DNA of 64,000 bases. Origin: Arcobacteraceae bacterium. GTDB lineage: Bacteria > Campylobacterota > Campylobacteria > Campylobacterales > Arcobacteraceae. A program made the position numbers and the translations under genes. Below, one piece after another: positions 1-64,000 of the stretch; the first letter of the stretch is position 1, and every line of letters begins with the position of its first letter. The notes beneath the pieces are model-generated. The model was not told where the DNA came from and made no database searches. It saw only the letters and a list, made by a program, of their open reading frames with translations. The stretch covers positions 128,001 to 192,000 of the forward strand of contig OY759974.1 of assembly GCA_963662945.1 (NCBI GenBank). Direction: 5' to 3'.

Positions 1-359
1 GCATCTGTACCTATAACTGCTGTTGGTACTTGTCCACTAATTACAACCATAGGAATACTGTCTGTATAAGCTGTAGCTAGTCCTGTAACTGCATTTGTAA
101 ATCCAGGACCAGATGTAACAATTGCAACACCTACTTTTCCACTACTTCTAGCATATGCATCAGCAGCATGTACTGCTGCTTGTTCATGTTTTGTAAGTAT
201 ATGTTGGAAATGATTTTGTTTATAAATCTCATCATATACGTTCATTATAGCACCACCAGGATATCCAAATACAACTTCTGTATTTTCCCTTCTTAATGCT
301 TCTATTACGATTTGTGAACCTGTTAATTGTCCACTAGTATTATTTGATTTGTAACTCAT
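1..359 (-). CDS. ilvB: Acetolactate synthase large subunit, 5' part (runs off the window start)
   Basis: Manual translation from ATG at 359: [45 protein letters not shown]...[30 protein letters not shown], the AHAS TPP-enzyme N-terminus. Not in the ORF track. Confidence 0.93.
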
Positions 360-542
360 ATAATTTCTCTTTCTTTAAAAATATTTGGATTTTATCTAAA
401 TGAATATTAAGAGTTTATAAGAGTAAAAAACTATAGAATTTAAGTAAAATTTAAAAAAAACTACTATTTAAGTTAATTTTAAGAAAAGAATAATAAAAAA
501 TGGTGTATAATTAGTTACAAAATAAAAAAGGAGGTACTTATT

Positions 543-1277
543 ATGGAACTAACTCAATTAAATAGTTTAAATTTTTCTAGTGTTGCTCAGTCAAGTATTG
601 AACAAGTTCAAACTAAAAAATCAGTTGAAATAGCTTCTGATAATAAGCCTTTAAAAGTAGATAATCCAATTGAATTATCTAGTACAGCTAAAAGTTCATT
701 TGCAAATAATCTCATGAATAACATTAAACAGATTTCAACTGGTATGAATATTCAATCTGCTATTTCTAAACAATTAGAAATAACTAATAAAATTGAACAG
801 TCAATAACATCAGTTATATCAAATTCAAAAAAGAATTTAAATGATATTCAACCGGAGATTAAAAACTTAATGGATGGTTTTAATAACTATTCAAGTAAAA
901 TATCTACTTCTATAAGTGCAATTTCAGGTAACTCTACTGATAATGAAAAAAGTAGAATATATTTTGATGGTATTTTAGGTGCAAAACCATTAAGTAGTGA
1001 AGAGATATTAGCAGAAGTGGAATCACAAAGAGAAAGACTTCAAAATATCAATAAAGCTGCTAATGATGAAGTTTTAAACAATATTCAAAAGTCACACAAT
1101 ATGTTTAGTGCTCAAAAACAAGAACTTATTGATAAAGAACCTCAAGTTCAAAAATTTGATTTTAATATTGAAAGCAATAATTTTGACGCAAAAACGCTAC
1201 AAAACATACAAGGTTCTATCACTGATACACAAGCAAATGCCCAAGTAGATCAAAGTGTAAAACTTCTTGCTTCATAA
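543..1277 (+). CDS. Flagellin-like/helical hypothetical protein
   Basis: 244-aa ORF with AAGGAGG RBS. C-terminus DTQANAQVDQSVKLLAS resembles the flagellin C-terminal 'AQAN...vl.LL' motif; the typical flagellin N-terminus is not evident. Confidence 0.45.
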   Translation: MELTQLNSLNFSSVAQSSIEQVQTKKSVEIASDNKPLKVDNPIELSSTAKSSFANNLMNNIKQISTGMNIQSAISKQLEITNKIEQSITSVISNSKKNLNDIQPEIKNLMDGFNNYSSKISTSISAISGNSTDNEKSRIYFDGILGAKPLSSEEILAEVESQRERLQNINKAANDEVLNNIQKSHNMFSAQKQELIDKEPQVQKFDFNIESNNFDAKTLQNIQGSITDTQANAQVDQSVKLLAS

Positions 1278-1301
1278 AGATATCACATACTTTTCTGAAT
1301 T

Positions 1302-1865
1302 TTAAGGATGTGGTATTTTTACTTTTGAATTTAATAAATATCCAATAACTATCATTAATATTAATACTATATTTTCATTAGGTATAAGTTCATAAATCCA
1401 TCCTAAATATACACACCAAAGTAAGATAGCACCAAGAGGTGTTGGTATTCCAGTAAAGTGTTTACTTACTTCGCCTACATGAGAATTAAGATTAAATTGT
1501 ATTAATCTTCTTAATCCAGAGATAACATAATATATAAATGCGAAAGCTACAAATCCTGTATTTAAAAAGTTAATCTCTTTACCATCGATTACACCAAAAA
1601 ATATAAACATTACTGGTACTATTACAAATGATAAAAAATCACCAAAAGAATCTAATTGAATTCCAAATTCAGTTGATAAATTATATTTTCTTGCAATTTT
1701 TCCATCCAAGATGTCAAAAGCCCCAGCAAGCCAAGCAAATAATGCTGCTGCAAAAAAATCATTATGTGTTAAAAAATATATTGCTAATATCCCTGAGGTG
1801 ATATTAAAAAACGTAACTATATTAGCTAAGTTAAAATGATTGTCTTTATTAAATAAAAATGTCAT
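1302..1865 (-). CDS. pssA: CDP-alcohol phosphatidyltransferase (PssA-like)
   Basis: DILDGKIARKYNLSTEFGIQLDSFGD matches D-x2-DG-x2-AR-x8-G-x3-D-x3-D; FTGIPTP motif; hydrophobic. Confidence 0.85.
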   Translation of the reverse strand: MTFLFNKDNHFNLANIVTFFNITSGILAIYFLTHNDFFAAALFAWLAGAFDILDGKIARKYNLSTEFGIQLDSFGDFLSFVIVPVMFIFFGVIDGKEINFLNTGFVAFAFIYYVISGLRRLIQFNLNSHVGEVSKHFTGIPTPLGAILLWCVYLGWIYELIPNENIVLILMIVIGYLLNSKVKIPHP

Positions 1866-2923
1866 AATGTGTATTGATCCCTTCCATACTCTTTTGATTG
1901 ATAAAGTTTTTTATCTGCAAGTTTATATATATCTGTTCTTGACATATGATATATAGTTTTATCAATTAAAACTACACCCATAGATAAAGTTAAAAAACCA
2001 GTTTTACTTGCACTATGCTTTACTTTTTGTGCAGCAATAGCATTTTGTAATATTTTCAATCTTTTTTCTAATGTTACTCTATTTATATTAAAAATTAAAA
2101 TACCAAACTCTTCCCCACCTAATCTAAAAACATAATCGTATTCATCTTTAAATAATGTATCTAAGACATTTGCAACAGTTTTTAAAGCAATATCTCCAGC
2201 ATCATGACCATAAGTATCATTATATTGTTTAAAAAAATCTATATCAATCATTACAAATGCACTTTCCCAATTATTTTCATAACTAACTGCTGTTGTTTCA
2301 TCCAAAATACTGTCAAAATATTTTCTATTGTAAAGCCCTGTCAATCCATCTGTAATAGAATCTGATTTATACTTATTTACTAAATATTCAAGTTTATTAT
2401 GATTTTTAATTGTACTAATAATTGTTATTAAAATAAATATACCAATTGAAATAATGATAAATATTTGATTATAAAATAGATAATTTTTAACACTATCGTA
2501 TTTTTCCAAAAACTTTTTACGCTGTAAAGAAGCAGATGATACTTCATATTGTATTAATAAATCAATTTGTTTTGTCATATAATCATAAAACTGTATATTT
2601 TGCTTTTTAAAAGAATTATTAACTTGTTTATTAATTTTATTAACAACTTCTCGTTCTTGTATAGTTTTATATTGAGAATTATAATAATTCCAATTTTCTA
2701 AAATTACGTTTTTACTTTTTACTATTTCTGTAGGTTTATTGATTAAATTTTTATATTCACTTTTAATTATATGTAGTTTATGTACAGGGATAAAATTACC
2801 AAAATAAATATTATCAATTTGATTTTTTAACTTTTCAATTTCTGATGAAAATAAAAAACTTATGTAAACAAGAGCAACAAGTACAATAATTGGTAGTGCT
2901 AATAATTTATAATTTAACTTCAT
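1862..2923 (-). CDS. Membrane diguanylate cyclase with four-helix-bundle-like periplasmic sensor
   Basis: Two TM segments, DGLTGLYNR, DIDFFKQYNDTYGHDAGD, RLGGEEF, ADKKLYQSK. Confidence 0.9.
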   Translation of the reverse strand: MKLNYKLLALPIIVLVALVYISFLFSSEIEKLKNQIDNIYFGNFIPVHKLHIIKSEYKNLINKPTEIVKSKNVILENWNYYNSQYKTIQEREVVNKINKQVNNSFKKQNIQFYDYMTKQIDLLIQYEVSSASLQRKKFLEKYDSVKNYLFYNQIFIIISIGIFILITIISTIKNHNKLEYLVNKYKSDSITDGLTGLYNRKYFDSILDETTAVSYENNWESAFVMIDIDFFKQYNDTYGHDAGDIALKTVANVLDTLFKDEYDYVFRLGGEEFGILIFNINRVTLEKRLKILQNAIAAQKVKHSASKTGFLTLSMGVVLIDKTIYHMSRTDIYKLADKKLYQSKEYGRDQYTL

Positions 2924-2926
2924 TAA

Positions 2927-4021
2927 TTATTTTCTTTTTCCATTAGCAAAATCCATAATATACTGCGCTATATCGTCAAGATGACATATATCTTTCACAG
3001 CACCTGCTTTGATCGCTTGAGCAGGCATTCCAAATACAACACAACTTTCTTCATTTTGGGCAACTGTATAGGCACCATTATCATGTAAATTTTTCATAGC
3101 AATCGTTCCATCATCACCCATACCAGTCATCATTACGGCCATCGCCCCACCACCTGCACTATTGTTTAAACTTCTAAACATAACATCAACACTCGGTTTA
3201 TGACGGCTTACTTTTGTAACATCTAATAAACTAGCAACATAATTTGGACCTTTTTTATTAATTACTAAATGCATATTACCAGGAGCAAGATATGCGTGTC
3301 CTTTTTCTAAAATAACCTCTGATTGAACTTCAGAAACTATGACTTTTGAATGGTCATTTAACCTCTGTGCAAATGAACTTGAAAATCCATACGGTATATG
3401 TTGTGTAATTACAATAGGTGGAAGATTCGATGGAAGATTTTTAAACACTCTTAATAATGATTCAACTCCTCCTGTTGAAGAACCTATCCCAATAATTTTA
3501 GGACCAGGCATTAATGCTGGATTGTTTTTTATTACTTTATCAGGATGAACTTTTTCTTCGATTAAACTTTCTGATATGTGAGCCCTCTTCACTTGTTGTT
3601 CAATTGGTTTAATTGGTTTTGGTTTTTTCAGAGTATATTTATTAAGTAAAAATGTTAAATTAAGAAGTGTTTCTTTAATTCTTTCACTAAAAGAGCTCAT
3701 TGATTCACCTAATGCTGGTTTTGAAACAAAACCTACAGCCCCATCATCAAATATATCATTTCCTCTAACACTTTCACCTGAAATAACAACTGCAGGCATC
3801 GGATGTAATCGCATTAAATTTCTTAAAAATGTTACACCATCCATTTTGGGCATATTTATATCTATAGTAACTAAATCCGGTTCTAATTGTTTAATTTTTT
3901 CTCTAGCTTCATATGCATCTGCTGCTGTATCTACAACAGCAAAATCTTCGATGGAATTAATAAAATCACTAATTAGCTTTCTCATTGAAACAGAATCATC
4001 AATCACAAGTACCGTATACAT
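2927..4021 (-). CDS. cheB: Chemotaxis response regulator methylesterase CheB
   Basis: N-terminal REC domain (DINMP), then GSSTGG, TQHIP, MTGMGDDG. Confidence 0.96.
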   Translation of the reverse strand: MYTVLVIDDSVSMRKLISDFINSIEDFAVVDTAADAYEAREKIKQLEPDLVTIDINMPKMDGVTFLRNLMRLHPMPAVVISGESVRGNDIFDDGAVGFVSKPALGESMSSFSERIKETLLNLTFLLNKYTLKKPKPIKPIEQQVKRAHISESLIEEKVHPDKVIKNNPALMPGPKIIGIGSSTGGVESLLRVFKNLPSNLPPIVITQHIPYGFSSSFAQRLNDHSKVIVSEVQSEVILEKGHAYLAPGNMHLVINKKGPNYVASLLDVTKVSRHKPSVDVMFRSLNNSAGGGAMAVMMTGMGDDGTIAMKNLHDNGAYTVAQNEESCVVFGMPAQAIKAGAVKDICHLDDIAQYIMDFANGKRK

Positions 4022-4042
4022 TATTATCTTACTCCAAGCTCA

Positions 4043-4720
4043 TTAGAAAAATTCCATTTCCATTGTATCACTAGATTTACCATCTTCACTAAAAATTCCT
4101 GTTCCACTAATGTATTCAGCAGTTGCTGGTTGTCTAATAGAAAGTTCTCGTTGAAGTTTTTTCTCTTCTGCAACCACTTCATTTGATGTATTTTTATTAT
4201 CAACATTTTTAATAAAAGTTTCAAATCGATCACCCATAAGAATAACTCTTCCAGCATTGCCTCTAGTATGGTCTGATATTATACGAAACCCTTCTGATTG
4301 ACAAAATGTGTGTGCAAATTCAACATTTCTATGACCTATACTCTTTCCAAATGTTGGCATATTCATAATATCTGCACCACCTGATATTTTAGCAGCCATA
4401 TTCATTTTAGTACATCCTAATTTATACATTTCATTAAGCATAGCCTCTACAGAATAAAGTCCGTATTTCATATCTTCATTAGAATTTTCTGTTGCAGGGA
4501 GTAAAAAATGATTCATCCCTTTAATTTGCTTTACTTTATCATAAAACATAATAGCTACACAAGATCCAAGTAATGTTTTAAAAGCTACATTTTCACTATC
4601 TGCAACTACTGCAAATTCTCCACCAATAATAGTATGTGTAGGCATTCCTTTTACAATTTGTGTTATTCTTGTACTTGAAATTTTTTCAATTGATCCATCT
4701 TTATGACCAAGAGTAATCAT
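4043..4720 (-). CDS. cheD: Chemoreceptor glutamine deamidase CheD
   Basis: TLLGSCVA, GMNHFLLP, KYG, AKISGGA, IGHRN motifs. Confidence 0.93.
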   Translation of the reverse strand: MITLGHKDGSIEKISSTRITQIVKGMPTHTIIGGEFAVVADSENVAFKTLLGSCVAIMFYDKVKQIKGMNHFLLPATENSNEDMKYGLYSVEAMLNEMYKLGCTKMNMAAKISGGADIMNMPTFGKSIGHRNVEFAHTFCQSEGFRIISDHTRGNAGRVILMGDRFETFIKNVDNKNTSNEVVAEEKKLQRELSIRQPATAEYISGTGIFSEDGKSSDTMEMEFF

Positions 4721-5547
4721 ACTATATCCTTCACTTTTACAAAAATATTTTGTCCAACTCTTTTAGTATAGTTAATTAAGTCATGAGGATTTTCAGAATG
4801 TCCAATATAAAGAGTTCCACCTATTTTAAGAGTTCTAAAAAGTTTTTTTAATATTTTATTCTGATCTTCAATTGAAAAATAAATAAGTACATTCCTACAA
4901 AAAACAACATCAAATTGATGTGTATCAAAAGGATATATATCATCATTTAAATTCATTTGACCAAAAGTAATCATATTTTTCAAATCATCATTGACTTTAA
5001 TAAGTATTTCATCACCCGCTAAATTTTTTTGAATTCTTCTCTTAAAATATTTTTGTGGTTTAATCCAAGATGGAAACTCTTTTGAGCTTTTTTGAAACCT
5101 ATAAATCCCATTTGCCGCAGCTTGTAAAACATCAGTATCTATATCGGTTGCAATGATTGATGCTCTCATTGTACTACTAAATTCTCTTACAGTCATCGCC
5201 ATCGAATATGGTTCTTCACCTGTTGATGCTGCAGAACAATACATTTTAATCTCTTTATTTAATTTATCAAATTCTGGTAAAACCCGTGTTTTTAAATCCT
5301 CAAAATGAAAATCTTCTCTAAAAAAATGAGTCTTATTTGTAGTAAATGTATTTATAAACTCTTTTGTATATTCACCATTTTCTATTTTTTCCAATAACAC
5401 TGATATATCACCAGTATATTTTGTATTTCTTCGTAATTTATCCAGTCTATTTGCTATCATGACTTCTTTATTCTCTGTCAGGGTAATACCTGTCAAAGAA
5501 TAAAGTATAGATTTTACTTTATCATATAATTGTTGAGTGGTCGACAT
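4717..5547 (-). CDS. cheR: Chemotaxis methyltransferase CheR
   Basis: TTNKTHFFRE, SAASTGEEPYS, ATDID, FDVVFCRNVLIYF, GHSE. Confidence 0.96.
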   Translation of the reverse strand: MSTTQQLYDKVKSILYSLTGITLTENKEVMIANRLDKLRRNTKYTGDISVLLEKIENGEYTKEFINTFTTNKTHFFREDFHFEDLKTRVLPEFDKLNKEIKMYCSAASTGEEPYSMAMTVREFSSTMRASIIATDIDTDVLQAAANGIYRFQKSSKEFPSWIKPQKYFKRRIQKNLAGDEILIKVNDDLKNMITFGQMNLNDDIYPFDTHQFDVVFCRNVLIYFSIEDQNKILKKLFRTLKIGGTLYIGHSENPHDLINYTKRVGQNIFVKVKDIV

Positions 5548-5556
5548 TTGTACTTA

Positions 5557-7554
5557 TTATGAAGCAGCTAAATGATTTTTACGTGGTTCTCTATGATCTG
5601 CATGAGACAATTCTGATTTTTTTTGTGCCTCTATAATACCCATTACATCAATAATTAAACCGATACTTCCATCTCCTCTAACTGTAGCAGCACCAATACC
5701 TTCAACACTTCTAAAGTTTTTATCAAGTGGCTTCACAACAACTTGATGTTGATGTAAAAATTCATCTATAAACATTGCAATTTTAGTTGCACCTGATTTT
5801 ACAACTATTAACATACCTTCTTCAAGTTTTGTATGTTTTGGTTCAATATCAAATAACTGATGTAATCTTACAACAGGAATAAATTCTTCTCTTAACATTA
5901 ATAAATCTTGTGTTCCATCACCAATTCTTTTAATCATCTCTGAAGTTGGTTGTAGTGATTCAACAATTGCACTTAATGGTAAAATATATTTTACATTTCC
6001 AACAGCAATATCTAATCCATCAAGAATAGCAAGTGTTAATGGTAACATAATAGTAATTGTTGTCCCTACACCTATTTCTGTATCAAGATTAATAACTCCA
6101 CCCAATTTAGTAATATTTGTTTTTACAACATCCATACCAACACCACGACCTGATATATCTGTTATCTGATCTGCTGTACTTACCCCTGCTCCAAATATAA
6201 GCATTGCTTTTTCATTATCACTCATTGATGCTAATTGTTGTTCATCGATAAGACCATTTTCTAATGATTTTTGTGCAACTTTATCTGCTGGAATCCCTTT
6301 ACCATCATCTTTTATAGTAATAATCATTTGTCCATTTGCTTGTTCTGCAGAAATAAGGATAGTCCCTGTTTCAGGTTTTCCTGCTGCAATTCTATCTTCT
6401 GGCATTTCAATACCATGATCTAAAGAGTTTCTAATAATATGCATTAATGGATCAGTAAGCCCTTCAATCATAGCTTTATCAATTTCAACGCTATCACCCT
6501 CATGTTTAAACTCTATTTTTTTCTTAAGTTTTTTTGAAATATCTCTTACAACTTTAGGAAATTTAGAATAAATTGATTCCATTGGTACCATTCGAATACT
6601 CATAATTGAATCTTGCATATCCCTAATATGTCTTTCAAGTAATTCAAGTCTTTCTAATACAGAATTTCTTACTTTACTTTCTCTAATAGTAGTACTATAT
6701 TGTGTCAACATAGCATTTGTTATAACTAAATCTCCAACATTATTCATTAAAAGATCTATTTTATCAAGATTAACTCTAATTGTACTTGCCGCAGCTTTTT
6801 TAGAAGGTTCTTCTTTCTCTACTACTTTTGATTTTGATGGTGTTGCAGCTTTAGGTGCTTCTGATACTGGTTTAACTTCTGTAATAACTGGTTCTTCTAC
6901 TTTTGATACAGGTTCAATTTTAGATTCAGGTGTAATTTTTTCAGCTTCATCAAAAAAACCAAAATTTTCATCACTATTGATACTGTCATTAGTTGTATTC
7001 CCTGACACTTCTACTTCTTCTTCACCAAAAAATCCCCAAGAATCACTATTAGATGATTGCACTGGCGTAGTCTCTTGTATTTCTACAGGTTTTGTTGCTA
7101 CTTCAACTGTTGATACTGGTATTTTTTGAGCTGGTTCTGCAGGAGTAGATTCTCCACTCATATATGCTCTAATTGTAACTAAAAGATCAGATGTCATTTC
7201 AGTGAACTTTTCTCTATCCATTTCACCATCACACTCCATTTGAAGTATCTCTTTCATTACATCTAAACCATCCATCAATGTCCCAGCCATTTCAGGTATA
7301 AATTCAATCTGGTGATTTCTAAGCTTATCCATCATGTTTTCAACATCATGTGTAAACTCTGCAAAAAAAGCTAATTCAACAGAAGCACCGCTACCTTTTA
7401 ATGTATGTACATCTCTAAATAATTGACCCATTTCATCATCAGTTAATGTACCATTATTCTCTGCTTCTAATAAAACGTTGTCTGCTGATTCAAAAAGTTC
7501 TTCCGCTTCCTCAACAAACATATCTCTATACATTGATATATCAAATCCAGACAT
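5557..7554 (-). CDS. cheA: Chemotaxis histidine kinase CheA
   Basis: Hpt FRDVHTLKG, dimerisation IRVNLDKIDLLMN, HATPase HIIRNSLDHGIE / ISGRGVGMDVVK, C-terminal CheW-like domain. Confidence 0.97.
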   Translation of the reverse strand: MSGFDISMYRDMFVEEAEELFESADNVLLEAENNGTLTDDEMGQLFRDVHTLKGSGASVELAFFAEFTHDVENMMDKLRNHQIEFIPEMAGTLMDGLDVMKEILQMECDGEMDREKFTEMTSDLLVTIRAYMSGESTPAEPAQKIPVSTVEVATKPVEIQETTPVQSSNSDSWGFFGEEEVEVSGNTTNDSINSDENFGFFDEAEKITPESKIEPVSKVEEPVITEVKPVSEAPKAATPSKSKVVEKEEPSKKAAASTIRVNLDKIDLLMNNVGDLVITNAMLTQYSTTIRESKVRNSVLERLELLERHIRDMQDSIMSIRMVPMESIYSKFPKVVRDISKKLKKKIEFKHEGDSVEIDKAMIEGLTDPLMHIIRNSLDHGIEMPEDRIAAGKPETGTILISAEQANGQMIITIKDDGKGIPADKVAQKSLENGLIDEQQLASMSDNEKAMLIFGAGVSTADQITDISGRGVGMDVVKTNITKLGGVINLDTEIGVGTTITIMLPLTLAILDGLDIAVGNVKYILPLSAIVESLQPTSEMIKRIGDGTQDLLMLREEFIPVVRLHQLFDIEPKHTKLEEGMLIVVKSGATKIAMFIDEFLHQHQVVVKPLDKNFRSVEGIGAATVRGDGSIGLIIDVMGIIEAQKKSELSHADHREPRKNHLAAS

Positions 7555-7572
7555 TTTACACCCTTTTATTTA

Positions 7573-7941
7573 TTATTTTTTAGTTAAAACTATATTAACA
7601 GCTTTTAATAACTGATCTGGAACAAATGGCTTTACAATCCAACCTGTAGCACCAGCAGCTTTACCTTTTGTTTTCATTTCATCACTTCTTTCAGTTGTAA
7701 GAACTAAAATAGGAGTCTTAGAATACTGATTAAGTTTTCGAAGTTCTGTTACAAATGTTAATCCATCCATATTTGGCATATTAATATCAGTTATAACTAA
7801 ATCAAACTGAGTACCTTTTGCCTTCTCTAGCCCATCTACACCATCAACAGCTTCAACAACATCGTTGTATCCACCTTCATTTAATGCGTATGATAGCATA
7901 TCTCTTAACATAGTAGAATCATCTACAATCAATAATTTCAT
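7573..7941 (-). CDS. cheY: Chemotaxis response regulator CheY
   Basis: Stand-alone REC (VDDS, TDINMP, LTTE, WIVKPF) directly upstream of cheA. Confidence 0.92.
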   Translation of the reverse strand: MKLLIVDDSTMLRDMLSYALNEGGYNDVVEAVDGVDGLEKAKGTQFDLVITDINMPNMDGLTFVTELRKLNQYSKTPILVLTTERSDEMKTKGKAAGATGWIVKPFVPDQLLKAVNIVLTKK

Positions 7942-8021
7942 TTTATTCCCTTCAAATGAATTTAAAATAATCTCTATAATAACTATAACTAAACTTAGTT
8001 TAAACTAATCTAAAAATTTCC

Positions 8022-10202
8022 TTAGAAATCAGTTGCGATAAGCTCTATCCTGTCTTTAGAGACTTTTAAAACTTTTACACTTATTGTGTCATTTTCATTT
8101 AATACATCTTTAATATTATTTACACGTTGTTTAGAAATTTTAGAAATATGTAAAAGACCTTCTCCACCCTTCGGAAGCTCAATAAAAGCTCCAAAATCAG
8201 CGATTCTTACCACTTTCCCTTCTAATACATCATCTATATTATAGATATGGTCAAAATTTACAACTTCTTTTTTTTGAAATGATTTTGCATTAGATGATAT
8301 ATTTTTAACTTGTTCCGCTGCACCTAAAATATCATTTTTATCACTACCAGTTATTTTAACAGCTCCACTTGTTTTATCTAAATCTATAGAAACTCCCCAT
8401 TTTTCAATAATCTCTCTAATTACAGAACCTGCTTTTCCAATAACAGCTAAAACTTTAGTAGGGTCAATATTAAACTGTTCAATTAATGGTAAAGCATCAC
8501 TAGGCACTATTTCTTTAGTTGCTTCTTCCATCAATGATAAAATATGTACTCTTCCCTCTTTTGCTTGTTCTAATGCTTCTTTTAATACTTCTAATGAAAT
8601 ACCACCAAGTTTTATATCCATTTGAAGTGCTGTTATACCATTTGTTGTTCCAGTAACTTTAAAATCCATATCTCCGTCATGATCTTCAAGTCCCATTATA
8701 TCTGTAAGAATTGCATATTTATCATCTTTAAAAACACCTCCCATAGCAACACCTGCTACAAGTGATGAAATAGGAATACCAGCCGCTTTTAAAGCTATTG
8801 AACCTCCACAAACTGTTGCCATAGAAGAACTACCATTTGATTCAAAAATCTCAGATACTAATCGGATAGTATCTGTATAATCTTTATCAATTGAAGACTC
8901 TAATGCTCTTTTTGCTAAATTTCCATGTCCTAATTCTCGTCTACTTACTCCAAAAATAGGTTTGGCTTCACCTACACTAAATCCTGGAAAATTATAATGA
9001 ACCATAAAATTTTCATTTTTAACATCTTTACTTGTTAATACCTCATACATTTGAGCATCTTTATTATTTCCCAAAGTTGCTACAACTAAAGCTTGCGTTT
9101 CACCTCTTGTAAATAAACAACTACTATGTGTTGATGGTAAAATATTTGTTTCAATTGTTATATCTCTCACATCTTTTAATCCACGTCCATCTGCTCGTAA
9201 CTTTTCTTCAATAATCATATCTCTAACAATATCTTTTTTTATAATTTCTACAGCTTCTCTAAGATCTTTTAATTCTATCTCATTTTCTATAGAAAAAGCA
9301 TCATTCAATATCTTCTTAGCAAGATCGTCTAATCCACTAAATCTTTCTTTTTTTGCCATAACTTTAATTGCATCTTTGATATTATTTAGATAATTTTCTT
9401 TTACATACACTAATAATTGCTCAGTAATATTCATTTCAAATAAATCTACAACTTGTGACTCTTGTTTTGCGAAATCAAAACTTTTTTCATATGTTTTATT
9501 TGTATTAGTAATAATTTTAGAAGCTATTGCAATTGCCTCAACCAATTCATCTTCACTAATATCATTAATATTATGAATTTTTGTAAAGCTTTCAATATCA
9601 ACTTCAACCATTTCTTGCGATGATATAGCTTTCATTTCAATCATTAATAATTCATTTGATGTTCCAGCAACATATAAATCTAATGTAGATTCTTCTTGTT
9701 GGATTAAGGAAGGGTTAATAATAAATTCTCCATCTATTCTCCCTATTCTTGTAGCACATACAGATCTTTCAACTGGAATATCTGAAGTAAATAATGCAGC
9801 AGATGCAGCATTTAATGCTAATACTTGTAAATCAGCTTCAGTATCAACACTTAAAACCATTACAGTAATTGTTGTAGGATAAACATATCCTTTTGGAAAT
9901 AGTGGTCGTAAACTTCTATCAATAATTCTTGAAGTTAAGGTTTCAAAATCATTAGGTTTTCCTTCTCTTTTAATAAAACCACCTGCAAATTTAGCAGCCG
10001 CATAAGTTTTTTCTATATATTGAACAGTTAGAGGTGTAAAATCCTCACTAACTGGATTATCAAACTCAGATACTACAGTTGCCATTAAAACCGTATTTCC
10101 CACCCTATACAATACAGAACCATTGCTTTGTTTTGCTACTTTATTAAATTCAAAAACCTCTTTAACATTATTTATTTCCAATTCACATATGGTTGACATC
10201 AT
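8022..10202 (-). CDS. pnp: Polyribonucleotide nucleotidyltransferase
   Basis: Two RNase PH domains (SRIIDRSLRPLF, FTRGETQ, ESNGSSSMA, DHDGDMDFK), KH and S1. Confidence 0.97.
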   Translation of the reverse strand: MMSTICELEINNVKEVFEFNKVAKQSNGSVLYRVGNTVLMATVVSEFDNPVSEDFTPLTVQYIEKTYAAAKFAGGFIKREGKPNDFETLTSRIIDRSLRPLFPKGYVYPTTITVMVLSVDTEADLQVLALNAASAALFTSDIPVERSVCATRIGRIDGEFIINPSLIQQEESTLDLYVAGTSNELLMIEMKAISSQEMVEVDIESFTKIHNINDISEDELVEAIAIASKIITNTNKTYEKSFDFAKQESQVVDLFEMNITEQLLVYVKENYLNNIKDAIKVMAKKERFSGLDDLAKKILNDAFSIENEIELKDLREAVEIIKKDIVRDMIIEEKLRADGRGLKDVRDITIETNILPSTHSSCLFTRGETQALVVATLGNNKDAQMYEVLTSKDVKNENFMVHYNFPGFSVGEAKPIFGVSRRELGHGNLAKRALESSIDKDYTDTIRLVSEIFESNGSSSMATVCGGSIALKAAGIPISSLVAGVAMGGVFKDDKYAILTDIMGLEDHDGDMDFKVTGTTNGITALQMDIKLGGISLEVLKEALEQAKEGRVHILSLMEEATKEIVPSDALPLIEQFNIDPTKVLAVIGKAGSVIREIIEKWGVSIDLDKTSGAVKITGSDKNDILGAAEQVKNISSNAKSFQKKEVVNFDHIYNIDDVLEGKVVRIADFGAFIELPKGGEGLLHISKISKQRVNNIKDVLNENDTISVKVLKVSKDRIELIATDF

Positions 10203-10863
10203 TTTCCTTTTTATAATTATCTTTTAATTTTTCTATATCTTCTAATTCAATTTGTTCTAATTTTTCATAATAAAAATCAATTGAAACAAAATGTGCAGGT
10301 GCTTGAACAAAATATAAATCATCTGCTATTGTCTCTATATCATTAATCGTAACTTCTGGTAAGACAGGTACTGCAACACAAATTGATTTTGCTTGTTTAC
10401 TAATTACAGATTTAATACATGCCATCATTGTAAGTCCAGTATTTAATCCCTCATCAACCAACAAAACATTACTATTAGCTAAATTCATTATATCTGAACT
10501 ATCTCTATACTTAGCTTTATACTCTTGTATATCTTTTAAATACATCTCTTTAGATTCATCATAAATATCTTCCAAATCTAAAGAAAATGATTTTAATAGT
10601 TCTTCATGAACAACAATATCTTGGGTTTCTGTAATAATGGCAATTTCACATTCATTATTATTTTTCGTAAATATTTTTTTTGTAAAAAGGTAATCAAATT
10701 TTGCATTAAGCTTTTGAGCTAAATCTAATGCAATTGGAACTCCACCTGCTGAAATAGCAAGTATTATCCATTGTTCTTTTTTCATATCATCTGTAGGTAA
10801 AACATTATAAAGCATAGTAGCAGCTTCTTGTCTATCTTTAAAAATTATATTATCTATTTTCAA
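10183..10863 (-). CDS. Phosphoribosyltransferase-family protein
   Basis: FKDRQEAA, LAISAGGVPIA, PRPP-loop-like LLVDEGLNTG, VAVPV. Confidence 0.8.
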   Translation of the reverse strand: MKIDNIIFKDRQEAATMLYNVLPTDDMKKEQWIILAISAGGVPIALDLAQKLNAKFDYLFTKKIFTKNNNECEIAIITETQDIVVHEELLKSFSLDLEDIYDESKEMYLKDIQEYKAKYRDSSDIMNLANSNVLLVDEGLNTGLTMMACIKSVISKQAKSICVAVPVLPEVTINDIETIADDLYFVQAPAHFVSIDFYYEKLEQIELEDIEKLKDNYKKENDVNHM

Positions 10864-10868
10864 AATAT

Positions 10869-12977
10869 TTACCTTTGTTTTAATTTATAATTTTGACGCA
10901 AATCAAAAAGTTGTTTTAAATTAAATTCAATATACAATATATCTTGTCTTGTAACACTTCCATTTGTTGTATTTGTAGCAACTAAAGAATTAACATATTT
11001 TAAATTTAAAGCCCAACATTTTTCGTCTATTCCAAAGATATATTGTTTTTTTCTACTCACATCTTGAATCATATCATATTCTTCTTTGTAGCTAAGACTA
11101 TAATACTTATAAAAATCAAACCCTAATTCATATGTTATATACTCATCTTTTAAAAATGTAAGTTCATCCTTTTTATAACTATGATAAAGTTTTACAAAAG
11201 TATTTTCATAATTTACATTAATATTTGAAACTGATGAAACTATCTCTTTTAATGTATAATTATAAAATAATCTATTTGCAAGAGAACCATATTGAAAATA
11301 AATTATTAAATCATTTTCTAAATTCCCTTCTTCATATTTTTTTGTTAATTCATTATATGAATATATTTGATTCATTTTATGTGTAATTATAGGTGATACC
11401 GTTTCTTTTGTATAAAATGATTGCGAAAATCCTAAAGATATTGTTTCTTGAATACCAGAAATTGGAAATATAGATAATGTGTCATTTTGTGCATTACCAA
11501 TTAAATCTGGATTATAAATACTACCCTCTTTTTTAAAAACATTAGGCTTAGTATAAGTTCCCATTAAATTCAATGTATGTATAAAACTATCATAAGGTTT
11601 AACTAAATCTGTATAAATAGAAATAATATGATTTGTTGACCCATAATTGGCGCTATCATATAGATTATTATCATTTGTATAATCTATATTTGTATAGTTA
11701 ATTTGTTCACTTAAAGAGATATTTAAATAATCATCTAAAAGTGTAAAACTATAATTTATTGGAACATAAACTTGAGTAGTATTAGCCCCTATACCTATAT
11801 CTCGAGTATCTCGAGTTACTTTTGTGTCAAGAGAATAAGATAATTTATCCAATAATAAACTATCAGAATATTTATGTAAATTTACTGCTGGTAATGTTTG
11901 CATTACATCATCATTATTATCTTTAGATAAGTCATCATAATACTTCATCTCTAAATCACCATAATACTTATTTGTATTATAATAATACTTTAACGATGAT
12001 TCTAAAAATTTATCAGTATAAGTACTCGTATCATTGTCATATCGTGTATCTAAATAATCAACATCATTCATACTTACAAAATCTATCAATAAACCGTCTG
12101 TTGTAGTTAGATTATCAGAAAATAAATTTGTTCGTAAATAATTTAAACTCGTACCATAATGTTTACTATTCACAAGCTTATTTTCATCTTGATATTCATC
12201 ATTTTCCTCAAATATACCTGTTTCAAATTTTAAATAAGAATAAGCGGAGTCTTTATACCTATAATTGAAATATATTCCACCTCCTCTATCTGTTCTTATT
12301 TGGGGAATAAACTCCATATCATAATTTGATTGTGGTGCATAATAGATTGGTTGTGCATAAACAAAACCTTCATCTTTTGAAATTCCAATTGTTGGTGGTA
12401 ATAATCCAGTTCGTCTTGTTTTATCAGTTGAGAACCCAAAATAAGGTGTGTATATTATTGGAAAATTGTTAATAAAAAGAGTTGTATTATATGTATTTAC
12501 CCATTTTTCTTCAGTATCATAATCCCCACTTGTAAAGCTAAGACTCCAAGCAGGATTACTACAATCACAGCTAGACATTGTTGAGTTATTTAAATTATAA
12601 GTATTTTTTGTTGCGTCTGTATCTGATGAATTAAACCATAACTGACTTTTATTATCAAGCATTAACATTGGTGTTATCTTTTTAATCTCTTTATTATTGT
12701 CTATAAAAAGATATTGTGAAAAACTCACTTGTTGATTGTTTTTTATTAAATTAACATCATCAAATAATTCTATAGTTGCATTCGTTTTATCATAAATTAG
12801 CTTTTTTGAAGTAATATAATAGTTTTGTGAAAATACAACCACATCACCAACTGCTGTAATAATATTATCCTTAGTATTAAGGTTTTTTGCAACTATCTGT
12901 ATATTTTCATCTGTAAACTCAGCTGCATTAACTAACGTATAAGTAAAAAAAATAAAATATAAAAAAAATCTATGCAT
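10869..12977 (-). CDS. lptD: LPS-assembly protein LptD
   Basis: Signal peptide, SSCDCSNPAW, PIIYTPY, RRTGLLPP, C-terminal KCW; lies in the purD-RDD-lptD-PRT-pnp run. Confidence 0.88.
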   Translation of the reverse strand: MHRFFLYFIFFTYTLVNAAEFTDENIQIVAKNLNTKDNIITAVGDVVVFSQNYYITSKKLIYDKTNATIELFDDVNLIKNNQQVSFSQYLFIDNNKEIKKITPMLMLDNKSQLWFNSSDTDATKNTYNLNNSTMSSCDCSNPAWSLSFTSGDYDTEEKWVNTYNTTLFINNFPIIYTPYFGFSTDKTRRTGLLPPTIGISKDEGFVYAQPIYYAPQSNYDMEFIPQIRTDRGGGIYFNYRYKDSAYSYLKFETGIFEENDEYQDENKLVNSKHYGTSLNYLRTNLFSDNLTTTDGLLIDFVSMNDVDYLDTRYDNDTSTYTDKFLESSLKYYYNTNKYYGDLEMKYYDDLSKDNNDDVMQTLPAVNLHKYSDSLLLDKLSYSLDTKVTRDTRDIGIGANTTQVYVPINYSFTLLDDYLNISLSEQINYTNIDYTNDNNLYDSANYGSTNHIISIYTDLVKPYDSFIHTLNLMGTYTKPNVFKKEGSIYNPDLIGNAQNDTLSIFPISGIQETISLGFSQSFYTKETVSPIITHKMNQIYSYNELTKKYEEGNLENDLIIYFQYGSLANRLFYNYTLKEIVSSVSNINVNYENTFVKLYHSYKKDELTFLKDEYITYELGFDFYKYYSLSYKEEYDMIQDVSRKKQYIFGIDEKCWALNLKYVNSLVATNTTNGSVTRQDILYIEFNLKQLFDLRQNYKLKQR

Positions 12978-13413
12978 TTACAACCAATGTTTTTCCGAAC
13001 TTATCGTGAAGTGTTTGTCGAGAATCCGTATAATATGCAAGAAGAAAACCAATATAAAAAATCATCTCACTAATAATTCTTCCACCAGATCGTAATGCAC
13101 TATTTACTAATGATACTTTCCCAAAATCATCAAAGTCTATAACTTTAATTTTTGCTATTAATTTTCCAATAGTTGCTCCGTAATACCAAATAAAAAATGT
13201 TTGATATATAAACTTAATAAAAACTATTTGAAAAAAGGCAGAGTTCATTATAGTCATAATAGCAATAAAATCACCATTTGAAGCTTTAACACTATCCCAT
13301 AACAATAGCAATACCAATAAAGTTATTGATAAATCATCAATTATAAAAGCTTTTACTCTAGAACCCATAGAAGCAAGCTGTAAATTATCTATATCTATTT
13401 TGTTATTTTCCAT
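12970..13413 (-). CDS. RDD family membrane protein
   Basis: LASMGSRVKAFIID, GATIGK, RQTLHDK. Confidence 0.9.
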   Translation of the reverse strand: MENNKIDIDNLQLASMGSRVKAFIIDDLSITLLVLLLLWDSVKASNGDFIAIMTIMNSAFFQIVFIKFIYQTFFIWYYGATIGKLIAKIKVIDFDDFGKVSLVNSALRSGGRIISEMIFYIGFLLAYYTDSRQTLHDKFGKTLVVNA

Positions 13414-13422
13414 AGACTCTTC

Positions 13423-14694
13423 TTATTTTAAAGCTTGATATGCTATATCTGTTCTACACTTTTTTCCAGCAAAATGAACTTGGCCACAAAGTGCATAAGC
13501 TCTATCTCTTGCAGTTTGAATATCACTTCCAAATCCTATACATAATAAAACTCTACCACCCGTTGCTAATAGAGTGTCACCATCTTTTTTTACACCAGCA
13601 TAAGAGATATGAGAATTCTCTTTTAATACTTCATCATGGATTTCATCAACTATAATTTCAGCAGGTACGCTATCCCCATAAGGATAATTACCACTAGCCA
13701 TAACTACTGCAACACCATACTGTTTTTTAATTTTAATATCTAACTTATCAAGTTGCTTTGTAGCACCTTTATAAAACAATTCACTCACTGGTGTTTCAAG
13801 AAGTGGCATAAGTATCTCACACTCAGGATCACCAAACCTTACATTATATTCCAAAATTATAGGTTCGCCATCAACGACCATTACTCCAATAAATAAAACA
13901 CCTTCAAACGGAGCTCCTTCTTGCTTCATTCCAGCAATTGTAGGTTTAATTACTCGTTCTTCTACTTTTTTATAAATATCATCATTGACAAGTGGAGTTG
14001 GAGCATAAGCACCCATACCTCCTGTATTTGGACCAGTATCACCATCCCCTACTCTTTTATGATCTTGAGCAGCTGGTAAAACTACATAATTATCCCCATC
14101 ACAAATAGCAAAAATAGAAAGTTCATATCCATCTAAATATTCTTCAACAACTACCTTATTTCCCGCATCACCAAAACTTTCTCCACTTAGCATACCACTT
14201 ACGGCATTTTTAGCTTCCTCTTTTGAAGTTGCTATTATTACACCTTTTCCTGCACATAAACCATCTGCTTTTACAACAATAGGAGTTTTAGTCATACTAT
14301 CTATAAAATTGAAAGCTTCTTCTTTTGATGATGTTTCAATAAATGCAGCTGTTGGGATATTATATTTTTTAAGTATATTTTTCATATATACTTTACTACC
14401 CTCTAACTGTGCTGCTTTTGCACTTGGCCCAAAAATAGTTAAACCTTCTTCTTTAAAGATGTCAACTACACCATCAACAAGTGGTTGTTCTGGCCCTACT
14501 ATGGTAAGTTCTATATTGTTATTCTTTGCCCAAGAAGCTAATTCTTTATAATCTTTTATATTGATATTGCTACCTAACTTATCCGTAGCACCATTTCCTG
14601 GACAAAAAGTAATATTGTGTTTTTTATCTTCTTTTGAAATTGCAAGTCCAATAGAGTATTCTCTACCACCACTCCCAAGTATTAAAATATTCAT
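13423..14694 (-). CDS. purD: Phosphoribosylamine-glycine ligase
   Basis: [54 protein letters not shown]. Confidence 0.98.
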
Positions 14695-14980
14695 ATTTTT
14701 AATTCCTTACTATAGCTATTAACTTATCTTTATTAATCTATAGTATATCAAAACTCAACTTAATAAAAATCAAAATGTGGTTTCATTTTTTTATAAATTA
14801 TTATGGTTAGTCGGTCATTTTTGACAATCAAAATAAATATAATCAAATATTCAAAGATATTCTTATGTTATACTAAATTATTCTTTACCAAAATGTATAA
14901 TTATTATAAATGCTAAGTCCATAAAATAAAGATGAAAAGTGGGAAATATTTTTTAAAATTGAATATTTAATATAGAAAAG

Positions 14981-15170
14981 ATCAAGATAGCCGTTAACCT
15001 TAAGGTGGCCCTAAAAGCCAAAGTATTACGGTTAAGAATGTAATTTCAGGAGCAACAATCACCATCTTTAACCAAAAGTGGGAAGCGCTACACACCATCA
15101 CAAGTTACATTAACCGTATAAAAACAGTATCGGACCCAAAAAATAAAGGAAAATCCCGAACTATCTAGAT
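14981..15170 (-). ncRNA. ssrS: 6S RNA
   Basis: 190-nt relatively GC-rich intergenic block. The ends pair (ATCtAGATAG / CTATCTtGAT) and an internal stem TACGGTTA-ATGTAA / TTACAT..TAACCGTA flanks a central bubble. An extended -10 TGTTATAAT (15176-15184, minus) sits just upstream. From recollection, 6S lies next to purD in other Campylobacterota. Confidence 0.85.
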
Positions 15171-15175
15171 ATCAA

Positions 15176-15184
15176 ATTATAACA
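15176..15184 (-). promoter_or_regulatory. Extended -10 promoter of 6S RNA
   Basis: TGTTATAAT on the minus strand, 5 nt upstream of the predicted RNA 5' end. Confidence 0.75.
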
Positions 15185-15189
15185 TAGTT

Positions 15190-16347
15190 TTAATTAAAAT
15201 CATTTTGTTCAAATAAACTTTTTATATCATCAATTGTTAGCTTATACAGCTTCTTAAAAATAAACTTCATATATTTTGTTTCAGAGGCTGTAAAACCTTT
15301 TGGATCCTTATTAGATACAATCAATTCTGAGCCATTTACCTCTAGTTTTTTTAACTTATCATTAATAATTTTTAAATAATATATTAAACTATAGCCATCT
15401 TTTGTTTGTTCTATTGTCACAATGATTTGATCATCTTGAATTTTATCTAAAGCAATATCTTCTGAAATAGTAGTAATATTTAAATACTTTAATAATTTTA
15501 CAAATGTGTCACTATCCATATGTCCTATATAAAACTTACTATAAATTTCAAAATATTTTAAAATCTTTTTAGATTCTAAAAACTTAAAATCCAAAATACT
15601 TTTATGCTCTTTTCTTAAACTTTTAAGTACCCATAATAAATTATCAAAATATTTAAATGGTGCAACTTTAACTTCATGAGAATGAATTAATTTTTTGCTA
15701 TTTATCTTTTTAAAAACTTTATCTTTAAAATTTCTATTGTGAATCAAATCATCTATAAGCTTCTCGTCTTCTAAAGGTTTGGTGACCCAAACTCTACAAT
15801 AAGAAGGAAATACATTTACACCCATAGCACCTTCACTTAATATAATAAGTGCTTTTACTTTTAATTTAGGAAATAAAAACTCTAATAATGCTTTTTTCTT
15901 TTTTAATCTCTTACGCAAACTCGTTGTTGTTTTTACAATAGTACTTTCAACAAAACATACACTATCTTTAGTAAAAAAAAGTGCATCAAATTCTGTTACA
16001 TCTTTGTAACCTGCTTTATATACAATTTGAGAATTTTTATCTATCATTAAACCATTTTTCATATTCTCATAATTATCTTGATGAGGCCCTTTTAGAACAA
16101 ATTTTTCTATATCATCATTTTTTACTGCATATTGTAATAAAAGTTCATAAATAACATTTTCAAAAACTTCTCCTATAAAACTACTGTATGTACTAATATA
16201 ATGTGGATCTTCTTTATCTGGATTTAGTTTTTGAAGCTTTTGTAAATATCTGTTGTGGTAGGTATAGAAGTATAAATTATCTAAACACGAAGATGTATCT
16301 AAATACTTAATCTCTTTTGGCATTTTTAAAAAATTATTATTAATCAT
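15190..16347 (-). CDS. Hypothetical protein, possible PD-(D/E)XK-like fold
   Basis: 385-aa ORF; GEVFE...EFDALF...FVEST pattern resembles a restriction-endonuclease-like core. Confidence 0.5.
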   Translation of the reverse strand: MINNNFLKMPKEIKYLDTSSCLDNLYFYTYHNRYLQKLQKLNPDKEDPHYISTYSSFIGEVFENVIYELLLQYAVKNDDIEKFVLKGPHQDNYENMKNGLMIDKNSQIVYKAGYKDVTEFDALFFTKDSVCFVESTIVKTTTSLRKRLKKKKALLEFLFPKLKVKALIILSEGAMGVNVFPSYCRVWVTKPLEDEKLIDDLIHNRNFKDKVFKKINSKKLIHSHEVKVAPFKYFDNLLWVLKSLRKEHKSILDFKFLESKKILKYFEIYSKFYIGHMDSDTFVKLLKYLNITTISEDIALDKIQDDQIIVTIEQTKDGYSLIYYLKIINDKLKKLEVNGSELIVSNKDPKGFTASETKYMKFIFKKLYKLTIDDIKSLFEQNDFN

Positions 16348-16462
16348 AATTTATCATAGCTAATTTTTGCTTAATTTAGCTGGTGTAATCATTTTGTAAG
16401 TAAAATAGGATATAATAATTTTCATAGATACTAAAATGAACAAAGAAAAGGATTTTCTGTAA

Positions 16463-17389
16463 ATGAGTACCAAGAGAAATATAATATATGAAGAATTTAA
16501 AGATGGTGAAGAGCTAGATACACATAAAAATGATAAACATAAACCTGATAACTTTGAGAGAAAGAGAAAAAAGCTTAAAGAAAAAGGGAATAAAATACAA
16601 ATCTGGGTAAAAAAAGAAACCCTAGAATATGAAAAAGAACTCACTCAACTACAAATAGAACTTCTCAAATTTCAAAATCATGTAAAAGACAAAGGGCTCA
16701 AAGTTCTTATGATCTTTGAAGGACGTGATGCCGCTGGAAAAGGTGGAACCATCAAAAGAATTACAGAACATCTAAATCCAAGGGGAGCACGAGTTGTAGC
16801 TTTAGAGAAACCAAGTGATCAAGAAACAACACAGTGGTATTTTCAAAGATACTCTAAACATCTTCCATCAGCTGGTGAAATAGTATTATTTGATAGAAGT
16901 TGGTACAATAGAGGTGGAGTTGAACCTGTTATGGGATTTTGTACACCAGAAGAACATCATGAATTTTTACGAGAAGTTCCTCAATTTGAAGATATGCTTG
17001 TAAAATCAGGAATTGTACTACTTAAATTTTACTTTTCCGTTTCAAAAGAGGAACAAGGACGAAGATTTGCTAAAAGAGAGACTGATCCATTAAAACAATA
17101 TAAACTAAGTCCTGTAGATAAAGAATCTCAACAATTATGGGATAAATATACCATAGCAAAATTTTCTATGCTTATGGCCTCTAATACAGATACTTGTCCA
17201 TGGACAATCATAAGAAGTGACAATAAAAAGAAAGCAAGAATAAACTGTATGAAACATATTCTTAATAGAGTTGATTATCCAGATCAAATTAGAGGTAAAA
17301 GTGCTAAAGAGGATAAAGATATAGTTATTAGTGGTGCACAAGAAATTGAGTTAATGGAAGCACAAAACACATTTGCAAAGGTTTTATAA
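16463..17389 (+). CDS. ppk2: Polyphosphate kinase 2
   Basis: FEGRDAAGKGG, WYFQRY, LFDRSWYNR, KLSPVD. Confidence 0.96.
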   Translation: MSTKRNIIYEEFKDGEELDTHKNDKHKPDNFERKRKKLKEKGNKIQIWVKKETLEYEKELTQLQIELLKFQNHVKDKGLKVLMIFEGRDAAGKGGTIKRITEHLNPRGARVVALEKPSDQETTQWYFQRYSKHLPSAGEIVLFDRSWYNRGGVEPVMGFCTPEEHHEFLREVPQFEDMLVKSGIVLLKFYFSVSKEEQGRRFAKRETDPLKQYKLSPVDKESQQLWDKYTIAKFSMLMASNTDTCPWTIIRSDNKKKARINCMKHILNRVDYPDQIRGKSAKEDKDIVISGAQEIELMEAQNTFAKVL

Positions 17390-17392
17390 GAG

Positions 17393-18559
17393 ATGAATTT
17401 AAACGATTTTGAAAGAACAGACTACACAGGATTATATAAATCAAAAGTATCACACCCTACTTTTGGTAAAAAATATATCGCAAGATTTCAGTTAAATAAA
17501 AAACGATATATGAAAGTACTTGGATATGATAAAGCAGATAATTTAACTGACTTAAAAGCATTTGGTTTATTAGAAGAATACAAAAAGACTCTTATGCCAA
17601 CAAAAAGTTCTAAAACAACTCCTAAAACATCTCAAAAAGTAGTTAATACTGTTCCTACAACTTCAAATTCAAATGCAACATCTCCTTCTGAAACTGAGAA
17701 GAAAAAAATCAAAAGTCTTGAAGAAGAAAATGCTCTTTTAAAAAGTATTTTGGGTGATTATAAATCAGTTGATTTAGTAACTCTTCAAGAAGGGATTCAA
17801 AAAGTATATGATAATGCCGCAATGCAGCAATATCAAATTGAACTTATCAAAATGCAAAAATACCTTGAAAAATCTGGTAAAAAAATGATTATACTTTTTG
17901 AAGGAAGAGATGCTAGTGGAAAAGGTGGAGCAATTCGTCGAATGACTAGATTTATGAACTCAAGACATTACAGAGTTGTTGCACTTGGTAAACCAACTGA
18001 AACACAAAAAGGGCAATGGTTTTTTCAAAAATATATTGAACACTTTCCAACTGGTGGAGAGGTAGTATTATTTGATAGAAGCTGGTACAACCGTGCTATG
18101 GTTGAGCCTGTTTTTGGTTTTTGTACAGAACATCAATATGAAATTTTTATGGAAGATGTTGTAAATTTTGAACACGACTTAGTAAGACAAGATATTATTC
18201 TTGTAAAACTATACTTTAGTGTATCAAAAGCAGAACAATTAGCAAGATTTGAAAGTAGAAGAACAAATCCATTAAAACAATGGAAACTGAGTGAAGTTGA
18301 TCTTCAAGCACAAGACTTGTGGGATGAATTTAGTGAAAAGAAATATGAGATGTTAAAACGAACTCATTCTAGAAGTGCTCCTTGGAATATCGTAAGAAGT
18401 GATGACAAACATCTGGCAAGAATAGAAGCTATGAAAATTGTTCTAAATAGTGTAGATTATGATGATAGAAACTATTCTCTCAATTTTGAACCAACTGAAG
18501 AGATAAATATATCTGTACAAAAAGAACTTTCACGAATGAGAAAGAAAAGAGACTACTAA
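17393..18559 (+). CDS. ppk2: Polyphosphate kinase 2 paralogue with N-terminal extra domain and S/T-rich linker
   Basis: FEGRDASGKGG, LFDRSWYNR, WKLSEVD; ~130 aa N-terminal extension. Confidence 0.93.
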   Translation: MNLNDFERTDYTGLYKSKVSHPTFGKKYIARFQLNKKRYMKVLGYDKADNLTDLKAFGLLEEYKKTLMPTKSSKTTPKTSQKVVNTVPTTSNSNATSPSETEKKKIKSLEEENALLKSILGDYKSVDLVTLQEGIQKVYDNAAMQQYQIELIKMQKYLEKSGKKMIILFEGRDASGKGGAIRRMTRFMNSRHYRVVALGKPTETQKGQWFFQKYIEHFPTGGEVVLFDRSWYNRAMVEPVFGFCTEHQYEIFMEDVVNFEHDLVRQDIILVKLYFSVSKAEQLARFESRRTNPLKQWKLSEVDLQAQDLWDEFSEKKYEMLKRTHSRSAPWNIVRSDDKHLARIEAMKIVLNSVDYDDRNYSLNFEPTEEINISVQKELSRMRKKRDY

Positions 18560-18576
18560 ACTTTTTATCTTTAAAT

Positions 18577-18610
18577 AACTATACTAAAAATTTTACTTTA
18601 GTATAGTTTT
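18577..18610 (+). terminator. Putative intrinsic terminator after the ppk2 pair
   Basis: 12-bp inverted repeat AACTATACTAAA / TTTAGTATAGTT followed by T's. Confidence 0.55.
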
Positions 18611-18699
18611 ATCTTATAATTTAAATTACAAATCAACTACAAAGTGACTTTTTGCTATAATGTATTATGAATTAATAGCTCAAGGAATAAATAAGCTTA

Positions 18700-20655
18700 A
18701 TGGCACTAATAGACTTACAAAAAATAAATAAACAATACGATATAAAAGTTATACTTAAAGATGTAAACTTTACTTTACTCGAAAATCAAAGAGTGGCGAT
18801 CATTGGTCAAAATGGTCAGGGTAAATCTACATTTATGAAAATCATTACAGGTCAAATAGAAGCTGATAGTGGTGAGATTGCTATTGATAAATCTTTAAAA
18901 ATAGAAATGCTAGATCAACAACCAAAATTTAAATCAGGGCAAACTGTTCGTGATGCTATTGAAGAACAACTTGTAGAGATAAAAGCAGCACAACGAAGAT
19001 ATGATGAAGTTTCAGCTTTAATAGTAGAGGATTTCGAAAATCAAGAATTATTAGATGAACAAGCAAAACTTACAACTTATTTAGACCATCATAATGCATG
19101 GGATTTAGATAATAAAATACAAAGAATCCTTCAAGAATTTTCACTTAAAGATTACGAATTTAAAGATGTAACACTTTTAAGTGGAGGTGAACAACGTCGT
19201 GTGGGACTTGCAGGGTTGATTTTAAAAAAACCGGACGTATTACTTCTTGATGAGCCTACGAACCACCTTGATGTCTATATGGTAGAGTTCTTAGAATCTA
19301 TTCTTTTAAAAGAGAATTTTACTTTACTATTTATTTCTCATGATAGATATTTTTTAGATAATGTTGCAACAAATATTATTGAAATTGAAGATGGTACTTT
19401 AACTAAATATAGAGGTGGATATAAAGACTATCTTATGCAAAAAGAACAAATGCTTATCAATATGCAAAAAGAACATGATAATTTAGTAAGAAAATTACGA
19501 GATGAAGCACATTGGATGCAACATGGTGTAACCGCAAGAAGAAAAAGAAATGAGTTGAGAAAAGATAACTATTTTAAACTCAAAGAGCAAGTTAAATCAA
19601 ATCCAGCAAAAATCAACAAAATGAAATTAGATTTAGAAAGAGAACAAAAGTCATTTAATAATGGAGAAACTCAAAATAAGAAGAAAATGCTTTTTGAACT
19701 AGATAATGTATATCTAACACTTGGAAACAAACCTCTTATTAAAAACTTCACAACAAGAATTCTTCAAAAAGACACGATAGCAATTGTTGGCCCAAATGGA
19801 AGTGGAAAATCAAGTATCTTAAAAGTATTTCTTGAAAGAATCAAAATAGATAAAGGAACATTTAAAAAAGGTGATTTTAAAGTTGGATATTTTGATCAAC
19901 ATAGAGAGATGATTGATGAAACAAAAACAATTATGCATCTATTTTGTCCAAATGGTGGAGATAGAGTTGAACTAAATGATGGAAGAAATATGCATGTATT
20001 TGGGTATCTTAAAAACTTTTTATTTCCAAAAGAATATCTTGATAAAACAGTGGGAGTTTTAAGTGGTGGAGAGAAAAATAGACTGGCCCTTGCCCTACTT
20101 TTCACTCGAAAATTTGATGTATTAATTATGGATGAACCTACAAATGATTTAGATATACCTACTATTAACATACTAGAACAATATCTAGCATCATTTCAAG
20201 GTGCATTAATATTTGTAAGTCATGATAGATATTTTGTAGACAAAATTGCAAAAAAACTTTTTATATTTAAAGGGAATGGTATTTTAGAAGAAAGCTATCA
20301 AAAATACAGTGAATATCTTGAAGATGAAAAAGATGAAAAATATGTGGAGGAGATGGAAAAACAAAATCTTCAAATAGTTTCAAAAGAACTAGAGAAACAA
20401 AAAGAAGAAGAGAAACCAAAACAAAAAACAAAACTTACATATAATGATAAAAGAGATTATGAACTTCTCCCAGCACAAATTGAAGAGTTAGAACAAAAAA
20501 TAGATGAAATCAATAATTGTATGATGAATCCTAGTTGTTATGAACAAAAAGGACTTGTTGCATTAAGTTCTGAACTTGATGAAATTAATAAAATATATGA
20601 ACAAAAAGTGGAAAGATATCTAGAACTTGAAGAGTTAGTGGAGAGTTTTAATTAA
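18700..20655 (+). CDS. uup: ABC-F family ATPase (Uup-like)
   Basis: Two ABC domains (GQNGQGKST, LSGGE, DEPTNHLD; GPNGSGKSS, DEPTNDLD), GVTARRKRN linker, C-terminal coiled coil; TGCTATAAT upstream at 18653-18661. Confidence 0.88.
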   Translation: MALIDLQKINKQYDIKVILKDVNFTLLENQRVAIIGQNGQGKSTFMKIITGQIEADSGEIAIDKSLKIEMLDQQPKFKSGQTVRDAIEEQLVEIKAAQRRYDEVSALIVEDFENQELLDEQAKLTTYLDHHNAWDLDNKIQRILQEFSLKDYEFKDVTLLSGGEQRRVGLAGLILKKPDVLLLDEPTNHLDVYMVEFLESILLKENFTLLFISHDRYFLDNVATNIIEIEDGTLTKYRGGYKDYLMQKEQMLINMQKEHDNLVRKLRDEAHWMQHGVTARRKRNELRKDNYFKLKEQVKSNPAKINKMKLDLEREQKSFNNGETQNKKKMLFELDNVYLTLGNKPLIKNFTTRILQKDTIAIVGPNGSGKSSILKVFLERIKIDKGTFKKGDFKVGYFDQHREMIDETKTIMHLFCPNGGDRVELNDGRNMHVFGYLKNFLFPKEYLDKTVGVLSGGEKNRLALALLFTRKFDVLIMDEPTNDLDIPTINILEQYLASFQGALIFVSHDRYFVDKIAKKLFIFKGNGILEESYQKYSEYLEDEKDEKYVEEMEKQNLQIVSKELEKQKEEEKPKQKTKLTYNDKRDYELLPAQIEELEQKIDEINNCMMNPSCYEQKGLVALSSELDEINKIYEQKVERYLELEELVESFN

Positions 20656-20701
20656 AGCTTTTTTAGATAAAATTCATTTTTAATAAGAGAAGGATTATTC
20701 A

Positions 20702-21991
20702 TTGGTAAACAATAAATTTAATTATACCGATATTAGCGATGATTGTATTAAGTGTGGTAAATGTAAAACTGTATGTACAATTTTCAATGTAAATCAAGAT
20801 GAAACAACCTCTCCAAGAGGTTTTATAGACCTTCTTGGAGCTTATAAACGAGACGAGTTAGAACTAGATAGAACAGCAAAAGATATTTTTGAAAGTTGTT
20901 TTTTATGTACTAACTGTGTTGAAGCCTGTCCAAATGATTTACCAACAGATATGATAATAGAACAAGTTAGAAGTGATATTGCAAAAAAATATGGTATTGC
21001 GTGGTATAAAAGAGCTTTTTTCTTTTTATTAAGACATCGAAAAATTATGGATTTTATGGCAAAAATGGGATGGGTATTTCAAACTTGTGGTCTTAAAATC
21101 AATGCACAAAATCAAAGTGCTAAATTACGATTAAATTTACCTATTGAGATGATTAAAGATAGAAGTTTACCATTTGCAGATAAAAAATCATTTCTAAACG
21201 CAAATCCAGAAAATATAATTAATCATAATGAAGAAACGAAAGAACTCAAAAAAGTAGCTGTATTCATTGGATGTATGGGGAATTATGCCTACACAAACAT
21301 TGGGAAAAGCTTACTAAAAATTTTAGAAAAACTAGAAATAGATGCCTTTATACCTAAAAAACAACTTTGTTGTGGAGCACCTGCTTATTTTACTGGTGAT
21401 TTTGATACTGTTGATTATCTTATAAAGAAAAATATAGAATATTTTGAAACATTTATTGATGATGTTGATGCTATTATTATCCCAGAAGCAACCTGTAGTG
21501 CTATGATTAACACAGATTGGGTACATTTTCTGCATGATCAACCTGATTGGAAACAAAGAGCAGCTAAATTAGCACCTAAAGTAATTATGGCAACTAAATG
21601 GCTAGAAAATAATACAAAACTTGTAGAATTACTGAAAACTACAGGAAAAACTATGTCAGAAATAGTGACTTATCATGATCCTTGTCATGCTAAAAAGATG
21701 CAAGGTGTATTTAAAGAACCTAGAAATTTAATAGAACAAAACTATAAAATTGATGAAATGAGTGATCCAAATGAATGTTGTGGTTTTGGTGGTGTTACCA
21801 TGCAAAGTGAAAAATACCATATTGCAAAAGCAGTTGGTGTTAAAAAAGCAGCAATGATAAATAAAACAAAAGCAACTGTAGTAAGTGCTGAATGTAGCGC
21901 TTGTCGAATGCAAATTACAGATTCTCTTGGAAGAACAGATACTAATGTTGTTTTTAAAAATCCAATTGAACTTATTGCGGATGCTTTATAG
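20702..21991 (+). CDS. Fe-S oxidoreductase, GlcF-like (2x4Fe-4S plus CCG domains)
   Basis: CIKCGKCKTVC, CFLCTNCVEACP, CCGAP, YHDPCH, CCGFGG. Confidence 0.88.
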   Translation: MVNNKFNYTDISDDCIKCGKCKTVCTIFNVNQDETTSPRGFIDLLGAYKRDELELDRTAKDIFESCFLCTNCVEACPNDLPTDMIIEQVRSDIAKKYGIAWYKRAFFFLLRHRKIMDFMAKMGWVFQTCGLKINAQNQSAKLRLNLPIEMIKDRSLPFADKKSFLNANPENIINHNEETKELKKVAVFIGCMGNYAYTNIGKSLLKILEKLEIDAFIPKKQLCCGAPAYFTGDFDTVDYLIKKNIEYFETFIDDVDAIIIPEATCSAMINTDWVHFLHDQPDWKQRAAKLAPKVIMATKWLENNTKLVELLKTTGKTMSEIVTYHDPCHAKKMQGVFKEPRNLIEQNYKIDEMSDPNECCGFGGVTMQSEKYHIAKAVGVKKAAMINKTKATVVSAECSACRMQITDSLGRTDTNVVFKNPIELIADAL

Positions 21992-21993
21992 CA

Positions 21994-22821
21994 ATGGAAT
22001 ATTGGAACCATATTTACAGTAACTTTAATCCTGTAGCTTTTAGTCTATTTGATATAAATGTACACTGGTATGGAATTATGTATGCTTTAGCTTTATTAAC
22101 AGCTATATATGCAGCACATTGGCTAATAAAAAAAGACAATTTAGATATTTCAAGGGATAAATTGGACAGCTATATTTGGTGGGTTGAACTTGGTGTTATT
22201 CTTGGGGCTAGAATTGGTTATATTATTTTTTATGATCCAAATACCATCTATTATTTAACTCATCCTTGGCAGATATTTAATCCCTTTGGTGCAGATGGGA
22301 ATTTTGTAGGAATTTCTGGTATGAGTTATCATGGTGCTGTAATTGGATTTATTATCGCTTCTTATTTATTTTGTAAAAAAAATAAAATATCCTTTTTATT
22401 CATAACAGATATTGCTGTTATCGCAATATCTTTTGGTTATATGTTTGGAAGAATTGGAAACTTTTTAAATAAAGAACTCGTAGGACGAGTAACTGATGTA
22501 CCTTGGGGAATATATGTAGATGGGATTTTAAGACATCCTTCTGCACTTTATGAAGCATTTTTAGAAGGATTTTTAATCTTTATAATATTATTTATACTAA
22601 GAACAAAAAAACAATTTAATGGACAAATTGCTGTACTTTATCTTATTCTCTATTCTTTAATGAGAATTATCTCTGAACTCTTTAGACAGCCTGATATACA
22701 GTTAGGATTTTTATGGGGAACCCACTGGCTTACAATGGGAATGTTAATTTCATTTAGTTTTTCTATTCTTTGTAGTATTTTTTATTATTTTTTATTACAA
22801 AAGAATAAAGCTACTATCTAA
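21994..22821 (+). CDS. lgt: Prolipoprotein diacylglyceryl transferase
   Basis: HWYGIMY, LGARIGY, GMSYHG, GRIGNFLNKELVGR, RHPSALYE. Confidence 0.97.
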   Translation: MEYWNHIYSNFNPVAFSLFDINVHWYGIMYALALLTAIYAAHWLIKKDNLDISRDKLDSYIWWVELGVILGARIGYIIFYDPNTIYYLTHPWQIFNPFGADGNFVGISGMSYHGAVIGFIIASYLFCKKNKISFLFITDIAVIAISFGYMFGRIGNFLNKELVGRVTDVPWGIYVDGILRHPSALYEAFLEGFLIFIILFILRTKKQFNGQIAVLYLILYSLMRIISELFRQPDIQLGFLWGTHWLTMGMLISFSFSILCSIFYYFLLQKNKATI

Positions 22822-23083
22822 GATCAGGGTCATTTGTATACCCCATTCTTATAGCTTCATCTTCAATTTTATTTTTTAAAAGATCAAGTCTCCAATTATG
22901 TCTTGAAGCAAACTCTTCAATCTCTCTTTCTCTTTCTTCTTTACTGCAAAATACATAAATTCTTTTTAAAAATAATTTAGGTATCTGTATAGCTATAAGT
23001 TGAAAATAATTTTCCTTACAACTTCGTGAGCAAAATGCTTTACTCATAGCTATCTTTTTTTTGCAAAAAGGGCAATGTGACAT
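22814..23083 (-). CDS. Small Zn-ribbon protein (DUF2116-like)
   Basis: HCPFC...FCSRSC N-terminal Cys motif. Confidence 0.7.
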   Translation of the reverse strand: MSHCPFCKKKIAMSKAFCSRSCKENYFQLIAIQIPKLFLKRIYVFCSKEEREREIEEFASRHNWRLDLLKNKIEDEAIRMGYTNDPDLR

Positions 23084-23097
23084 ATCTTTTATTCCTT

Positions 23098-23292
23098 CTA
23101 CTTTTTCACTGGTACTAATTTGTAATACTCTGCATTTGTTACATCTTGCATATATTTTGGGTCTGTTTCATGTAGAGCTATTATTTGTATCTCTTGTTCA
23201 TACAGCAACCAACCTCTAGTTTCGTGATCTTCTAAAACACCTAAAGAAAACATTTCTACTAATTCATCTTTAGATACTATTTGTTCTTCCAT
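23098..23292 (-). CDS. Small hypothetical protein
   Basis: 64-aa ORF in an operon-like run with its neighbours. Confidence 0.6.
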   Translation of the reverse strand: MEEQIVSKDELVEMFSLGVLEDHETRGWLLYEQEIQIIALHETDPKYMQDVTNAEYYKLVPVKK

Positions 23293-23313
23293 TATATTTT
23301 TTCCAATTACTGT

Positions 23314-23982
23314 TTATTTTAGTGTATCTATTTGATACCCATTTGATGAGATATTTTTAATAATACCGTAATAAGTTTTATTTCTAATTTTATTAATAAT
23401 ATTCCTCATCGTAAAAATACTCATTTTTTTATCTTTCCAAACTTTTTCTTTGATTTCATCATAACTTGTTACTCTTGCATGATTCTGTAATAATAACTTT
23501 AATACTTGAAATTCAAATTTTGTAAAAGATATTTCACCTGATTTATCATAAAATCTTTCTCTATAAGAATCATAGTAAACACCTTGGTCTAAAGTTATTT
23601 TATCTACTCTTTTAGTTTGATTTAATGCCATAATAACTGAAAGCTTTAAATCAACAAAATCACAACTTGGAGAAAGTATTGAATACGCACCTGCATTTAT
23701 ACATTTAATAATGTTATTTTCAGACTGCTCTTCCAATATTACTATTTTAGGTAATGAAGGCTTTGATATTTTAGATTCATTCATAATTTCTAGTGAGGTT
23801 TCAAAATTAAAATCTACCAACAAAACATCATACAAAATATCTGAAAAATCTTCATGTATACTTTCTACAAATATTAAGTTCTTAACTTCACTTAAATTAG
23901 AATTGATATCTGATTTTAATTTAGCATTATTAGTAATACATAGGATATTCATATTACTTAATTTACGCAATTTTTTTATCAT
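23314..23982 (-). CDS. OmpR-family regulator with atypical receiver
   Basis: C-terminal winged helix (FTKFEFQVLKLL...IRNK...NGY); degenerate REC domain. Confidence 0.8.
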   Translation of the reverse strand: MIKKLRKLSNMNILCITNNAKLKSDINSNLSEVKNLIFVESIHEDFSDILYDVLLVDFNFETSLEIMNESKISKPSLPKIVILEEQSENNIIKCINAGAYSILSPSCDFVDLKLSVIMALNQTKRVDKITLDQGVYYDSYRERFYDKSGEISFTKFEFQVLKLLLQNHARVTSYDEIKEKVWKDKKMSIFTMRNIINKIRNKTYYGIIKNISSNGYQIDTLK

Positions 23983-24059
23983 ATTATCCTCACTAAAGTT
24001 ATTTTTTCGTTATTATATCAAAAAAAATTATTTTTGTCAAAGGGGCATAAATTAGATAA

Positions 24060-26786
24060 TTATTTTAACTCTGCCCAATTATTTCCTATAGAAACACTCA
24101 CTTTTAAAGGCACCTCTAAATCATAAATATTTTCCATTATATAAGTTATTTTATCATTTATAATATCTAACTTATCCTCTTTTACCTCAAATATAAGTTC
24201 ATCATGGATTTGTAATAACATTCTTAAATCTTCACTATTTTTATATTTCATATCAATTTTTATCATTGCTAATTTTATTAAATCAGCTGCACTTCCTTGA
24301 AAAACAGTATTAACAGACTCTCTTTCATAAGTAGCTTTCATCATCCCGTTTGCATTTTCAAAGTCAAATCTTCTTTTTCTTCCAAGTAATGTTTTTACAT
24401 AACCATTTTCCATAGCACTATCTTGAATAGTTTGTAAAAAATCTTTCACTGTAGAAAAATTTTCGAAATAACTATCTATATAAACTTTTGCTTCTTTTGC
24501 TGGAATACCTAGTTGTTCCCCTAGTTTTCTGCTTCCCATTCCATATAAAAGTCCAAAGTTAATTGACTTAGCTATATTTCTTTTTTGTGTAGCTTCTTCT
24601 TCACCAAAGATTTTTATAGCTGTTTGTAAATGAATATCCAAATCATTATTAAATGCCTCAAGAAGTGCCGGATCTTTTGAATAATGAGCTAATAATCGTA
24701 ACTCGATTTGTGAATAATCTATCCCTACAAGTTTATAACCATCTCTTGCAATAAATCCTTGCCTTATCTGTCTTCCAGCTTCTGTTCGTACAGGAATATT
24801 CTGTAAATTTGGATTTTTTGAACTCAATCTTCCAGTTGCTGTTCCTGTTTGTAAAAAAGATGTATAGATAATATTATCTTTGTTTTTACGCCCAAGTTCT
24901 AAAAGTGGTTCAATATAAGTAGAATGAAGTTTAAACGCTTCTCTATATTCTAAAAGTTTTGGGATAACTTCATGTTCATCTACAAGTTTTACTAATACTG
25001 CTTCATTAGTACTATATCCAGTAGCAGTTTTTTTAGGTGGAGTTAGTTTTAAAATTTCAAAAAGAACTATACTTAACTGTTTTGGAGAATTAATATTAAA
25101 TGTTTCTCCACTAAGAGCATATATCTCATTTGTAAGATTATTTAAATTCTCTTTACTTTTTTCTTGTAAATCTTTAAAAAACTCTACATCAACTTTAATA
25201 CCAATATTTTCCATATTATTTAATACACTAATAAATGGAAACTCTATTGTTTTTCCTATCTTATAAAGATACTCTTCATCATTTTGCTTAAAAATTTCTA
25301 ATAATTTATCATAAAGTTTTAATGTGATAAAAGCATCTTCTGCAGCATATTTACAAGCCTCTTCTATATTGACATTTGAAAAGTTTTCACCTTTTTTTAC
25401 CACATCTTTATAAGCTATTGTTTGATAATTATTTAAAAGTCTACTTGCTAATTTATCCATTCCAACAGGTTTATCACTATCAAGTAACCAAGCCATTATC
25501 ATAGTATCTGCTTCAAGTTTTAATTCTATATCAAAATTATTTTTTACAACTTGTTTATCGTACTTATAATTCTGTAAAATCAATTTATGATTATTTAACA
25601 TCTCTATAGCTTTTTTAGCATCATCAAGTGAAACTTGTTCTTCAACTCCTAAGTAAAAATGTCCGATAGGTACATAATATGCTTTTGTAGACTCATAACA
25701 AAAAGAAAAGCCTACGATATGTGCTTCATTTGTATCCAAAGCAGTTGTTTCAGTATCAAAGGCAACAAAAAAGTTATCAGGGATACTTTTAATTACTTCA
25801 AACATTTTAGAACTATCATTTAGTAAAATATACTGACAATCTAAAACTTCTTTTGGTTGTTCTACTACAATTGACTCATAGCCATCAGGAATGCTTGTTT
25901 TATAATTTAATCCATCTTTATGTACTTTATCAATAATTCTATGCATATCATAGTCTATAAGTGTGTTTGCTATTTTTAAAATTGGGTTTTCTTTTGGTAA
26001 TTCAATTTTTTCTAAATCTCCAAAACTATTTAAACAATGTGCATCATGATGTAATGTAACAAGTTGCTTACTAATATATGCCATCTCTTTACTTTCACTT
26101 AATAGCTTTTGCCATCTTGGTTTTTCTATATTGTCTAAATTAGCATAAATATTATCTAAGTCATTGTATTGCTGAATTAAAGCTTCAGCAGTTTTTGCAC
26201 CTATACCTTTTACTCCAGGTACATTATCAGCACTATCTCCCAAAAGCGACTGATAATCTATAAACTGTTTTGGATAAACACCATATTTTTTAAAACAATC
26301 TTCATCACTAATTATTTTCTTTTTCATAGGATCAAACATAAAAATACCATCACCTATAAGTTGATATAAATCTTTATCATGACTTACAATTCTTACATTT
26401 AAACCTAAATCTCTTCCATCAGTTGCAAGAGAAGCTATAATGTCATCTGCTTCATAACCAACTTTAGAAGCTGTAATAAAGCCCATTTTTTCTATAAAAT
26501 CAATAGCTACTGGTAACTGTGCTTTTAAATCTTCTGGCGCATCAGGACGATGTGATTTATATTCTTCATAAATATCTTTTCTAAAAGTATCTCCTTTACT
26601 ATCCAATGCAAAGATAAGATAATCAGTTTGAAAATCTTTCCCAATACCAGCTACAAAATTCATAAATCCAGTGAGCATACCTGTAGGGAAACCTGTTTTT
26701 GATTTTAATGGTGGAAGTGCAAAATAGCTTCTAAAAAGAAATCCAAACGTATCTATAATAGTTAATGTTTTTTTATTTTTATCCAT
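24060..26786 (-). CDS. polA: DNA polymerase I
   Basis: 5'-3' exo (EADDII, GDSADNVPGVKGIG), 3'-5' exo (DTETT), pol motifs (TGRLSSKNPNLQNIP, DYSQIELR, QIHDEL). Confidence 0.98.
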   Translation of the reverse strand: MDKNKKTLTIIDTFGFLFRSYFALPPLKSKTGFPTGMLTGFMNFVAGIGKDFQTDYLIFALDSKGDTFRKDIYEEYKSHRPDAPEDLKAQLPVAIDFIEKMGFITASKVGYEADDIIASLATDGRDLGLNVRIVSHDKDLYQLIGDGIFMFDPMKKKIISDEDCFKKYGVYPKQFIDYQSLLGDSADNVPGVKGIGAKTAEALIQQYNDLDNIYANLDNIEKPRWQKLLSESKEMAYISKQLVTLHHDAHCLNSFGDLEKIELPKENPILKIANTLIDYDMHRIIDKVHKDGLNYKTSIPDGYESIVVEQPKEVLDCQYILLNDSSKMFEVIKSIPDNFFVAFDTETTALDTNEAHIVGFSFCYESTKAYYVPIGHFYLGVEEQVSLDDAKKAIEMLNNHKLILQNYKYDKQVVKNNFDIELKLEADTMIMAWLLDSDKPVGMDKLASRLLNNYQTIAYKDVVKKGENFSNVNIEEACKYAAEDAFITLKLYDKLLEIFKQNDEEYLYKIGKTIEFPFISVLNNMENIGIKVDVEFFKDLQEKSKENLNNLTNEIYALSGETFNINSPKQLSIVLFEILKLTPPKKTATGYSTNEAVLVKLVDEHEVIPKLLEYREAFKLHSTYIEPLLELGRKNKDNIIYTSFLQTGTATGRLSSKNPNLQNIPVRTEAGRQIRQGFIARDGYKLVGIDYSQIELRLLAHYSKDPALLEAFNNDLDIHLQTAIKIFGEEEATQKRNIAKSINFGLLYGMGSRKLGEQLGIPAKEAKVYIDSYFENFSTVKDFLQTIQDSAMENGYVKTLLGRKRRFDFENANGMMKATYERESVNTVFQGSAADLIKLAMIKIDMKYKNSEDLRMLLQIHDELIFEVKEDKLDIINDKITYIMENIYDLEVPLKVSVSIGNNWAELK

Positions 26787-26801
26787 ATTATTCTCTCTTT
26801 A

Positions 26802-28220
26802 TTATTTTAAAATATCCTCTACTCTTTCGTTGAGTTGTTGAGTATTTTGTTTTTCTATTTTATTTTGAGTTAGTTTTTTTTCTAACTCTTTAGTATAATT
26901 ATTCTCTATATTTTTTAGTTGAGACAACTGTTGTGCTATATATGTTAAATCTTTTGATTTTGGAACTATATAGGGAGTTACAATTATAACTAAATTTATT
27001 TTATCTTCATAGTCATAATCACTTTTAAATAGACTACCTAAAAGAGGAATATCTCCTAAAAGTGGTACTTTATATTCACTGGTTTCAAGTTTATTTTTTA
27101 TCAAACCACCTATAATAACATTCTCTCCATTACTTACTATAGCAGTTGTTAATACCTCTTTTTTATTTGTATCAGGTATTGCATTTGTCGTTGTTGCAAG
27201 TTTAACATCTTCAATTACAGTTTTTATATCTAAAGTTACTTTATCATTTGAAGATAATCTGGGTTTAATAGTAAGTCTTAGTCCAATATCTTCTCTTTCA
27301 TAATTAGTAGTAGTTGTTGTACCTACAGTAGTTCCTGTAGGAATAGAGTGAGTCTCTCCCACATATATTGAACTTTCTTTATTATTGATACACAATATAG
27401 AGGGTTCGCTCACAACTTCTAAAGCCTTATTCTCTTTCAATAGATTTATAGTAGCACCCAATGCTATCGAACTTGTTAAAATTGCTGGACTATATCCATA
27501 TGTAGTAAGTTCTGTCAAACTTAAGGGCTTAACACCACCCAATGAATTTAATGAAGATGTGAAAGTATTCAAAGATGAACCTGTAGAATAAAAACCATTT
27601 AATCCATATTGTATTCCAAGATTTTGTGTTTTAGTTTCACTTATCTCTATTATTTTTGCTTCTACATATACCTGTTGTTGTTCAGTGTCGAGTTGCTTAA
27701 TAATTTTGTGGATAACTTCAATATGTTGTTGAGAACCATAAATGATCAATCTATTATTTTCTTCATCTAAAGATATATAAGGTTTTATCGTTGTATTTTC
27801 ACTTTGAATAATATCTTTTATAATTTTAACAACCAATTTAGATTCTAAGTTTTTGATTGGAATAACTTCAACCTGTAAAGAATTTTTATCATTAGTTTCA
27901 TTGTATTTGAATAAATTTTCATCCTTTACAACAAGAAAAATATCTTCTCTACGTAAAAGAGAAAAACCTTTTGATTGTAAATCATATTTTAAAACATCTA
28001 AAATATTTTTTTTATCAATACTTTTATTTGAAATATAATTAACTTTTCCTTCAACTTTTGATGTAATTAAAATATCTTTTTGAATAATTTTTGATGTAAT
28101 TTTTATAAAGTTTTCTATATCTAAGTTTTTAAAATTTATTTTTATTTCTTGATCTGCAAACAGATTGAGATGTACAAGTACTATGAAAATAATTACAAAG
28201 AAATATTGCAACCTCTTCAT
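26802..28220 (-). CDS. Secretin, GspD-like (short)
   Basis: N0-like INFKNLDI, QVYVEAKIIE, REDIGLRLTIKP, IIGGLI, KVPLLGDIPLLGSLF, IVTPYIV. Confidence 0.88.
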   Translation of the reverse strand: MKRLQYFFVIIFIVLVHLNLFADQEIKINFKNLDIENFIKITSKIIQKDILITSKVEGKVNYISNKSIDKKNILDVLKYDLQSKGFSLLRREDIFLVVKDENLFKYNETNDKNSLQVEVIPIKNLESKLVVKIIKDIIQSENTTIKPYISLDEENNRLIIYGSQQHIEVIHKIIKQLDTEQQQVYVEAKIIEISETKTQNLGIQYGLNGFYSTGSSLNTFTSSLNSLGGVKPLSLTELTTYGYSPAILTSSIALGATINLLKENKALEVVSEPSILCINNKESSIYVGETHSIPTGTTVGTTTTTNYEREDIGLRLTIKPRLSSNDKVTLDIKTVIEDVKLATTTNAIPDTNKKEVLTTAIVSNGENVIIGGLIKNKLETSEYKVPLLGDIPLLGSLFKSDYDYEDKINLVIIVTPYIVPKSKDLTYIAQQLSQLKNIENNYTKELEKKLTQNKIEKQNTQQLNERVEDILK

Positions 28221-28672
28221 CTAATCTTTTTCTTTCTTGATTTAGAAAGCACATAAATAGAAGATGGTCTTGATTCTTTAAATTCTTCATTAAAAACAAT
28301 AATATCGGCACTCTTTGTGGCAAAATCTTCATCAAAACTATTTTGCGTAAGATTTGCTGATGTTGAATACAATGTATGAAATTTTTTTAAAAAGGAATGA
28401 TGTCTTAAATCTTGACTAACCACTCTAAAAGCTTTTTTAGAAGGATAAATAAATGTTGTTTTAGAAGAGTTACGTACTGTTTTTCTAAAATTTTTAGGTA
28501 CCCTAATATTTTTTTGTAATGTTTGAAAACTATCTACAACCTGAAGGGTTTTTTTATTCAAGTCTCTTTGTTTTATCATTGAGAGTTTTTTATCATCAAA
28601 AGATAAAAAACCCACCGTGGTATCAGTTTGAGTTAAATATACTAAACTGCTATCCACTTTTTTCAAATCCAC
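28217..28672 (-). CDS. Sua5/YrdC-family protein (TsaC-like, short form)
   Basis: YLTQTDTTVGFLS, KQR, AFRVV, YSTSANL, PSSI. Confidence 0.8.
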   Translation of the reverse strand: MDLKKVDSSLVYLTQTDTTVGFLSFDDKKLSMIKQRDLNKKTLQVVDSFQTLQKNIRVPKNFRKTVRNSSKTTFIYPSKKAFRVVSQDLRHHSFLKKFHTLYSTSANLTQNSFDEDFATKSADIIVFNEEFKESRPSSIYVLSKSRKKKIR

Positions 28673-31600
28673 TTACGAAAGTTGAAGGAAATCTTGAATT
28701 GATTTTGGAGCAAAACCAGCAATATCTCTTTGTGATTCTATTGCTTCAACACTAGCAAGTGCACCTGCAACTGTTGTAAAGTATGGTACATTCATTCTTA
28801 AAACAGTTCTTCTTATTTGTTCCCCATCATCTTTACTTGATTCTTTTCCATCACTTGTGTTAATAGCCATAACAATCTCTTGATTCATTAAAGAATCCGT
28901 AATATTAGGTCGTCCTTCACTTACTTTTAAAACTTTTTCACAAGGTATCCCTGCTTCACTGATAATATCATAAGTTCCACCAGTAGCTACTATTTCAAAT
29001 CCTAAATTTTCAAGTCCTAATGCAATTTGTGGCGCGAACTCTTTATCTAAATCAGCTAAAGAGATAAATACTTTTCCACCTTTTTGAGGTAAAAAGTTTT
29101 TAGCAGCATTTTGTGCTTTTGCAAATGCTTTTCCAAAATCACTACTAATACCCATAACTTCACCTGTTGATTTCATCTCTGGCCCAAGAATTAAATCTGC
29201 ACCACTTAATTTGTTAAATGGGAAAACTGCTTCTTTTACTGCAACATGATTTTTTAACATTGGTTTTAAAAGATTTGGTGACTCTTCATTTGTTACATTC
29301 ACTATTTTTTCATCTTTATCATATGTTTTTAATGCTTCTCTTAAAGATTGACCATACATAACTCTTGTTGCAACTTTTGCAAGAGGAATACCTGTAGCTT
29401 TTGAAACAAAAGGAACAGTTCTAGAAGCTCTTGGATTAACTTCAATTAAGTAAATTTTACCATGATGAATAGCATATTGAGTATTCATTAATCCACAAAC
29501 ACCAAGTTCTAAAGCCATAGTTTTTGTTTTTTCTTCAACTTCTTTTAAAATTGCTTCACTTAAACTAACCGGCGGTAAACTACATGCACTATCTCCTGAG
29601 TGAATACCAGCTTCTTCAATATGTTGCATTATTCCACCAATATATACATCAGTTCCATCACTAATACAATCAACATCAAGCTCAATAGCTCTATCTAAGA
29701 ATTTATCAATCAATACTGGTGCATCATTTGAAACACTTACTGCTTCATCCATATACATTCTTAACTCAGTATCATTATAAACAATTCTCATACCTCTACC
29801 ACCAAGTACAAAAGAAGGACGTACTAGAACTGGATAAGATACTCTATTTGCAATCTCTAAAGCTTGTTCAAGTGTAACAGCAGTTCCATTATCTGGTTGT
29901 AAAAGTCCCGCTTTTTCAACGAATGTAGAAAATTTTTCTCTATCTTCAGCTAAATCAATAACTTCAGCAGTAGTCCCTATAATTTTTCCACCAAAATCAT
30001 GAATAGCATTTGCTAATTTTAAAGGAGTTTGTCCTCCAAAATGAACAATAATTCCATCTGGATTTTCTGTTTCTATTACACTTCTTACATGTTCGAAATC
30101 AATTGGTTCAAAATAAAGTATATCTGATGTATCATAATCTGTTGATACAGTTTCTGGATTACAGTTATACATAATTGTCTCAACACCCATCTCATTTAAA
30201 GCAAATGAAGCGTGACAACAACAATAATCAAATTCTATCCCTTGCCCTATTCTATTAGGTCCACCACCAATAATCATAACTTTTTTCTTATCTGATTCCA
30301 CTCTAGCTTTTTGTGGTAATGTTGAAATATTTGTTGTCGAATATAAGTATGGAGTAAGTGCTTTAAACTCAGCTGCACAAGTATCAACTTCATTATATTC
30401 AAAATTTACACCTAAAGCTTTTCTAGCTTCATATACTTCAACTTCTTTACAATTTATAAGTTTAGAAATCATTTTATCACTGAATCCAAAAGTTTTTGCT
30501 CTTCTTAAAAACTCAGCATCTTGGAGTGTTCTAGATTGTTTCTCAACAATTGCTAACTCCATATTATGAATCTCTCTAAACTGGTTTAAGAACCATGGAT
30601 CAATTTTTGATAATTCAAAAATATCTTCATCACTTAAACCTTCTCTCATACCTTGCATTAAATATATATATCTATCACAATTTGGTCTTCTAATCTCTTT
30701 TTTAATATGTTCTAAATCACCTTTAATTGGATCAAATCCACAAAGACCTGTTTCTAGTGAACATAATGCTTTTTGGAAAGATTCTTTAAATGTTCTTCCC
30801 ATAGACATAACTTCTCCAACAGATTTCATCCCTGTTGTAAGTGTAGAGTTTGCTTTTGGAAATTTTTCAAAAGTAAATCTTGGAATTTTTGTAACAACAT
30901 AATCAATAACTGGTTCAAAAGAAGCAGTTGTACCTGTAATATCATTTTCAATCTCATCAAGTGTAAAACCAACAGCAAGAAGTGTTGCAACTTTTGCGAT
31001 AGGATATCCTGTAGCTTTTGAAGCAAGCGCAGAAGATCTTGAAACTCTTGGATTCATCTCAATAACAATCATTCTTCCAGTTTTTGGATCTATTGAGAAT
31101 TGAACATTACTCCCACCTGTATCAACACCTATTTCTCTAAGAATTGCAAAAGATGCATTTCTCATATTTTGGTATTCTTTATCTGTAAGAGTAAGAGCAG
31201 GTGCTACAGTGATACTATCTCCTGTATGAACACCCATTGGGTCTACATTTTCAATTGAACACACGATGATACAGTTATCTTTTTTATCTCTGATAACTTC
31301 CATCTCATATTCTTTCCATCCAAGCATAGATTCCATAATCTCTATTTCATTGATTGGACTTGCATCAATACCTTCTTTTGCAAGTTTTTCAAACTCTTCC
31401 ATGTTGTAAGCAACACCACTTCCACCACCTGCAAGTGTAAAAGAGGCTCTACTAATAACAGGGAATCCAATTTCTTTTACAACTTTTATAGCTTCTTCAA
31501 CGCTGTAAGCATTTGCACTTTTAGGTAAATCCATACCAATTTTAATCATCGCTTCATTAAAAAGGTGTCTATCTTCCCCTTTTTTAATAGCATCTGGATG

Positions 31601-31948
31601 TGCTCCTAAAAACTCTATCCCCTCAAGCATCCCTTTATCATACATAGATGTAGCAACATTCAATGCTGTTTGTCCACCCATTGTTGGTAAAATAGCATCA
31701 ATTTTTTCTATCTCAATTATTTGTGCAATAGTATCTTCTGTAATTGGTTCAATATAAGTTTTGTCCGCAAACTCTGGGTCAGTCATAATAGTAGCTGGAT
31801 TTGAATTTATCAGTACAACTCTATATCCTAACTCTTTTAATGTTTTTGTAGCTTGTGTTCCTGAATAATCAAACTCACACGCTTGACCGATAATAATAGG
31901 ACCAGATCCTATAAGTAAAATAGACTTGATATCTTCTCTTTTTGGCAT
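28673..31948 (-). CDS. carB: Carbamoyl-phosphate synthase large subunit
   Basis: [24 protein letters not shown], duplicated ATP-grasp domains, MGS domain. Confidence 0.99.
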
Positions 31949-32123
31949 TAACTTTCCTTGAATTTACTCTTTAAAAATTTGAAGATTATACCTATAATTT
32001 ACTTAAAAAACGATGAATAGATTTTGTACAATTTTCCTCATGAATCTATAAAAAAATTGTCTATTTAATACTTATCTAAAGGTTAGTCTAGTAGAATAAT
32101 TATATTAATACAAGGAATATTTT

Positions 32124-33467
32124 ATGGCATATTATAAATCATATGGAGCAGCTGGTGAAGTGACTGGTTCTTGTCACTTTTTACATATTGGAAAAATTAA
32201 AATTCTTATTGACTGTGGTATGTTCCAAGGTTATGAAAGTGAAATGAATTTTGAACCATTTGGATTTGAACCAAGTGATATTGATTATCTTATTGTTACA
32301 CATGCACATTTAGATCATATAGGAAGAATTCCATTGTTAGTTAAAAAAGGATTTGATCAAAAAATAATTTCTACCAGAGCAACTTATAGTATTGCACAAC
32401 TTATGTTAAGAAATTCTGCTAGTATTTTAGAAACAAAACCAAAGCCACTTTATACGCTTAATGATGTAGATCCAGCACTTGATCTTTTTGGAACTTTTTT
32501 AGAATGTAATCAAAGTATGATTCTTGATGAAAATATTAAAATAACTTTTAAAAATGCTGGTCATATTTTAGGGTCTGTAAGTGTAAAAATAGAATTTTTT
32601 GATGAAGGTATGGAAAAAAGTATTATCTTTTCTGGTGATATAGGACAAAGTGAACGTATCATAACTTCCCCAATAGAATATTGGGATAAAGCAAATTATG
32701 TTTTTGTTGAATCTACTTATGGATTATCGGTTCATGAAAAACTAGAAATCTCTATCGAAAGTTTTAAAGAACAAATCTTACAAACTATTGGACATGGAGG
32801 TACTGTTGTTATCCCGTCTTTTGCACTTGAGAGAACACAAGAAATATTATTTTTACTCAAACAAATGAGTGAAGAGAATCTTTTAGAAAACATTCCAGTA
32901 TATTTAGATTCACCACTAGCAATAAATGTAACCAATGCTTTTATGAGCTATCCTGAACTTTTTAGTGATAATGTTAAAAGTCTTATCCATAAAGGAGAAA
33001 ATCCTTTTGATTTTAAAGAACTAATTCAAACCTATACTAAACAAGAGTCAATGCAAATCAATACAAAACATGGTGCAAAAATAATTATTGCAGGGAGCGG
33101 TATGTGTGAAGGTGGGAGAGTAAGCTACCATCTTGTAAGATACTTAGAAGATAAAGCAAATCTTGCATTGTTTGTTGGGTATCAAGTTGAAAGTACTCTA
33201 GGGAGAAAAATATCTACAGGGAACAAAGATGTTTCAATCCTAGGTACGCCTGTAAATATCAATGCACAAGTTGGTTATGTTTCTGGATTTTCAGCACACG
33301 CAGATCAAAAAGAACTTTTAGAATGGATTGATGCTGTTGAAGATATCTATTGCGTATATCTTATTCATGGAGATGTACCACAGTTAGAGATGCTTAAAAG
33401 TAAAATAAAAAAAGAGTTACAAGAAAAAGTTCATATCGTAAAAATTGGGGAACAGATTCATCTATAA
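32124..33467 (+). CDS. MBL-fold beta-CASP ribonuclease-like protein
   Basis: GAAGEVTGSC, DCGMFQG, THAHLDHIG, AGHILGS, ESTYG, SGMCEGGR, FSAHAD. Confidence 0.92.
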   Translation: MAYYKSYGAAGEVTGSCHFLHIGKIKILIDCGMFQGYESEMNFEPFGFEPSDIDYLIVTHAHLDHIGRIPLLVKKGFDQKIISTRATYSIAQLMLRNSASILETKPKPLYTLNDVDPALDLFGTFLECNQSMILDENIKITFKNAGHILGSVSVKIEFFDEGMEKSIIFSGDIGQSERIITSPIEYWDKANYVFVESTYGLSVHEKLEISIESFKEQILQTIGHGGTVVIPSFALERTQEILFLLKQMSEENLLENIPVYLDSPLAINVTNAFMSYPELFSDNVKSLIHKGENPFDFKELIQTYTKQESMQINTKHGAKIIIAGSGMCEGGRVSYHLVRYLEDKANLALFVGYQVESTLGRKISTGNKDVSILGTPVNINAQVGYVSGFSAHADQKELLEWIDAVEDIYCVYLIHGDVPQLEMLKSKIKKELQEKVHIVKIGEQIHL

Positions 33468-33504
33468 CAAATTCTAAAAGGTACTATATTTATGTTTATG
33501 TTTC

Positions 33505-33657
33505 AAAAACGACTGGAAACTACTCTTTGAAAATGACAAAAAAGAAATACTAGAGATACAAAAATAAATAAACAAAACAGATGAAGAGATAGATGCGATG
33601 TTTTATGAGCTTTATGGTTTGAGTGATGAGGAAATTAAGATTGTGGAGGGGGGTTTG
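33505..33657 (+). pseudogene. C-terminal remnant of a type IIG (Eco57I-like) restriction-modification enzyme
   Basis: Reads KNDWKLLFENDKKEILEIQK*INKTDEEIDAMFYELYGLSDEEIKIVEG with an in-frame TAA at 33565. 'IDxMxYELYGLxxEEIxIVEG' is the typical terminal signature of these enzymes (recalled). Confidence 0.75.
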
Positions 33658-34509
33658 ATGTTTGAGGTTTTTAAAAGTCATAAATGGTGGTTTGGATTAA
33701 TATTAGGACTTATAGTCATATATATTAGTTTAATAATTTATATGACTTTCCCTATTTCTGAATATTCTATTGAAAAAGCTGGACAATTTGGAGATAGTTT
33801 TGGAGTGCTAAACTCCTTATTTTCAGGACTTGCTTTTATTGCACTTGTGATAACAATTTATTTACAGCAACAAGATATGAGAGATTCAAAAAAAGTGAGC
33901 CAAAAACAAAATTTTGAAAATATGTTTTTTAATTTAATCACAATACATAATGATTTAGTTGTAAGTTTCAGAGTTTCTCATATCACACAGAATCAAGAAC
34001 AACATTTTATGTATGGAGGAGAAGCTATATCGTATTTCTTAGATAGTTTTACAGAATTTGATGGCACATCATTTATGACTACTACAAGCCATTGTTCCAA
34101 CTCAACTTCAAAAGAAGAACAAAAAAAGATTTGGGACGAAGCTAGAAAAAAAAGAAATTTAGATGACATACAACTCAAATATAATTTAAAAAATAAACTA
34201 GGGCGGAAAAATTTAAAATTCATTGAAAATACTTATTCTATTTTAGACTTAATTGATAGAGCAGAGTTTTTAGGTGAAAAAGATAAGCTTTTTTACTTAG
34301 AAACTCTTTTAGCTCAAATATCAGATGAAGAATTAGCTTTAATCTTTTATTACACTATTGCCGTAAATAGTAATAAAAAAGAATTATTAGAAAAATACCA
34401 ATTTTTTAAAAATTTAGATGAACAATTATTACTCAATTGGGAAGATGAAATTTTATTATATAAAAAAGAAGCATTTGATGAAAGTCTGCATCAATATTTT
34501 TTTAATTAA
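33658..34509 (+). CDS. Putative phage abortive infection protein (putAbiC-like, membrane anchored)
   Basis: N-terminal TM, GQFGDSFGVLNSLFSGLAF..ITIYLQ, FENMFFNLI, LAQISDEELALIFYY. The true start is probably ATG 33658 rather than 33598. Confidence 0.75.
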   Translation: MFEVFKSHKWWFGLILGLIVIYISLIIYMTFPISEYSIEKAGQFGDSFGVLNSLFSGLAFIALVITIYLQQQDMRDSKKVSQKQNFENMFFNLITIHNDLVVSFRVSHITQNQEQHFMYGGEAISYFLDSFTEFDGTSFMTTTSHCSNSTSKEEQKKIWDEARKKRNLDDIQLKYNLKNKLGRKNLKFIENTYSILDLIDRAEFLGEKDKLFYLETLLAQISDEELALIFYYTIAVNSNKKELLEKYQFFKNLDEQLLLNWEDEILLYKKEAFDESLHQYFFN

Positions 34510-34676
34510 GTTGAGAACTCATATCCAATTAAAATCAAATAAATAGAGAATATTAATCATTTCACAAGAACAAAGACATATCTTAACACATTCAAACTCC
34601 AAAGTAAGAATAAATTTTGTAAAATAGGCTTTTTTATATATGCTATACTTTATAAAATTTAAAATAAAGGAAACAT

Positions 34677-35057
34677 ATGCGAATCGATGTTGATTATTTA
34701 AAAACGGTTTTAGATAAATTTGTAGATAATGAAAAAGAATACCTCAATACAGAAGCTTTACAAAGTTTAATGAATGAAGATATAGAAAAATTTTCTTTTC
34801 ATTGGGATATTTTAAAAGATAAACAGTGTATAGTATTACAAAATGGAAATTTGCCGAATACAATACAAGGGAATTCAAAACTAGTAAAACATAGTTATGT
34901 AAGGTTGAGTGATGAAGGCAATAATTTTTATGAAGCACTAAAAGATAATGAGTTTAGAAATAAAATCAAAAAAGACTTTAAAAATATAAGTACTGAAACA
35001 TTGGGGAGACTTGCCAAAAATTTTTTAGATAATAAGATTGATAATTTTTTAACATAA
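34677..35057 (+). CDS. DUF2513-like winged-helix protein
   Basis: MRIDVDYLK..L, VRLSDEGNNFYEALKD..RNKIK; TGCTATACT promoter and AAGGA RBS upstream. Confidence 0.65.
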   Translation: MRIDVDYLKTVLDKFVDNEKEYLNTEALQSLMNEDIEKFSFHWDILKDKQCIVLQNGNLPNTIQGNSKLVKHSYVRLSDEGNNFYEALKDNEFRNKIKKDFKNISTETLGRLAKNFLDNKIDNFLT

Positions 35058-35168
35058 TTAGCAAACAAAAACAACCCCACAAGGAATAGCTAAAATTGCA
35101 TATTGTCATATTTTCAACCTCAAATCAAAAAAGATGGTAAGATACAAAAACGAAAGGAGTCAAAGAAC

Positions 35169-35399
35169 ATGGACAAAGTATTGATAACGACACTTCAAAG
35201 TGAATTTAATCAACTATCTAACACACTTGAAGATAGCTTGATAGAATACTGGTATGCTAGGGATTTACAAAAAGTATTAGGGTATGAACGATGGAAAAAT
35301 TTTGCAAATGTAATCCAAAAAGCAAAAATAGCTTGTGAAAACTCTAATATAGAAGTATCAGACCATTTTCGCGATGTCACGAAAATGGTATCAAAATGA
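35169..35399 (+). pseudogene. dinD: Truncated DinD/BRO-N family protein
   Basis: AAGGAG RBS before ATG 35169; EYWYARDLQKVLGYERWKNFANVIQKAKIAC..DHFRDVTKMV then stop. Only the N-terminal part of a DinD-type protein is present. Confidence 0.75.
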
Positions 35400-35475
35400 A
35401 AGATAAAAATGCGTTTATTTTTTTATGTGCAGAACTATGTCATAATATGGAATATTTTGATTTTAAGGATTTGTT

Positions 35476-35697
35476 GTGACAAAGATTATGAACAAAGTTT
35501 TAGAAGATGTACGAACATTATCGACAAATGAAAAAAATGACTTAATGAAATTTTTAATAGCCTCTATGGATGAAATTCATGATAATGACTCAGACCAACA
35601 ATGGGCAAACCTAGCAAAACAAAGATACCAAGAGATTGAATCTGGCAAAGTTCAAACAGTAAGTTGGGAACATATAAAACAACAAGTATTGTCTTAG
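35476..35697 (+). CDS. Addiction-module antitoxin component
   Basis: LSTNEK..L...W...AKQRYQEIESGKVQTVSWE pattern; directly upstream of a RelE/ParE toxin. Confidence 0.8.
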   Translation: MTKIMNKVLEDVRTLSTNEKNDLMKFLIASMDEIHDNDSDQQWANLAKQRYQEIESGKVQTVSWEHIKQQVLS

Positions 35698-35698
35698 T

Positions 35699-35995
35699 AT
35701 GAGACAGTTATCTTTTCACCCAGATATAGCCAATGAGGTTAAAGGTTCTTTTGTTTGGTATGAAGAGCAACTTCAAGGACTTGGAAATCAATTTTTAAAT
35801 GAGCTAGAAGATGGTTACACCGCAATTTCTAACTTTCCTGATACTTGGGCAACATTTCAGTATGGTTTTAAAAGATATATTCTAAATAGATTTCCTTTCT
35901 CAATAGTCTATAAATTGACTCCTCAAAATATTTTTATCATCGCTGTGATGCACAATAGTAGAAAACCTCTCTATTGGTTAGATAGGATAAATTAA
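35699..35995 (+). CDS. RelE/ParE-family toxin
   Basis: FHPDIANE...WYEEQ..GLG..F, RFPFSIVY, IIAVMHNSRKPLYW. Confidence 0.88.
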   Translation: MRQLSFHPDIANEVKGSFVWYEEQLQGLGNQFLNELEDGYTAISNFPDTWATFQYGFKRYILNRFPFSIVYKLTPQNIFIIAVMHNSRKPLYWLDRIN

Positions 35996-36040
35996 ATTTT
36001 TCTTCCTTTTCCTTAAAATTGCAAATTATTATATTTTAGT

Positions 36041-36721
36041 CTACTCTTTTGGTAAACCAAATTTTTGTACTGTATACTCACCCTCTTCATCAAAAAAACA
36101 ATAATATAAAAAGTCTTTTTTAATAGCTAAACCAGCTAAATATCGTAAAGCAATATTTGCTTGTAAAGAAGCTATATGCATCACAATAGGTGCTGTTATC
36201 CCTGCTGGTTTGTGATCGGAGACTTTAAATACACTATTAAAAGAAGATTTATCAAAAAAACACACCTGTCCTTGAAAAGCTTCTACACTTCCGTATAACC
36301 AAGGTATATTCTTATCTTTTGAAAATTTATCTATTTTACTTCTCACAGGTAAATTATCTGTAGCATCAATAATTAAGTCATAATCTTCATTTGTAATACT
36401 AAACGTATCAAAATCATAATCAAAACTATTTACTTCTACATATGGAGATCTTTTTCTAATAAGTTTTGCTAAAACTTCACTTTTACTTTTTCCTTCATCA
36501 TCAGTTTTAAAAGCTATTTGTCTATGAATATTGTGAACACTTATTTCATCAAAATCAACTAAATCAATCTGCCCTATTCCTGAACTACCAAGTGCAATAC
36601 CTAAACTACATCCCAGTCCACCACAACCAATAATTGCAATTTTTTTATCTTGTAAACTTGATTGGGTATTTTCTCCCCATAGTTGTATTTGTCTATTAAA
36701 GTATTCGTTAAAGTTTTCCAT
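36041..36721 (-). CDS. ThiF/MoeB-family adenylyltransferase
   Basis: YFNRQI, IIGCGGLG, VDFDEISVHNIHRQ, IIDATDN. Confidence 0.88.
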   Translation of the reverse strand: MENFNEYFNRQIQLWGENTQSSLQDKKIAIIGCGGLGCSLGIALGSSGIGQIDLVDFDEISVHNIHRQIAFKTDDEGKSKSEVLAKLIRKRSPYVEVNSFDYDFDTFSITNEDYDLIIDATDNLPVRSKIDKFSKDKNIPWLYGSVEAFQGQVCFFDKSSFNSVFKVSDHKPAGITAPIVMHIASLQANIALRYLAGLAIKKDFLYYCFFDEEGEYTVQKFGLPKE

Positions 36722-36799
36722 ATTTTTATCCGCATATTTATTTTCTTTTATTTTAGCAACTTTTAACTTTTTTTGACTTAATTATGATAAAATAATATT

Positions 36800-39325
36800 A
36801 TGACAGATTTAAATATTAAAATAGAAGAACTTATTGAAAATAAAGCAGAAGATTTCCAAATAGCAAAAATTATTAAATGTGAAATTAAGGAATATCTTAG
36901 CTCTCTTGATAGCATTTATGAGCAATCAAGTGGTAAAGATTTTTTTGTAAAGCATACAAAAATGATAGATGGATTTATCAAAGTAATTTATAAATATCTA
37001 TTAAGAAAACATTTTGGAATCTATCTTCCTATGTCTAACCATATACCAATGAGTATCATAGCTTTGGGAAGTTTTGGACGAGAACAATTATGTGTTTATA
37101 GTGATATTGATATTATGATTTTATACGATGATATCAAGGGGTATAATATAAAACCTATTATGGAAGAGTTTATGACATTATCTTGGGATAGTGGACTTAA
37201 ACTTGGAAGTCGTGTACACGAAATAAGTGAGATTGAAGAAGCTGTTAAAACTGATGTTACAATCAAAACATCTATTATAGAATCAAGACTTATATATGGG
37301 TCAAAACATCTTTGGTATAAATTCCAAAGTAAACTCAATAATATTAGACATTTTGAACAAAAAGCATTTGTATTGGAAAAACTACAAGAACACACAGAAA
37401 GACTAGAAAAGTATCCACTCGTAATGCAACCAAACATCAAAGATGGTTATGGAGGTATGAGAGAATCAAATATGCTTTTTTGGATGGCAAATATCACTTA
37501 TGGAGTATCTAGTACAAAAGATTTAACTGGTATATTATTTAGTGAAGATGATTATAAAAAATATAGAATTGCTTTAGAATATATTTTCAGAACAAGAAAT
37601 GCATTGCACCTTTGTGCCAAAAAGAAGCTTGATACAATAACATTTGATATTTTACCAGATATTAGTACTAAACTTGGATTTGAAACAAATGAGAGATTTA
37701 CAAAAGAAAGACAATGTATGTCTAAAATTTTTGAGTCTTTACATGCAATTCACCACTTTACTTCAATAATGATTAAGAAAATTGCTAGGCAACACTTATA
37801 TAACAGTGCTAATTTACACAATATCTACCAACATAGAATTAAAAAAGATAGATATTTATGTAACAATACTTTGTATACTACTTATAATACGAAACCAAAA
37901 ATACTAAACCAATTTTTAAAAGAGCTTATCTCATTACCAAACTATATTGAAAGATTTGATGTATCTTATATCCATTATGCTTCAAGAACTATTGTGCATA
38001 ATAAAACTAATAGTACAACAAAAAAATTGGTTCATACCCTACTTCAAAGAGAAAATCTTTACCCAATAATTGATTTACTTTATAAAGCAGGATTGTTAGT
38101 GATTGTTATTCCTACTTTTAAAAAGATTATAAACCAACCGCAATTTGATGGATACCATAAACATCCTGTTGATATACACAGTATACAAACACTCTATCAC
38201 ATACAAAATATTAAAGACCCTTTTGTTGCAAAAATGTATGAGAAACAAAACTATACTCAAAAATATCTTGTAAAATTAGCTGTACTTTTTCATGATTGTG
38301 GTAAAGGGAGAGGAAAAGATCATCACGTCGTTGGACAAAATTTATTTAGAAAATTTGCTAAATCATTAAATATAAATGATGAAGATATCAACATAGTATC
38401 TACATTAATCAGATATCACAATATGATGACTAAAGTTGCTACAACTGAAGATATATACTCACAAAATACTATCTTGGCATTTACAGGAATTATTCAAACT
38501 AAAGAGATCTTAGAATTACTGTTTATAATGACCTATGCAGATATTAATTCTGTTGATTCTAAACTTTATAAAAGTTCAACAGCTTCACTACTAAAAGAGT
38601 TATATTTACAAACTTTACCTGCTTATGATAATCAAGAGTTACTTAAAGTAAGTAGTAGAAGAGCTGCAAAAGAAAATGCAATTAAAAACAGTAAACTCTT
38701 TGAAGGATTACCAACAACTCTCCAAAAGAAAATACTAAATATAGAATCAAATCAATTATTCTTAAAATATAAAGCTGAAGATATTATCAAAATAGCTATA
38801 AGAGCTAAAGATGTAAAAGGTTACGATTTTAAACTTTTTACAAAAGATAATTTAAAAATCAAAATCACTAGAGTATTACCTTTAAATCTTGGTTATTTAC
38901 TTGGAAAACTGCAATTTTTAAATATAAATTCTATGGGTATTTATAAATTATATGATGGAAAGAAATTTTTTGAAATTATTTTTGATGAACATTTAGATGA
39001 AACAGATATCCCTTTTGTAGAAGAGATTATAGAAGATTCATTTGATATGTCAAAAACTATTAATCTTAAAAAGCCTACAATTGCAAAAGATGAAATTTTC
39101 ATCAACTGTGATCACACTGATGAACTTGCACAATTTACAATACATACTAAAGACCAAAAAGGTTTATTTAGTTATATTGCCCGTGCATTTGATGAGTTTG
39201 GTATTGAAATACATAGTGCAAAAATTCAATCAAATAAAGGGAAAGTTAATGATATGTTACTTATCTCAAAAAATGGTAACTTTTGTACGAATAAAGACAA
39301 AATTGTGGAATTATTAACCCAATAA
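36800..39325 (+). CDS. glnD: PII uridylyltransferase/uridylyl-removing enzyme
   Basis: ALGSFGREQL..YSDID, PNIKDGYGGMRE, QFDGYHKHPVD.H, LFHDCGKG, C-terminal ACT (TKDQKGL). Confidence 0.9.
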   Translation: MTDLNIKIEELIENKAEDFQIAKIIKCEIKEYLSSLDSIYEQSSGKDFFVKHTKMIDGFIKVIYKYLLRKHFGIYLPMSNHIPMSIIALGSFGREQLCVYSDIDIMILYDDIKGYNIKPIMEEFMTLSWDSGLKLGSRVHEISEIEEAVKTDVTIKTSIIESRLIYGSKHLWYKFQSKLNNIRHFEQKAFVLEKLQEHTERLEKYPLVMQPNIKDGYGGMRESNMLFWMANITYGVSSTKDLTGILFSEDDYKKYRIALEYIFRTRNALHLCAKKKLDTITFDILPDISTKLGFETNERFTKERQCMSKIFESLHAIHHFTSIMIKKIARQHLYNSANLHNIYQHRIKKDRYLCNNTLYTTYNTKPKILNQFLKELISLPNYIERFDVSYIHYASRTIVHNKTNSTTKKLVHTLLQRENLYPIIDLLYKAGLLVIVIPTFKKIINQPQFDGYHKHPVDIHSIQTLYHIQNIKDPFVAKMYEKQNYTQKYLVKLAVLFHDCGKGRGKDHHVVGQNLFRKFAKSLNINDEDINIVSTLIRYHNMMTKVATTEDIYSQNTILAFTGIIQTKEILELLFIMTYADINSVDSKLYKSSTASLLKELYLQTLPAYDNQELLKVSSRRAAKENAIKNSKLFEGLPTTLQKKILNIESNQLFLKYKAEDIIKIAIRAKDVKGYDFKLFTKDNLKIKITRVLPLNLGYLLGKLQFLNINSMGIYKLYDGKKFFEIIFDEHLDETDIPFVEEIIEDSFDMSKTINLKKPTIAKDEIFINCDHTDELAQFTIHTKDQKGLFSYIARAFDEFGIEIHSAKIQSNKGKVNDMLLISKNGNFCTNKDKIVELLTQ

Positions 39326-39344
39326 ATAAAATTTAGGAGCAACA

Positions 39345-40544
39345 ATGGAAATAAATAACTTTTTTTTAACTCTTTTTCTTATTCTTATTGTTGCTAGGTT
39401 TTTAGGTGAATTATTTGCAAGATATGGTATCCCTTCCGTATTAGGTGAGCTTTTTGCAGGTATCTTACTTGGTGCATCAGTATTAGATATTGTACACCCA
39501 AATGAGATATTAAAAATACTTGCTGAAATCGGTATAATATTATTACTTTTTGAAGTTGGATTAGAGACTGATTTTCAACGATTAAAAAGTTCTGGAACCA
39601 AATCATTTGTAGTTGCAATTTTAGGTGTTATTTTACCTTTTATTTTTGGTCTTTCATTGGCATATTATATTTTTAAATTAGACTTCACAATCTCTCTTTT
39701 TATAGCTGGAACACTCACTGCAACTAGTATTGGTATTACACTTCGAGTTCTTAAAGACATTCATATGGAAAATACAAATATTGCTCAAATAGTCATTGGT
39801 GCTGCTGTAATTGACGATATTATAGGAATTATATTACTTGTGTTTATTTATGATTATTCTTTATCACATGAAACTAGTTTTGACCATACACTCTCTGTAA
39901 CAGCAATGATTTTTATATTTTTATTACTTGCTCCAATATTGGCTAAACTTTTATCTTTTATGATTCACAAATACCATAAAAGGCATTTAGTTCCTGGCTA
40001 TTTTCCAACAATTATCATCTCTCTTATTTTACTATTCTCTTATCTTTCACATCTTGTTGGTGCGCCTGCTATTTTAGGTTCCTTTGCAGCAGGTGTTGCC
40101 CTGTCTAGAAGATTTTTCCTTCCATTTGGAACAATGTTAGGAACAAACGAAAACCTTTTGCAAGAAGTTAAAAGAGATATGACTCCAATTATTCAAATGT
40201 TTACTCCAATATTTTTCGTTATGGTTGGACTTTCTGTTGATTTAACAATTATTGATTTTACCTCTTTAAGTTTTTGGATTATGAGTTTATCTTTTATATT
40301 ATTGGCTTTTATAAGTAAATTTATAGCTGCATTTTTTATATATCAAAAATGTTTTATGAATAATGCAATTATCGGTATGTCGATGATTCCAAGAGGTGAA
40401 GTAGGACTTATTTTTGCCGAAATGGGACGAGTTAATGGGGCAATACCCAATGATATTTATGCTATGCTTATTTTTGTAATAGTTATTACGACTGTTGTTC
40501 CCCCTTTTTTATTAAAAAAATATTTTAAAGTAGAGTGTGTATAA
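39345..40544 (+). CDS. Cation:proton antiporter (CPA2)
   Basis: GIILLLFEVGLE, TATSIGIT, AAVIDDIIG, MIPRGEVGL; multiple TM helices. Confidence 0.92.
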   Translation: MEINNFFLTLFLILIVARFLGELFARYGIPSVLGELFAGILLGASVLDIVHPNEILKILAEIGIILLLFEVGLETDFQRLKSSGTKSFVVAILGVILPFIFGLSLAYYIFKLDFTISLFIAGTLTATSIGITLRVLKDIHMENTNIAQIVIGAAVIDDIIGIILLVFIYDYSLSHETSFDHTLSVTAMIFIFLLLAPILAKLLSFMIHKYHKRHLVPGYFPTIIISLILLFSYLSHLVGAPAILGSFAAGVALSRRFFLPFGTMLGTNENLLQEVKRDMTPIIQMFTPIFFVMVGLSVDLTIIDFTSLSFWIMSLSFILLAFISKFIAAFFIYQKCFMNNAIIGMSMIPRGEVGLIFAEMGRVNGAIPNDIYAMLIFVIVITTVVPPFLLKKYFKVECV

Positions 40545-40545
40545 A

Positions 40546-40974
40546 ATGGAAAATGAACTATATATAACTAGATTAGAAGGGATTATTAAAAGAATATTTC
40601 ATTCACTTGATACAATTAATCCTACAAGTATTGAAGTAAAATATTTAGGTGAAAAATTTTTTGATACTGAAAATATTGACCAATATTGTTTTCAATTTCA
40701 AAAAAACAACTCTCATTCACTCTGGTTTGAACTTCTTATACCAACAAATAATCCAACACCTCATAATATTGATTTGACAGCATTTTCAAATCAAATTATT
40801 TATAAATATAATATTGAGAATATCGCAAATTATATCTCGATAACGACTCCACTAGAACAATACTGTTCTTGCCATTTTGAAAAAAAATATATATTTGAAG
40901 TTACCTGTACTTCACAAACAGGAGAAAACAATAGTGTTTATATAAATATTGATCCAGAAAACTTTTTTGAATAA
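40546..40974 (+). CDS. Hypothetical protein (weak CheC/CheX-like resemblance)
   Basis: ORF starts 1 nt after the antiporter stop; contains SNQII...ISITTP. Confidence 0.5.
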   Translation: MENELYITRLEGIIKRIFHSLDTINPTSIEVKYLGEKFFDTENIDQYCFQFQKNNSHSLWFELLIPTNNPTPHNIDLTAFSNQIIYKYNIENIANYISITTPLEQYCSCHFEKKYIFEVTCTSQTGENNSVYINIDPENFFE

Positions 40975-40977
40975 ACT

Positions 40978-41730
40978 CTATACTTTTTGTGCTTTACTAA
41001 AATCTATTAGCTGTTCACTATATACAATCTCTTCTGGTAATAAACTCAAACACTCTTTTAAAACCATTGCAGTACAATAAGCATCACTATAAGCCCTATG
41101 ATGAATTTCTTCTTCAATATTAAGATGCTCTTTGAGATACTTAAGTCCATATCGGGGTGTATCTATAAGTCTTTCAGATAAATCAATTGTACAAAGTCTT
41201 CTATTATATAATCCACCTAAATCATATTTTTTCATACTGTCACTGATGAATTTATAATCAAATGTGATCGCATGGGCAACAAAAATATCATCTTCTAAAA
41301 AAATTTTAAACTCTTCTAATACTGTTTTTATACTAGGAGAATCATAAGTCATTTCTGGAATAATTCCCGTTAATTCTTGTACTTTTCTTGGTATTTCTCT
41401 AGTATTAACTAAGGATTCATATTTTTCAATAATCTGATTATTTTTATATTTTATGGCACCAATTTCTATTATTTGACCATCTTTTGCATTTCCAGCTGTA
41501 GTCTCTATATCAACAACACAAAATGTTTGATCTTCTATTTTTGTTGTTACAGTTTTTAAACTTACCTGATTATTTGAAAAACTAAGAGGAAGTCCATTGA
41601 GTAATAATAACTCTTTTTCTAGTTCTACACTTTGAAAAACTGTATCACTTTTTTCTAAAATACTGTTAAATTCATCGATACTTAATGGTGATTTTTTGAG
41701 TTTTTTGATAAGTTTAGTGAGATAATTCAT
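40978..41730 (-). CDS. DEDDh 3'-5' exonuclease (DnaQ-like)
   Basis: VVDIETT, IIEIGA, FVAH..FDY, HHRAYSDA. Confidence 0.9.
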   Translation of the reverse strand: MNYLTKLIKKLKKSPLSIDEFNSILEKSDTVFQSVELEKELLLLNGLPLSFSNNQVSLKTVTTKIEDQTFCVVDIETTAGNAKDGQIIEIGAIKYKNNQIIEKYESLVNTREIPRKVQELTGIIPEMTYDSPSIKTVLEEFKIFLEDDIFVAHAITFDYKFISDSMKKYDLGGLYNRRLCTIDLSERLIDTPRYGLKYLKEHLNIEEEIHHRAYSDAYCTAMVLKECLSLLPEEIVYSEQLIDFSKAQKV

Positions 41731-42313
41731 TGGCTTTATTTATGAAGTTTATGATCTTTTGTTTATCTTTTTTACCCTTCGATAATTCAACACCACTACT
41801 TACATCAACTCCATAGAAATTGTACCCTCTTAACTCTTCTAAATTCTCGCTATTTAATCCACCCGCAAGAATAATCTTACTACAATCAATTCCATCAAAC
41901 CAATCTAAAGCAATACGTTGTCCCTCACCACCATAACTTTCTACAAAAGCATCTACGAGATAATATTTGTTTGAATCAAGATTTAAAATATCTTGTTTTT
42001 CTTTTGCTCTGATTACTTCAATATATTTTGATTGTAAATGTTTTACAAATCTTTCATCTATATCGAAATGAGCCTGTACAAGGTCAATTCTTGCTTGTCT
42101 TACAATAAAATCTATTTTTGCTGGTATTTCATTTACAAATAATCCAACACTTTGTACAAATGGAGGTAATTGGCTTATTATCTCTTTTGCACTTTCTGGT
42201 TTTATATATCGTGGTGATTTTTCATAGAAAACAAATCCTAGAGCATCGGCACCAGCATTTACAGCATTTATAGCATCTTCAAGATTTGTAATACCACAAA
42301 TTTTTATTCTCAT
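41714..42313 (-). CDS. trpF: Phosphoribosylanthranilate isomerase
   Basis: KICGIT, GFVFYEKSPR, ILAGGL, VDVSSGVE. Confidence 0.96.
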   Translation of the reverse strand: MRIKICGITNLEDAINAVNAGADALGFVFYEKSPRYIKPESAKEIISQLPPFVQSVGLFVNEIPAKIDFIVRQARIDLVQAHFDIDERFVKHLQSKYIEVIRAKEKQDILNLDSNKYYLVDAFVESYGGEGQRIALDWFDGIDCSKIILAGGLNSENLEELRGYNFYGVDVSSGVELSKGKKDKQKIINFINKANELSH

Positions 42314-42328
42314 ATGCTCTACTTTTTT

Positions 42329-42970
42329 CTATATTTGCAAACTTTTTATAGCAGCACTATAATCAGATGCTCCATATACATAACTTCCAGCAACTACTAT
42401 ATCTACACCTGCTTCTTTTAATTGTTGAATATTTTTATCATTTACTCCACCATCAACTTCTATTAGACAGTTTGGATTTCTTTTATTGATAAGCTCTTTT
42501 AATTTTGTAGCTTTTTCTATCACTGAAGGTATAAATTTTTGTCCACCAAACCCAGGATTTACTGACATTAAAAGTACCATATCTAAATCTTCTAGAAGAT
42601 ATTCTATAGCTTCAGGTGGAGTATGTGGATTTAAAGTTATTGCAGGTTTAATCCCATAATCTCTTATTTTTTGAATCAATCTATGTGGATGTTTTTCCTC
42701 TTCAATATGAAAAGAGATATACTCTGGCTTTAAAGGAGCAAATAAGTCTACAAAAAAACTATTATTTTCAACCATAAGATGAATATCAAGTGGTTTCGTT
42801 GCTACTTTTGCAACCGAGCTTACAACAACTGGTCCTATTGTTAAGTTTGGTACAAAATGTCCATCCATAACATCAACATGTATAAAATCACAACCACCAT
42901 CACAAATGGCAATTATCTCCTCATTTAATTTTCCAAAATCTGCACTTAATATACTTGGCGCTACTAACAT
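42329..42970 (-). CDS. rpe: Ribulose-phosphate 3-epimerase
   Basis: APSILSADF, HVDVMDGHFVPN, MSVNPGFGGQ, EVDGG. Confidence 0.97.
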   Translation of the reverse strand: MLVAPSILSADFGKLNEEIIAICDGGCDFIHVDVMDGHFVPNLTIGPVVVSSVAKVATKPLDIHLMVENNSFFVDLFAPLKPEYISFHIEEEKHPHRLIQKIRDYGIKPAITLNPHTPPEAIEYLLEDLDMVLLMSVNPGFGGQKFIPSVIEKATKLKELINKRNPNCLIEVDGGVNDKNIQQLKEAGVDIVVAGSYVYGASDYSAAIKSLQI

Positions 42971-43022
42971 ATACTATCCCTTTTTTTAATTATTGTGATT
43001 ATATCAAAATCTATCTTATTCT

Positions 43023-43562
43023 CTATTTTTCACCAAATTTTCTATAAAAATAAAAAACTACAATGAGAATCACTGCTACAAAAATCAATCCATAAGTTTT
43101 AAATTCTTCTAGATATGTATAAACAAGTTCTCCTAGCATATAAGCTGAAAGTCCTATAATAAGAGACCATACGACCGCAGCAAAAAAATTAAATATCATA
43201 AATTTTTTATAATCATATTTTGTTAATCCCATAGCAAGAGGAATAAGAGTTTTGATACCATAAATATATTTTTGTAAAAATATAACCCAAGTACCGTATT
43301 TACGCATCATTAGATGAGCCATAGCTATTTTTCTTTTATGTTTCTCCATCATTTGTTTTGCTTGATGTTTATTTTTTCTAGCAACAAGAAATAAAAATTG
43401 ATCACCAATAAAATTTGCACTTGCTGCTACTAATATTGTAATAACAATATTTAAGTCTCCACTATAAGATAAAATACCTGCAACAACAAGTGCTACAAAT
43501 CCTCCACCAAATGAATATAAAAAAAGTATAATATATCCCCAATCTCGTATAAGTTCTTCCAT
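43023..43562 (-). CDS. DedA-family membrane protein
   Basis: WGYIILF, ANFIGDQFLF, KYIYGIKT, FMIFNFFAAVVW. Confidence 0.88.
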   Translation of the reverse strand: MEELIRDWGYIILFLYSFGGGFVALVVAGILSYSGDLNIVITILVAASANFIGDQFLFLVARKNKHQAKQMMEKHKRKIAMAHLMMRKYGTWVIFLQKYIYGIKTLIPLAMGLTKYDYKKFMIFNFFAAVVWSLIIGLSAYMLGELVYTYLEEFKTYGLIFVAVILIVVFYFYRKFGEK

Positions 43563-43705
43563 AATAATTTTATTTCCTAAATGTTTTTGGGGATTTTAAC
43601 CAAATAACTTTTAACTTGTTATTTAACTTTATAATTAAAGTTTTATAAAATTAAAATATATCTTAAGTATAATAGTACCCTATATTGAAAATGTTGGGAC
43701 ATTAA

Positions 43706-44266
43706 ATGAAATTTATTGTTATCTTATTGATCTATTTTGTCTATTCTATAGCAGATGAACATACTTTAGATTTTACAAATAGACACAAATATTTTATTAA
43801 AACTCACTATGGGTTAATGGCTTTACATAGATTTTACATCATTGAAGAAGAGATATTTAAGCTACAATATACTTCAAATAAATTACAGAAATTAAGGACT
43901 ATTAATAAACTTATTAATAAATTTCATTTCAAAGAAGATATCAAACATTGGAATCAAAATGATTATTGGGCTTCACTCATAGAATTAATAGGTACAGGTG
44001 CTGGAGATGGGGAAGATTTGGCAATGGCAAAATACTTTATATTGTCACATTTAGGATTTGCAAAAAATCAATTTAAATTTTTTATCAATAAAAAGAACAA
44101 TCAAATTGTCCTTGGCTATCAGCATAAAAAAGAAGGTAAATATGTTATTCTAAACCATAAAACTGACTCAATAAGTATTTTATATGATGATTTAGAATAC
44201 AGCCCATTAGAAATATCCGATGAATTTATAAATGAACAGTACAACAAAATGTTAATGATTAATTAG
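43706..44266 (+). CDS. Transglutaminase-like cysteine peptidase (LapG/C93-like), catalytic residues degenerate
   Basis: Signal peptide, INKLIN.F.F..DIKHWNQNDYWAS..E....GAGDGEDLAMAKY. Confidence 0.75.
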   Translation: MKFIVILLIYFVYSIADEHTLDFTNRHKYFIKTHYGLMALHRFYIIEEEIFKLQYTSNKLQKLRTINKLINKFHFKEDIKHWNQNDYWASLIELIGTGAGDGEDLAMAKYFILSHLGFAKNQFKFFINKKNNQIVLGYQHKKEGKYVILNHKTDSISILYDDLEYSPLEISDEFINEQYNKMLMIN

Positions 44267-44302
44267 CTATAATCACAAAAAATATAATCAAGGAATAAAA
44301 TT

Positions 44303-45490
44303 ATGATTTTTACAAAAGAAGAATTTAAAGCAAAAGTTGAAGAGATCCAATCACAATCATGGTATAAAAACCCTATTGGTTTTGGAATTGCCAGAGTTGA
44401 TAGAGGACAATTAAATAGTGAAAAAATACTACAAGCTACATATCCAGTTGTAAATTGGAATGAAAACTTTGGTAGTGCAGCTATATTTATGGATGCATTT
44501 AAAGCTTCTGGAGTTGAAATTGATACAACAAAAAGTGAAGTTGTACTTGATATAACAGATGATTTTATCGTAAACTGTATTGAATCTTTTAGACCATATT
44601 TACCAGAGGCTAAGGGTGAAGACCATAAAAATGTACAACTAATTTCTACACTTTCAGCACTACCAAGAGAATTAGGATTAACAGCTGATAACTTTAAAGT
44701 TGTTTTTATTTTTGAGGATACAAATCCTGCAAGCGTAGAATCTGCATATTTAAAACTATATGCACTTTCAACAGGAAAAGCTGAACTTAGAAAAATCAAC
44801 CTTAATGGTGCATTTGGTTTATTACACAATGTAGCTTGGTCAGATGGAAAACCAATTGAACTTGACTGGTTAAGAGCGAATGAACTTACATTAAAAGTAA
44901 CTGGTAAATACCCTGCAATTGATATGGTAGACAAATTCCCAAGATTTTTAAGTCATATTATTCCTGCTGATAACACAAGAATTCTTGATACATCAAAAGT
45001 AAGATTTGGTGCACAATTAGCTGCTGGAACTACAGTAATGCCTGGTGCTTCATATATCAACTTTAATGCAGGGACTTTAGGACCTGTTATGGTTGAGGGA
45101 AGAATATCTTCAAGTGCAATTGTTGGAAGTGGTAGTGATGTTGGTGGAGGCGCTTCAATCCTTGGAGTTCTTTCAGGAACAGATGGAAATCCTATCTCTA
45201 TAGGAGAAAATACACTTCTTGGTGCAAACTCAACTACTGGTATTCCTGTAGGTGATGGTTGTATTGTTGATGGTGGATTATCTGTATTTGCAGGAACAAA
45301 AGTAGCAATCAGTGATGAGCAAATTGCAAAAATTCAAGAAGTGAATCCAGAAGCTAAACTTACAAACCTTATGAAAGCTGCTGATTTAGCTGGGTTAAAT
45401 GGTCTTCACTTTAGACAAAATTCTCAAACAGGTCAATATATTGTTATGAGAAGTACAAGAGAAGTTAAACTGAATGACGAGTTACACTAA
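44303..45490 (+). CDS. dapD: Tetrahydrodipicolinate N-succinyltransferase
   Basis: AYLKLYALS, VDKFPR, YINFNAGTLG, VEGRISSS, GGGASILGVLSG, FRQNS. Confidence 0.94.
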   Translation: MIFTKEEFKAKVEEIQSQSWYKNPIGFGIARVDRGQLNSEKILQATYPVVNWNENFGSAAIFMDAFKASGVEIDTTKSEVVLDITDDFIVNCIESFRPYLPEAKGEDHKNVQLISTLSALPRELGLTADNFKVVFIFEDTNPASVESAYLKLYALSTGKAELRKINLNGAFGLLHNVAWSDGKPIELDWLRANELTLKVTGKYPAIDMVDKFPRFLSHIIPADNTRILDTSKVRFGAQLAAGTTVMPGASYINFNAGTLGPVMVEGRISSSAIVGSGSDVGGGASILGVLSGTDGNPISIGENTLLGANSTTGIPVGDGCIVDGGLSVFAGTKVAISDEQIAKIQEVNPEAKLTNLMKAADLAGLNGLHFRQNSQTGQYIVMRSTREVKLNDELH

Positions 45491-46208
45491 AACTCTACAT
45501 CTATATCAACCACAAAATGGGTATTGCTACAACAGCGATACCCATTTTTTATATAATTTTATACAAATCAATCTAGCTCATTACAAAAATATTCAAGGGG
45601 AACTTTTGGATATTGGAAGTGGAAGTGGAATCTTAGGTTTATTAGTAGCTAGAAACTATCCAAAACTTCATCTCAATCAATGTGAACTCCAAAATAGTTT
45701 TCAATTTTTATCACAAAAAAATAGTGAAGTAAATAATATAAAAAATAGTATCTACAAAGAAAGTTTTATAGAATGTTCTTTTGATAAAGAGTTTGACTAT
45801 ATTGTTTCAAATCCTCCATTTTATCATAGTGATGTGATAAAAAGTGAAAATGAAAATCTCAAAATAGCGAGATATTGTGATAGTTTACCACTAGAGATAC
45901 TTATCTCAAAATCAACAAAACTCCTTAAACCACAAGGAAAGTTTTTCTTTTGTTATGATGCAAAACAACTCGATAATATAATGTTTATATCAAAACAAAA
46001 TAAACTCAATATAGAATCAATCCAATTTTTACATCCAAACTCAAAAAAAGAGGCAAGTTTAGTGATGGTAATGGGAAGAAAAAACTCAAAATCAAAACTC
46101 AAAATATTGCCACCACTTATCATGTTTGAAGATAATGGTGAATTTAAAGAAGAGATTAATAAAATATATCAAAACTGCAATACTTATAGTATAAAATGTG
46201 AGATATAA
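45474..46208 (+). CDS. tRNA1(Val) adenine-N6 methyltransferase-like
   Basis: YQP..GYCYNSD, LLDIGSGSG, VSNPPFY, IARY. Confidence 0.82.
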   Translation: MTSYTKTLHLYQPQNGYCYNSDTHFLYNFIQINLAHYKNIQGELLDIGSGSGILGLLVARNYPKLHLNQCELQNSFQFLSQKNSEVNNIKNSIYKESFIECSFDKEFDYIVSNPPFYHSDVIKSENENLKIARYCDSLPLEILISKSTKLLKPQGKFFFCYDAKQLDNIMFISKQNKLNIESIQFLHPNSKKEASLVMVMGRKNSKSKLKILPPLIMFEDNGEFKEEINKIYQNCNTYSIKCEI

Positions 46209-46255
46209 GTAAGATTTTTGTATAATAAAACCTAAAATTAATAAAAAGAATAGAA

Positions 46256-46627
46256 GTGACAGAGCATAAAGAATACCCTTATAAATTTGATGAAAATAAG
46301 TGTAGTAGTTGTGAGGGAAACTGCTGTATCGGTGAATCTGGATATATTTGGATAACAAAAGCAGAATGTGAAAAGCTTGCATCTCATCTTAATATTACAC
46401 TTGATGAATTAGGAATGAACTATCTATTAAAAGTGGGATATAAATACTCTATAAAAGAAAGACAAATATCTCCAAATAATTATGCCTGTGTATTTTTTGA
46501 TTTAGAAAAAAAACAATGTAGTGTCTACGAAGCAAGACCAAACCAATGCAAAACATTTCCTTTTTGGGAATATTTTAAAAATAATATAAATGAGGTAAAA
46601 AAAGAATGTCCAGCTATAGTAGATTAG
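46256..46627 (+). CDS. YkgJ-family cysteine cluster protein
   Basis: CSSCEGNCC, CVFFD, CSVYEARPNQCKTFPFW, ECP. Confidence 0.9.
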   Translation: MTEHKEYPYKFDENKCSSCEGNCCIGESGYIWITKAECEKLASHLNITLDELGMNYLLKVGYKYSIKERQISPNNYACVFFDLEKKQCSVYEARPNQCKTFPFWEYFKNNINEVKKECPAIVD

Positions 46628-47892
46628 TAGTATTACTTTTTATATTACTTCTAAGTTCCGTTGGTTGTGCAAATCAAAACAATATTACAAAAAGTAATCC
46701 TGAAGAAGATTTATACATTATGTTAGCACTTGATAGTGAAAAAAATTCTGACTATAAAAATAGTTTTAAATTTTATAAAAAACTTTTTGATCTTACAGAA
46801 AAAGAAGATTATCTTAAAAAAGCAATTGAATATAGTTTTAGAACTGAACAATTTGAACAAATGTATAAATTATCGCAAGTTGCTCTCAAAGAATTTCCAA
46901 AAAGTAAAGAATATTTTTGGCGTCAACTTATTCTTGCTTTATACTCTTTAGGTAAAACGCAAGATGCGATTGATGAAGCTAAAGAATTGATAAAAGAGTT
47001 TCAATCTTCTCAAAGTTATGAACTCCTTGCAAATATTTATTATACATCAAAAGAATATGCAAATTCTATAAAATATTATGAAAGTGCTTATGCTTTAAAT
47101 CAAAATCAAAAAACTCTTATACAACTTACAAATATACTCTATAGCTATCTCAATAAAAAAGATGTAGCCCTTGCGTATCTTGAAACATATTTACAAACAA
47201 AAGGTTGTAGCGCACAAGTTTGTAATAAACTTATGCTTATCTATCAAGAACAAGGGAATATTGATGGTATGATTTCTATTTTAAATAGAATGTATGTAAA
47301 ATACAAAGACAATCCAGAGTTAAATAAAACGACTCTTTTTATTCAAAATCTTATCATATCACTTTTAGAAAAAAAAGATATTAAAAAAGCTATTAAGTTC
47401 TTAGAAGAAACTGGTGTTGACCAATCAAAACTTATCAATCTATATTACCAAGATAAGCAACTTGCAAAAGCACTAAAACTTACAAAAGAACTTTACAAGA
47501 AAACAAGAAAACCTGATCTTTTAGGGAAAATTGCTATGTATAGATTTGAACTAGCACCTGATAAGAAAAAAGTTATGCCAAATGTTATAGCTAATTTTGA
47601 ATTAGCTCTTAGTAGTGGGATAAATAATGCAAGTTATCAAAACTATTATGGTTATTTATTGATTGATTTTGATATTGATATAGAAAAAGGACTTAATCTA
47701 GTAAAAGAAGCTTTAAAAACAGCACCAAACAATATTGCATATCTTGATTCACTTGCTTGGGGATATTATAAATTAAACAAATGTGAAGAAGCATACAAAG
47801 TTATGTCAAAAGTTGTAGTAGCAGCTGGAGTTAGTGACAAAGAGATTAAAAAGCATTGGGAAAAAATTAAAAAATGTGTAAAGGGAAAATAA
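46606..47892 (+). CDS. TPR-repeat exported protein/lipoprotein
   Basis: Hydrophobic signal ending SVGC, helical repeats, [20 protein letters not shown]. Confidence 0.8.
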
Positions 47893-47896
47893 TAAT

Positions 47897-48700
47897 ATGA
47901 TTTTAGATGATATCATCAAAAAAACAAAAGAAGATTTAAAAATAAGAAAAGAAAAATACAGTATGGATTGGTTAGGAAGAAGCCTAGCTTACAATCCATA
48001 CTCTCCAAGAGATGTAAAACCATATTTAACAGCTACTAAAGAAGAACCAATAAGAATCATTGCTGAAGTAAAAAAAGCAAGCCCAAGTAAAGGTATTATA
48101 AGAGAAGATTTTGATCCATTAGCAATAGCACAAGAATATAGTAAAAATGGTGCTAATGCAATATCAGTACTTACTGAACCACATTTCTTTAAAGGTGATT
48201 TAGAATATCTTACAGGGATAAGAAGATATGTAGATACTCCACTTTTAAGAAAAGATTTTATTGTTGATAAATATCAAATTGTAGAAGCTTTAGCTTATGG
48301 TGCTGATTTTATACTTCTTATAGCAAAAGCATTAACAAAAAAAGAGCTTCAGGAGCTTTATGATTATGCATTGCATCTTGGACTTGAAGTTCTTGTAGAG
48401 ATACATGATAAAGAGGATTTAAAGAAAGCTATGGCATGTGGTGCACATATCATTGGGATAAACCATAGAAACCTTGAAACTTTTGAAATGGATATGAATC
48501 TTTGTCACGAACTTATTCCTATGATACCAAATGGAAAAATCATAGTTGCAGAAAGTGGTGTAAGTGACCAAGCAATTATCAAAGAACTTAGTGAAGCTGG
48601 TGCTGATGCATTTTTAATAGGTGAACACTTTATGAGACAAAATGATATAGGTGCAGAGGTACGAAAGCTAAAAAATAGTCCAACAAATCTTTTTAATTAA
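47897..48700 (+). CDS. trpC: Indole-3-glycerol phosphate synthase
   Basis: [37 protein letters not shown]. Confidence 0.97.
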
Positions 48701-48707
48701 CTAGTCA

Positions 48708-49679
48708 ATGGAAGATTTTAAAATACAAATTAAAAAGAGATTTTCTCAAGAAATTGATAATCTTGATTTCTCTTTAGATATTGATAGTTTAGAGATACGA
48801 TATAACACTATTGTTGAAGAGATTTTTGAAAAGATTAAAATCAAAAAAGAAAACTATTCTATTCCTATTTCAAAAACTTCAAATAACAATATCTGTTGCA
48901 GTAGTGAATTTGATATGGACTCTGGTAAATCTTTTGAAACACTTATTAATTCAAATACAAAAATAAGCTTTGAAAAAACGCCATTAAATGAATCACGAAG
49001 CATACCAAATAATTTTTCTCTTTCTTATGAAATGAAACAATTTGCTAAGTCAAAATTTATACAAAATGTTGAAGAAACTTTTGAGAATTTCAAACTGTAC
49101 TATCAGAGCAAAGGTACTATAAATAGTGACTGGGAAGCTGTTTGGAAACGATGGGTACTGAACCAAAACAAATATAAAAATCATCTTATCAAAACAACTA
49201 TCGATGAGAACCTTGAATTAAAAAATAATTTTTTAAAAATAGCACAAAACTATCTTGCTAAAAAAGATATAGAACTTGAATTTATAAAATTTAAAAATCA
49301 TTATATCTCTAATGGTGATTTAAAAGCATCTTGGGAAAAAGTGTGGGAAAATTGGTGCATCAATCATAAACAATTTAAACCAAAAGAACAGTCACAAAAA
49401 TCAAAAGAGAAGCAAGATTATAAATGGGACTTCAGAAAAGCAAAAGATGTAAGTGATAGAATCAAAGATTGGCTAGAGTTTGAAAAAGGGATAAATTGGC
49501 TTGATGATTACTATTGGAAAGGTAGAACAATACCAGGTATTGGTTGGCAAAAAGTGATGCATCCAGATTTTAACAAAGAGGAGATACTTCTATTTAAAAT
49601 AGATAGTGTTGATGGAAATTATATGTTACAATATCAAAGTGATGAGATAATAGATGCAGAGGTATTAGAAAATGACTAA
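48708..49679 (+). CDS. Hypothetical protein with two DnaT-like/phage-replisome C-terminal repeats
   Basis: FENFKLYYQSKG....DWEAVWKRW and FIKFKNHYISNG....SWEKVWENW. Confidence 0.6.
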   Translation: MEDFKIQIKKRFSQEIDNLDFSLDIDSLEIRYNTIVEEIFEKIKIKKENYSIPISKTSNNNICCSSEFDMDSGKSFETLINSNTKISFEKTPLNESRSIPNNFSLSYEMKQFAKSKFIQNVEETFENFKLYYQSKGTINSDWEAVWKRWVLNQNKYKNHLIKTTIDENLELKNNFLKIAQNYLAKKDIELEFIKFKNHYISNGDLKASWEKVWENWCINHKQFKPKEQSQKSKEKQDYKWDFRKAKDVSDRIKDWLEFEKGINWLDDYYWKGRTIPGIGWQKVMHPDFNKEEILLFKIDSVDGNYMLQYQSDEIIDAEVLEND

Positions 49680-50244
49680 AAAACAACAAGAGTTTTATAG
49701 AATACTTATAAACCAAATGATGGATTTCAACGAAGACTTCCACAAAGAGTTCACAATCAATAGAATTGAACAAATATCTGATGATAATCTCAAATACCTT
49801 CTTGAAGATATTAATACGGACAAAGACAATATAGTAAAGAAAAAAGGGTATATCACTTACGCTAAGTTTATCTACTATGCAGATAAAATGATAGATAAAA
49901 AAATCGAACTTAGTATGAAGCCACAAACTTCAAAGGTAGATGAACTCTATAATAAAAGAGAACTTCTTATAAATACCATACAAAATCAAACAAAATCTTT
50001 GCAAGAACGAAATGAGCTTATAGAAAATCTTAAAAACAGAGTTGTAATGTTTAAAAAAGAAGATGGAAAAAATATCTTAGATGAGATTGACTACTTTATC
50101 ATTGAACAGTTTGGATTTTATAACTTTTTTGATGAAAATAAAAACTATATGATAAAAGAGGAGATAGAAAACTATCTAAAACTCTACACTACAAATCAAA
50201 TGCTACTCAAAGAGAGCGATACAAAAAAACTTATCAATAATTAA
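49672..50244 (+). CDS. Hypothetical protein coupled to the DnaT-like gene
   Basis: 190-aa helical ORF overlapping the upstream gene by 8 nt. Confidence 0.7.
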   Translation: MTKKQQEFYRILINQMMDFNEDFHKEFTINRIEQISDDNLKYLLEDINTDKDNIVKKKGYITYAKFIYYADKMIDKKIELSMKPQTSKVDELYNKRELLINTIQNQTKSLQERNELIENLKNRVVMFKKEDGKNILDEIDYFIIEQFGFYNFFDENKNYMIKEEIENYLKLYTTNQMLLKESDTKKLINN

Positions 50245-50253
50245 AGATATCCC

Positions 50254-50262
50254 TGCTATAAT
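50254..50262 (+). promoter_or_regulatory. Extended -10 promoter of tRNA-Leu
   Basis: TGCTATAAT 14 nt upstream of the tRNA. Confidence 0.7.
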
Positions 50263-50276
50263 TCCAACTCAAAAGT

Positions 50277-50361
50277 GCCGCTGTGGTGGAATGGTAGACA
50301 CGCTAGATTCAAAATCTGGTAAGCTATGCTTGTACCGGTTCAAGTCCGGTCAGCGGTACCA
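50277..50361 (+). tRNA. tRNA-Leu(CAA)
   Basis: Acceptor GCCGCTG/CAGCGGT, D-loop GGAATGGTAGAC, anticodon arm CTAGA-TTCAAAA-TCTGG, long variable arm, T arm ACCGG-TTCAAGT-CCGGT, encoded CCA. Confidence 0.96.
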
Positions 50362-50363
50362 CT
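50346..50363 (+). repeat. attL core (18-bp direct repeat, tRNA 3' end)
   Basis: CCGGTCAGCGGTACCACT, identical to 59065-59082. Confidence 0.93.
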
Positions 50364-50476
50364 GACCTATATTTAATACAAATACATAAAACTATATAAA
50401 TATCCATAAATACTAGCCCTATTCTTAATATTGTTCTATAAAAATATATAAAGTTTAATTTAGATACCATTCTTGT

Positions 50477-50522
50477 AATACCTTTTTTGTTACCTTTTAT
50501 ATAAATTTGGTGTTACCTTTTT
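50477..50522 (+). repeat. Putative integrase arm-type sites (left)
   Basis: AATACCTTTTT (50477), TGTTACCTTTT (50488), TGTTACCTTTTT (50511). Confidence 0.7.
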
Positions 50523-50532
50523 TGGAGCGTGT

Positions 50533-51678
50533 ATGAAAGATAAGCTTATATCAACAAAATATGAGGGTGTTTACTACAAAGAGTTAAATAAACTTTTCAA
50601 TGGTAAGCCTGACCTATCCTACTATATTATGTATAGAAGTGGTGGAAAACAGATAAAAAAATCTGTTGGTAAAAAATCTATGAAAATGACTACTGCTAAA
50701 GCTTATCAAAAAAGGCAAGATGTCATATACGAAATAAAACACGGTATAAATGAACATAATTCAAAAGATAAAACATTTATAGAACTCCTAGATAAATGGT
50801 ATGAAGATAAAAAAACTAATTTAAAATCTATACATGAAGATTATAATAGACTAAAAAAACATGCAACAATCATACTCAATAAACATATAAGCAATATCAA
50901 ATCATCAGATATAAAAACAATATATGATCATATGATAGATAATGGACTTAGTGAACAAACATTTAAAAGAGTTTTTTCTATGTATAAAAGAGTTATGAGC
51001 CACAGCCTAGCCCATGAATACATTAAACAAGTTCCAAATGTTGTATTTAATAAATCTATCAAAGATAATAAAGTAACAGAGATATACACAGATGATATGA
51101 TAAAAAACTACATAGAAGTGATACAAAACTATCCTGATACAACTATAGCTAAAATAATCATGCTTATACTCAATACAGGTATGAGAAGAAGTGAACCACC
51201 CAAATTAAAATGGTTCAATTATAGCTATGAAAATAGTACTGTTATTATAGAAGATGCAAAAAGTGGTCAAAATGAAACTTATTATCTATCAAATAAAGCA
51301 AAAGAGATTATAGAATCACAAAGAGGATTTACACGATCGTATATATTTGAAGATTATCATAGAAATCCTATCAAAGTAGGAAAAATATCTTATCATGCTT
51401 CAAGGATGAAGCTTATGGCGGGATTACCTGACCATTTTAGACCATTACACAGTCTAAGACATAGATTTGGTACAGAACTAGCAAAAAGCGGTCTTAATGC
51501 CTTTAAAATACAAAAAATGATGACACATAAGGATATTAAAACTACTCAAAGATATATAGACTTAGCAGATAAAGATATCTTAGATGATTTAAACAATGTG
51601 GAGCAGAACTCAAATATTGGGAATATTAACACTAATATAGAATCTAAAATGATAAGAGTAGATATCCATAATAATTAG
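50533..51678 (+). CDS. int: Tyrosine integrase
   Basis: Arm-binding N-terminus, LNTGMRRSE, AKSG, HSLRHRFGT, THKDIKTTQRY (complete R-K-HxxR-H-Y set). Confidence 0.95.
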   Translation: MKDKLISTKYEGVYYKELNKLFNGKPDLSYYIMYRSGGKQIKKSVGKKSMKMTTAKAYQKRQDVIYEIKHGINEHNSKDKTFIELLDKWYEDKKTNLKSIHEDYNRLKKHATIILNKHISNIKSSDIKTIYDHMIDNGLSEQTFKRVFSMYKRVMSHSLAHEYIKQVPNVVFNKSIKDNKVTEIYTDDMIKNYIEVIQNYPDTTIAKIIMLILNTGMRRSEPPKLKWFNYSYENSTVIIEDAKSGQNETYYLSNKAKEIIESQRGFTRSYIFEDYHRNPIKVGKISYHASRMKLMAGLPDHFRPLHSLRHRFGTELAKSGLNAFKIQKMMTHKDIKTTQRYIDLADKDILDDLNNVEQNSNIGNINTNIESKMIRVDIHNN

Positions 51679-51704
51679 CTATGCAAGTACTTAAAATATA
51701 TAAA

Positions 51705-51733
51705 TTGTCAAAAATTATAAAATATGCTATAAT
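51705..51733 (+). promoter_or_regulatory. Sigma70 promoter of the TA-like pair
   Basis: TTGTCA-17 nt-TATAAT with TG extension. Confidence 0.75.
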
Positions 51734-51758
51734 CACTAAATAAAATGAAAGGATTAAT

Positions 51759-52178
51759 ATGTCTATAGCAATACAAAACAATATGATATTTGCACCAATG
51801 ATGATTAAAGATGTATTAACAGCGTTAAAGGATAAAGCTGTAGATATTAAAGATAAAACTATTTTTAATAGCATGTATAAGATACTAGATATTGCTAGAG
51901 CTGATACTGCTAATGATGCAAAAGAGATTAATAATGATTTAGAAAATATATCAATAGAAGATATAGCAACAATCGAATTTACTCAAGCATTTGAAACATT
52001 AGAATATCTCAAAGATAACTTAATGTCATTAGAAGAACTTTATGCAAATAGTGATAATGCTTATGAAATACAACTTTATGAGATTGTAGATGAAACATTA
52101 GATAATGTTTGGCAAATTATCAATGCTTTTATGTACTTAAACTCGAAACTAGCAAAATACAAACTACAAGCTTCTTAA
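51759..52178 (+). CDS. Acidic hypothetical protein, probable antitoxin
   Basis: Acidic helical 139 aa; its TAA overlaps the ATG (TAATG) of the downstream RelE-like toxin. Confidence 0.6.
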   Translation: MSIAIQNNMIFAPMMIKDVLTALKDKAVDIKDKTIFNSMYKILDIARADTANDAKEINNDLENISIEDIATIEFTQAFETLEYLKDNLMSLEELYANSDNAYEIQLYEIVDETLDNVWQIINAFMYLNSKLAKYKLQAS

Positions 52179-52471
52179 TGAATATTATATTTGACAGTAA
52201 CTTTTCAAGAACAGCAAATAAATTAATTAAAAAAAGTGATTTAACACAAGAAGCTGTTGATAAAACTATAGAACAATTTAAAGACAATCCTAATTATCCA
52301 TCGCTAGAATTTAAACACATTACTTGTAAAAGAGATAAAAATAAATATTCTCTAAGAATAAATAAAAATTATCGTATTTTAGCTCATAAAATGGATGAGG
52401 AAAACATACTATTTGAATATGTACTAAATCACAAAGATTATGATAGAGCAGTGAAGCCACAAAACTGTTAA
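52178..52471 (+). CDS. RelE/HigB-like toxin
   Basis: From ATG 52178: MNIIFDSNFSRTANKL...F.DNPNYPSLEFKHI...YSLRINKNYRIL...NHKDYD. Confidence 0.75.
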   Translation: MNIIFDSNFSRTANKLIKKSDLTQEAVDKTIEQFKDNPNYPSLEFKHITCKRDKNKYSLRINKNYRILAHKMDEENILFEYVLNHKDYDRAVKPQNC

Positions 52472-52914
52472 AACATTCCCCCTCATTACAAAAATAACTT
52501 TCTAAAAAGAGATATCTCTCTGCTGCTAAATGATCTATTCCTGGTACTCGTTGTAGCTGCTACACAAAAACTCTTATAAATACCATAACAAAAGGATTTT
52601 TACAACATCATAACAATTAACTTTTTTTAACTATATTATCACTTTTTTACAACTTTTTTATACTTTTTTATCATTCTTTAGTATCAAGAAAATAAAAAAT
52701 AATCTTTATTAAACAAAAAACTAAATATTCTAGTTGATCTAGTAATGATAGAAAACCTTAATCTCTATAAAGCCTATAAGTATGGGCTTTGTGTTTATTA
52801 ACTACATTCATTAATTTCACACGATCTACAAAAGAACTCAAAAAACTAATTTTATCCATCCATTTAAATCGTATCCTGTTGAGTCACTTACCTTATTTAC
52901 ACTTTTTAAAAATA

Positions 52915-53133
52915 TGCTGTAATTTTGTCGCTGTCCGCTGTGCAGTTTCGCTGTTGCTGTTCGCTGTGCAGTTTGCTGTTTATAGTGCTTTTTTGCTGTT
53001 GCAGTTACAACAAAGCCCCATAAATAGGTACTTTATACAACTGCGGTGTATTATTGCTACTATTACATTACTGCAACTGTATTCAAGAGTATTTCAAATT
53101 TATTATATTGATAAGTTTAATATGCCAACTGCA
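52915..53133. repeat. Iteron-like array 1 (YGCWGT)
   Basis: 11 direct YGCWGT copies at 52915-53005 (13-mer CGCTGTGCAGTTT twice), then inverted copies at 53040, 53070 and 53128. Confidence 0.8.
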
Positions 53134-53233
53134 TGTATAGATTAAATATTTATACAAATCTATCAAATAAGTAGCCTACTCTATAAAATAATGTATAAAA
53201 TCAGAAATAATCAAATACTTATCAACTTTTTTA

Positions 53234-53533
53234 TGTCTTAATTAAGACAAAACACTCAAAATTAAGACAGATTAAGACACTTTGTCTTAATCTGCAAACA
53301 TCCAAATGGGTATATATGTAAAATATATATAGGTATGTGTCTTAATGTCTTAAATATATAAATAATATTCTTTTTTTACTTTATATACTAGCTTTATGAT
53401 TATTCTTAAATTAAGACGAGATTAAGACAAATTAAGACATTTGTCTTAATTAAGAGGATTTTTTTTACATTTTTCTTTAATATAGCTTAATTTTATAGTT
53501 TTAAAAAGTGAGATTAAGACATTAAGACACATA
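53234..53533. repeat. Iteron-like array 2 (TTAAGACA), probable replication origin
   Basis: TTAAGACA at 53242, 53262, 53272, 53422, 53432, 53514, 53522; TGTCTTAA at 53234, 53283, 53338, 53346, 53442; 20-bp perfect inverted repeat 53334-53353 / 53514-53533. Confidence 0.85.
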
Positions 53534-53677
53534 GCTCCATATAGAGAAAAAAGAGAGGGATATGTTCATAAATATAAAACATTCAAATGTAATATATTTA
53601 TTAGTTGTGCCTTAAATGGCAATCTAATATGTAATTTGATATGATTCAGTTTAAATAGTTACAAATAAGGTGTTTAA

Positions 53678-54430
53678 ATGATAAAATACATATATGATGA
53701 AGATGGTAATAAAACTGATGTTCAAATACCATTTGAATTATGGGAAAAAATTAAACTCAATTTAATTGATAAACATCTTTCTGATGAATTTGAAGAAATT
53801 GATAATGCGGACAATTTCTATCACACAGACTACTTACATATTCATTATATAGATATTATAGACTTATTTCTCAATAATAATGGCAAAGAAATACAAGAAG
53901 CTTACGAACATTATTTTGATTATTATAATTCGTTATCTGCGTATGATATTGAACTATTGTATATATTTAGAGGAGGTACTTTCTTCAATCTTAGAAATAA
54001 AAACTTCAATAACCATGCAAAGACATTATCTGATATATTTGAATTAACAACTCTAAATAACTTAGCAATAAATGAAGAACAATTTAATAGCATGGTTATA
54101 GAAAGCCATAGAAGAAATGAAATATCATTTTTACAATACTTTAAAATGAATTTTAAAATAAATAGAAAAATAAAATCTATAAGATTAAATAGAAAAACAG
54201 AACGAGATAGATTATTTATTTATGACATGTTACATTCAACATTTACAATTGAAAATATTATTATGGCTAAAGGCTTAGAAAAAACAGAACAAAGTATTAA
54301 TTCAATAAAAAAACATCTTTTAACTATGCTATCAAATTTCTTTTATAATGGTAATAAAGCACAAGTCTATAGAGCACAAAAAGAAGTATCAGAAAGATTA
54401 TTATATACAAATAGTAACTTTAAAATGTAA
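53678..54430 (+). CDS. Hypothetical protein (element-borne, possible regulator)
   Basis: 250-aa ORF with AAGG RBS; N-terminus YIYDEDGNKTDVQIPFELWEKI resembles Phd/antitoxin-type N-termini. Confidence 0.7.
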   Translation: MIKYIYDEDGNKTDVQIPFELWEKIKLNLIDKHLSDEFEEIDNADNFYHTDYLHIHYIDIIDLFLNNNGKEIQEAYEHYFDYYNSLSAYDIELLYIFRGGTFFNLRNKNFNNHAKTLSDIFELTTLNNLAINEEQFNSMVIESHRRNEISFLQYFKMNFKINRKIKSIRLNRKTERDRLFIYDMLHSTFTIENIIMAKGLEKTEQSINSIKKHLLTMLSNFFYNGNKAQVYRAQKEVSERLLYTNSNFKM

Positions 54431-54451
54431 TTTAACATATATAGATTGTTC

Positions 54452-54538
54452 AATAAATACATTTTAATATACTTAAATGTATTTATTTAAGCTTAATAAA
54501 AGTTAATTTAGTTCATAATTCCTTAATAAAATACATTT
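54452..54538. promoter_or_regulatory. Inverted-repeat operator-like site upstream of the xis-like gene
   Basis: AATAAATACATTT-10 nt-AAATGTATTTATT (54452-54487), plus a third half-site AAATACATTT at 54529-54538. Confidence 0.5.
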
Positions 54539-54550
54539 AAGGATATTAAA

Positions 54551-54754
54551 ATGAAACAAATTGAAGACTTCATTACAATTGAAGAGACAAGTCAACTAAC
54601 TGGTTTAACTCCAAAATCACTATCAAACTATCGTTCTAGAAAAGTAAAGTTTCCATTTTACAAAATGGGTGGGCAAATTTGGTACAAAAAATCTGAAATA
54701 CTAGAAATTATAAACAATAGTAGAGTATCTGTATCTACAGAGGTACAGTCATGA
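54551..54754 (+). CDS. Excisionase/AlpA-like HTH protein
   Basis: FITIEETSQLTGLTPKSLSNYRS...PFYKMGGQIWYKKSEI. Confidence 0.85.
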   Translation: MKQIEDFITIEETSQLTGLTPKSLSNYRSRKVKFPFYKMGGQIWYKKSEILEIINNSRVSVSTEVQS

Positions 54755-54960
54755 TACAAGAATACGAAATCAAAGACTACATCAATCAAGAGTTATCTAA
54801 AAATCAAACCATAGAAGTACTAACTGACCATTTAGTGGAACATACAGATATATTAACATTCATAGTAACCAAACACAATGGGGATACAATGAATATATCA
54901 AGAACTAGAAAAATTGCCTATGTAAAAAACTATATTGAGAATGTACAACGATATGGATAA
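54751..54960 (+). CDS. Small hypothetical protein
   Basis: ATGA overlap with the xis-like gene; GAGG RBS. Confidence 0.7.
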   Translation: MIQEYEIKDYINQELSKNQTIEVLTDHLVEHTDILTFIVTKHNGDTMNISRTRKIAYVKNYIENVQRYG

Positions 54961-55201
54961 TCTATTAAGAGATTTAAAATACTTCTTACTACACCATTAT
55001 GAGCAAGGGAAAAGTAAAAAGGTACTTTTAGGGCTACTTAATGAACTAGAAGATGAAAAAAAAGCTATATTACAAGTATATTTTAAATTAAAACAAGAAG
55101 ATATAAAACCAATTTTAGTAAAACAATTACTCATGAAGTATATCAATGAGATAACCATACAAATTGATAATAAGCGGAAAAAATTGAATAAGATAATATA
55201 G
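54953..55201 (+). CDS. Small hypothetical protein
   Basis: Likely start ATG 54953 overlapping the upstream gene end; helical 82 aa. Confidence 0.6.
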   Translation: MDNLLRDLKYFLLHHYEQGKSKKVLLGLLNELEDEKKAILQVYFKLKQEDIKPILVKQLLMKYINEITIQIDNKRKKLNKII

Positions 55202-55385
55202 CTATAAATTTCCCTATATATAGATAATACAATCACATAATTATGGGATTGTGGGGTAATTAATTCTTAAGGGTAATTCTTAAGTGAGAGGATAAGGGAG
55301 AGGAATTGAAACAAAATAAAATTAAAATTGAAGTGTCTAAAAAACACTAATCAATATAAAAAAACTTTAAACAATAGGAATAAAA

Positions 55386-57134
55386 TTGCAACATTATAGC
55401 TTACAAACAGAACAATCAGTATTAGCAACTTTAATTGATAACTATGATAAGTTTGAAAAATATCATACTCAATTAAAACCTGAAACATTTTTCTATGAAG
55501 CTAACCAAAGTATCTATAGTGCTATGCAAATTCTCTATAAAGATGATAAGCCTATAGATGCAGACTTTATAAGGCAAGAGCTAGATAAACAAGGAACTTC
55601 TATAGATGATTTCTTAATAGCAGTTATTACAAGTACTCCTACGGCAGTTATTGAAAAATATATTAAACAACTGCAGAAAGCACATGAAGAAAGAGAGGCT
55701 TTATCAGTAACTACCCTACTAAGAGAAGGGAAAATATCTGTAGAGCAACTGCAAACTAAACTTTCCAAGATACAAAACTTATACGATCGTGTTGAAAACA
55801 ATGAACTATCAAATAAAACTATTAATTTAGATAAACTATCTCCATTTTTAAAAGATGTGATCACTGACTTGCATAGTATAAATGAACATCCTATAAATAT
55901 GATACTTTCTACTGTCTTAACCTCAATGGGTGGACTTATCGGTGCTAGAGCTAAAGTAACAAATGGAATGTTTGAAGTTTATCCTGTAATATGGAGTATC
56001 ATAGTTGCCCCGTCATCATTAGCAACGAAATCAACACTTACTAGATATACCAAAAAATGTATCTTTGGTGAGCTTCAAGATAATCTATTTGAAGAATATA
56101 GAGGAAGACTGGAAAAATACAAAGAAGAAAGAAAAGCCTATAATAATCTATCGAAAGAAGATAAAAGAAACGAGATAGAACCTGAAAAGCCTGAACCACA
56201 ACTTCTTATATTTCAAAATGATGGTACACCTGAAGCAAAACTCAAATCTTTAGAAGATAATCCAAATGGTGGAGTTGTGTATTATGATGAGATGAAAGCA
56301 GAACTAGAAAAAACCAACAACGATAAAAGCTATAAAGCATTAAAAACATCTACCTTTGATGGAGATAGATTTCATAAAAGACTTGTAAATGGTGGTAGTA
56401 TCATACTTGAACATCCTATATTATGTGAAAATGGACTTATAACAGAACAATGGCTGTTAGATGTTATTCACAAAGATGATATCGTGAGTGGATTTATGGC
56501 AAGGTTTCTATTTAGTTACAATAAAAAAGAAGATTTTAAACCACTACAGATAAAACCACTTAGTATAAAAGTAGAAAAATATGCAAAAGTTGGAGAGTTT
56601 ATAATAGAAATGTTAGAACTTGAATGTAAAGAGCCAAATTTATTTAATCTTACTCTTGAAGCTAGAAATTATTACACTAATTGGTTTAATGACTTGTCAG
56701 ACACCATCTTCTATACTGAAACAGATGAAGAGATTACATCTAGCTATAGACTTACTACCTATGTTCTAAAATTTGCACTTATTAGCTATATTTTTGATAT
56801 GGCATATCAAGAAAATAATATCATCAAAAGTGGTTCAATAGCAATACCACTAAAATACATAAAAGAAGCTATATATCTTTTTGAGATATTTAGAGATGAA
56901 AATGACAAAGTACTTGCATTGTTTCAAAAGAATAATAAACTACATAAAACACTTGATGATATCTCAATGAAACTACAAAATAAGATTAGAGCTACTAAAG
57001 ATAAAAGAATATCAAAAACAAATGCAACTAATAGTATTAGAGGATTAAATGCTAAAAAATTAGATGAATTTATTGAGAAAAATTTATTTAGAATTGAGCA
57101 GATAGATAGAGTTAATTATATCTTTGAATGTTGA
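55386..57134 (+). CDS. DnaB N-terminal domain fused to DUF3987 (YfjI-like) P-loop domain; element replication protein
   Basis: HYSLQTEQSVLATLI...LKPETFFYEANQSIYSAM..L...DKPIDADFI is DnaB-N-like; VYPVIWSIIVAPSSLATKST, DGTPEA, VYYDE and GFMARFLF are DUF3987-like. Confidence 0.82.
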   Translation: MQHYSLQTEQSVLATLIDNYDKFEKYHTQLKPETFFYEANQSIYSAMQILYKDDKPIDADFIRQELDKQGTSIDDFLIAVITSTPTAVIEKYIKQLQKAHEEREALSVTTLLREGKISVEQLQTKLSKIQNLYDRVENNELSNKTINLDKLSPFLKDVITDLHSINEHPINMILSTVLTSMGGLIGARAKVTNGMFEVYPVIWSIIVAPSSLATKSTLTRYTKKCIFGELQDNLFEEYRGRLEKYKEERKAYNNLSKEDKRNEIEPEKPEPQLLIFQNDGTPEAKLKSLEDNPNGGVVYYDEMKAELEKTNNDKSYKALKTSTFDGDRFHKRLVNGGSIILEHPILCENGLITEQWLLDVIHKDDIVSGFMARFLFSYNKKEDFKPLQIKPLSIKVEKYAKVGEFIIEMLELECKEPNLFNLTLEARNYYTNWFNDLSDTIFYTETDEEITSSYRLTTYVLKFALISYIFDMAYQENNIIKSGSIAIPLKYIKEAIYLFEIFRDENDKVLALFQKNNKLHKTLDDISMKLQNKIRATKDKRISKTNATNSIRGLNAKKLDEFIEKNLFRIEQIDRVNYIFEC

Positions 57135-57145
57135 AAGGAAATACC

Positions 57146-58057
57146 ATGACACCACAAGTAAAAAAACTATTAGTACAATATAAAAGATATAGCTACTTTG
57201 TAGAGCAATATAATACTTATCTAGTATTAAAAGGTCATTGTAAAAATACAACTAATACATATATGAGACAAGCAAAAAAGTTTTTTATATTTATGAATAA
57301 AGATCTTATAGATAGAGATATGGTTATGAAATTTGTTATGCAACAGAAAACTACAGAGTCATCAACTAAAAATCATATTATATCTTGCACTAACAATATC
57401 ATAGAATTTGCTGAAAGTATAAATAAGTTTGATGACAATAAAAAAGGATTTAAACTATGTTCGGTACGAAATCATAGAAAAATACCTAAGATACTATCCT
57501 ATGAAGATATATCTGTCGTATTAGATACTCTAAAGAATAATAGAAAAGATTGGATGAGCTATAGGGATTATGCACTATTTATATTTTTATACGCAACAGG
57601 TGTGAGAGTAAGTGAATGTATAGAACTAACAACAGCTGATTTAATAGAAGATAAGCTCATAAAAGTAAATAATGGTAAAGGTAGTAAGGATAGAATAGTT
57701 CCTATAGCGATGAAAGCAGTAGAAGCACTAAAAGAATATATAGAACTTTGTCCCTTTGATACATCAAAAAACTTGTGGGTTAACTACATGGGTAAAAAGA
57801 TAAGTAGAATTTCTATATTTAAAATCACTAAAAATTGTGCAAATATAAGCCCACATAAACTAAGACATAGCTACGCAACACATTTATATAATAATGGTAT
57901 GGATTTAATGGTTCTTAGTCAATTATTAGGTCATGAGAATATTGAGACAACAGAGATATATCTTCATGTAGATAATAAGCAACTAAAAGAATGTATAGCT
58001 AAACACCACCCTATTAATAATTTAACTCAAGAGCAAAGGCAATCTATATTATGTTAA
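57146..58057 (+). CDS. Second tyrosine recombinase (XerC/D-like)
   Basis: RDYALFIFLYATGVRVSE, GKGSKDRIVP, SPHKLRHSYATH, LLGHENIETTEIY; AAAGGAA RBS before ATG 57146. Confidence 0.92.
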   Translation: MTPQVKKLLVQYKRYSYFVEQYNTYLVLKGHCKNTTNTYMRQAKKFFIFMNKDLIDRDMVMKFVMQQKTTESSTKNHIISCTNNIIEFAESINKFDDNKKGFKLCSVRNHRKIPKILSYEDISVVLDTLKNNRKDWMSYRDYALFIFLYATGVRVSECIELTTADLIEDKLIKVNNGKGSKDRIVPIAMKAVEALKEYIELCPFDTSKNLWVNYMGKKISRISIFKITKNCANISPHKLRHSYATHLYNNGMDLMVLSQLLGHENIETTEIYLHVDNKQLKECIAKHHPINNLTQEQRQSILC

Positions 58058-58878
58058 TCAATATGTTTGCAAAAGATGAATATTTAGGGAAAAAAGGTGG
58101 AAGTGGTATTCCTCAATTTATAATTTCTAAAATGCCTAAGCACGATATTTATATTGAAGCTTTTTTAGGAACTGGTGTAATTATGGCAAAGAAAAAAAAA
58201 GCTAAAGTTAATATTGGTATTGATAAAGATATATCTATACTGCAGAAAACAAACTTTACAGATGAATACCAAATATTACACGGAGATAGCATAATATTTA
58301 TTAAGTACCTTATAGAAAAATACATCTATGACGGAACTGTATTAGTATATCTTGACCCACCATATTTGCCTGAAACTAGAACATTTTTTAAAAACTGTAA
58401 ATATAAACACGAATTAGTACTTGATAGACATATACAACTATTAGATATCTGTACAAAATTATCTATGTTACATGATAACTTGCATTTTATGATAAGTGGT
58501 TATGCATCACAGCTTTATACAACTATGCTCGAGCATAGACATAATTGGAAACATTTTGAAACTAAAACAATGAGTAGAGGTGGAGTAAAAACAGAACATT
58601 TATGGACTAGTTTTAATCCTGATGAATATTTAAAACACGACCTTAACTATGTTGGCCATAATTTTACAGATAGACAAAGAATAAAAAGAAAAGCTAAAAG
58701 ATGGTTAAACAATTTAGAAAATATGGCTTTAGATGAAAAAACATTACTACTTGAACTGATCCATCATAGATATAAAAATCTATTTAACCAGGTATCAAAT
58801 AAAGCTGCTTACATAGATAATATTGACAATGGTGCACTAAAGTCACTTTTGTCTATAGGTGATGAAAGACAAAAATAG
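58051..58878 (+). CDS. Orphan DNA adenine methyltransferase (Dam/D12-like)
   Basis: YLGKKGG, YIEAFLGTG (SAM-binding), IGID, YLDPPY, MISGY. Confidence 0.88.
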   Translation: MLINMFAKDEYLGKKGGSGIPQFIISKMPKHDIYIEAFLGTGVIMAKKKKAKVNIGIDKDISILQKTNFTDEYQILHGDSIIFIKYLIEKYIYDGTVLVYLDPPYLPETRTFFKNCKYKHELVLDRHIQLLDICTKLSMLHDNLHFMISGYASQLYTTMLEHRHNWKHFETKTMSRGGVKTEHLWTSFNPDEYLKHDLNYVGHNFTDRQRIKRKAKRWLNNLENMALDEKTLLLELIHHRYKNLFNQVSNKAAYIDNIDNGALKSLLSIGDERQK

Positions 58879-58881
58879 CAT

Positions 58882-58911
58882 AAAAAAAAGAGCAAGACTC
58901 ACGCCCTACTC
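58882..58911 (-). terminator. Intrinsic terminator (minus strand only)
   Basis: GAGUAGGGC-GUGA-GUCUUGCUC-U8. The stem relies on G-U pairs, so it folds well only on the minus-strand RNA. Confidence 0.75.
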
Positions 58912-58949
58912 TTTCAATACTTCCAACCACGAAAGCCCCTTATATAAGT
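58882..58949 (-). ncRNA. Predicted ~68-nt small RNA of the element
   Basis: Minus-strand TGCTATAAT (58956-58964) followed by a short non-coding stretch and a GNRA-capped terminator with U8. Confidence 0.65.
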
Positions 58950-58973
58950 ACCAAAATTATAGCAAAAGAATCT

Positions 58974-59012
58974 AAAAGGTAAATATATTAATGCCTAAAT
59001 GTTACCTTTTTT
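58974..59012. repeat. Putative integrase arm-type sites (right)
   Basis: AAAAGGTAAAT (inverted, 58974) and TGTTACCTTTTTT (59000), same motif as at attL. Confidence 0.7.
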
Positions 59013-59064
59013 AAGAAAAATAACAACAATTCCCTTTATTAAAGGCATTATAACTATATTAGAA

Positions 59065-59082
59065 CCGGTCAGCGGTACCACT
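59065..59082 (+). repeat. attR core (duplicated tRNA-Leu 3' end)
   Basis: CCGGTCAGCGGTACCACT, identical to 50346-50363. Confidence 0.93.
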
Positions 59083-59158
59083 TTTTTTCATTTATATTTC
59101 AATGCCTTTGTCAAATAATATTTCTGTAAACTTTTAACTTTTACAAAAGCAAATTTTC

Positions 59159-59734
59159 CTACTTCATTACTCTTATATTACTTGGCAATAACTTCATAAC
59201 AGGCTTCTTTTTAGGTCTATTTTCAATCCAATTTCTATATATCTCTAAAACTTTATCTCTAGGTATCTCCAACGATGGATTATTTGTAAATGCCAATGCC
59301 TCTAAAACCCGTCTTTTCGTTACAACATTTTGTTGAGACTCTTGAAGTGCTATTGTTATAGTGTCTTGATTGACTAAAATGGTTCGCAAAAAAGATTCAC
59401 ATTGACCAATTTTTTGATAAGTTGTATTTGATAAGTTTTTTAATCTTTTATACTCTTGTTCAAGTCTATTTAGATATGTAGTTCTTAAGATTGACATATC
59501 TCTTGATGTCGCCTCTTTTTTATAAAGTTCTTTGTAGTATAACTTACCAAACTGTAAAGAGATCAGTTCAGCTTGTTTATAAGCTTTACTCGTAAGAGTA
59601 TTTTGTGATGTTGATAATATTAAAAAGTTTGCTGAACAAAAACCAATACCCTCAAGATTTTCTTCATAAAACTTCGGATCTGCTAGTACTACTGAAATCA
59701 TTAGACCATAAATAAACAGTAGTTTTTTCATCAT
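59159..59734 (-). CDS. Exported hypothetical protein
   Basis: Signal peptide MMKKLLFIYGLMISVVLA; two Cys; directly downstream of dapE. Confidence 0.7.
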   Translation of the reverse strand: MMKKLLFIYGLMISVVLADPKFYEENLEGIGFCSANFLILSTSQNTLTSKAYKQAELISLQFGKLYYKELYKKEATSRDMSILRTTYLNRLEQEYKRLKNLSNTTYQKIGQCESFLRTILVNQDTITIALQESQQNVVTKRRVLEALAFTNNPSLEIPRDKVLEIYRNWIENRPKKKPVMKLLPSNIRVMK

Positions 59735-59735
59735 T

Positions 59736-60839
59736 TTATTTCCAATTATTGATAAGATTTACAAAAACACTACAAAGTGTCTCAATCTCTTTTACAGTTG
59801 TTCTTTCATCAACTGCATGAATAGTATCGTTTATCACACCAAACTCAACTGTAGGTATCTTAAACTGCCCAAAATAACGTGCATCGCTAGTTCCACCAGC
59901 TGTGCTTAGCTTTGTGTCTATATTACAAATATCTTTTATACTATTTTGTATATTTTTTACAACTTGAGTATTTGCATCTGTTACAAAAGGATATGAGCCT
60001 TGAGTAAGACGTAAACTATAATCTAAATGTTTAAAATTCTCTTCTATATAGTTTGTGATAGTCTCTTGTGTTGTCTTTGTAGAGTTTCGTACATTGAACA
60101 TCATATTGAGTTTATTTGGAGTTACATTTGTAACTTCCATACCTGCTCTTATATCTGTGATTACTAATTGACTTGGAGAAAAGAACTCATCTCCATTATC
60201 AAGATTGTATCCTGCTATTTTTGAAAGTATTGGTGCTATTTGATGTACAGGATTTATTGCTTTTTCTGGGTATGCGGCATGTCCTTGTTTCCCTTTTATC
60301 TCTAAGTAACCATTAATACTACCTCGACGCCCTACTTTTATAGCATCCCCAAATATTTCTTCACAAGTAGGTTCTGCTACAACAGCTGATGTTGGTAAAA
60401 AATCTATCTCTTGTAAGTGTTCTAAAACTTTTACTGTACCATTTATGGCATCACCCTCTTCATCTGATGTTAATAGTATAGATAATGTACCATCAAAATC
60501 TTTTGTATTTTTACAAGCATAAAGAAAACTAGCAACTCCACTTTTCATATCTTGGGCACCTCGTGCAGTTATAATACCATCAATAACATCTGCAGCAAAT
60601 GGGTCTACACTCCATCCCTCACCTGTTGGCACTACATCAATATGTCCAGCAAAACAAAGATGTTCAGCATTTTCTGTAAATTTTTTATAATAAAATCTAT
60701 TTGAAACATCTTCTATATTTAATTTTATGCAATTCCATTCATCTCCCAAATATTCATCTATAAAATCATAAATACCTGCCTCTTGTGGTGTTATTGATTT
60801 ATACTGTAACAATTTTTGAAATAATGGTATAATTTGCAT
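59736..60839 (-). CDS. dapE: Succinyl-diaminopimelate desuccinylase
   Basis: FAGHIDVVP, RGAQDMKS, TSDEEG, IKVGRRGS, QGHAAYP, GGTSDAR, TIHAVDE. Confidence 0.96.
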   Translation of the reverse strand: MQIIPLFQKLLQYKSITPQEAGIYDFIDEYLGDEWNCIKLNIEDVSNRFYYKKFTENAEHLCFAGHIDVVPTGEGWSVDPFAADVIDGIITARGAQDMKSGVASFLYACKNTKDFDGTLSILLTSDEEGDAINGTVKVLEHLQEIDFLPTSAVVAEPTCEEIFGDAIKVGRRGSINGYLEIKGKQGHAAYPEKAINPVHQIAPILSKIAGYNLDNGDEFFSPSQLVITDIRAGMEVTNVTPNKLNMMFNVRNSTKTTQETITNYIEENFKHLDYSLRLTQGSYPFVTDANTQVVKNIQNSIKDICNIDTKLSTAGGTSDARYFGQFKIPTVEFGVINDTIHAVDERTTVKEIETLCSVFVNLINNWK

Positions 60840-60909
60840 AAGGTTCCTATTTTATTTTTTGCTAATTTTAGCTAAACTAAACTTTTAAAATTAAAAATAA
60901 GGAAAATAT

Positions 60910-61248
60910 ATGCATATTGACATTACACCCGAAGTAATCGTAACTCAACTAGATTTAGGTCACGGTGATACCACTTTAGACCAAACAAAAACAGCTATTA
61001 ATAATACAAAAGATTTTGATACATTTTCAAAGCATATTATAAGTTTAAATGATAAAATAAAACATATGAATGGATATATAACTCTTTCAAATAGCGCACC
61101 TTACTTCAAAATAAAATGTGATAATATAGAAAGTGATGAGATATTAAAAGAATTTACAGAAGAACTTCAACACTGGAGTGACAAATATAATGTAGAATTA
61201 CAAAAAGTTGATAATAAAGAAGTATACTACATTTTAGGAAGATCATAA
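60910..61248 (+). CDS. Hypothetical protein
   Basis: 112-aa ORF with AAGGA RBS, divergent from dapE. Confidence 0.75.
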   Translation: MHIDITPEVIVTQLDLGHGDTTLDQTKTAINNTKDFDTFSKHIISLNDKIKHMNGYITLSNSAPYFKIKCDNIESDEILKEFTEELQHWSDKYNVELQKVDNKEVYYILGRS

Positions 61249-61257
61249 GATCTTCCT
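61236..61257. terminator. Hairpin between convergent genes
   Basis: AGGAAGATC-ATAA-GATCTTCCT. Confidence 0.45.
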
Positions 61258-61263
61258 CTCTAT

Positions 61264-61797
61264 CTATGATGAGTGATGATACTCATTTTTAAACTTAACA
61301 TATCTTGCGGCATGTTCAAGTAAACTATCTACTTCATCTTGTGTTAAAGTTTTTACAACCTTTGCAGGACTTCCCATAATCAAACTATGAGGAGGAAAAA
61401 CCTTATTCGCTGTTACAAGAGAATGAGCCCCTACGATACTTCCCTCCCCTATAACTGCACCATCTAAAATTGTAGCACTCATACCTATTAAACAACCATT
61501 TTCTATTGTACAACCATGAAGCATAACTTTATGACCAATAGTAACATCATCACCTATAATTGTAGGATGTCCATCTTTCATATCCTCTTGTTTATAATGT
61601 GTCACATGTATCATCGATAAATCTTGAATAGAAGTTCTTTTTCCTATTCGTATTTTATGAACATCGCCTCTAATTACTGTTCCAAACCATACAGAACTGT
61701 CAGATCCTATTTTTACATTTCCAATTACATCTGCACTTGGTGCTATCCAAGCTGACTTACTTATCTTCGGAAACCATTTTTTAAATTTTAATATCAT
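61264..61797 (-). CDS. Gamma carbonic anhydrase family protein (YrdA-like)
   Basis: IRGDV, SIQDLSMIH, VTIGHKVMLHGC, hexapeptide repeats, GSPAK. Confidence 0.92.
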   Translation of the reverse strand: MILKFKKWFPKISKSAWIAPSADVIGNVKIGSDSSVWFGTVIRGDVHKIRIGKRTSIQDLSMIHVTHYKQEDMKDGHPTIIGDDVTIGHKVMLHGCTIENGCLIGMSATILDGAVIGEGSIVGAHSLVTANKVFPPHSLIMGSPAKVVKTLTQDEVDSLLEHAARYVKFKNEYHHSS

Positions 61798-64000
61798 TTT
61801 TTTCTACCTTATATTCTACAATTACCGGCTCACTATAATTTGGCACATTATCATAAGTAAACACCCCATAATATTTTCCAATATTTATATTTCCAAAATC
61901 ATCATAAGTATAATTATCTGGTCCAGCATATAATTTATCTCCATCTAAATGATTTTTAGGAGGATGAAATCTATTTCGTACTACATATACTCCAACAAAA
62001 TCTTTTTCTTTTGGATTTTCCCAAGTTAATTTTACCCTATTTTTATCTATAGTATATGATAAATTTGTAATTTTATTAACAGGTTCTCTTCGTCTTTGTA
62101 TATATTTTACAATTAACTTTACACTATTTTCAACATCTTTGCCATACCAATCTACAATATGATTTTTGATATCAGAAGATGTAGGCTTTATAACAAATTT
62201 TGCTTTTGTATTTTCTTGGTGAACATCTTCTAATGCTAAACGTGAATAGTAATCAAAAATAAACTTATGAGTTTTTTGTTTTTGAAGGTCTGCACGACTT
62301 ACTTCATATCCAATAAATTCTATTCTATCTCTATTTTGTATCTCGTCATAAGTAATATCTTCTAAATCTACAAACTCAACATTATACCTAATATCTTGTG
62401 TTGTTTTTGTTGCTTTTTTATTTTTTATTTGAATATAACTATCTGTGATGACTGTTTCGTTTGGATTTGGTAAAGAATCTAAATCAAACTCAATCACACC
62501 ATATATTTTATTATTATTTGCATCAAAACCACATGCTAGTTTTGAATCATCAATAGTATCAACAGAAACAGAAGCAACTCTTGATGACTCAATTACCACT
62601 TCTGTACTAGGGATTGTGTACTTTATGTCAATTCTTGGTCTATAATGTATTCCTCCACCAAAATTACCATATCCTAAATCAAACATCATCATTTGACTAT
62701 CTCTTCCTATTGGTAGTTTTATAGGTCCTGAAATTTTAAATAATACTTTTTTATTTTGAAGCTGTTTTTGTAATATATCTCTTTCACTACTATTAAAACT
62801 CCAATGACTCCAAATACCTTGTGTTAGCTTTTCAGATGGTATATTTTGCCCCAATGTTTCCAGCGTTATAGCATTATGTATTTGATCAAAATCAGTTAAA
62901 TCAGCCACACTTTGTCTATCAACAAAAGAGATTGACCATTCTCCATATTTTTCTATTTTGGCATTAACCCTATTTAAAGGATAAAGAGAGATTTTAGCAT
63001 CTTTTATGATGGCATTAGAAGGTATATTGTCAAGATTAAATTGTAAAACACCATAACTTATCCCTTTAGTTTCATTTACACCAATAAACAATGAATTGTA
63101 ACCAAAGTGTTTTCTATTTGTTTCAATTAATTTTTGTGCTACATATCCTACTTCACTAGGATTTGGAAAAATAGTTTTACTAAACTCATCTGGTTCAAGT
63201 AATGTTTTAATATTTGTTCGTGGGGAAAAAGGAGATTTAACTCTTGTTAAATTATTCACCGCTCGTATATAATAATAATAGGCACTTCCACTTTGTAATT
63301 GAATATCTGTAAAAGTAGTATTATATGTTTCACAAATTAAATTTGATTCATTACAAGCTTTTTTATCTTCTGTGTTTCTAAAAATTTGAAAATAGATATC
63401 TTTATTTACTTCATAATCCCAACTCAAAGTAACTTCATCTGAAGTATATGATTCTATATGAAAATTTTCAACCCGTTTAGGAGCATATTTTGAATAATTT
63501 TGTGCTTCTCCTAAGGTTCTAAGAAGTGCTGGAATATTTTCATCAATACTTTCTTTCATATTTTGCATAAAATCAGGAATATTTCTTGTTCCAACTTCAA
63601 CTACAGCTGCAACTATTCCTTTACTATAATAATATTCTCGTCCACTCCCACTAATAAGTTTTGTAGGTGGTTTTCCTCTGTGAATACCGTATTGTCTTCC
63701 AGTTACTTTATGAATTTCAAAATTCATATTTGCACAAATTGTATTTAAATCCGTTCCATCAATCTCACTTTCATGATTAAACTTATGTGCTGGAAAAAAT
63801 ACATTTCCTTGACTATGATAATCTAAAGCAATAGTAATATTATCACGAGCATCAACAAAATTTTTCATAGCCATTGTTTCTGGTTCACTAAATGGTGTTG
63901 GTCCACTATATACATTTGATGCTGTGTCGTTTATTTTACGATATCCGACACTAAAGTTTCTATTTAAATCAACTCCAAAAGTCCCATCACCATTATCTCT
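61781..64000 (-). CDS. M14 zinc carboxypeptidase with FN3-like and repeated beta-sandwich domains (5' end outside window)
   Basis: The frame is open to the window end: RDNGDGTFGVDLNRNF...YSGPTPFSEPET...ALDYHSQG, followed by FN3-like (VTLSW...YYYYIRAVN) segments. Confidence 0.85.
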   Translation of the reverse strand, partial: RDNGDGTFGVDLNRNFSVGYRKINDTASNVYSGPTPFSEPETMAMKNFVDARDNITIALDYHSQGNVFFPAHKFNHESEIDGTDLNTICANMNFEIHKVTGRQYGIHRGKPPTKLISGSGREYYYSKGIVAAVVEVGTRNIPDFMQNMKESIDENIPALLRTLGEAQNYSKYAPKRVENFHIESYTSDEVTLSWDYEVNKDIYFQIFRNTEDKKACNESNLICETYNTTFTDIQLQSGSAYYYYIRAVNNLTRVKSPFSPRTNIKTLLEPDEFSKTIFPNPSEVGYVAQKLIETNRKHFGYNSLFIGVNETKGISYGVLQFNLDNIPSNAIIKDAKISLYPLNRVNAKIEKYGEWSISFVDRQSVADLTDFDQIHNAITLETLGQNIPSEKLTQGIWSHWSFNSSERDILQKQLQNKKVLFKISGPIKLPIGRDSQMMMFDLGYGNFGGGIHYRPRIDIKYTIPSTEVVIESSRVASVSVDTIDDSKLACGFDANNNKIYGVIEFDLDSLPNPNETVITDSYIQIKNKKATKTTQDIRYNVEFVDLEDITYDEIQNRDRIEFIGYEVSRADLQKQKTHKFIFDYYSRLALEDVHQENTKAKFVIKPTSSDIKNHIVDWYGKDVENSVKLIVKYIQRRREPVNKITNLSYTIDKNRVKLTWENPKEKDFVGVYVVRNRFHPPKNHLDGDKLYAGPDNYTYDDFGNINIGKYYGVFTYDNVPNYSEPVIVEYKVEKNDIKI

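Follow-up and report, generated by a model that had tools for sequence, protein, structure and literature searches.

What kind of element occupies the 3' end of tRNA-Leu(CAA) in this Arcobacteraceae genome, and how might it replicate and reach new hosts? The block, 8.7 kb long and flanked by an exact 18-bp repeat, lies in a 64-kb stretch of DNA that was analysed as a whole and is called the window below. Its features are as follows.

50277..50361, plus strand: tRNA-Leu(CAA), integration target, 3' end rebuilt by the element (ARAGORN; Rfam tRNA 56.4 bits)
50346..50363: attL core, 18 bp, exact repeat by direct reading
50477..50521, plus: candidate arm-type integrase-binding sites, GTTACCTTTT at 50489 and 50512, degenerate copy at about 50477
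50533..51678, plus: tyrosine integrase (int), 381 aa (PF00589 6.4e-25; phrog_1 9e-42)
51759..52178, plus: putative antitoxin, 139 aa, cargo, directly 5' of the toxin and overlapping it at TAATG
52178..52471, plus: ParE/RelE-like toxin, 97 aa, cargo (PF24732 ParE_like 1.8e-8, 34.7 bits, cut-off 24.4)
52926..53006: GCTGT/CTGTT short-period repeat block, by direct reading, conserved in G009
53234..53529: candidate iteron origin, 12 copies of TTAAGACA/TGTCTTAA, grouped in direct and inverted orientation, with AT-rich spacers between the groups
53678..54430, plus: P250, a 250-aa core protein with an antitoxin-like N-terminal beta-alpha unit and a helical domain
54551..54754, plus: HTH_17 protein (MerR/AlpA/Xis-type), 67 aa (PF12728 30.2 bits, cut-off 27; phrog_66 excisionase 5.8e-5; PADLOC mad1 1e-7)
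54751..54960, plus: p69, conserved small core ORF, 29-30% identical in four other elements at the matching position
54935..55201, plus: p88, small ORF conserved in position only
55386..57134, plus: DnaB-N::DUF3987 helicase (PF13148 95 bits; PF00772 62 bits)
57128..58057, plus: second tyrosine recombinase, XerD-like, 309 aa (TIGR02225 204 bits, below cut-off)
58051..58878, plus: orphan DNA methyltransferase, 275 aa, semi-variable cargo (PADLOC MTase_II 1.2e-18; FLGTG and DPPY motifs)
58886..58983, minus: conserved block, putative sRNA; promoter-like site at 58983-58956, terminator-like hairpin at 58915-58886
59001..59010, plus: candidate arm-type site on the attR side
59065..59082: attR core, 18 bp, exact repeat of the attL core

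Borders, target site and family

As proposed in a first-pass annotation of the window, the att core CCGGTCAGCGGTACCACT is read exactly at both 50346-50363 and 59065-59082, with a spacing of 8719 bp. The lack of any empty site in close relatives had been named beforehand as an observation that would refute the idea, but such a site is present and clean in a congener. In G043, the left flank match runs to 1302997 and that of the right flank begins at 1302995. As at attR, a T-run comes after the core in the empty sites of G043 and G006, and three unoccupied sites that were inspected gave no match to any of the element's 10 query proteins. A variant copy with different cargo occupies the identical tRNA in G009, with a DNA identity of 90-94%. 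The integrase (94% identical) and the flank proteins (90-94%) of G009 and the window's genome, G000, show that element and host flanks are similarly diverged, and recent transfer is therefore not proven.

Candidate arm-type sites were identified at both ends, where all three exact copies of GTTACCTTTT in the window are located, the left ones directly 5' of the int start codon. Copies of GTTRCCTTTT have the same placement in all six relatives that were inspected (G009 by alignment, plus five loci), with three before int and one or two at 60-80 bp before attR. The congener empty site, the variant copy and the arm-type sites support that the element is a complete, site-specific insertion. The predicted attP circle junction was not seen, nor was the empty-site joint, in assembled contigs (which drop rare forms) from four runs of the same organism.

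Eight complete integrated copies, including that of the window, were found in Arcobacteraceae and Sulfurimonas, inserted at tRNA-Leu, -Phe, -Thr or -Ser genes. Besides 8-mer iterons and arm sites at either end, all share int, P250, HTH_17, the DnaB-N::DUF3987 helicase and a second tyrosine recombinase, and the order tRNA, int, P250, HTH, (p69), helicase plus second recombinase is kept at six of the eight helicase-bearing genome loci. Integrase identity to the window copy falls to 58-60% in other Arcobacteraceae elements and 41% in Sulfurimonas. The family is apparently small, restricted to Campylobacterales and undescribed; a literature search returned no description of it, in line with the initial impression that the gene combination was not a described family. 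All protein genes listed in the first-pass annotation were confirmed as present, intact and on the plus strand. Its statement that packaging and conjugation genes are lacking also stands, as no recognisable transfer gene is present and Pfam, PHROGs, NCBIfam and PADLOC detected no domain of a capsid, terminase, relaxase or primase in the element proteins.

The candidate replicon and its plasmid-like relatives

The non-coding gap at 52472-53677 (1206 bp) contains both repeat arrays, as described earlier for a 1.2-kb non-coding region with two iteron-like arrays. In the window, 16 copies of TTAAGACA/TGTCTTAA were counted against 5.8 expected, none of 100 shuffled windows held as many as 16, and 12 of the 16 lie in the iteron block, which is the sole such cluster in the 2.5-Mb genome (107 sites genome-wide). 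The TTAAGACA 8-mer and its layout also occur in five other integrative elements and six plasmid-like contigs, and Sulfurimonas elements have the same layout with TTATACA replacing TTAAGACA. The block is positioned differently in the window element and G009 from the rest of the family. L052 and L054 have blocks like the GCTGT/CTGTT one 5' of their iterons, in inverted form in L052. A 118-aa ORF within the gap (52789-53145) is probably not a gene, as it is not conserved in G009, where homology begins at 52930.

The helicase matches the N-terminal domain of H. pylori DnaB (3gxv, 7.6e-12) and carries the motifs APSSLATKST and VVYYDE, followed by a winged-helix-like C-terminal tail (residues 506-582). 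In its Walker A-like motif, the glycine that normally precedes the lysine is missing, a point against the integrative-plasmid reading given below. The tail is 100% identical in G009, 52-60% in four diverged TTAAGACA elements and 37% in the TTATACA element, and the core is 63-67% identical in the diverged TTAAGACA elements versus 57% in the TTATACA element. The iteron word thus appears to track the helicase tail, a link drawn from a single word change. In the helicase tree, the Arcobacteraceae integrative clade (97/94) has a plasmid-like clade (94/96) as its sister. TTAAGACA is the word in both, and the TTATACA users form the Sulfurimonas clade (100/100), so that iteron word and tree agree.

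The plasmid-like relatives are free-standing circular contigs, about 10 kb in size, which possess the same helicase and TTAAGACA iterons, without an integrase, and carry two serine resolvases in place of the tyrosine recombinase. Terminal repeats were found in L069 (92 bp) and L070 (127 bp), and L053 represents the L070 sequence in circularly permuted form from a separate assembly. The helicase is the only protein common to the integrative and plasmid-like forms, and the closest replicon relatives look like small plasmids. This shared helicase-plus-iteron module supports the earlier suggestion of self-replication, and the element very probably replicates autonomously. A point against the helicase as initiator is that the unknown ORFs of the plasmid-like contigs could include an unrelated one.

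With a probability of roughly 0.6, we regard the element as an intact tRNA-integrating mini-replicon, or "integrative plasmid", which would be excisable and self-replicating with its helicase as the origin-binding initiator. This reading builds on direct observation of the borders, empty site, family, arm sites, iterons and a replicon shared with circular contigs. Int, acting on the GTTRCCTTTT arm sites with the HTH_17 protein as an Xis/AlpA-like helper, would excise the element at the 18-bp core, restoring tRNA-Leu and releasing an 8.7-kb circle. The DnaB-N::DUF3987 protein may then combine the roles of initiator and helicase, with the winged-helix-like tail reading the TTAAGACA iterons and the DUF3987 motor opening the AT-rich spacers. 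The DnaB-type N-terminal domain would recruit the host DnaG primase, which would explain the absence of a primase gene.

Multimers formed during replication might be resolved by the Xer-like second recombinase, which is 41% identical to the chromosomal Xer paralogue and occurs in every integrative member examined. Two types of this recombinase exist with a mutual identity of only 21-28%, so a single common role is not certain, and a search for its target site found none.

Known systems and possible routes of transfer

The satellite phage-plasmid P4 combines an integrase with a single initiator-helicase that reads origin iterons, persists in integrated or plasmid form and carries hot-spot cargo. 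The present element resembles it in its integrase, iterons, hot-spot cargo and one proposed initiator-helicase. The P4 alpha protein includes a primase and differs in its helicase fold, and P4 exploits P2 via cos, sid, psu and delta; in contrast, the element has no primase, and cos, sid, psu and delta were not detected in it. Iteron plasmids with multimer resolution are also alike in having direct and inverted iterons that flank AT-rich DNA, a site-specific recombinase and a toxin-antitoxin stabiliser, and relatives of the element exist as free circles of about 10 kb. Unlike these plasmids, it lacks a Rep_3-type or other known Rep, leaving the helicase as the candidate initiator, and its integrase, arm sites and tRNA att site are additional. 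The DUF3987 protein of AgaPH was reported to be a 5'-3' helicase (PMC11724360), and AgaPP/AgaPH, as described there, share with the element a DUF3987 replication motor, an integrase, tRNA linkage and defence cargo. In those elements the helicase is accompanied by a PriCT domain and an AEP primase-polymerase, whereas here the N-terminal partner is of DnaB type and the element encodes no primase.

Since the element has no transfer genes, its spread needs an outside route, which may be a phage satellite pathway, mobilisation or transformation. The first-pass annotation had inferred a helper-dependent satellite, which was not borne out, as no phage link was found. A minimalist satellite of the PICMI kind would differ from the integrative plasmid in its transfer route only, and we consider it possible but rather unlikely. 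A helper phage, probably virulent, would induce the HTH_17/AlpA-like switch, followed by excision, helicase replication and packaging in helper capsids, possibly as concatemers, with P250 as repressor or helper sensor. According to its SatelliteFinder model, a PICMI consists of int, AlpA (PF05930 or PF12728), a "primase" (DUF3987 with DUF5906) and fis (PMC10803314), and the element carries most of this set (int, PF12728 as AlpA-type HTH, and PF13148 for DUF3987). Like the Vibrionaceae PICMIs described in that source, it is small, with an AlpA/HTH_17-type regulator, a DUF3987 replication protein, defence-type cargo in a hot spot and no capsid or packaging genes. The narrow range of core-repeat spacing (7.5-8.8 kb), a host genome without capsid, portal or terminase matches (five Pfam families), which fits a virulent helper, and the divergence of P250 between G000 and G009 (65% identity versus 88-100% for neighbouring proteins), as often seen in specificity factors, point the same way. 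However, bases 50346-58100 and the right part of the Sulfurimonas element L055 had no match in 50,697 phage records, nor had P250. Eight records matched the helicase, either just in the DnaB-like N-terminal part or with 21% identity across 59% of the protein, and none of these matches reached 80% coverage. IMG/VR yielded relatives of neither the helicase nor P250, and the lineage that is sister to the replicon looks like plasmids, having resolvases but no genes of phages. Moreover, compared with PICMI as outlined in PMC10803314, the element targets tRNA genes instead of a site next to fis, lacks detectable DUF5906, has DUF3987 fused to a DnaB N-terminal domain, adds P250, a second tyrosine recombinase and an iteron origin, and belongs to a different phylum. 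No helper phage or packaging is known for it.

An integrative mobilisable element, moved via an unrecognised oriT by a co-resident conjugative element, appears improbable. A TrwC relaxase (1349 aa), a VirD4-type coupling protein, ArdA and a Rep3-like gene are indeed encoded at about C1:270-290 kb, roughly 100 kb away, but the element has no relaxase or mobilisation protein and shares no DNA with that region or the rest of the genome, the Xer paralogue excepted. A fixed island, no longer mobile and retained for its toxin-antitoxin and methyltransferase or defence cargo, is very improbable: the unseen excised-form junction and the host-like divergence from G009 would fit, but both copies carry undamaged core genes, the two att cores match exactly, arm sites are kept across integrases of 41-94% identity, equally close congeners have clean empty sites, and cargo was swapped between the G000 and G009 copies.

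Candidate regulators, right-end block and cargo

P250 is rare, with five proteins at 90% clustering, including the window's own, and 38 clusters in 1.84 billion representatives. Its predicted structure (AF2, pLDDT 85.7) gave no known fold with PDB Foldseek (best E 0.48), VIA (best Z 4.1) or BFVD (best E 0.17), and residues 1-48 of the model resemble PfiA (Z 3.6) and YefM (Z 3.3). P250 may be a family-specific regulator, at best guess a repressor or sensor. The HTH_17 protein, with 40-51% identity across the family, is a candidate excision factor and regulator. The p88 product is 88% identical in G009 and only 19-32% in others, over partial alignments.

At the right end, columns 58885-58957 are nearly invariant versus G009. 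The sRNA predicted here retains a promoter-like site and a hairpin on the minus strand, but a 23-nt insertion interrupts its promoter spacer in G009 and no Rfam match was found, so it is weakly supported; the plus-strand fold of the region gave z = 0.03.

The toxin likely starts at ATG 52178, in the TAATG overlap, not at TTG 52109. The putative antitoxin had no Pfam or PADLOC match, and the top promoter-like site near it lies at 51705-51733 (11/12 matches). In G009, a KAP NTPase stands in for the entire pair and the methyltransferase is absent; a homologue of the latter, 57% identical, occurs in L051. Toxin-antitoxin pair and methyltransferase are exchangeable cargo that would favour retention and protect DNA on entry. 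Cargo varies across the family among the toxin-antitoxin pair, methyltransferases and defence candidates, those of relatives including HEC-09 (2e-54, 4.5e-57), PIN_8 (1e-60) and a PDC-S49-like KAP NTPase.

The element and its borders at tRNA-Leu(CAA)

The 8.7-kb element at 50346-59082 is intact, and all sizeable ORFs between its two att core copies lie on the plus strand.

Features of the element and its borders
50277-50361, tRNA-Leu(CAA), the single tRNA found in the window by ARAGORN
50346-50363, left att core, the 18-mer CCGGTCAGCGGTACCACT, spanning the tRNA 3' end
plus strand, tyrosine integrase (PF00589, 6.4e-25)
plus strand, 139-aa putative antitoxin ORF directly before the toxin, without a family match
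from ATG 52178, plus strand, ParE/RelE-like toxin (PF24732, 34.7 bits vs cut-off 24.4)
52472-53677, 1206-bp gap
53678-54430, plus strand, 250-aa core protein P250, with a single sub-threshold RelB-like N-terminal match
plus strand, HTH_17 protein (PF12728, 30.2 bits vs cut-off 27)
plus strand, two small ORFs between the HTH_17 gene and the helicase gene
plus strand, 582-aa helicase, DnaB N-terminal domain and DUF3987 (PF13148, 95 bits)
plus strand, XerD-like recombinase, assigned by family searches
plus strand, D12-class methyltransferase with FLGTG and DPPY motifs kept
58983-58886, minus strand, promoter-like site and conserved terminator-like hairpin
59065-59082, right att core, exact copy of CCGGTCAGCGGTACCACT

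Family searches recovered the genes that the first-pass annotation had listed from the sequence, namely the integrase, a toxin-antitoxin pair, the 250-aa protein, an HTH protein, the helicase, a Xer-like recombinase and a methyltransferase, all co-oriented, and the 1.2-kb non-coding region described there corresponds to the 1206-bp gap, which holds both repeat arrays. The toxin most likely starts at ATG 52178, where a TAATG overlap with the stop of the upstream ORF would give a product of 97 aa; a small toxin of ParE/RelE fold behind an overlapping upstream gene is the arrangement of type II toxin-antitoxin systems (ParE/RelE). By sequence, the methyltransferase had no match in the PDB. Support for the predicted sRNA is weak: a promoter-like site and a terminator-like hairpin are present at 58983-58886, and the hairpin block hardly varies in the copy of congener G009, where a 23-nt insertion splits the promoter spacer; Rfam matched the tRNA alone over the element and nothing at the hairpin. 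The block is treated here as a conserved hairpin, possibly the operon terminator.

The two exact copies of the 18-mer are spaced by 8719 bp, as had been predicted. A tyrosine integrase by a tRNA whose 3' end is repeated directly at the far border is the configuration of Islander-type tRNA islands, and an empty site exists in a congener. In a genus-wide search of 28 species genomes, including G000, the genome containing the window, the left flank was found in 28/28 and the right flank in 25/28. In congener G043, the two flanks meet, the left one running to 1302997 and the right one from 1302995, and the sequence of this empty site, the tRNA 3' end and then a T-run, is identical in form to the attR side of the element. 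The site is nearly empty in G013, and in G006:C2 (L046) a 730-bp gap between tRNA-Leu and the right flank holds an unrelated P-loop gene of ~180 aa; searching with 10 proteins of the element gave no match at any of the three sites. G009 carries the same element in the same tRNA, with an exact attL and an attR with one mismatch. Its copy has two long blocks 91% identical to the element and lacks the methyltransferase; a 441-aa KAP-family NTPase, encoded on the opposite strand, takes the place of the toxin-antitoxin pair together with the gap's first 450 bp. A site-specific mobile element predicts this mix among equally close relatives, with the element in place, a variant in place and sites left empty, and the earlier reservation that close relatives might have no empty site is answered by G043.

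A second signal comes from the motif GTTRCCTTTT, present in three copies between the attL core and the integrase start and in one or two more copies 60-80 bp ahead of the attR core; this holds for the elements inspected, the two with short (11-bp) cores among them. Each of the three exact copies present in the 64-kb window lies at an end of the element. These repeats are the candidate arm-type integrase sites to be expected here, and they confirm the borders.

Several minor features surround the site. The G006 gap gene holds a 12-nt att-core copy (TCAGCGGTACCA) ~440 nt past the tRNA, possibly left behind by an earlier insertion there. At the end of contig G009:C9 (L012 12557-13589), ~1 kb of unrelated DNA lies past attR, with an ORF having a weak, sub-threshold LapA-domain match, and the conserved right flank lies elsewhere, from 3 kb into contig G009:C22; a tandem second island at the same tRNA may be involved. 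Adjoining attR, a 191-aa ORF (59159-59734, minus strand) has no Pfam match and is 57-65% identical in congeners, compared with 85-91% for the adjacent M20 peptidase, and appears as a fast-evolving neighbour of the site.

The iteron array and the helicase

Within the gap, a GCTGT-type repeat block is located at 52926-53006, and 12 copies of TTAAGACA/TGTCTTAA are packed inside 296 bp (53234-53529). The word occurs 16 times in the window against 5.8 expected, a count reached in 0/100 shuffles, and the whole 2.5-Mb genome contains 107 copies with one cluster only, in the element. The array consists of a direct pair with an inverted copy, an AT-rich stretch, an inverted pair, an AT-rich stretch, a direct triplet with an inverted copy, a spacer and a direct pair. 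The same internal layout is found in the TTAAGACA arrays of five other integrative elements, copy numbers being 6-12, and in the Sulfurimonas element with the word TTATACA. A short-period GCTGT/CTGTT (or AACAG) block also lies a few hundred bp upstream of the iterons in two relatives, L052 (~14090-14130) and L054 (~12960-13030). Despite the iterons, Pfam and family searches found no Rep_3 or other known Rep family among the element proteins.

The helicase has a Walker B-like motif, VVYYDE, and a Walker A-like motif, APSSLATKST, which contains K-S-T with no glycine before the lysine; both are invariant in four aligned family members. Its C-terminal 77 residues are winged-helix-like. This tail is 37% identical in the TTATACA element vs 52-60% in four diverged TTAAGACA elements, and the motor domain 57% vs 63-67%, whereas the HTH_17 protein shows no drop (49% vs 40-51% elsewhere). 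The helicase is the sole protein common to all iteron carriers, and the iteron word tracks the helicase tree. Given this sharing, the agreement of iteron word and tree and the divergence of the tail, the helicase is proposed as both initiator and motor, with the winged-helix-like tail reading the iterons. We infer this role from one iteron-word change, and the plasmid-like contigs described below also have unassigned ORFs. The alpha protein of P4 likewise combines initiator and motor in one. The HTH_17 protein is a less likely iteron reader, being absent from plasmid-like contigs with the same iterons and steady in identity across iteron words.

The N-terminal 110-120 residues of the helicase match the DnaB N-terminal domain, the best solved match being that of Helicobacter pylori DnaB (3gxv, 7.6e-12). 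DnaG primase docks onto this domain in cellular DnaB, and a host DnaG gene is present in the genome. Fusion of a DnaB-type N-terminal domain to a DUF3987 motor would be a simple way of borrowing the host primase, and suggests how a mobile element manages without its own. Complex prediction for two copies of the domain with the C-terminal domain of host DnaG, run without controls, scored 0.00 (mark 0.32), a value that speaks neither for nor against such docking. In AgaPH, DUF3987 has been demonstrated to be a 5'-3' helicase, working with a separate primase-polymerase (PMC11724360).

Integrative and plasmid-like relatives

A scan with a 4-helicase alignment against one genome per species (185,579 species) returned eight loci, all in Campylobacterales. 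By tblastn, six of the eight have the order tRNA, integrase, P250, HTH_17, (p69, a small core ORF at 54751-54960 in the window) and helicase, together with a second tyrosine recombinase.

Integrative elements by insertion site, source and cargo
This element; tRNA-Leu(CAA); Arcobacteraceae bacterium; ParE-like toxin-antitoxin pair and methyltransferase
L048 (the G009 copy); tRNA-Leu(CAA); Arcobacteraceae MAG; KAP NTPase resembling PDC-S49 (1e-24)
L050; tRNA-Phe(GAA); Arcobacter sp. MAG; NYN protein matching HEC-09 full length (2e-54 and 4.5e-57 for L050 and L052)
L052; tRNA-Leu(CAA); Arcobacter sp. MAG; NYN protein, as in L050
L054; tRNA-Phe(GAA); Arcobacter sp. MAG; PIN_8 protein (1e-60)
L051; tRNA-Thr(GGT); Halarcobacter sp. 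MAG; methyltransferase, 57% identical to that of this element
L055; tRNA-Ser(GGA); Sulfurimonas indica; recombinase located before the helicase

The tRNA 3' end is repeated 7516-8839 bp downstream in 6/6 loci, over 14-21 bp in four and 11 bp in two. A metagenome scan added 15 contigs, five of them of the integrative type, and one of these, L066, contains a whole element at tRNA-Ser with both borders and an 11-bp core again 7794 bp downstream, which brings the complete integrated copies to eight, including that of the window. Two contigs from different samples, L063 and L072, are both 7243 bp long, start 34-57 nt before tRNA-Ser and contain a Sulfurimonas-type element; L063 stops within its iterons, and the repeats therefore appear to interrupt assembly. 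Members of the family are rare: P250 has five entries, one of them from the window itself, among 5.8 billion 90% clusters, and 38 clusters among 1.84 billion representatives, and occurs in 3/401 sampled Campylobacterota genomes, G000 counted. We could not find a description of this family, in line with the first-pass annotation, which had not recognised the gene combination; the literature covered, incomplete especially for subscription journals, described neither the gene set nor satellites in these genera.

For P250, which is conserved as a core protein, the structural model is confident, and no known fold could be detected in it. A model built from a 36-sequence alignment reached pLDDT 85.7 and pTM 0.75, compared with pLDDT 65 and no structure match for an earlier model from six sequences, and it had no match in the PDB by Foldseek (best E 0.48) or VIA (best Z 4.1), nor among the viral predicted structures of BFVD (best E 0.17), nor a usable one in the ESM Atlas. 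Similarity to antitoxins is confined to residues 1-48, which look like the N-terminal unit of PfiA (Z 3.6, rmsd 1.7, 46 residues) and YefM (Z 3.3); this agrees with sub-threshold RelB-like matches in 18/36 family members. Between G000 and G009, P250 is 65% identical and its neighbours 88-100%. Our best guess is that it may act as a regulator or specificity factor.

The second recombinase shares 41% identity with a host chromosomal Xer paralogue and occurs in the family as two types, 21-28% identical to each other; no target site for it came to light. Multimer resolution would be its most economical role, because the plasmid-like relatives carry resolvases of another class. The variable cargo slots resemble the defence hot spots of satellites.

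Six contigs (L064, L065, L068, L069, L070 and L071) match the element in the helicase only, yet carry 6-11 copies of TTAAGACA. L069 (9922 bp) and L070 (10240 bp) have terminal direct repeats of 92 and 127 bp, and L053, a contig whose MAG was assembled separately, matches L070 at 100% identity in circularly permuted form, indicating that these plasmid-like contigs are circular molecules of ~10 kb. Besides the helicase they have genes for two serine resolvases, a small AAA ATPase, a YdjM-like protein and a methyltransferase, in some cases with a nuclease gene as well, and showed no capsid, terminase or relaxase match. Their order of helicase, (methyltransferase) and iterons is the same as in the integrative L051. 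In a maximum-likelihood tree of 19 helicases, midpoint-rooted for drawing only, seven plasmid-like rows fall together on one side of a branch (94/96) as sister to eight Arcobacteraceae integrative rows (97/94), with four Sulfurimonas integrative rows outside (100/100); the iteron word is TTAAGACA in both sister clades and TTATACA in the outer one. One replicon lineage exists in free plasmid and integrating forms, which makes the lifestyle transition testable.

Most known small integrative replicons and satellites come from Gammaproteobacteria and Firmicutes. The family would add a compact example from Campylobacterales, with a clear origin, att and arm sites, and exchangeable cargo slots with defence candidates. 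Arcobacteraceae and Sulfurimonas have few genetic tools, and a small vector backbone for both could be built from the 0.3-kb iteron origin with one gene.

Transfer and comparison with known systems

The element appears to work most like an integrative plasmid, following a P4-like logic with different parts. It has no recognisable transfer gene: relaxase and T4SS families, among the hallmarks of ICEs, were not found, nor were capsid-redirecting or packaging genes (sid/psu/delta, small terminase) among its 11 proteins with Pfam and PHROGs, searches that very diverged genes could escape, as the first-pass annotation had noted for packaging and conjugation genes.

The element may instead be a phage satellite carried by a helper phage. 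The PICMI model of SatelliteFinder (PMC10803314) comprises an integrase (PF00589, PF00239 or PF07508), an AlpA-type regulator (PF05930 or PF12728), a DUF3987/DUF5906 'primase' and a position adjacent to fis, and most of this is present here. The element overlaps the PICMI gene model without having all its features: PF00589 and PF12728 match the integrase and the regulator, and of the two 'primase' domains PF13148 is present, with PF19263 (DUF5906) not listed at E <= 0.01, but insertion is in tRNA-Leu(CAA), and in tRNA-Phe, -Thr and -Ser in relatives, rather than next to fis. Of the initial view of a self-replicating satellite-like element, the gene set and the iterons are confirmed. In favour of a satellite, known satellites of virulent phages need no resident prophage. 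Against a phage link, the host genome showed no capsid, portal or terminase match with five Pfam families to which control genomes responded, neither the element (50346-58100) nor the right part of the S. indica locus (L055:11740-14443) matched the phage collection, helicase and P250 had no full-length match in phage or plasmid records, and IMG/VR contained no relatives of either. A reading that we consider unlikely makes this family the first lineage of phage satellites in Campylobacterota, in which PICMI-like islands would ride virulent Arcobacteraceae and Sulfurimonas phages, with P250 as a helper-sensing repressor and the helicase borrowing DnaG, and would descend from resolvase plasmids by integrase gain. 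Sulfurimonas phage SNW-1 (OP810509.1) infects S. indica, the host of the L055 element, and is a first helper candidate; its resemblance to the helicase is limited to a DnaB-like N-terminal match, and no DNA is common to it and L055:11740-14443.

Mobilisation of the element by a resident conjugative region is a less probable route. A TrwC relaxase and a VirD4-type protein are encoded ~100 kb from the element, but that region shares no DNA with it. This plasmid-like or conjugative region (G000:C1:270000-306000; L058, L059) contains a Rep3-like gene, a 1349-aa TrwC relaxase-helicase, ArdA and a VirD4-type coupling protein, along with an MjaI-like restriction enzyme and a type I restriction-modification system.

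Excision was sought in the Logan contigs of four public runs of the organism; no run containing it was listed as RNA. The junction check proposed earlier, for the attP circle or empty attB, gave none at contig level in the four runs, and in 3/4 the integrated element lies within a single contig. A 5167-bp 'skip' in run contigs was discounted as a junction, its shorter side being only 20 letters. In run X4, a second sample of the same organism, contigs break inside the integrase gene at 50929, 51287 and 51641 (window 49900-59500 compared), and contig word depth, which is not a copy number, is ~1010-1130 in the element vs 538 to the left and 844 to the right; this could reflect a mixture of strains, a second copy in variant form or episomal copies.
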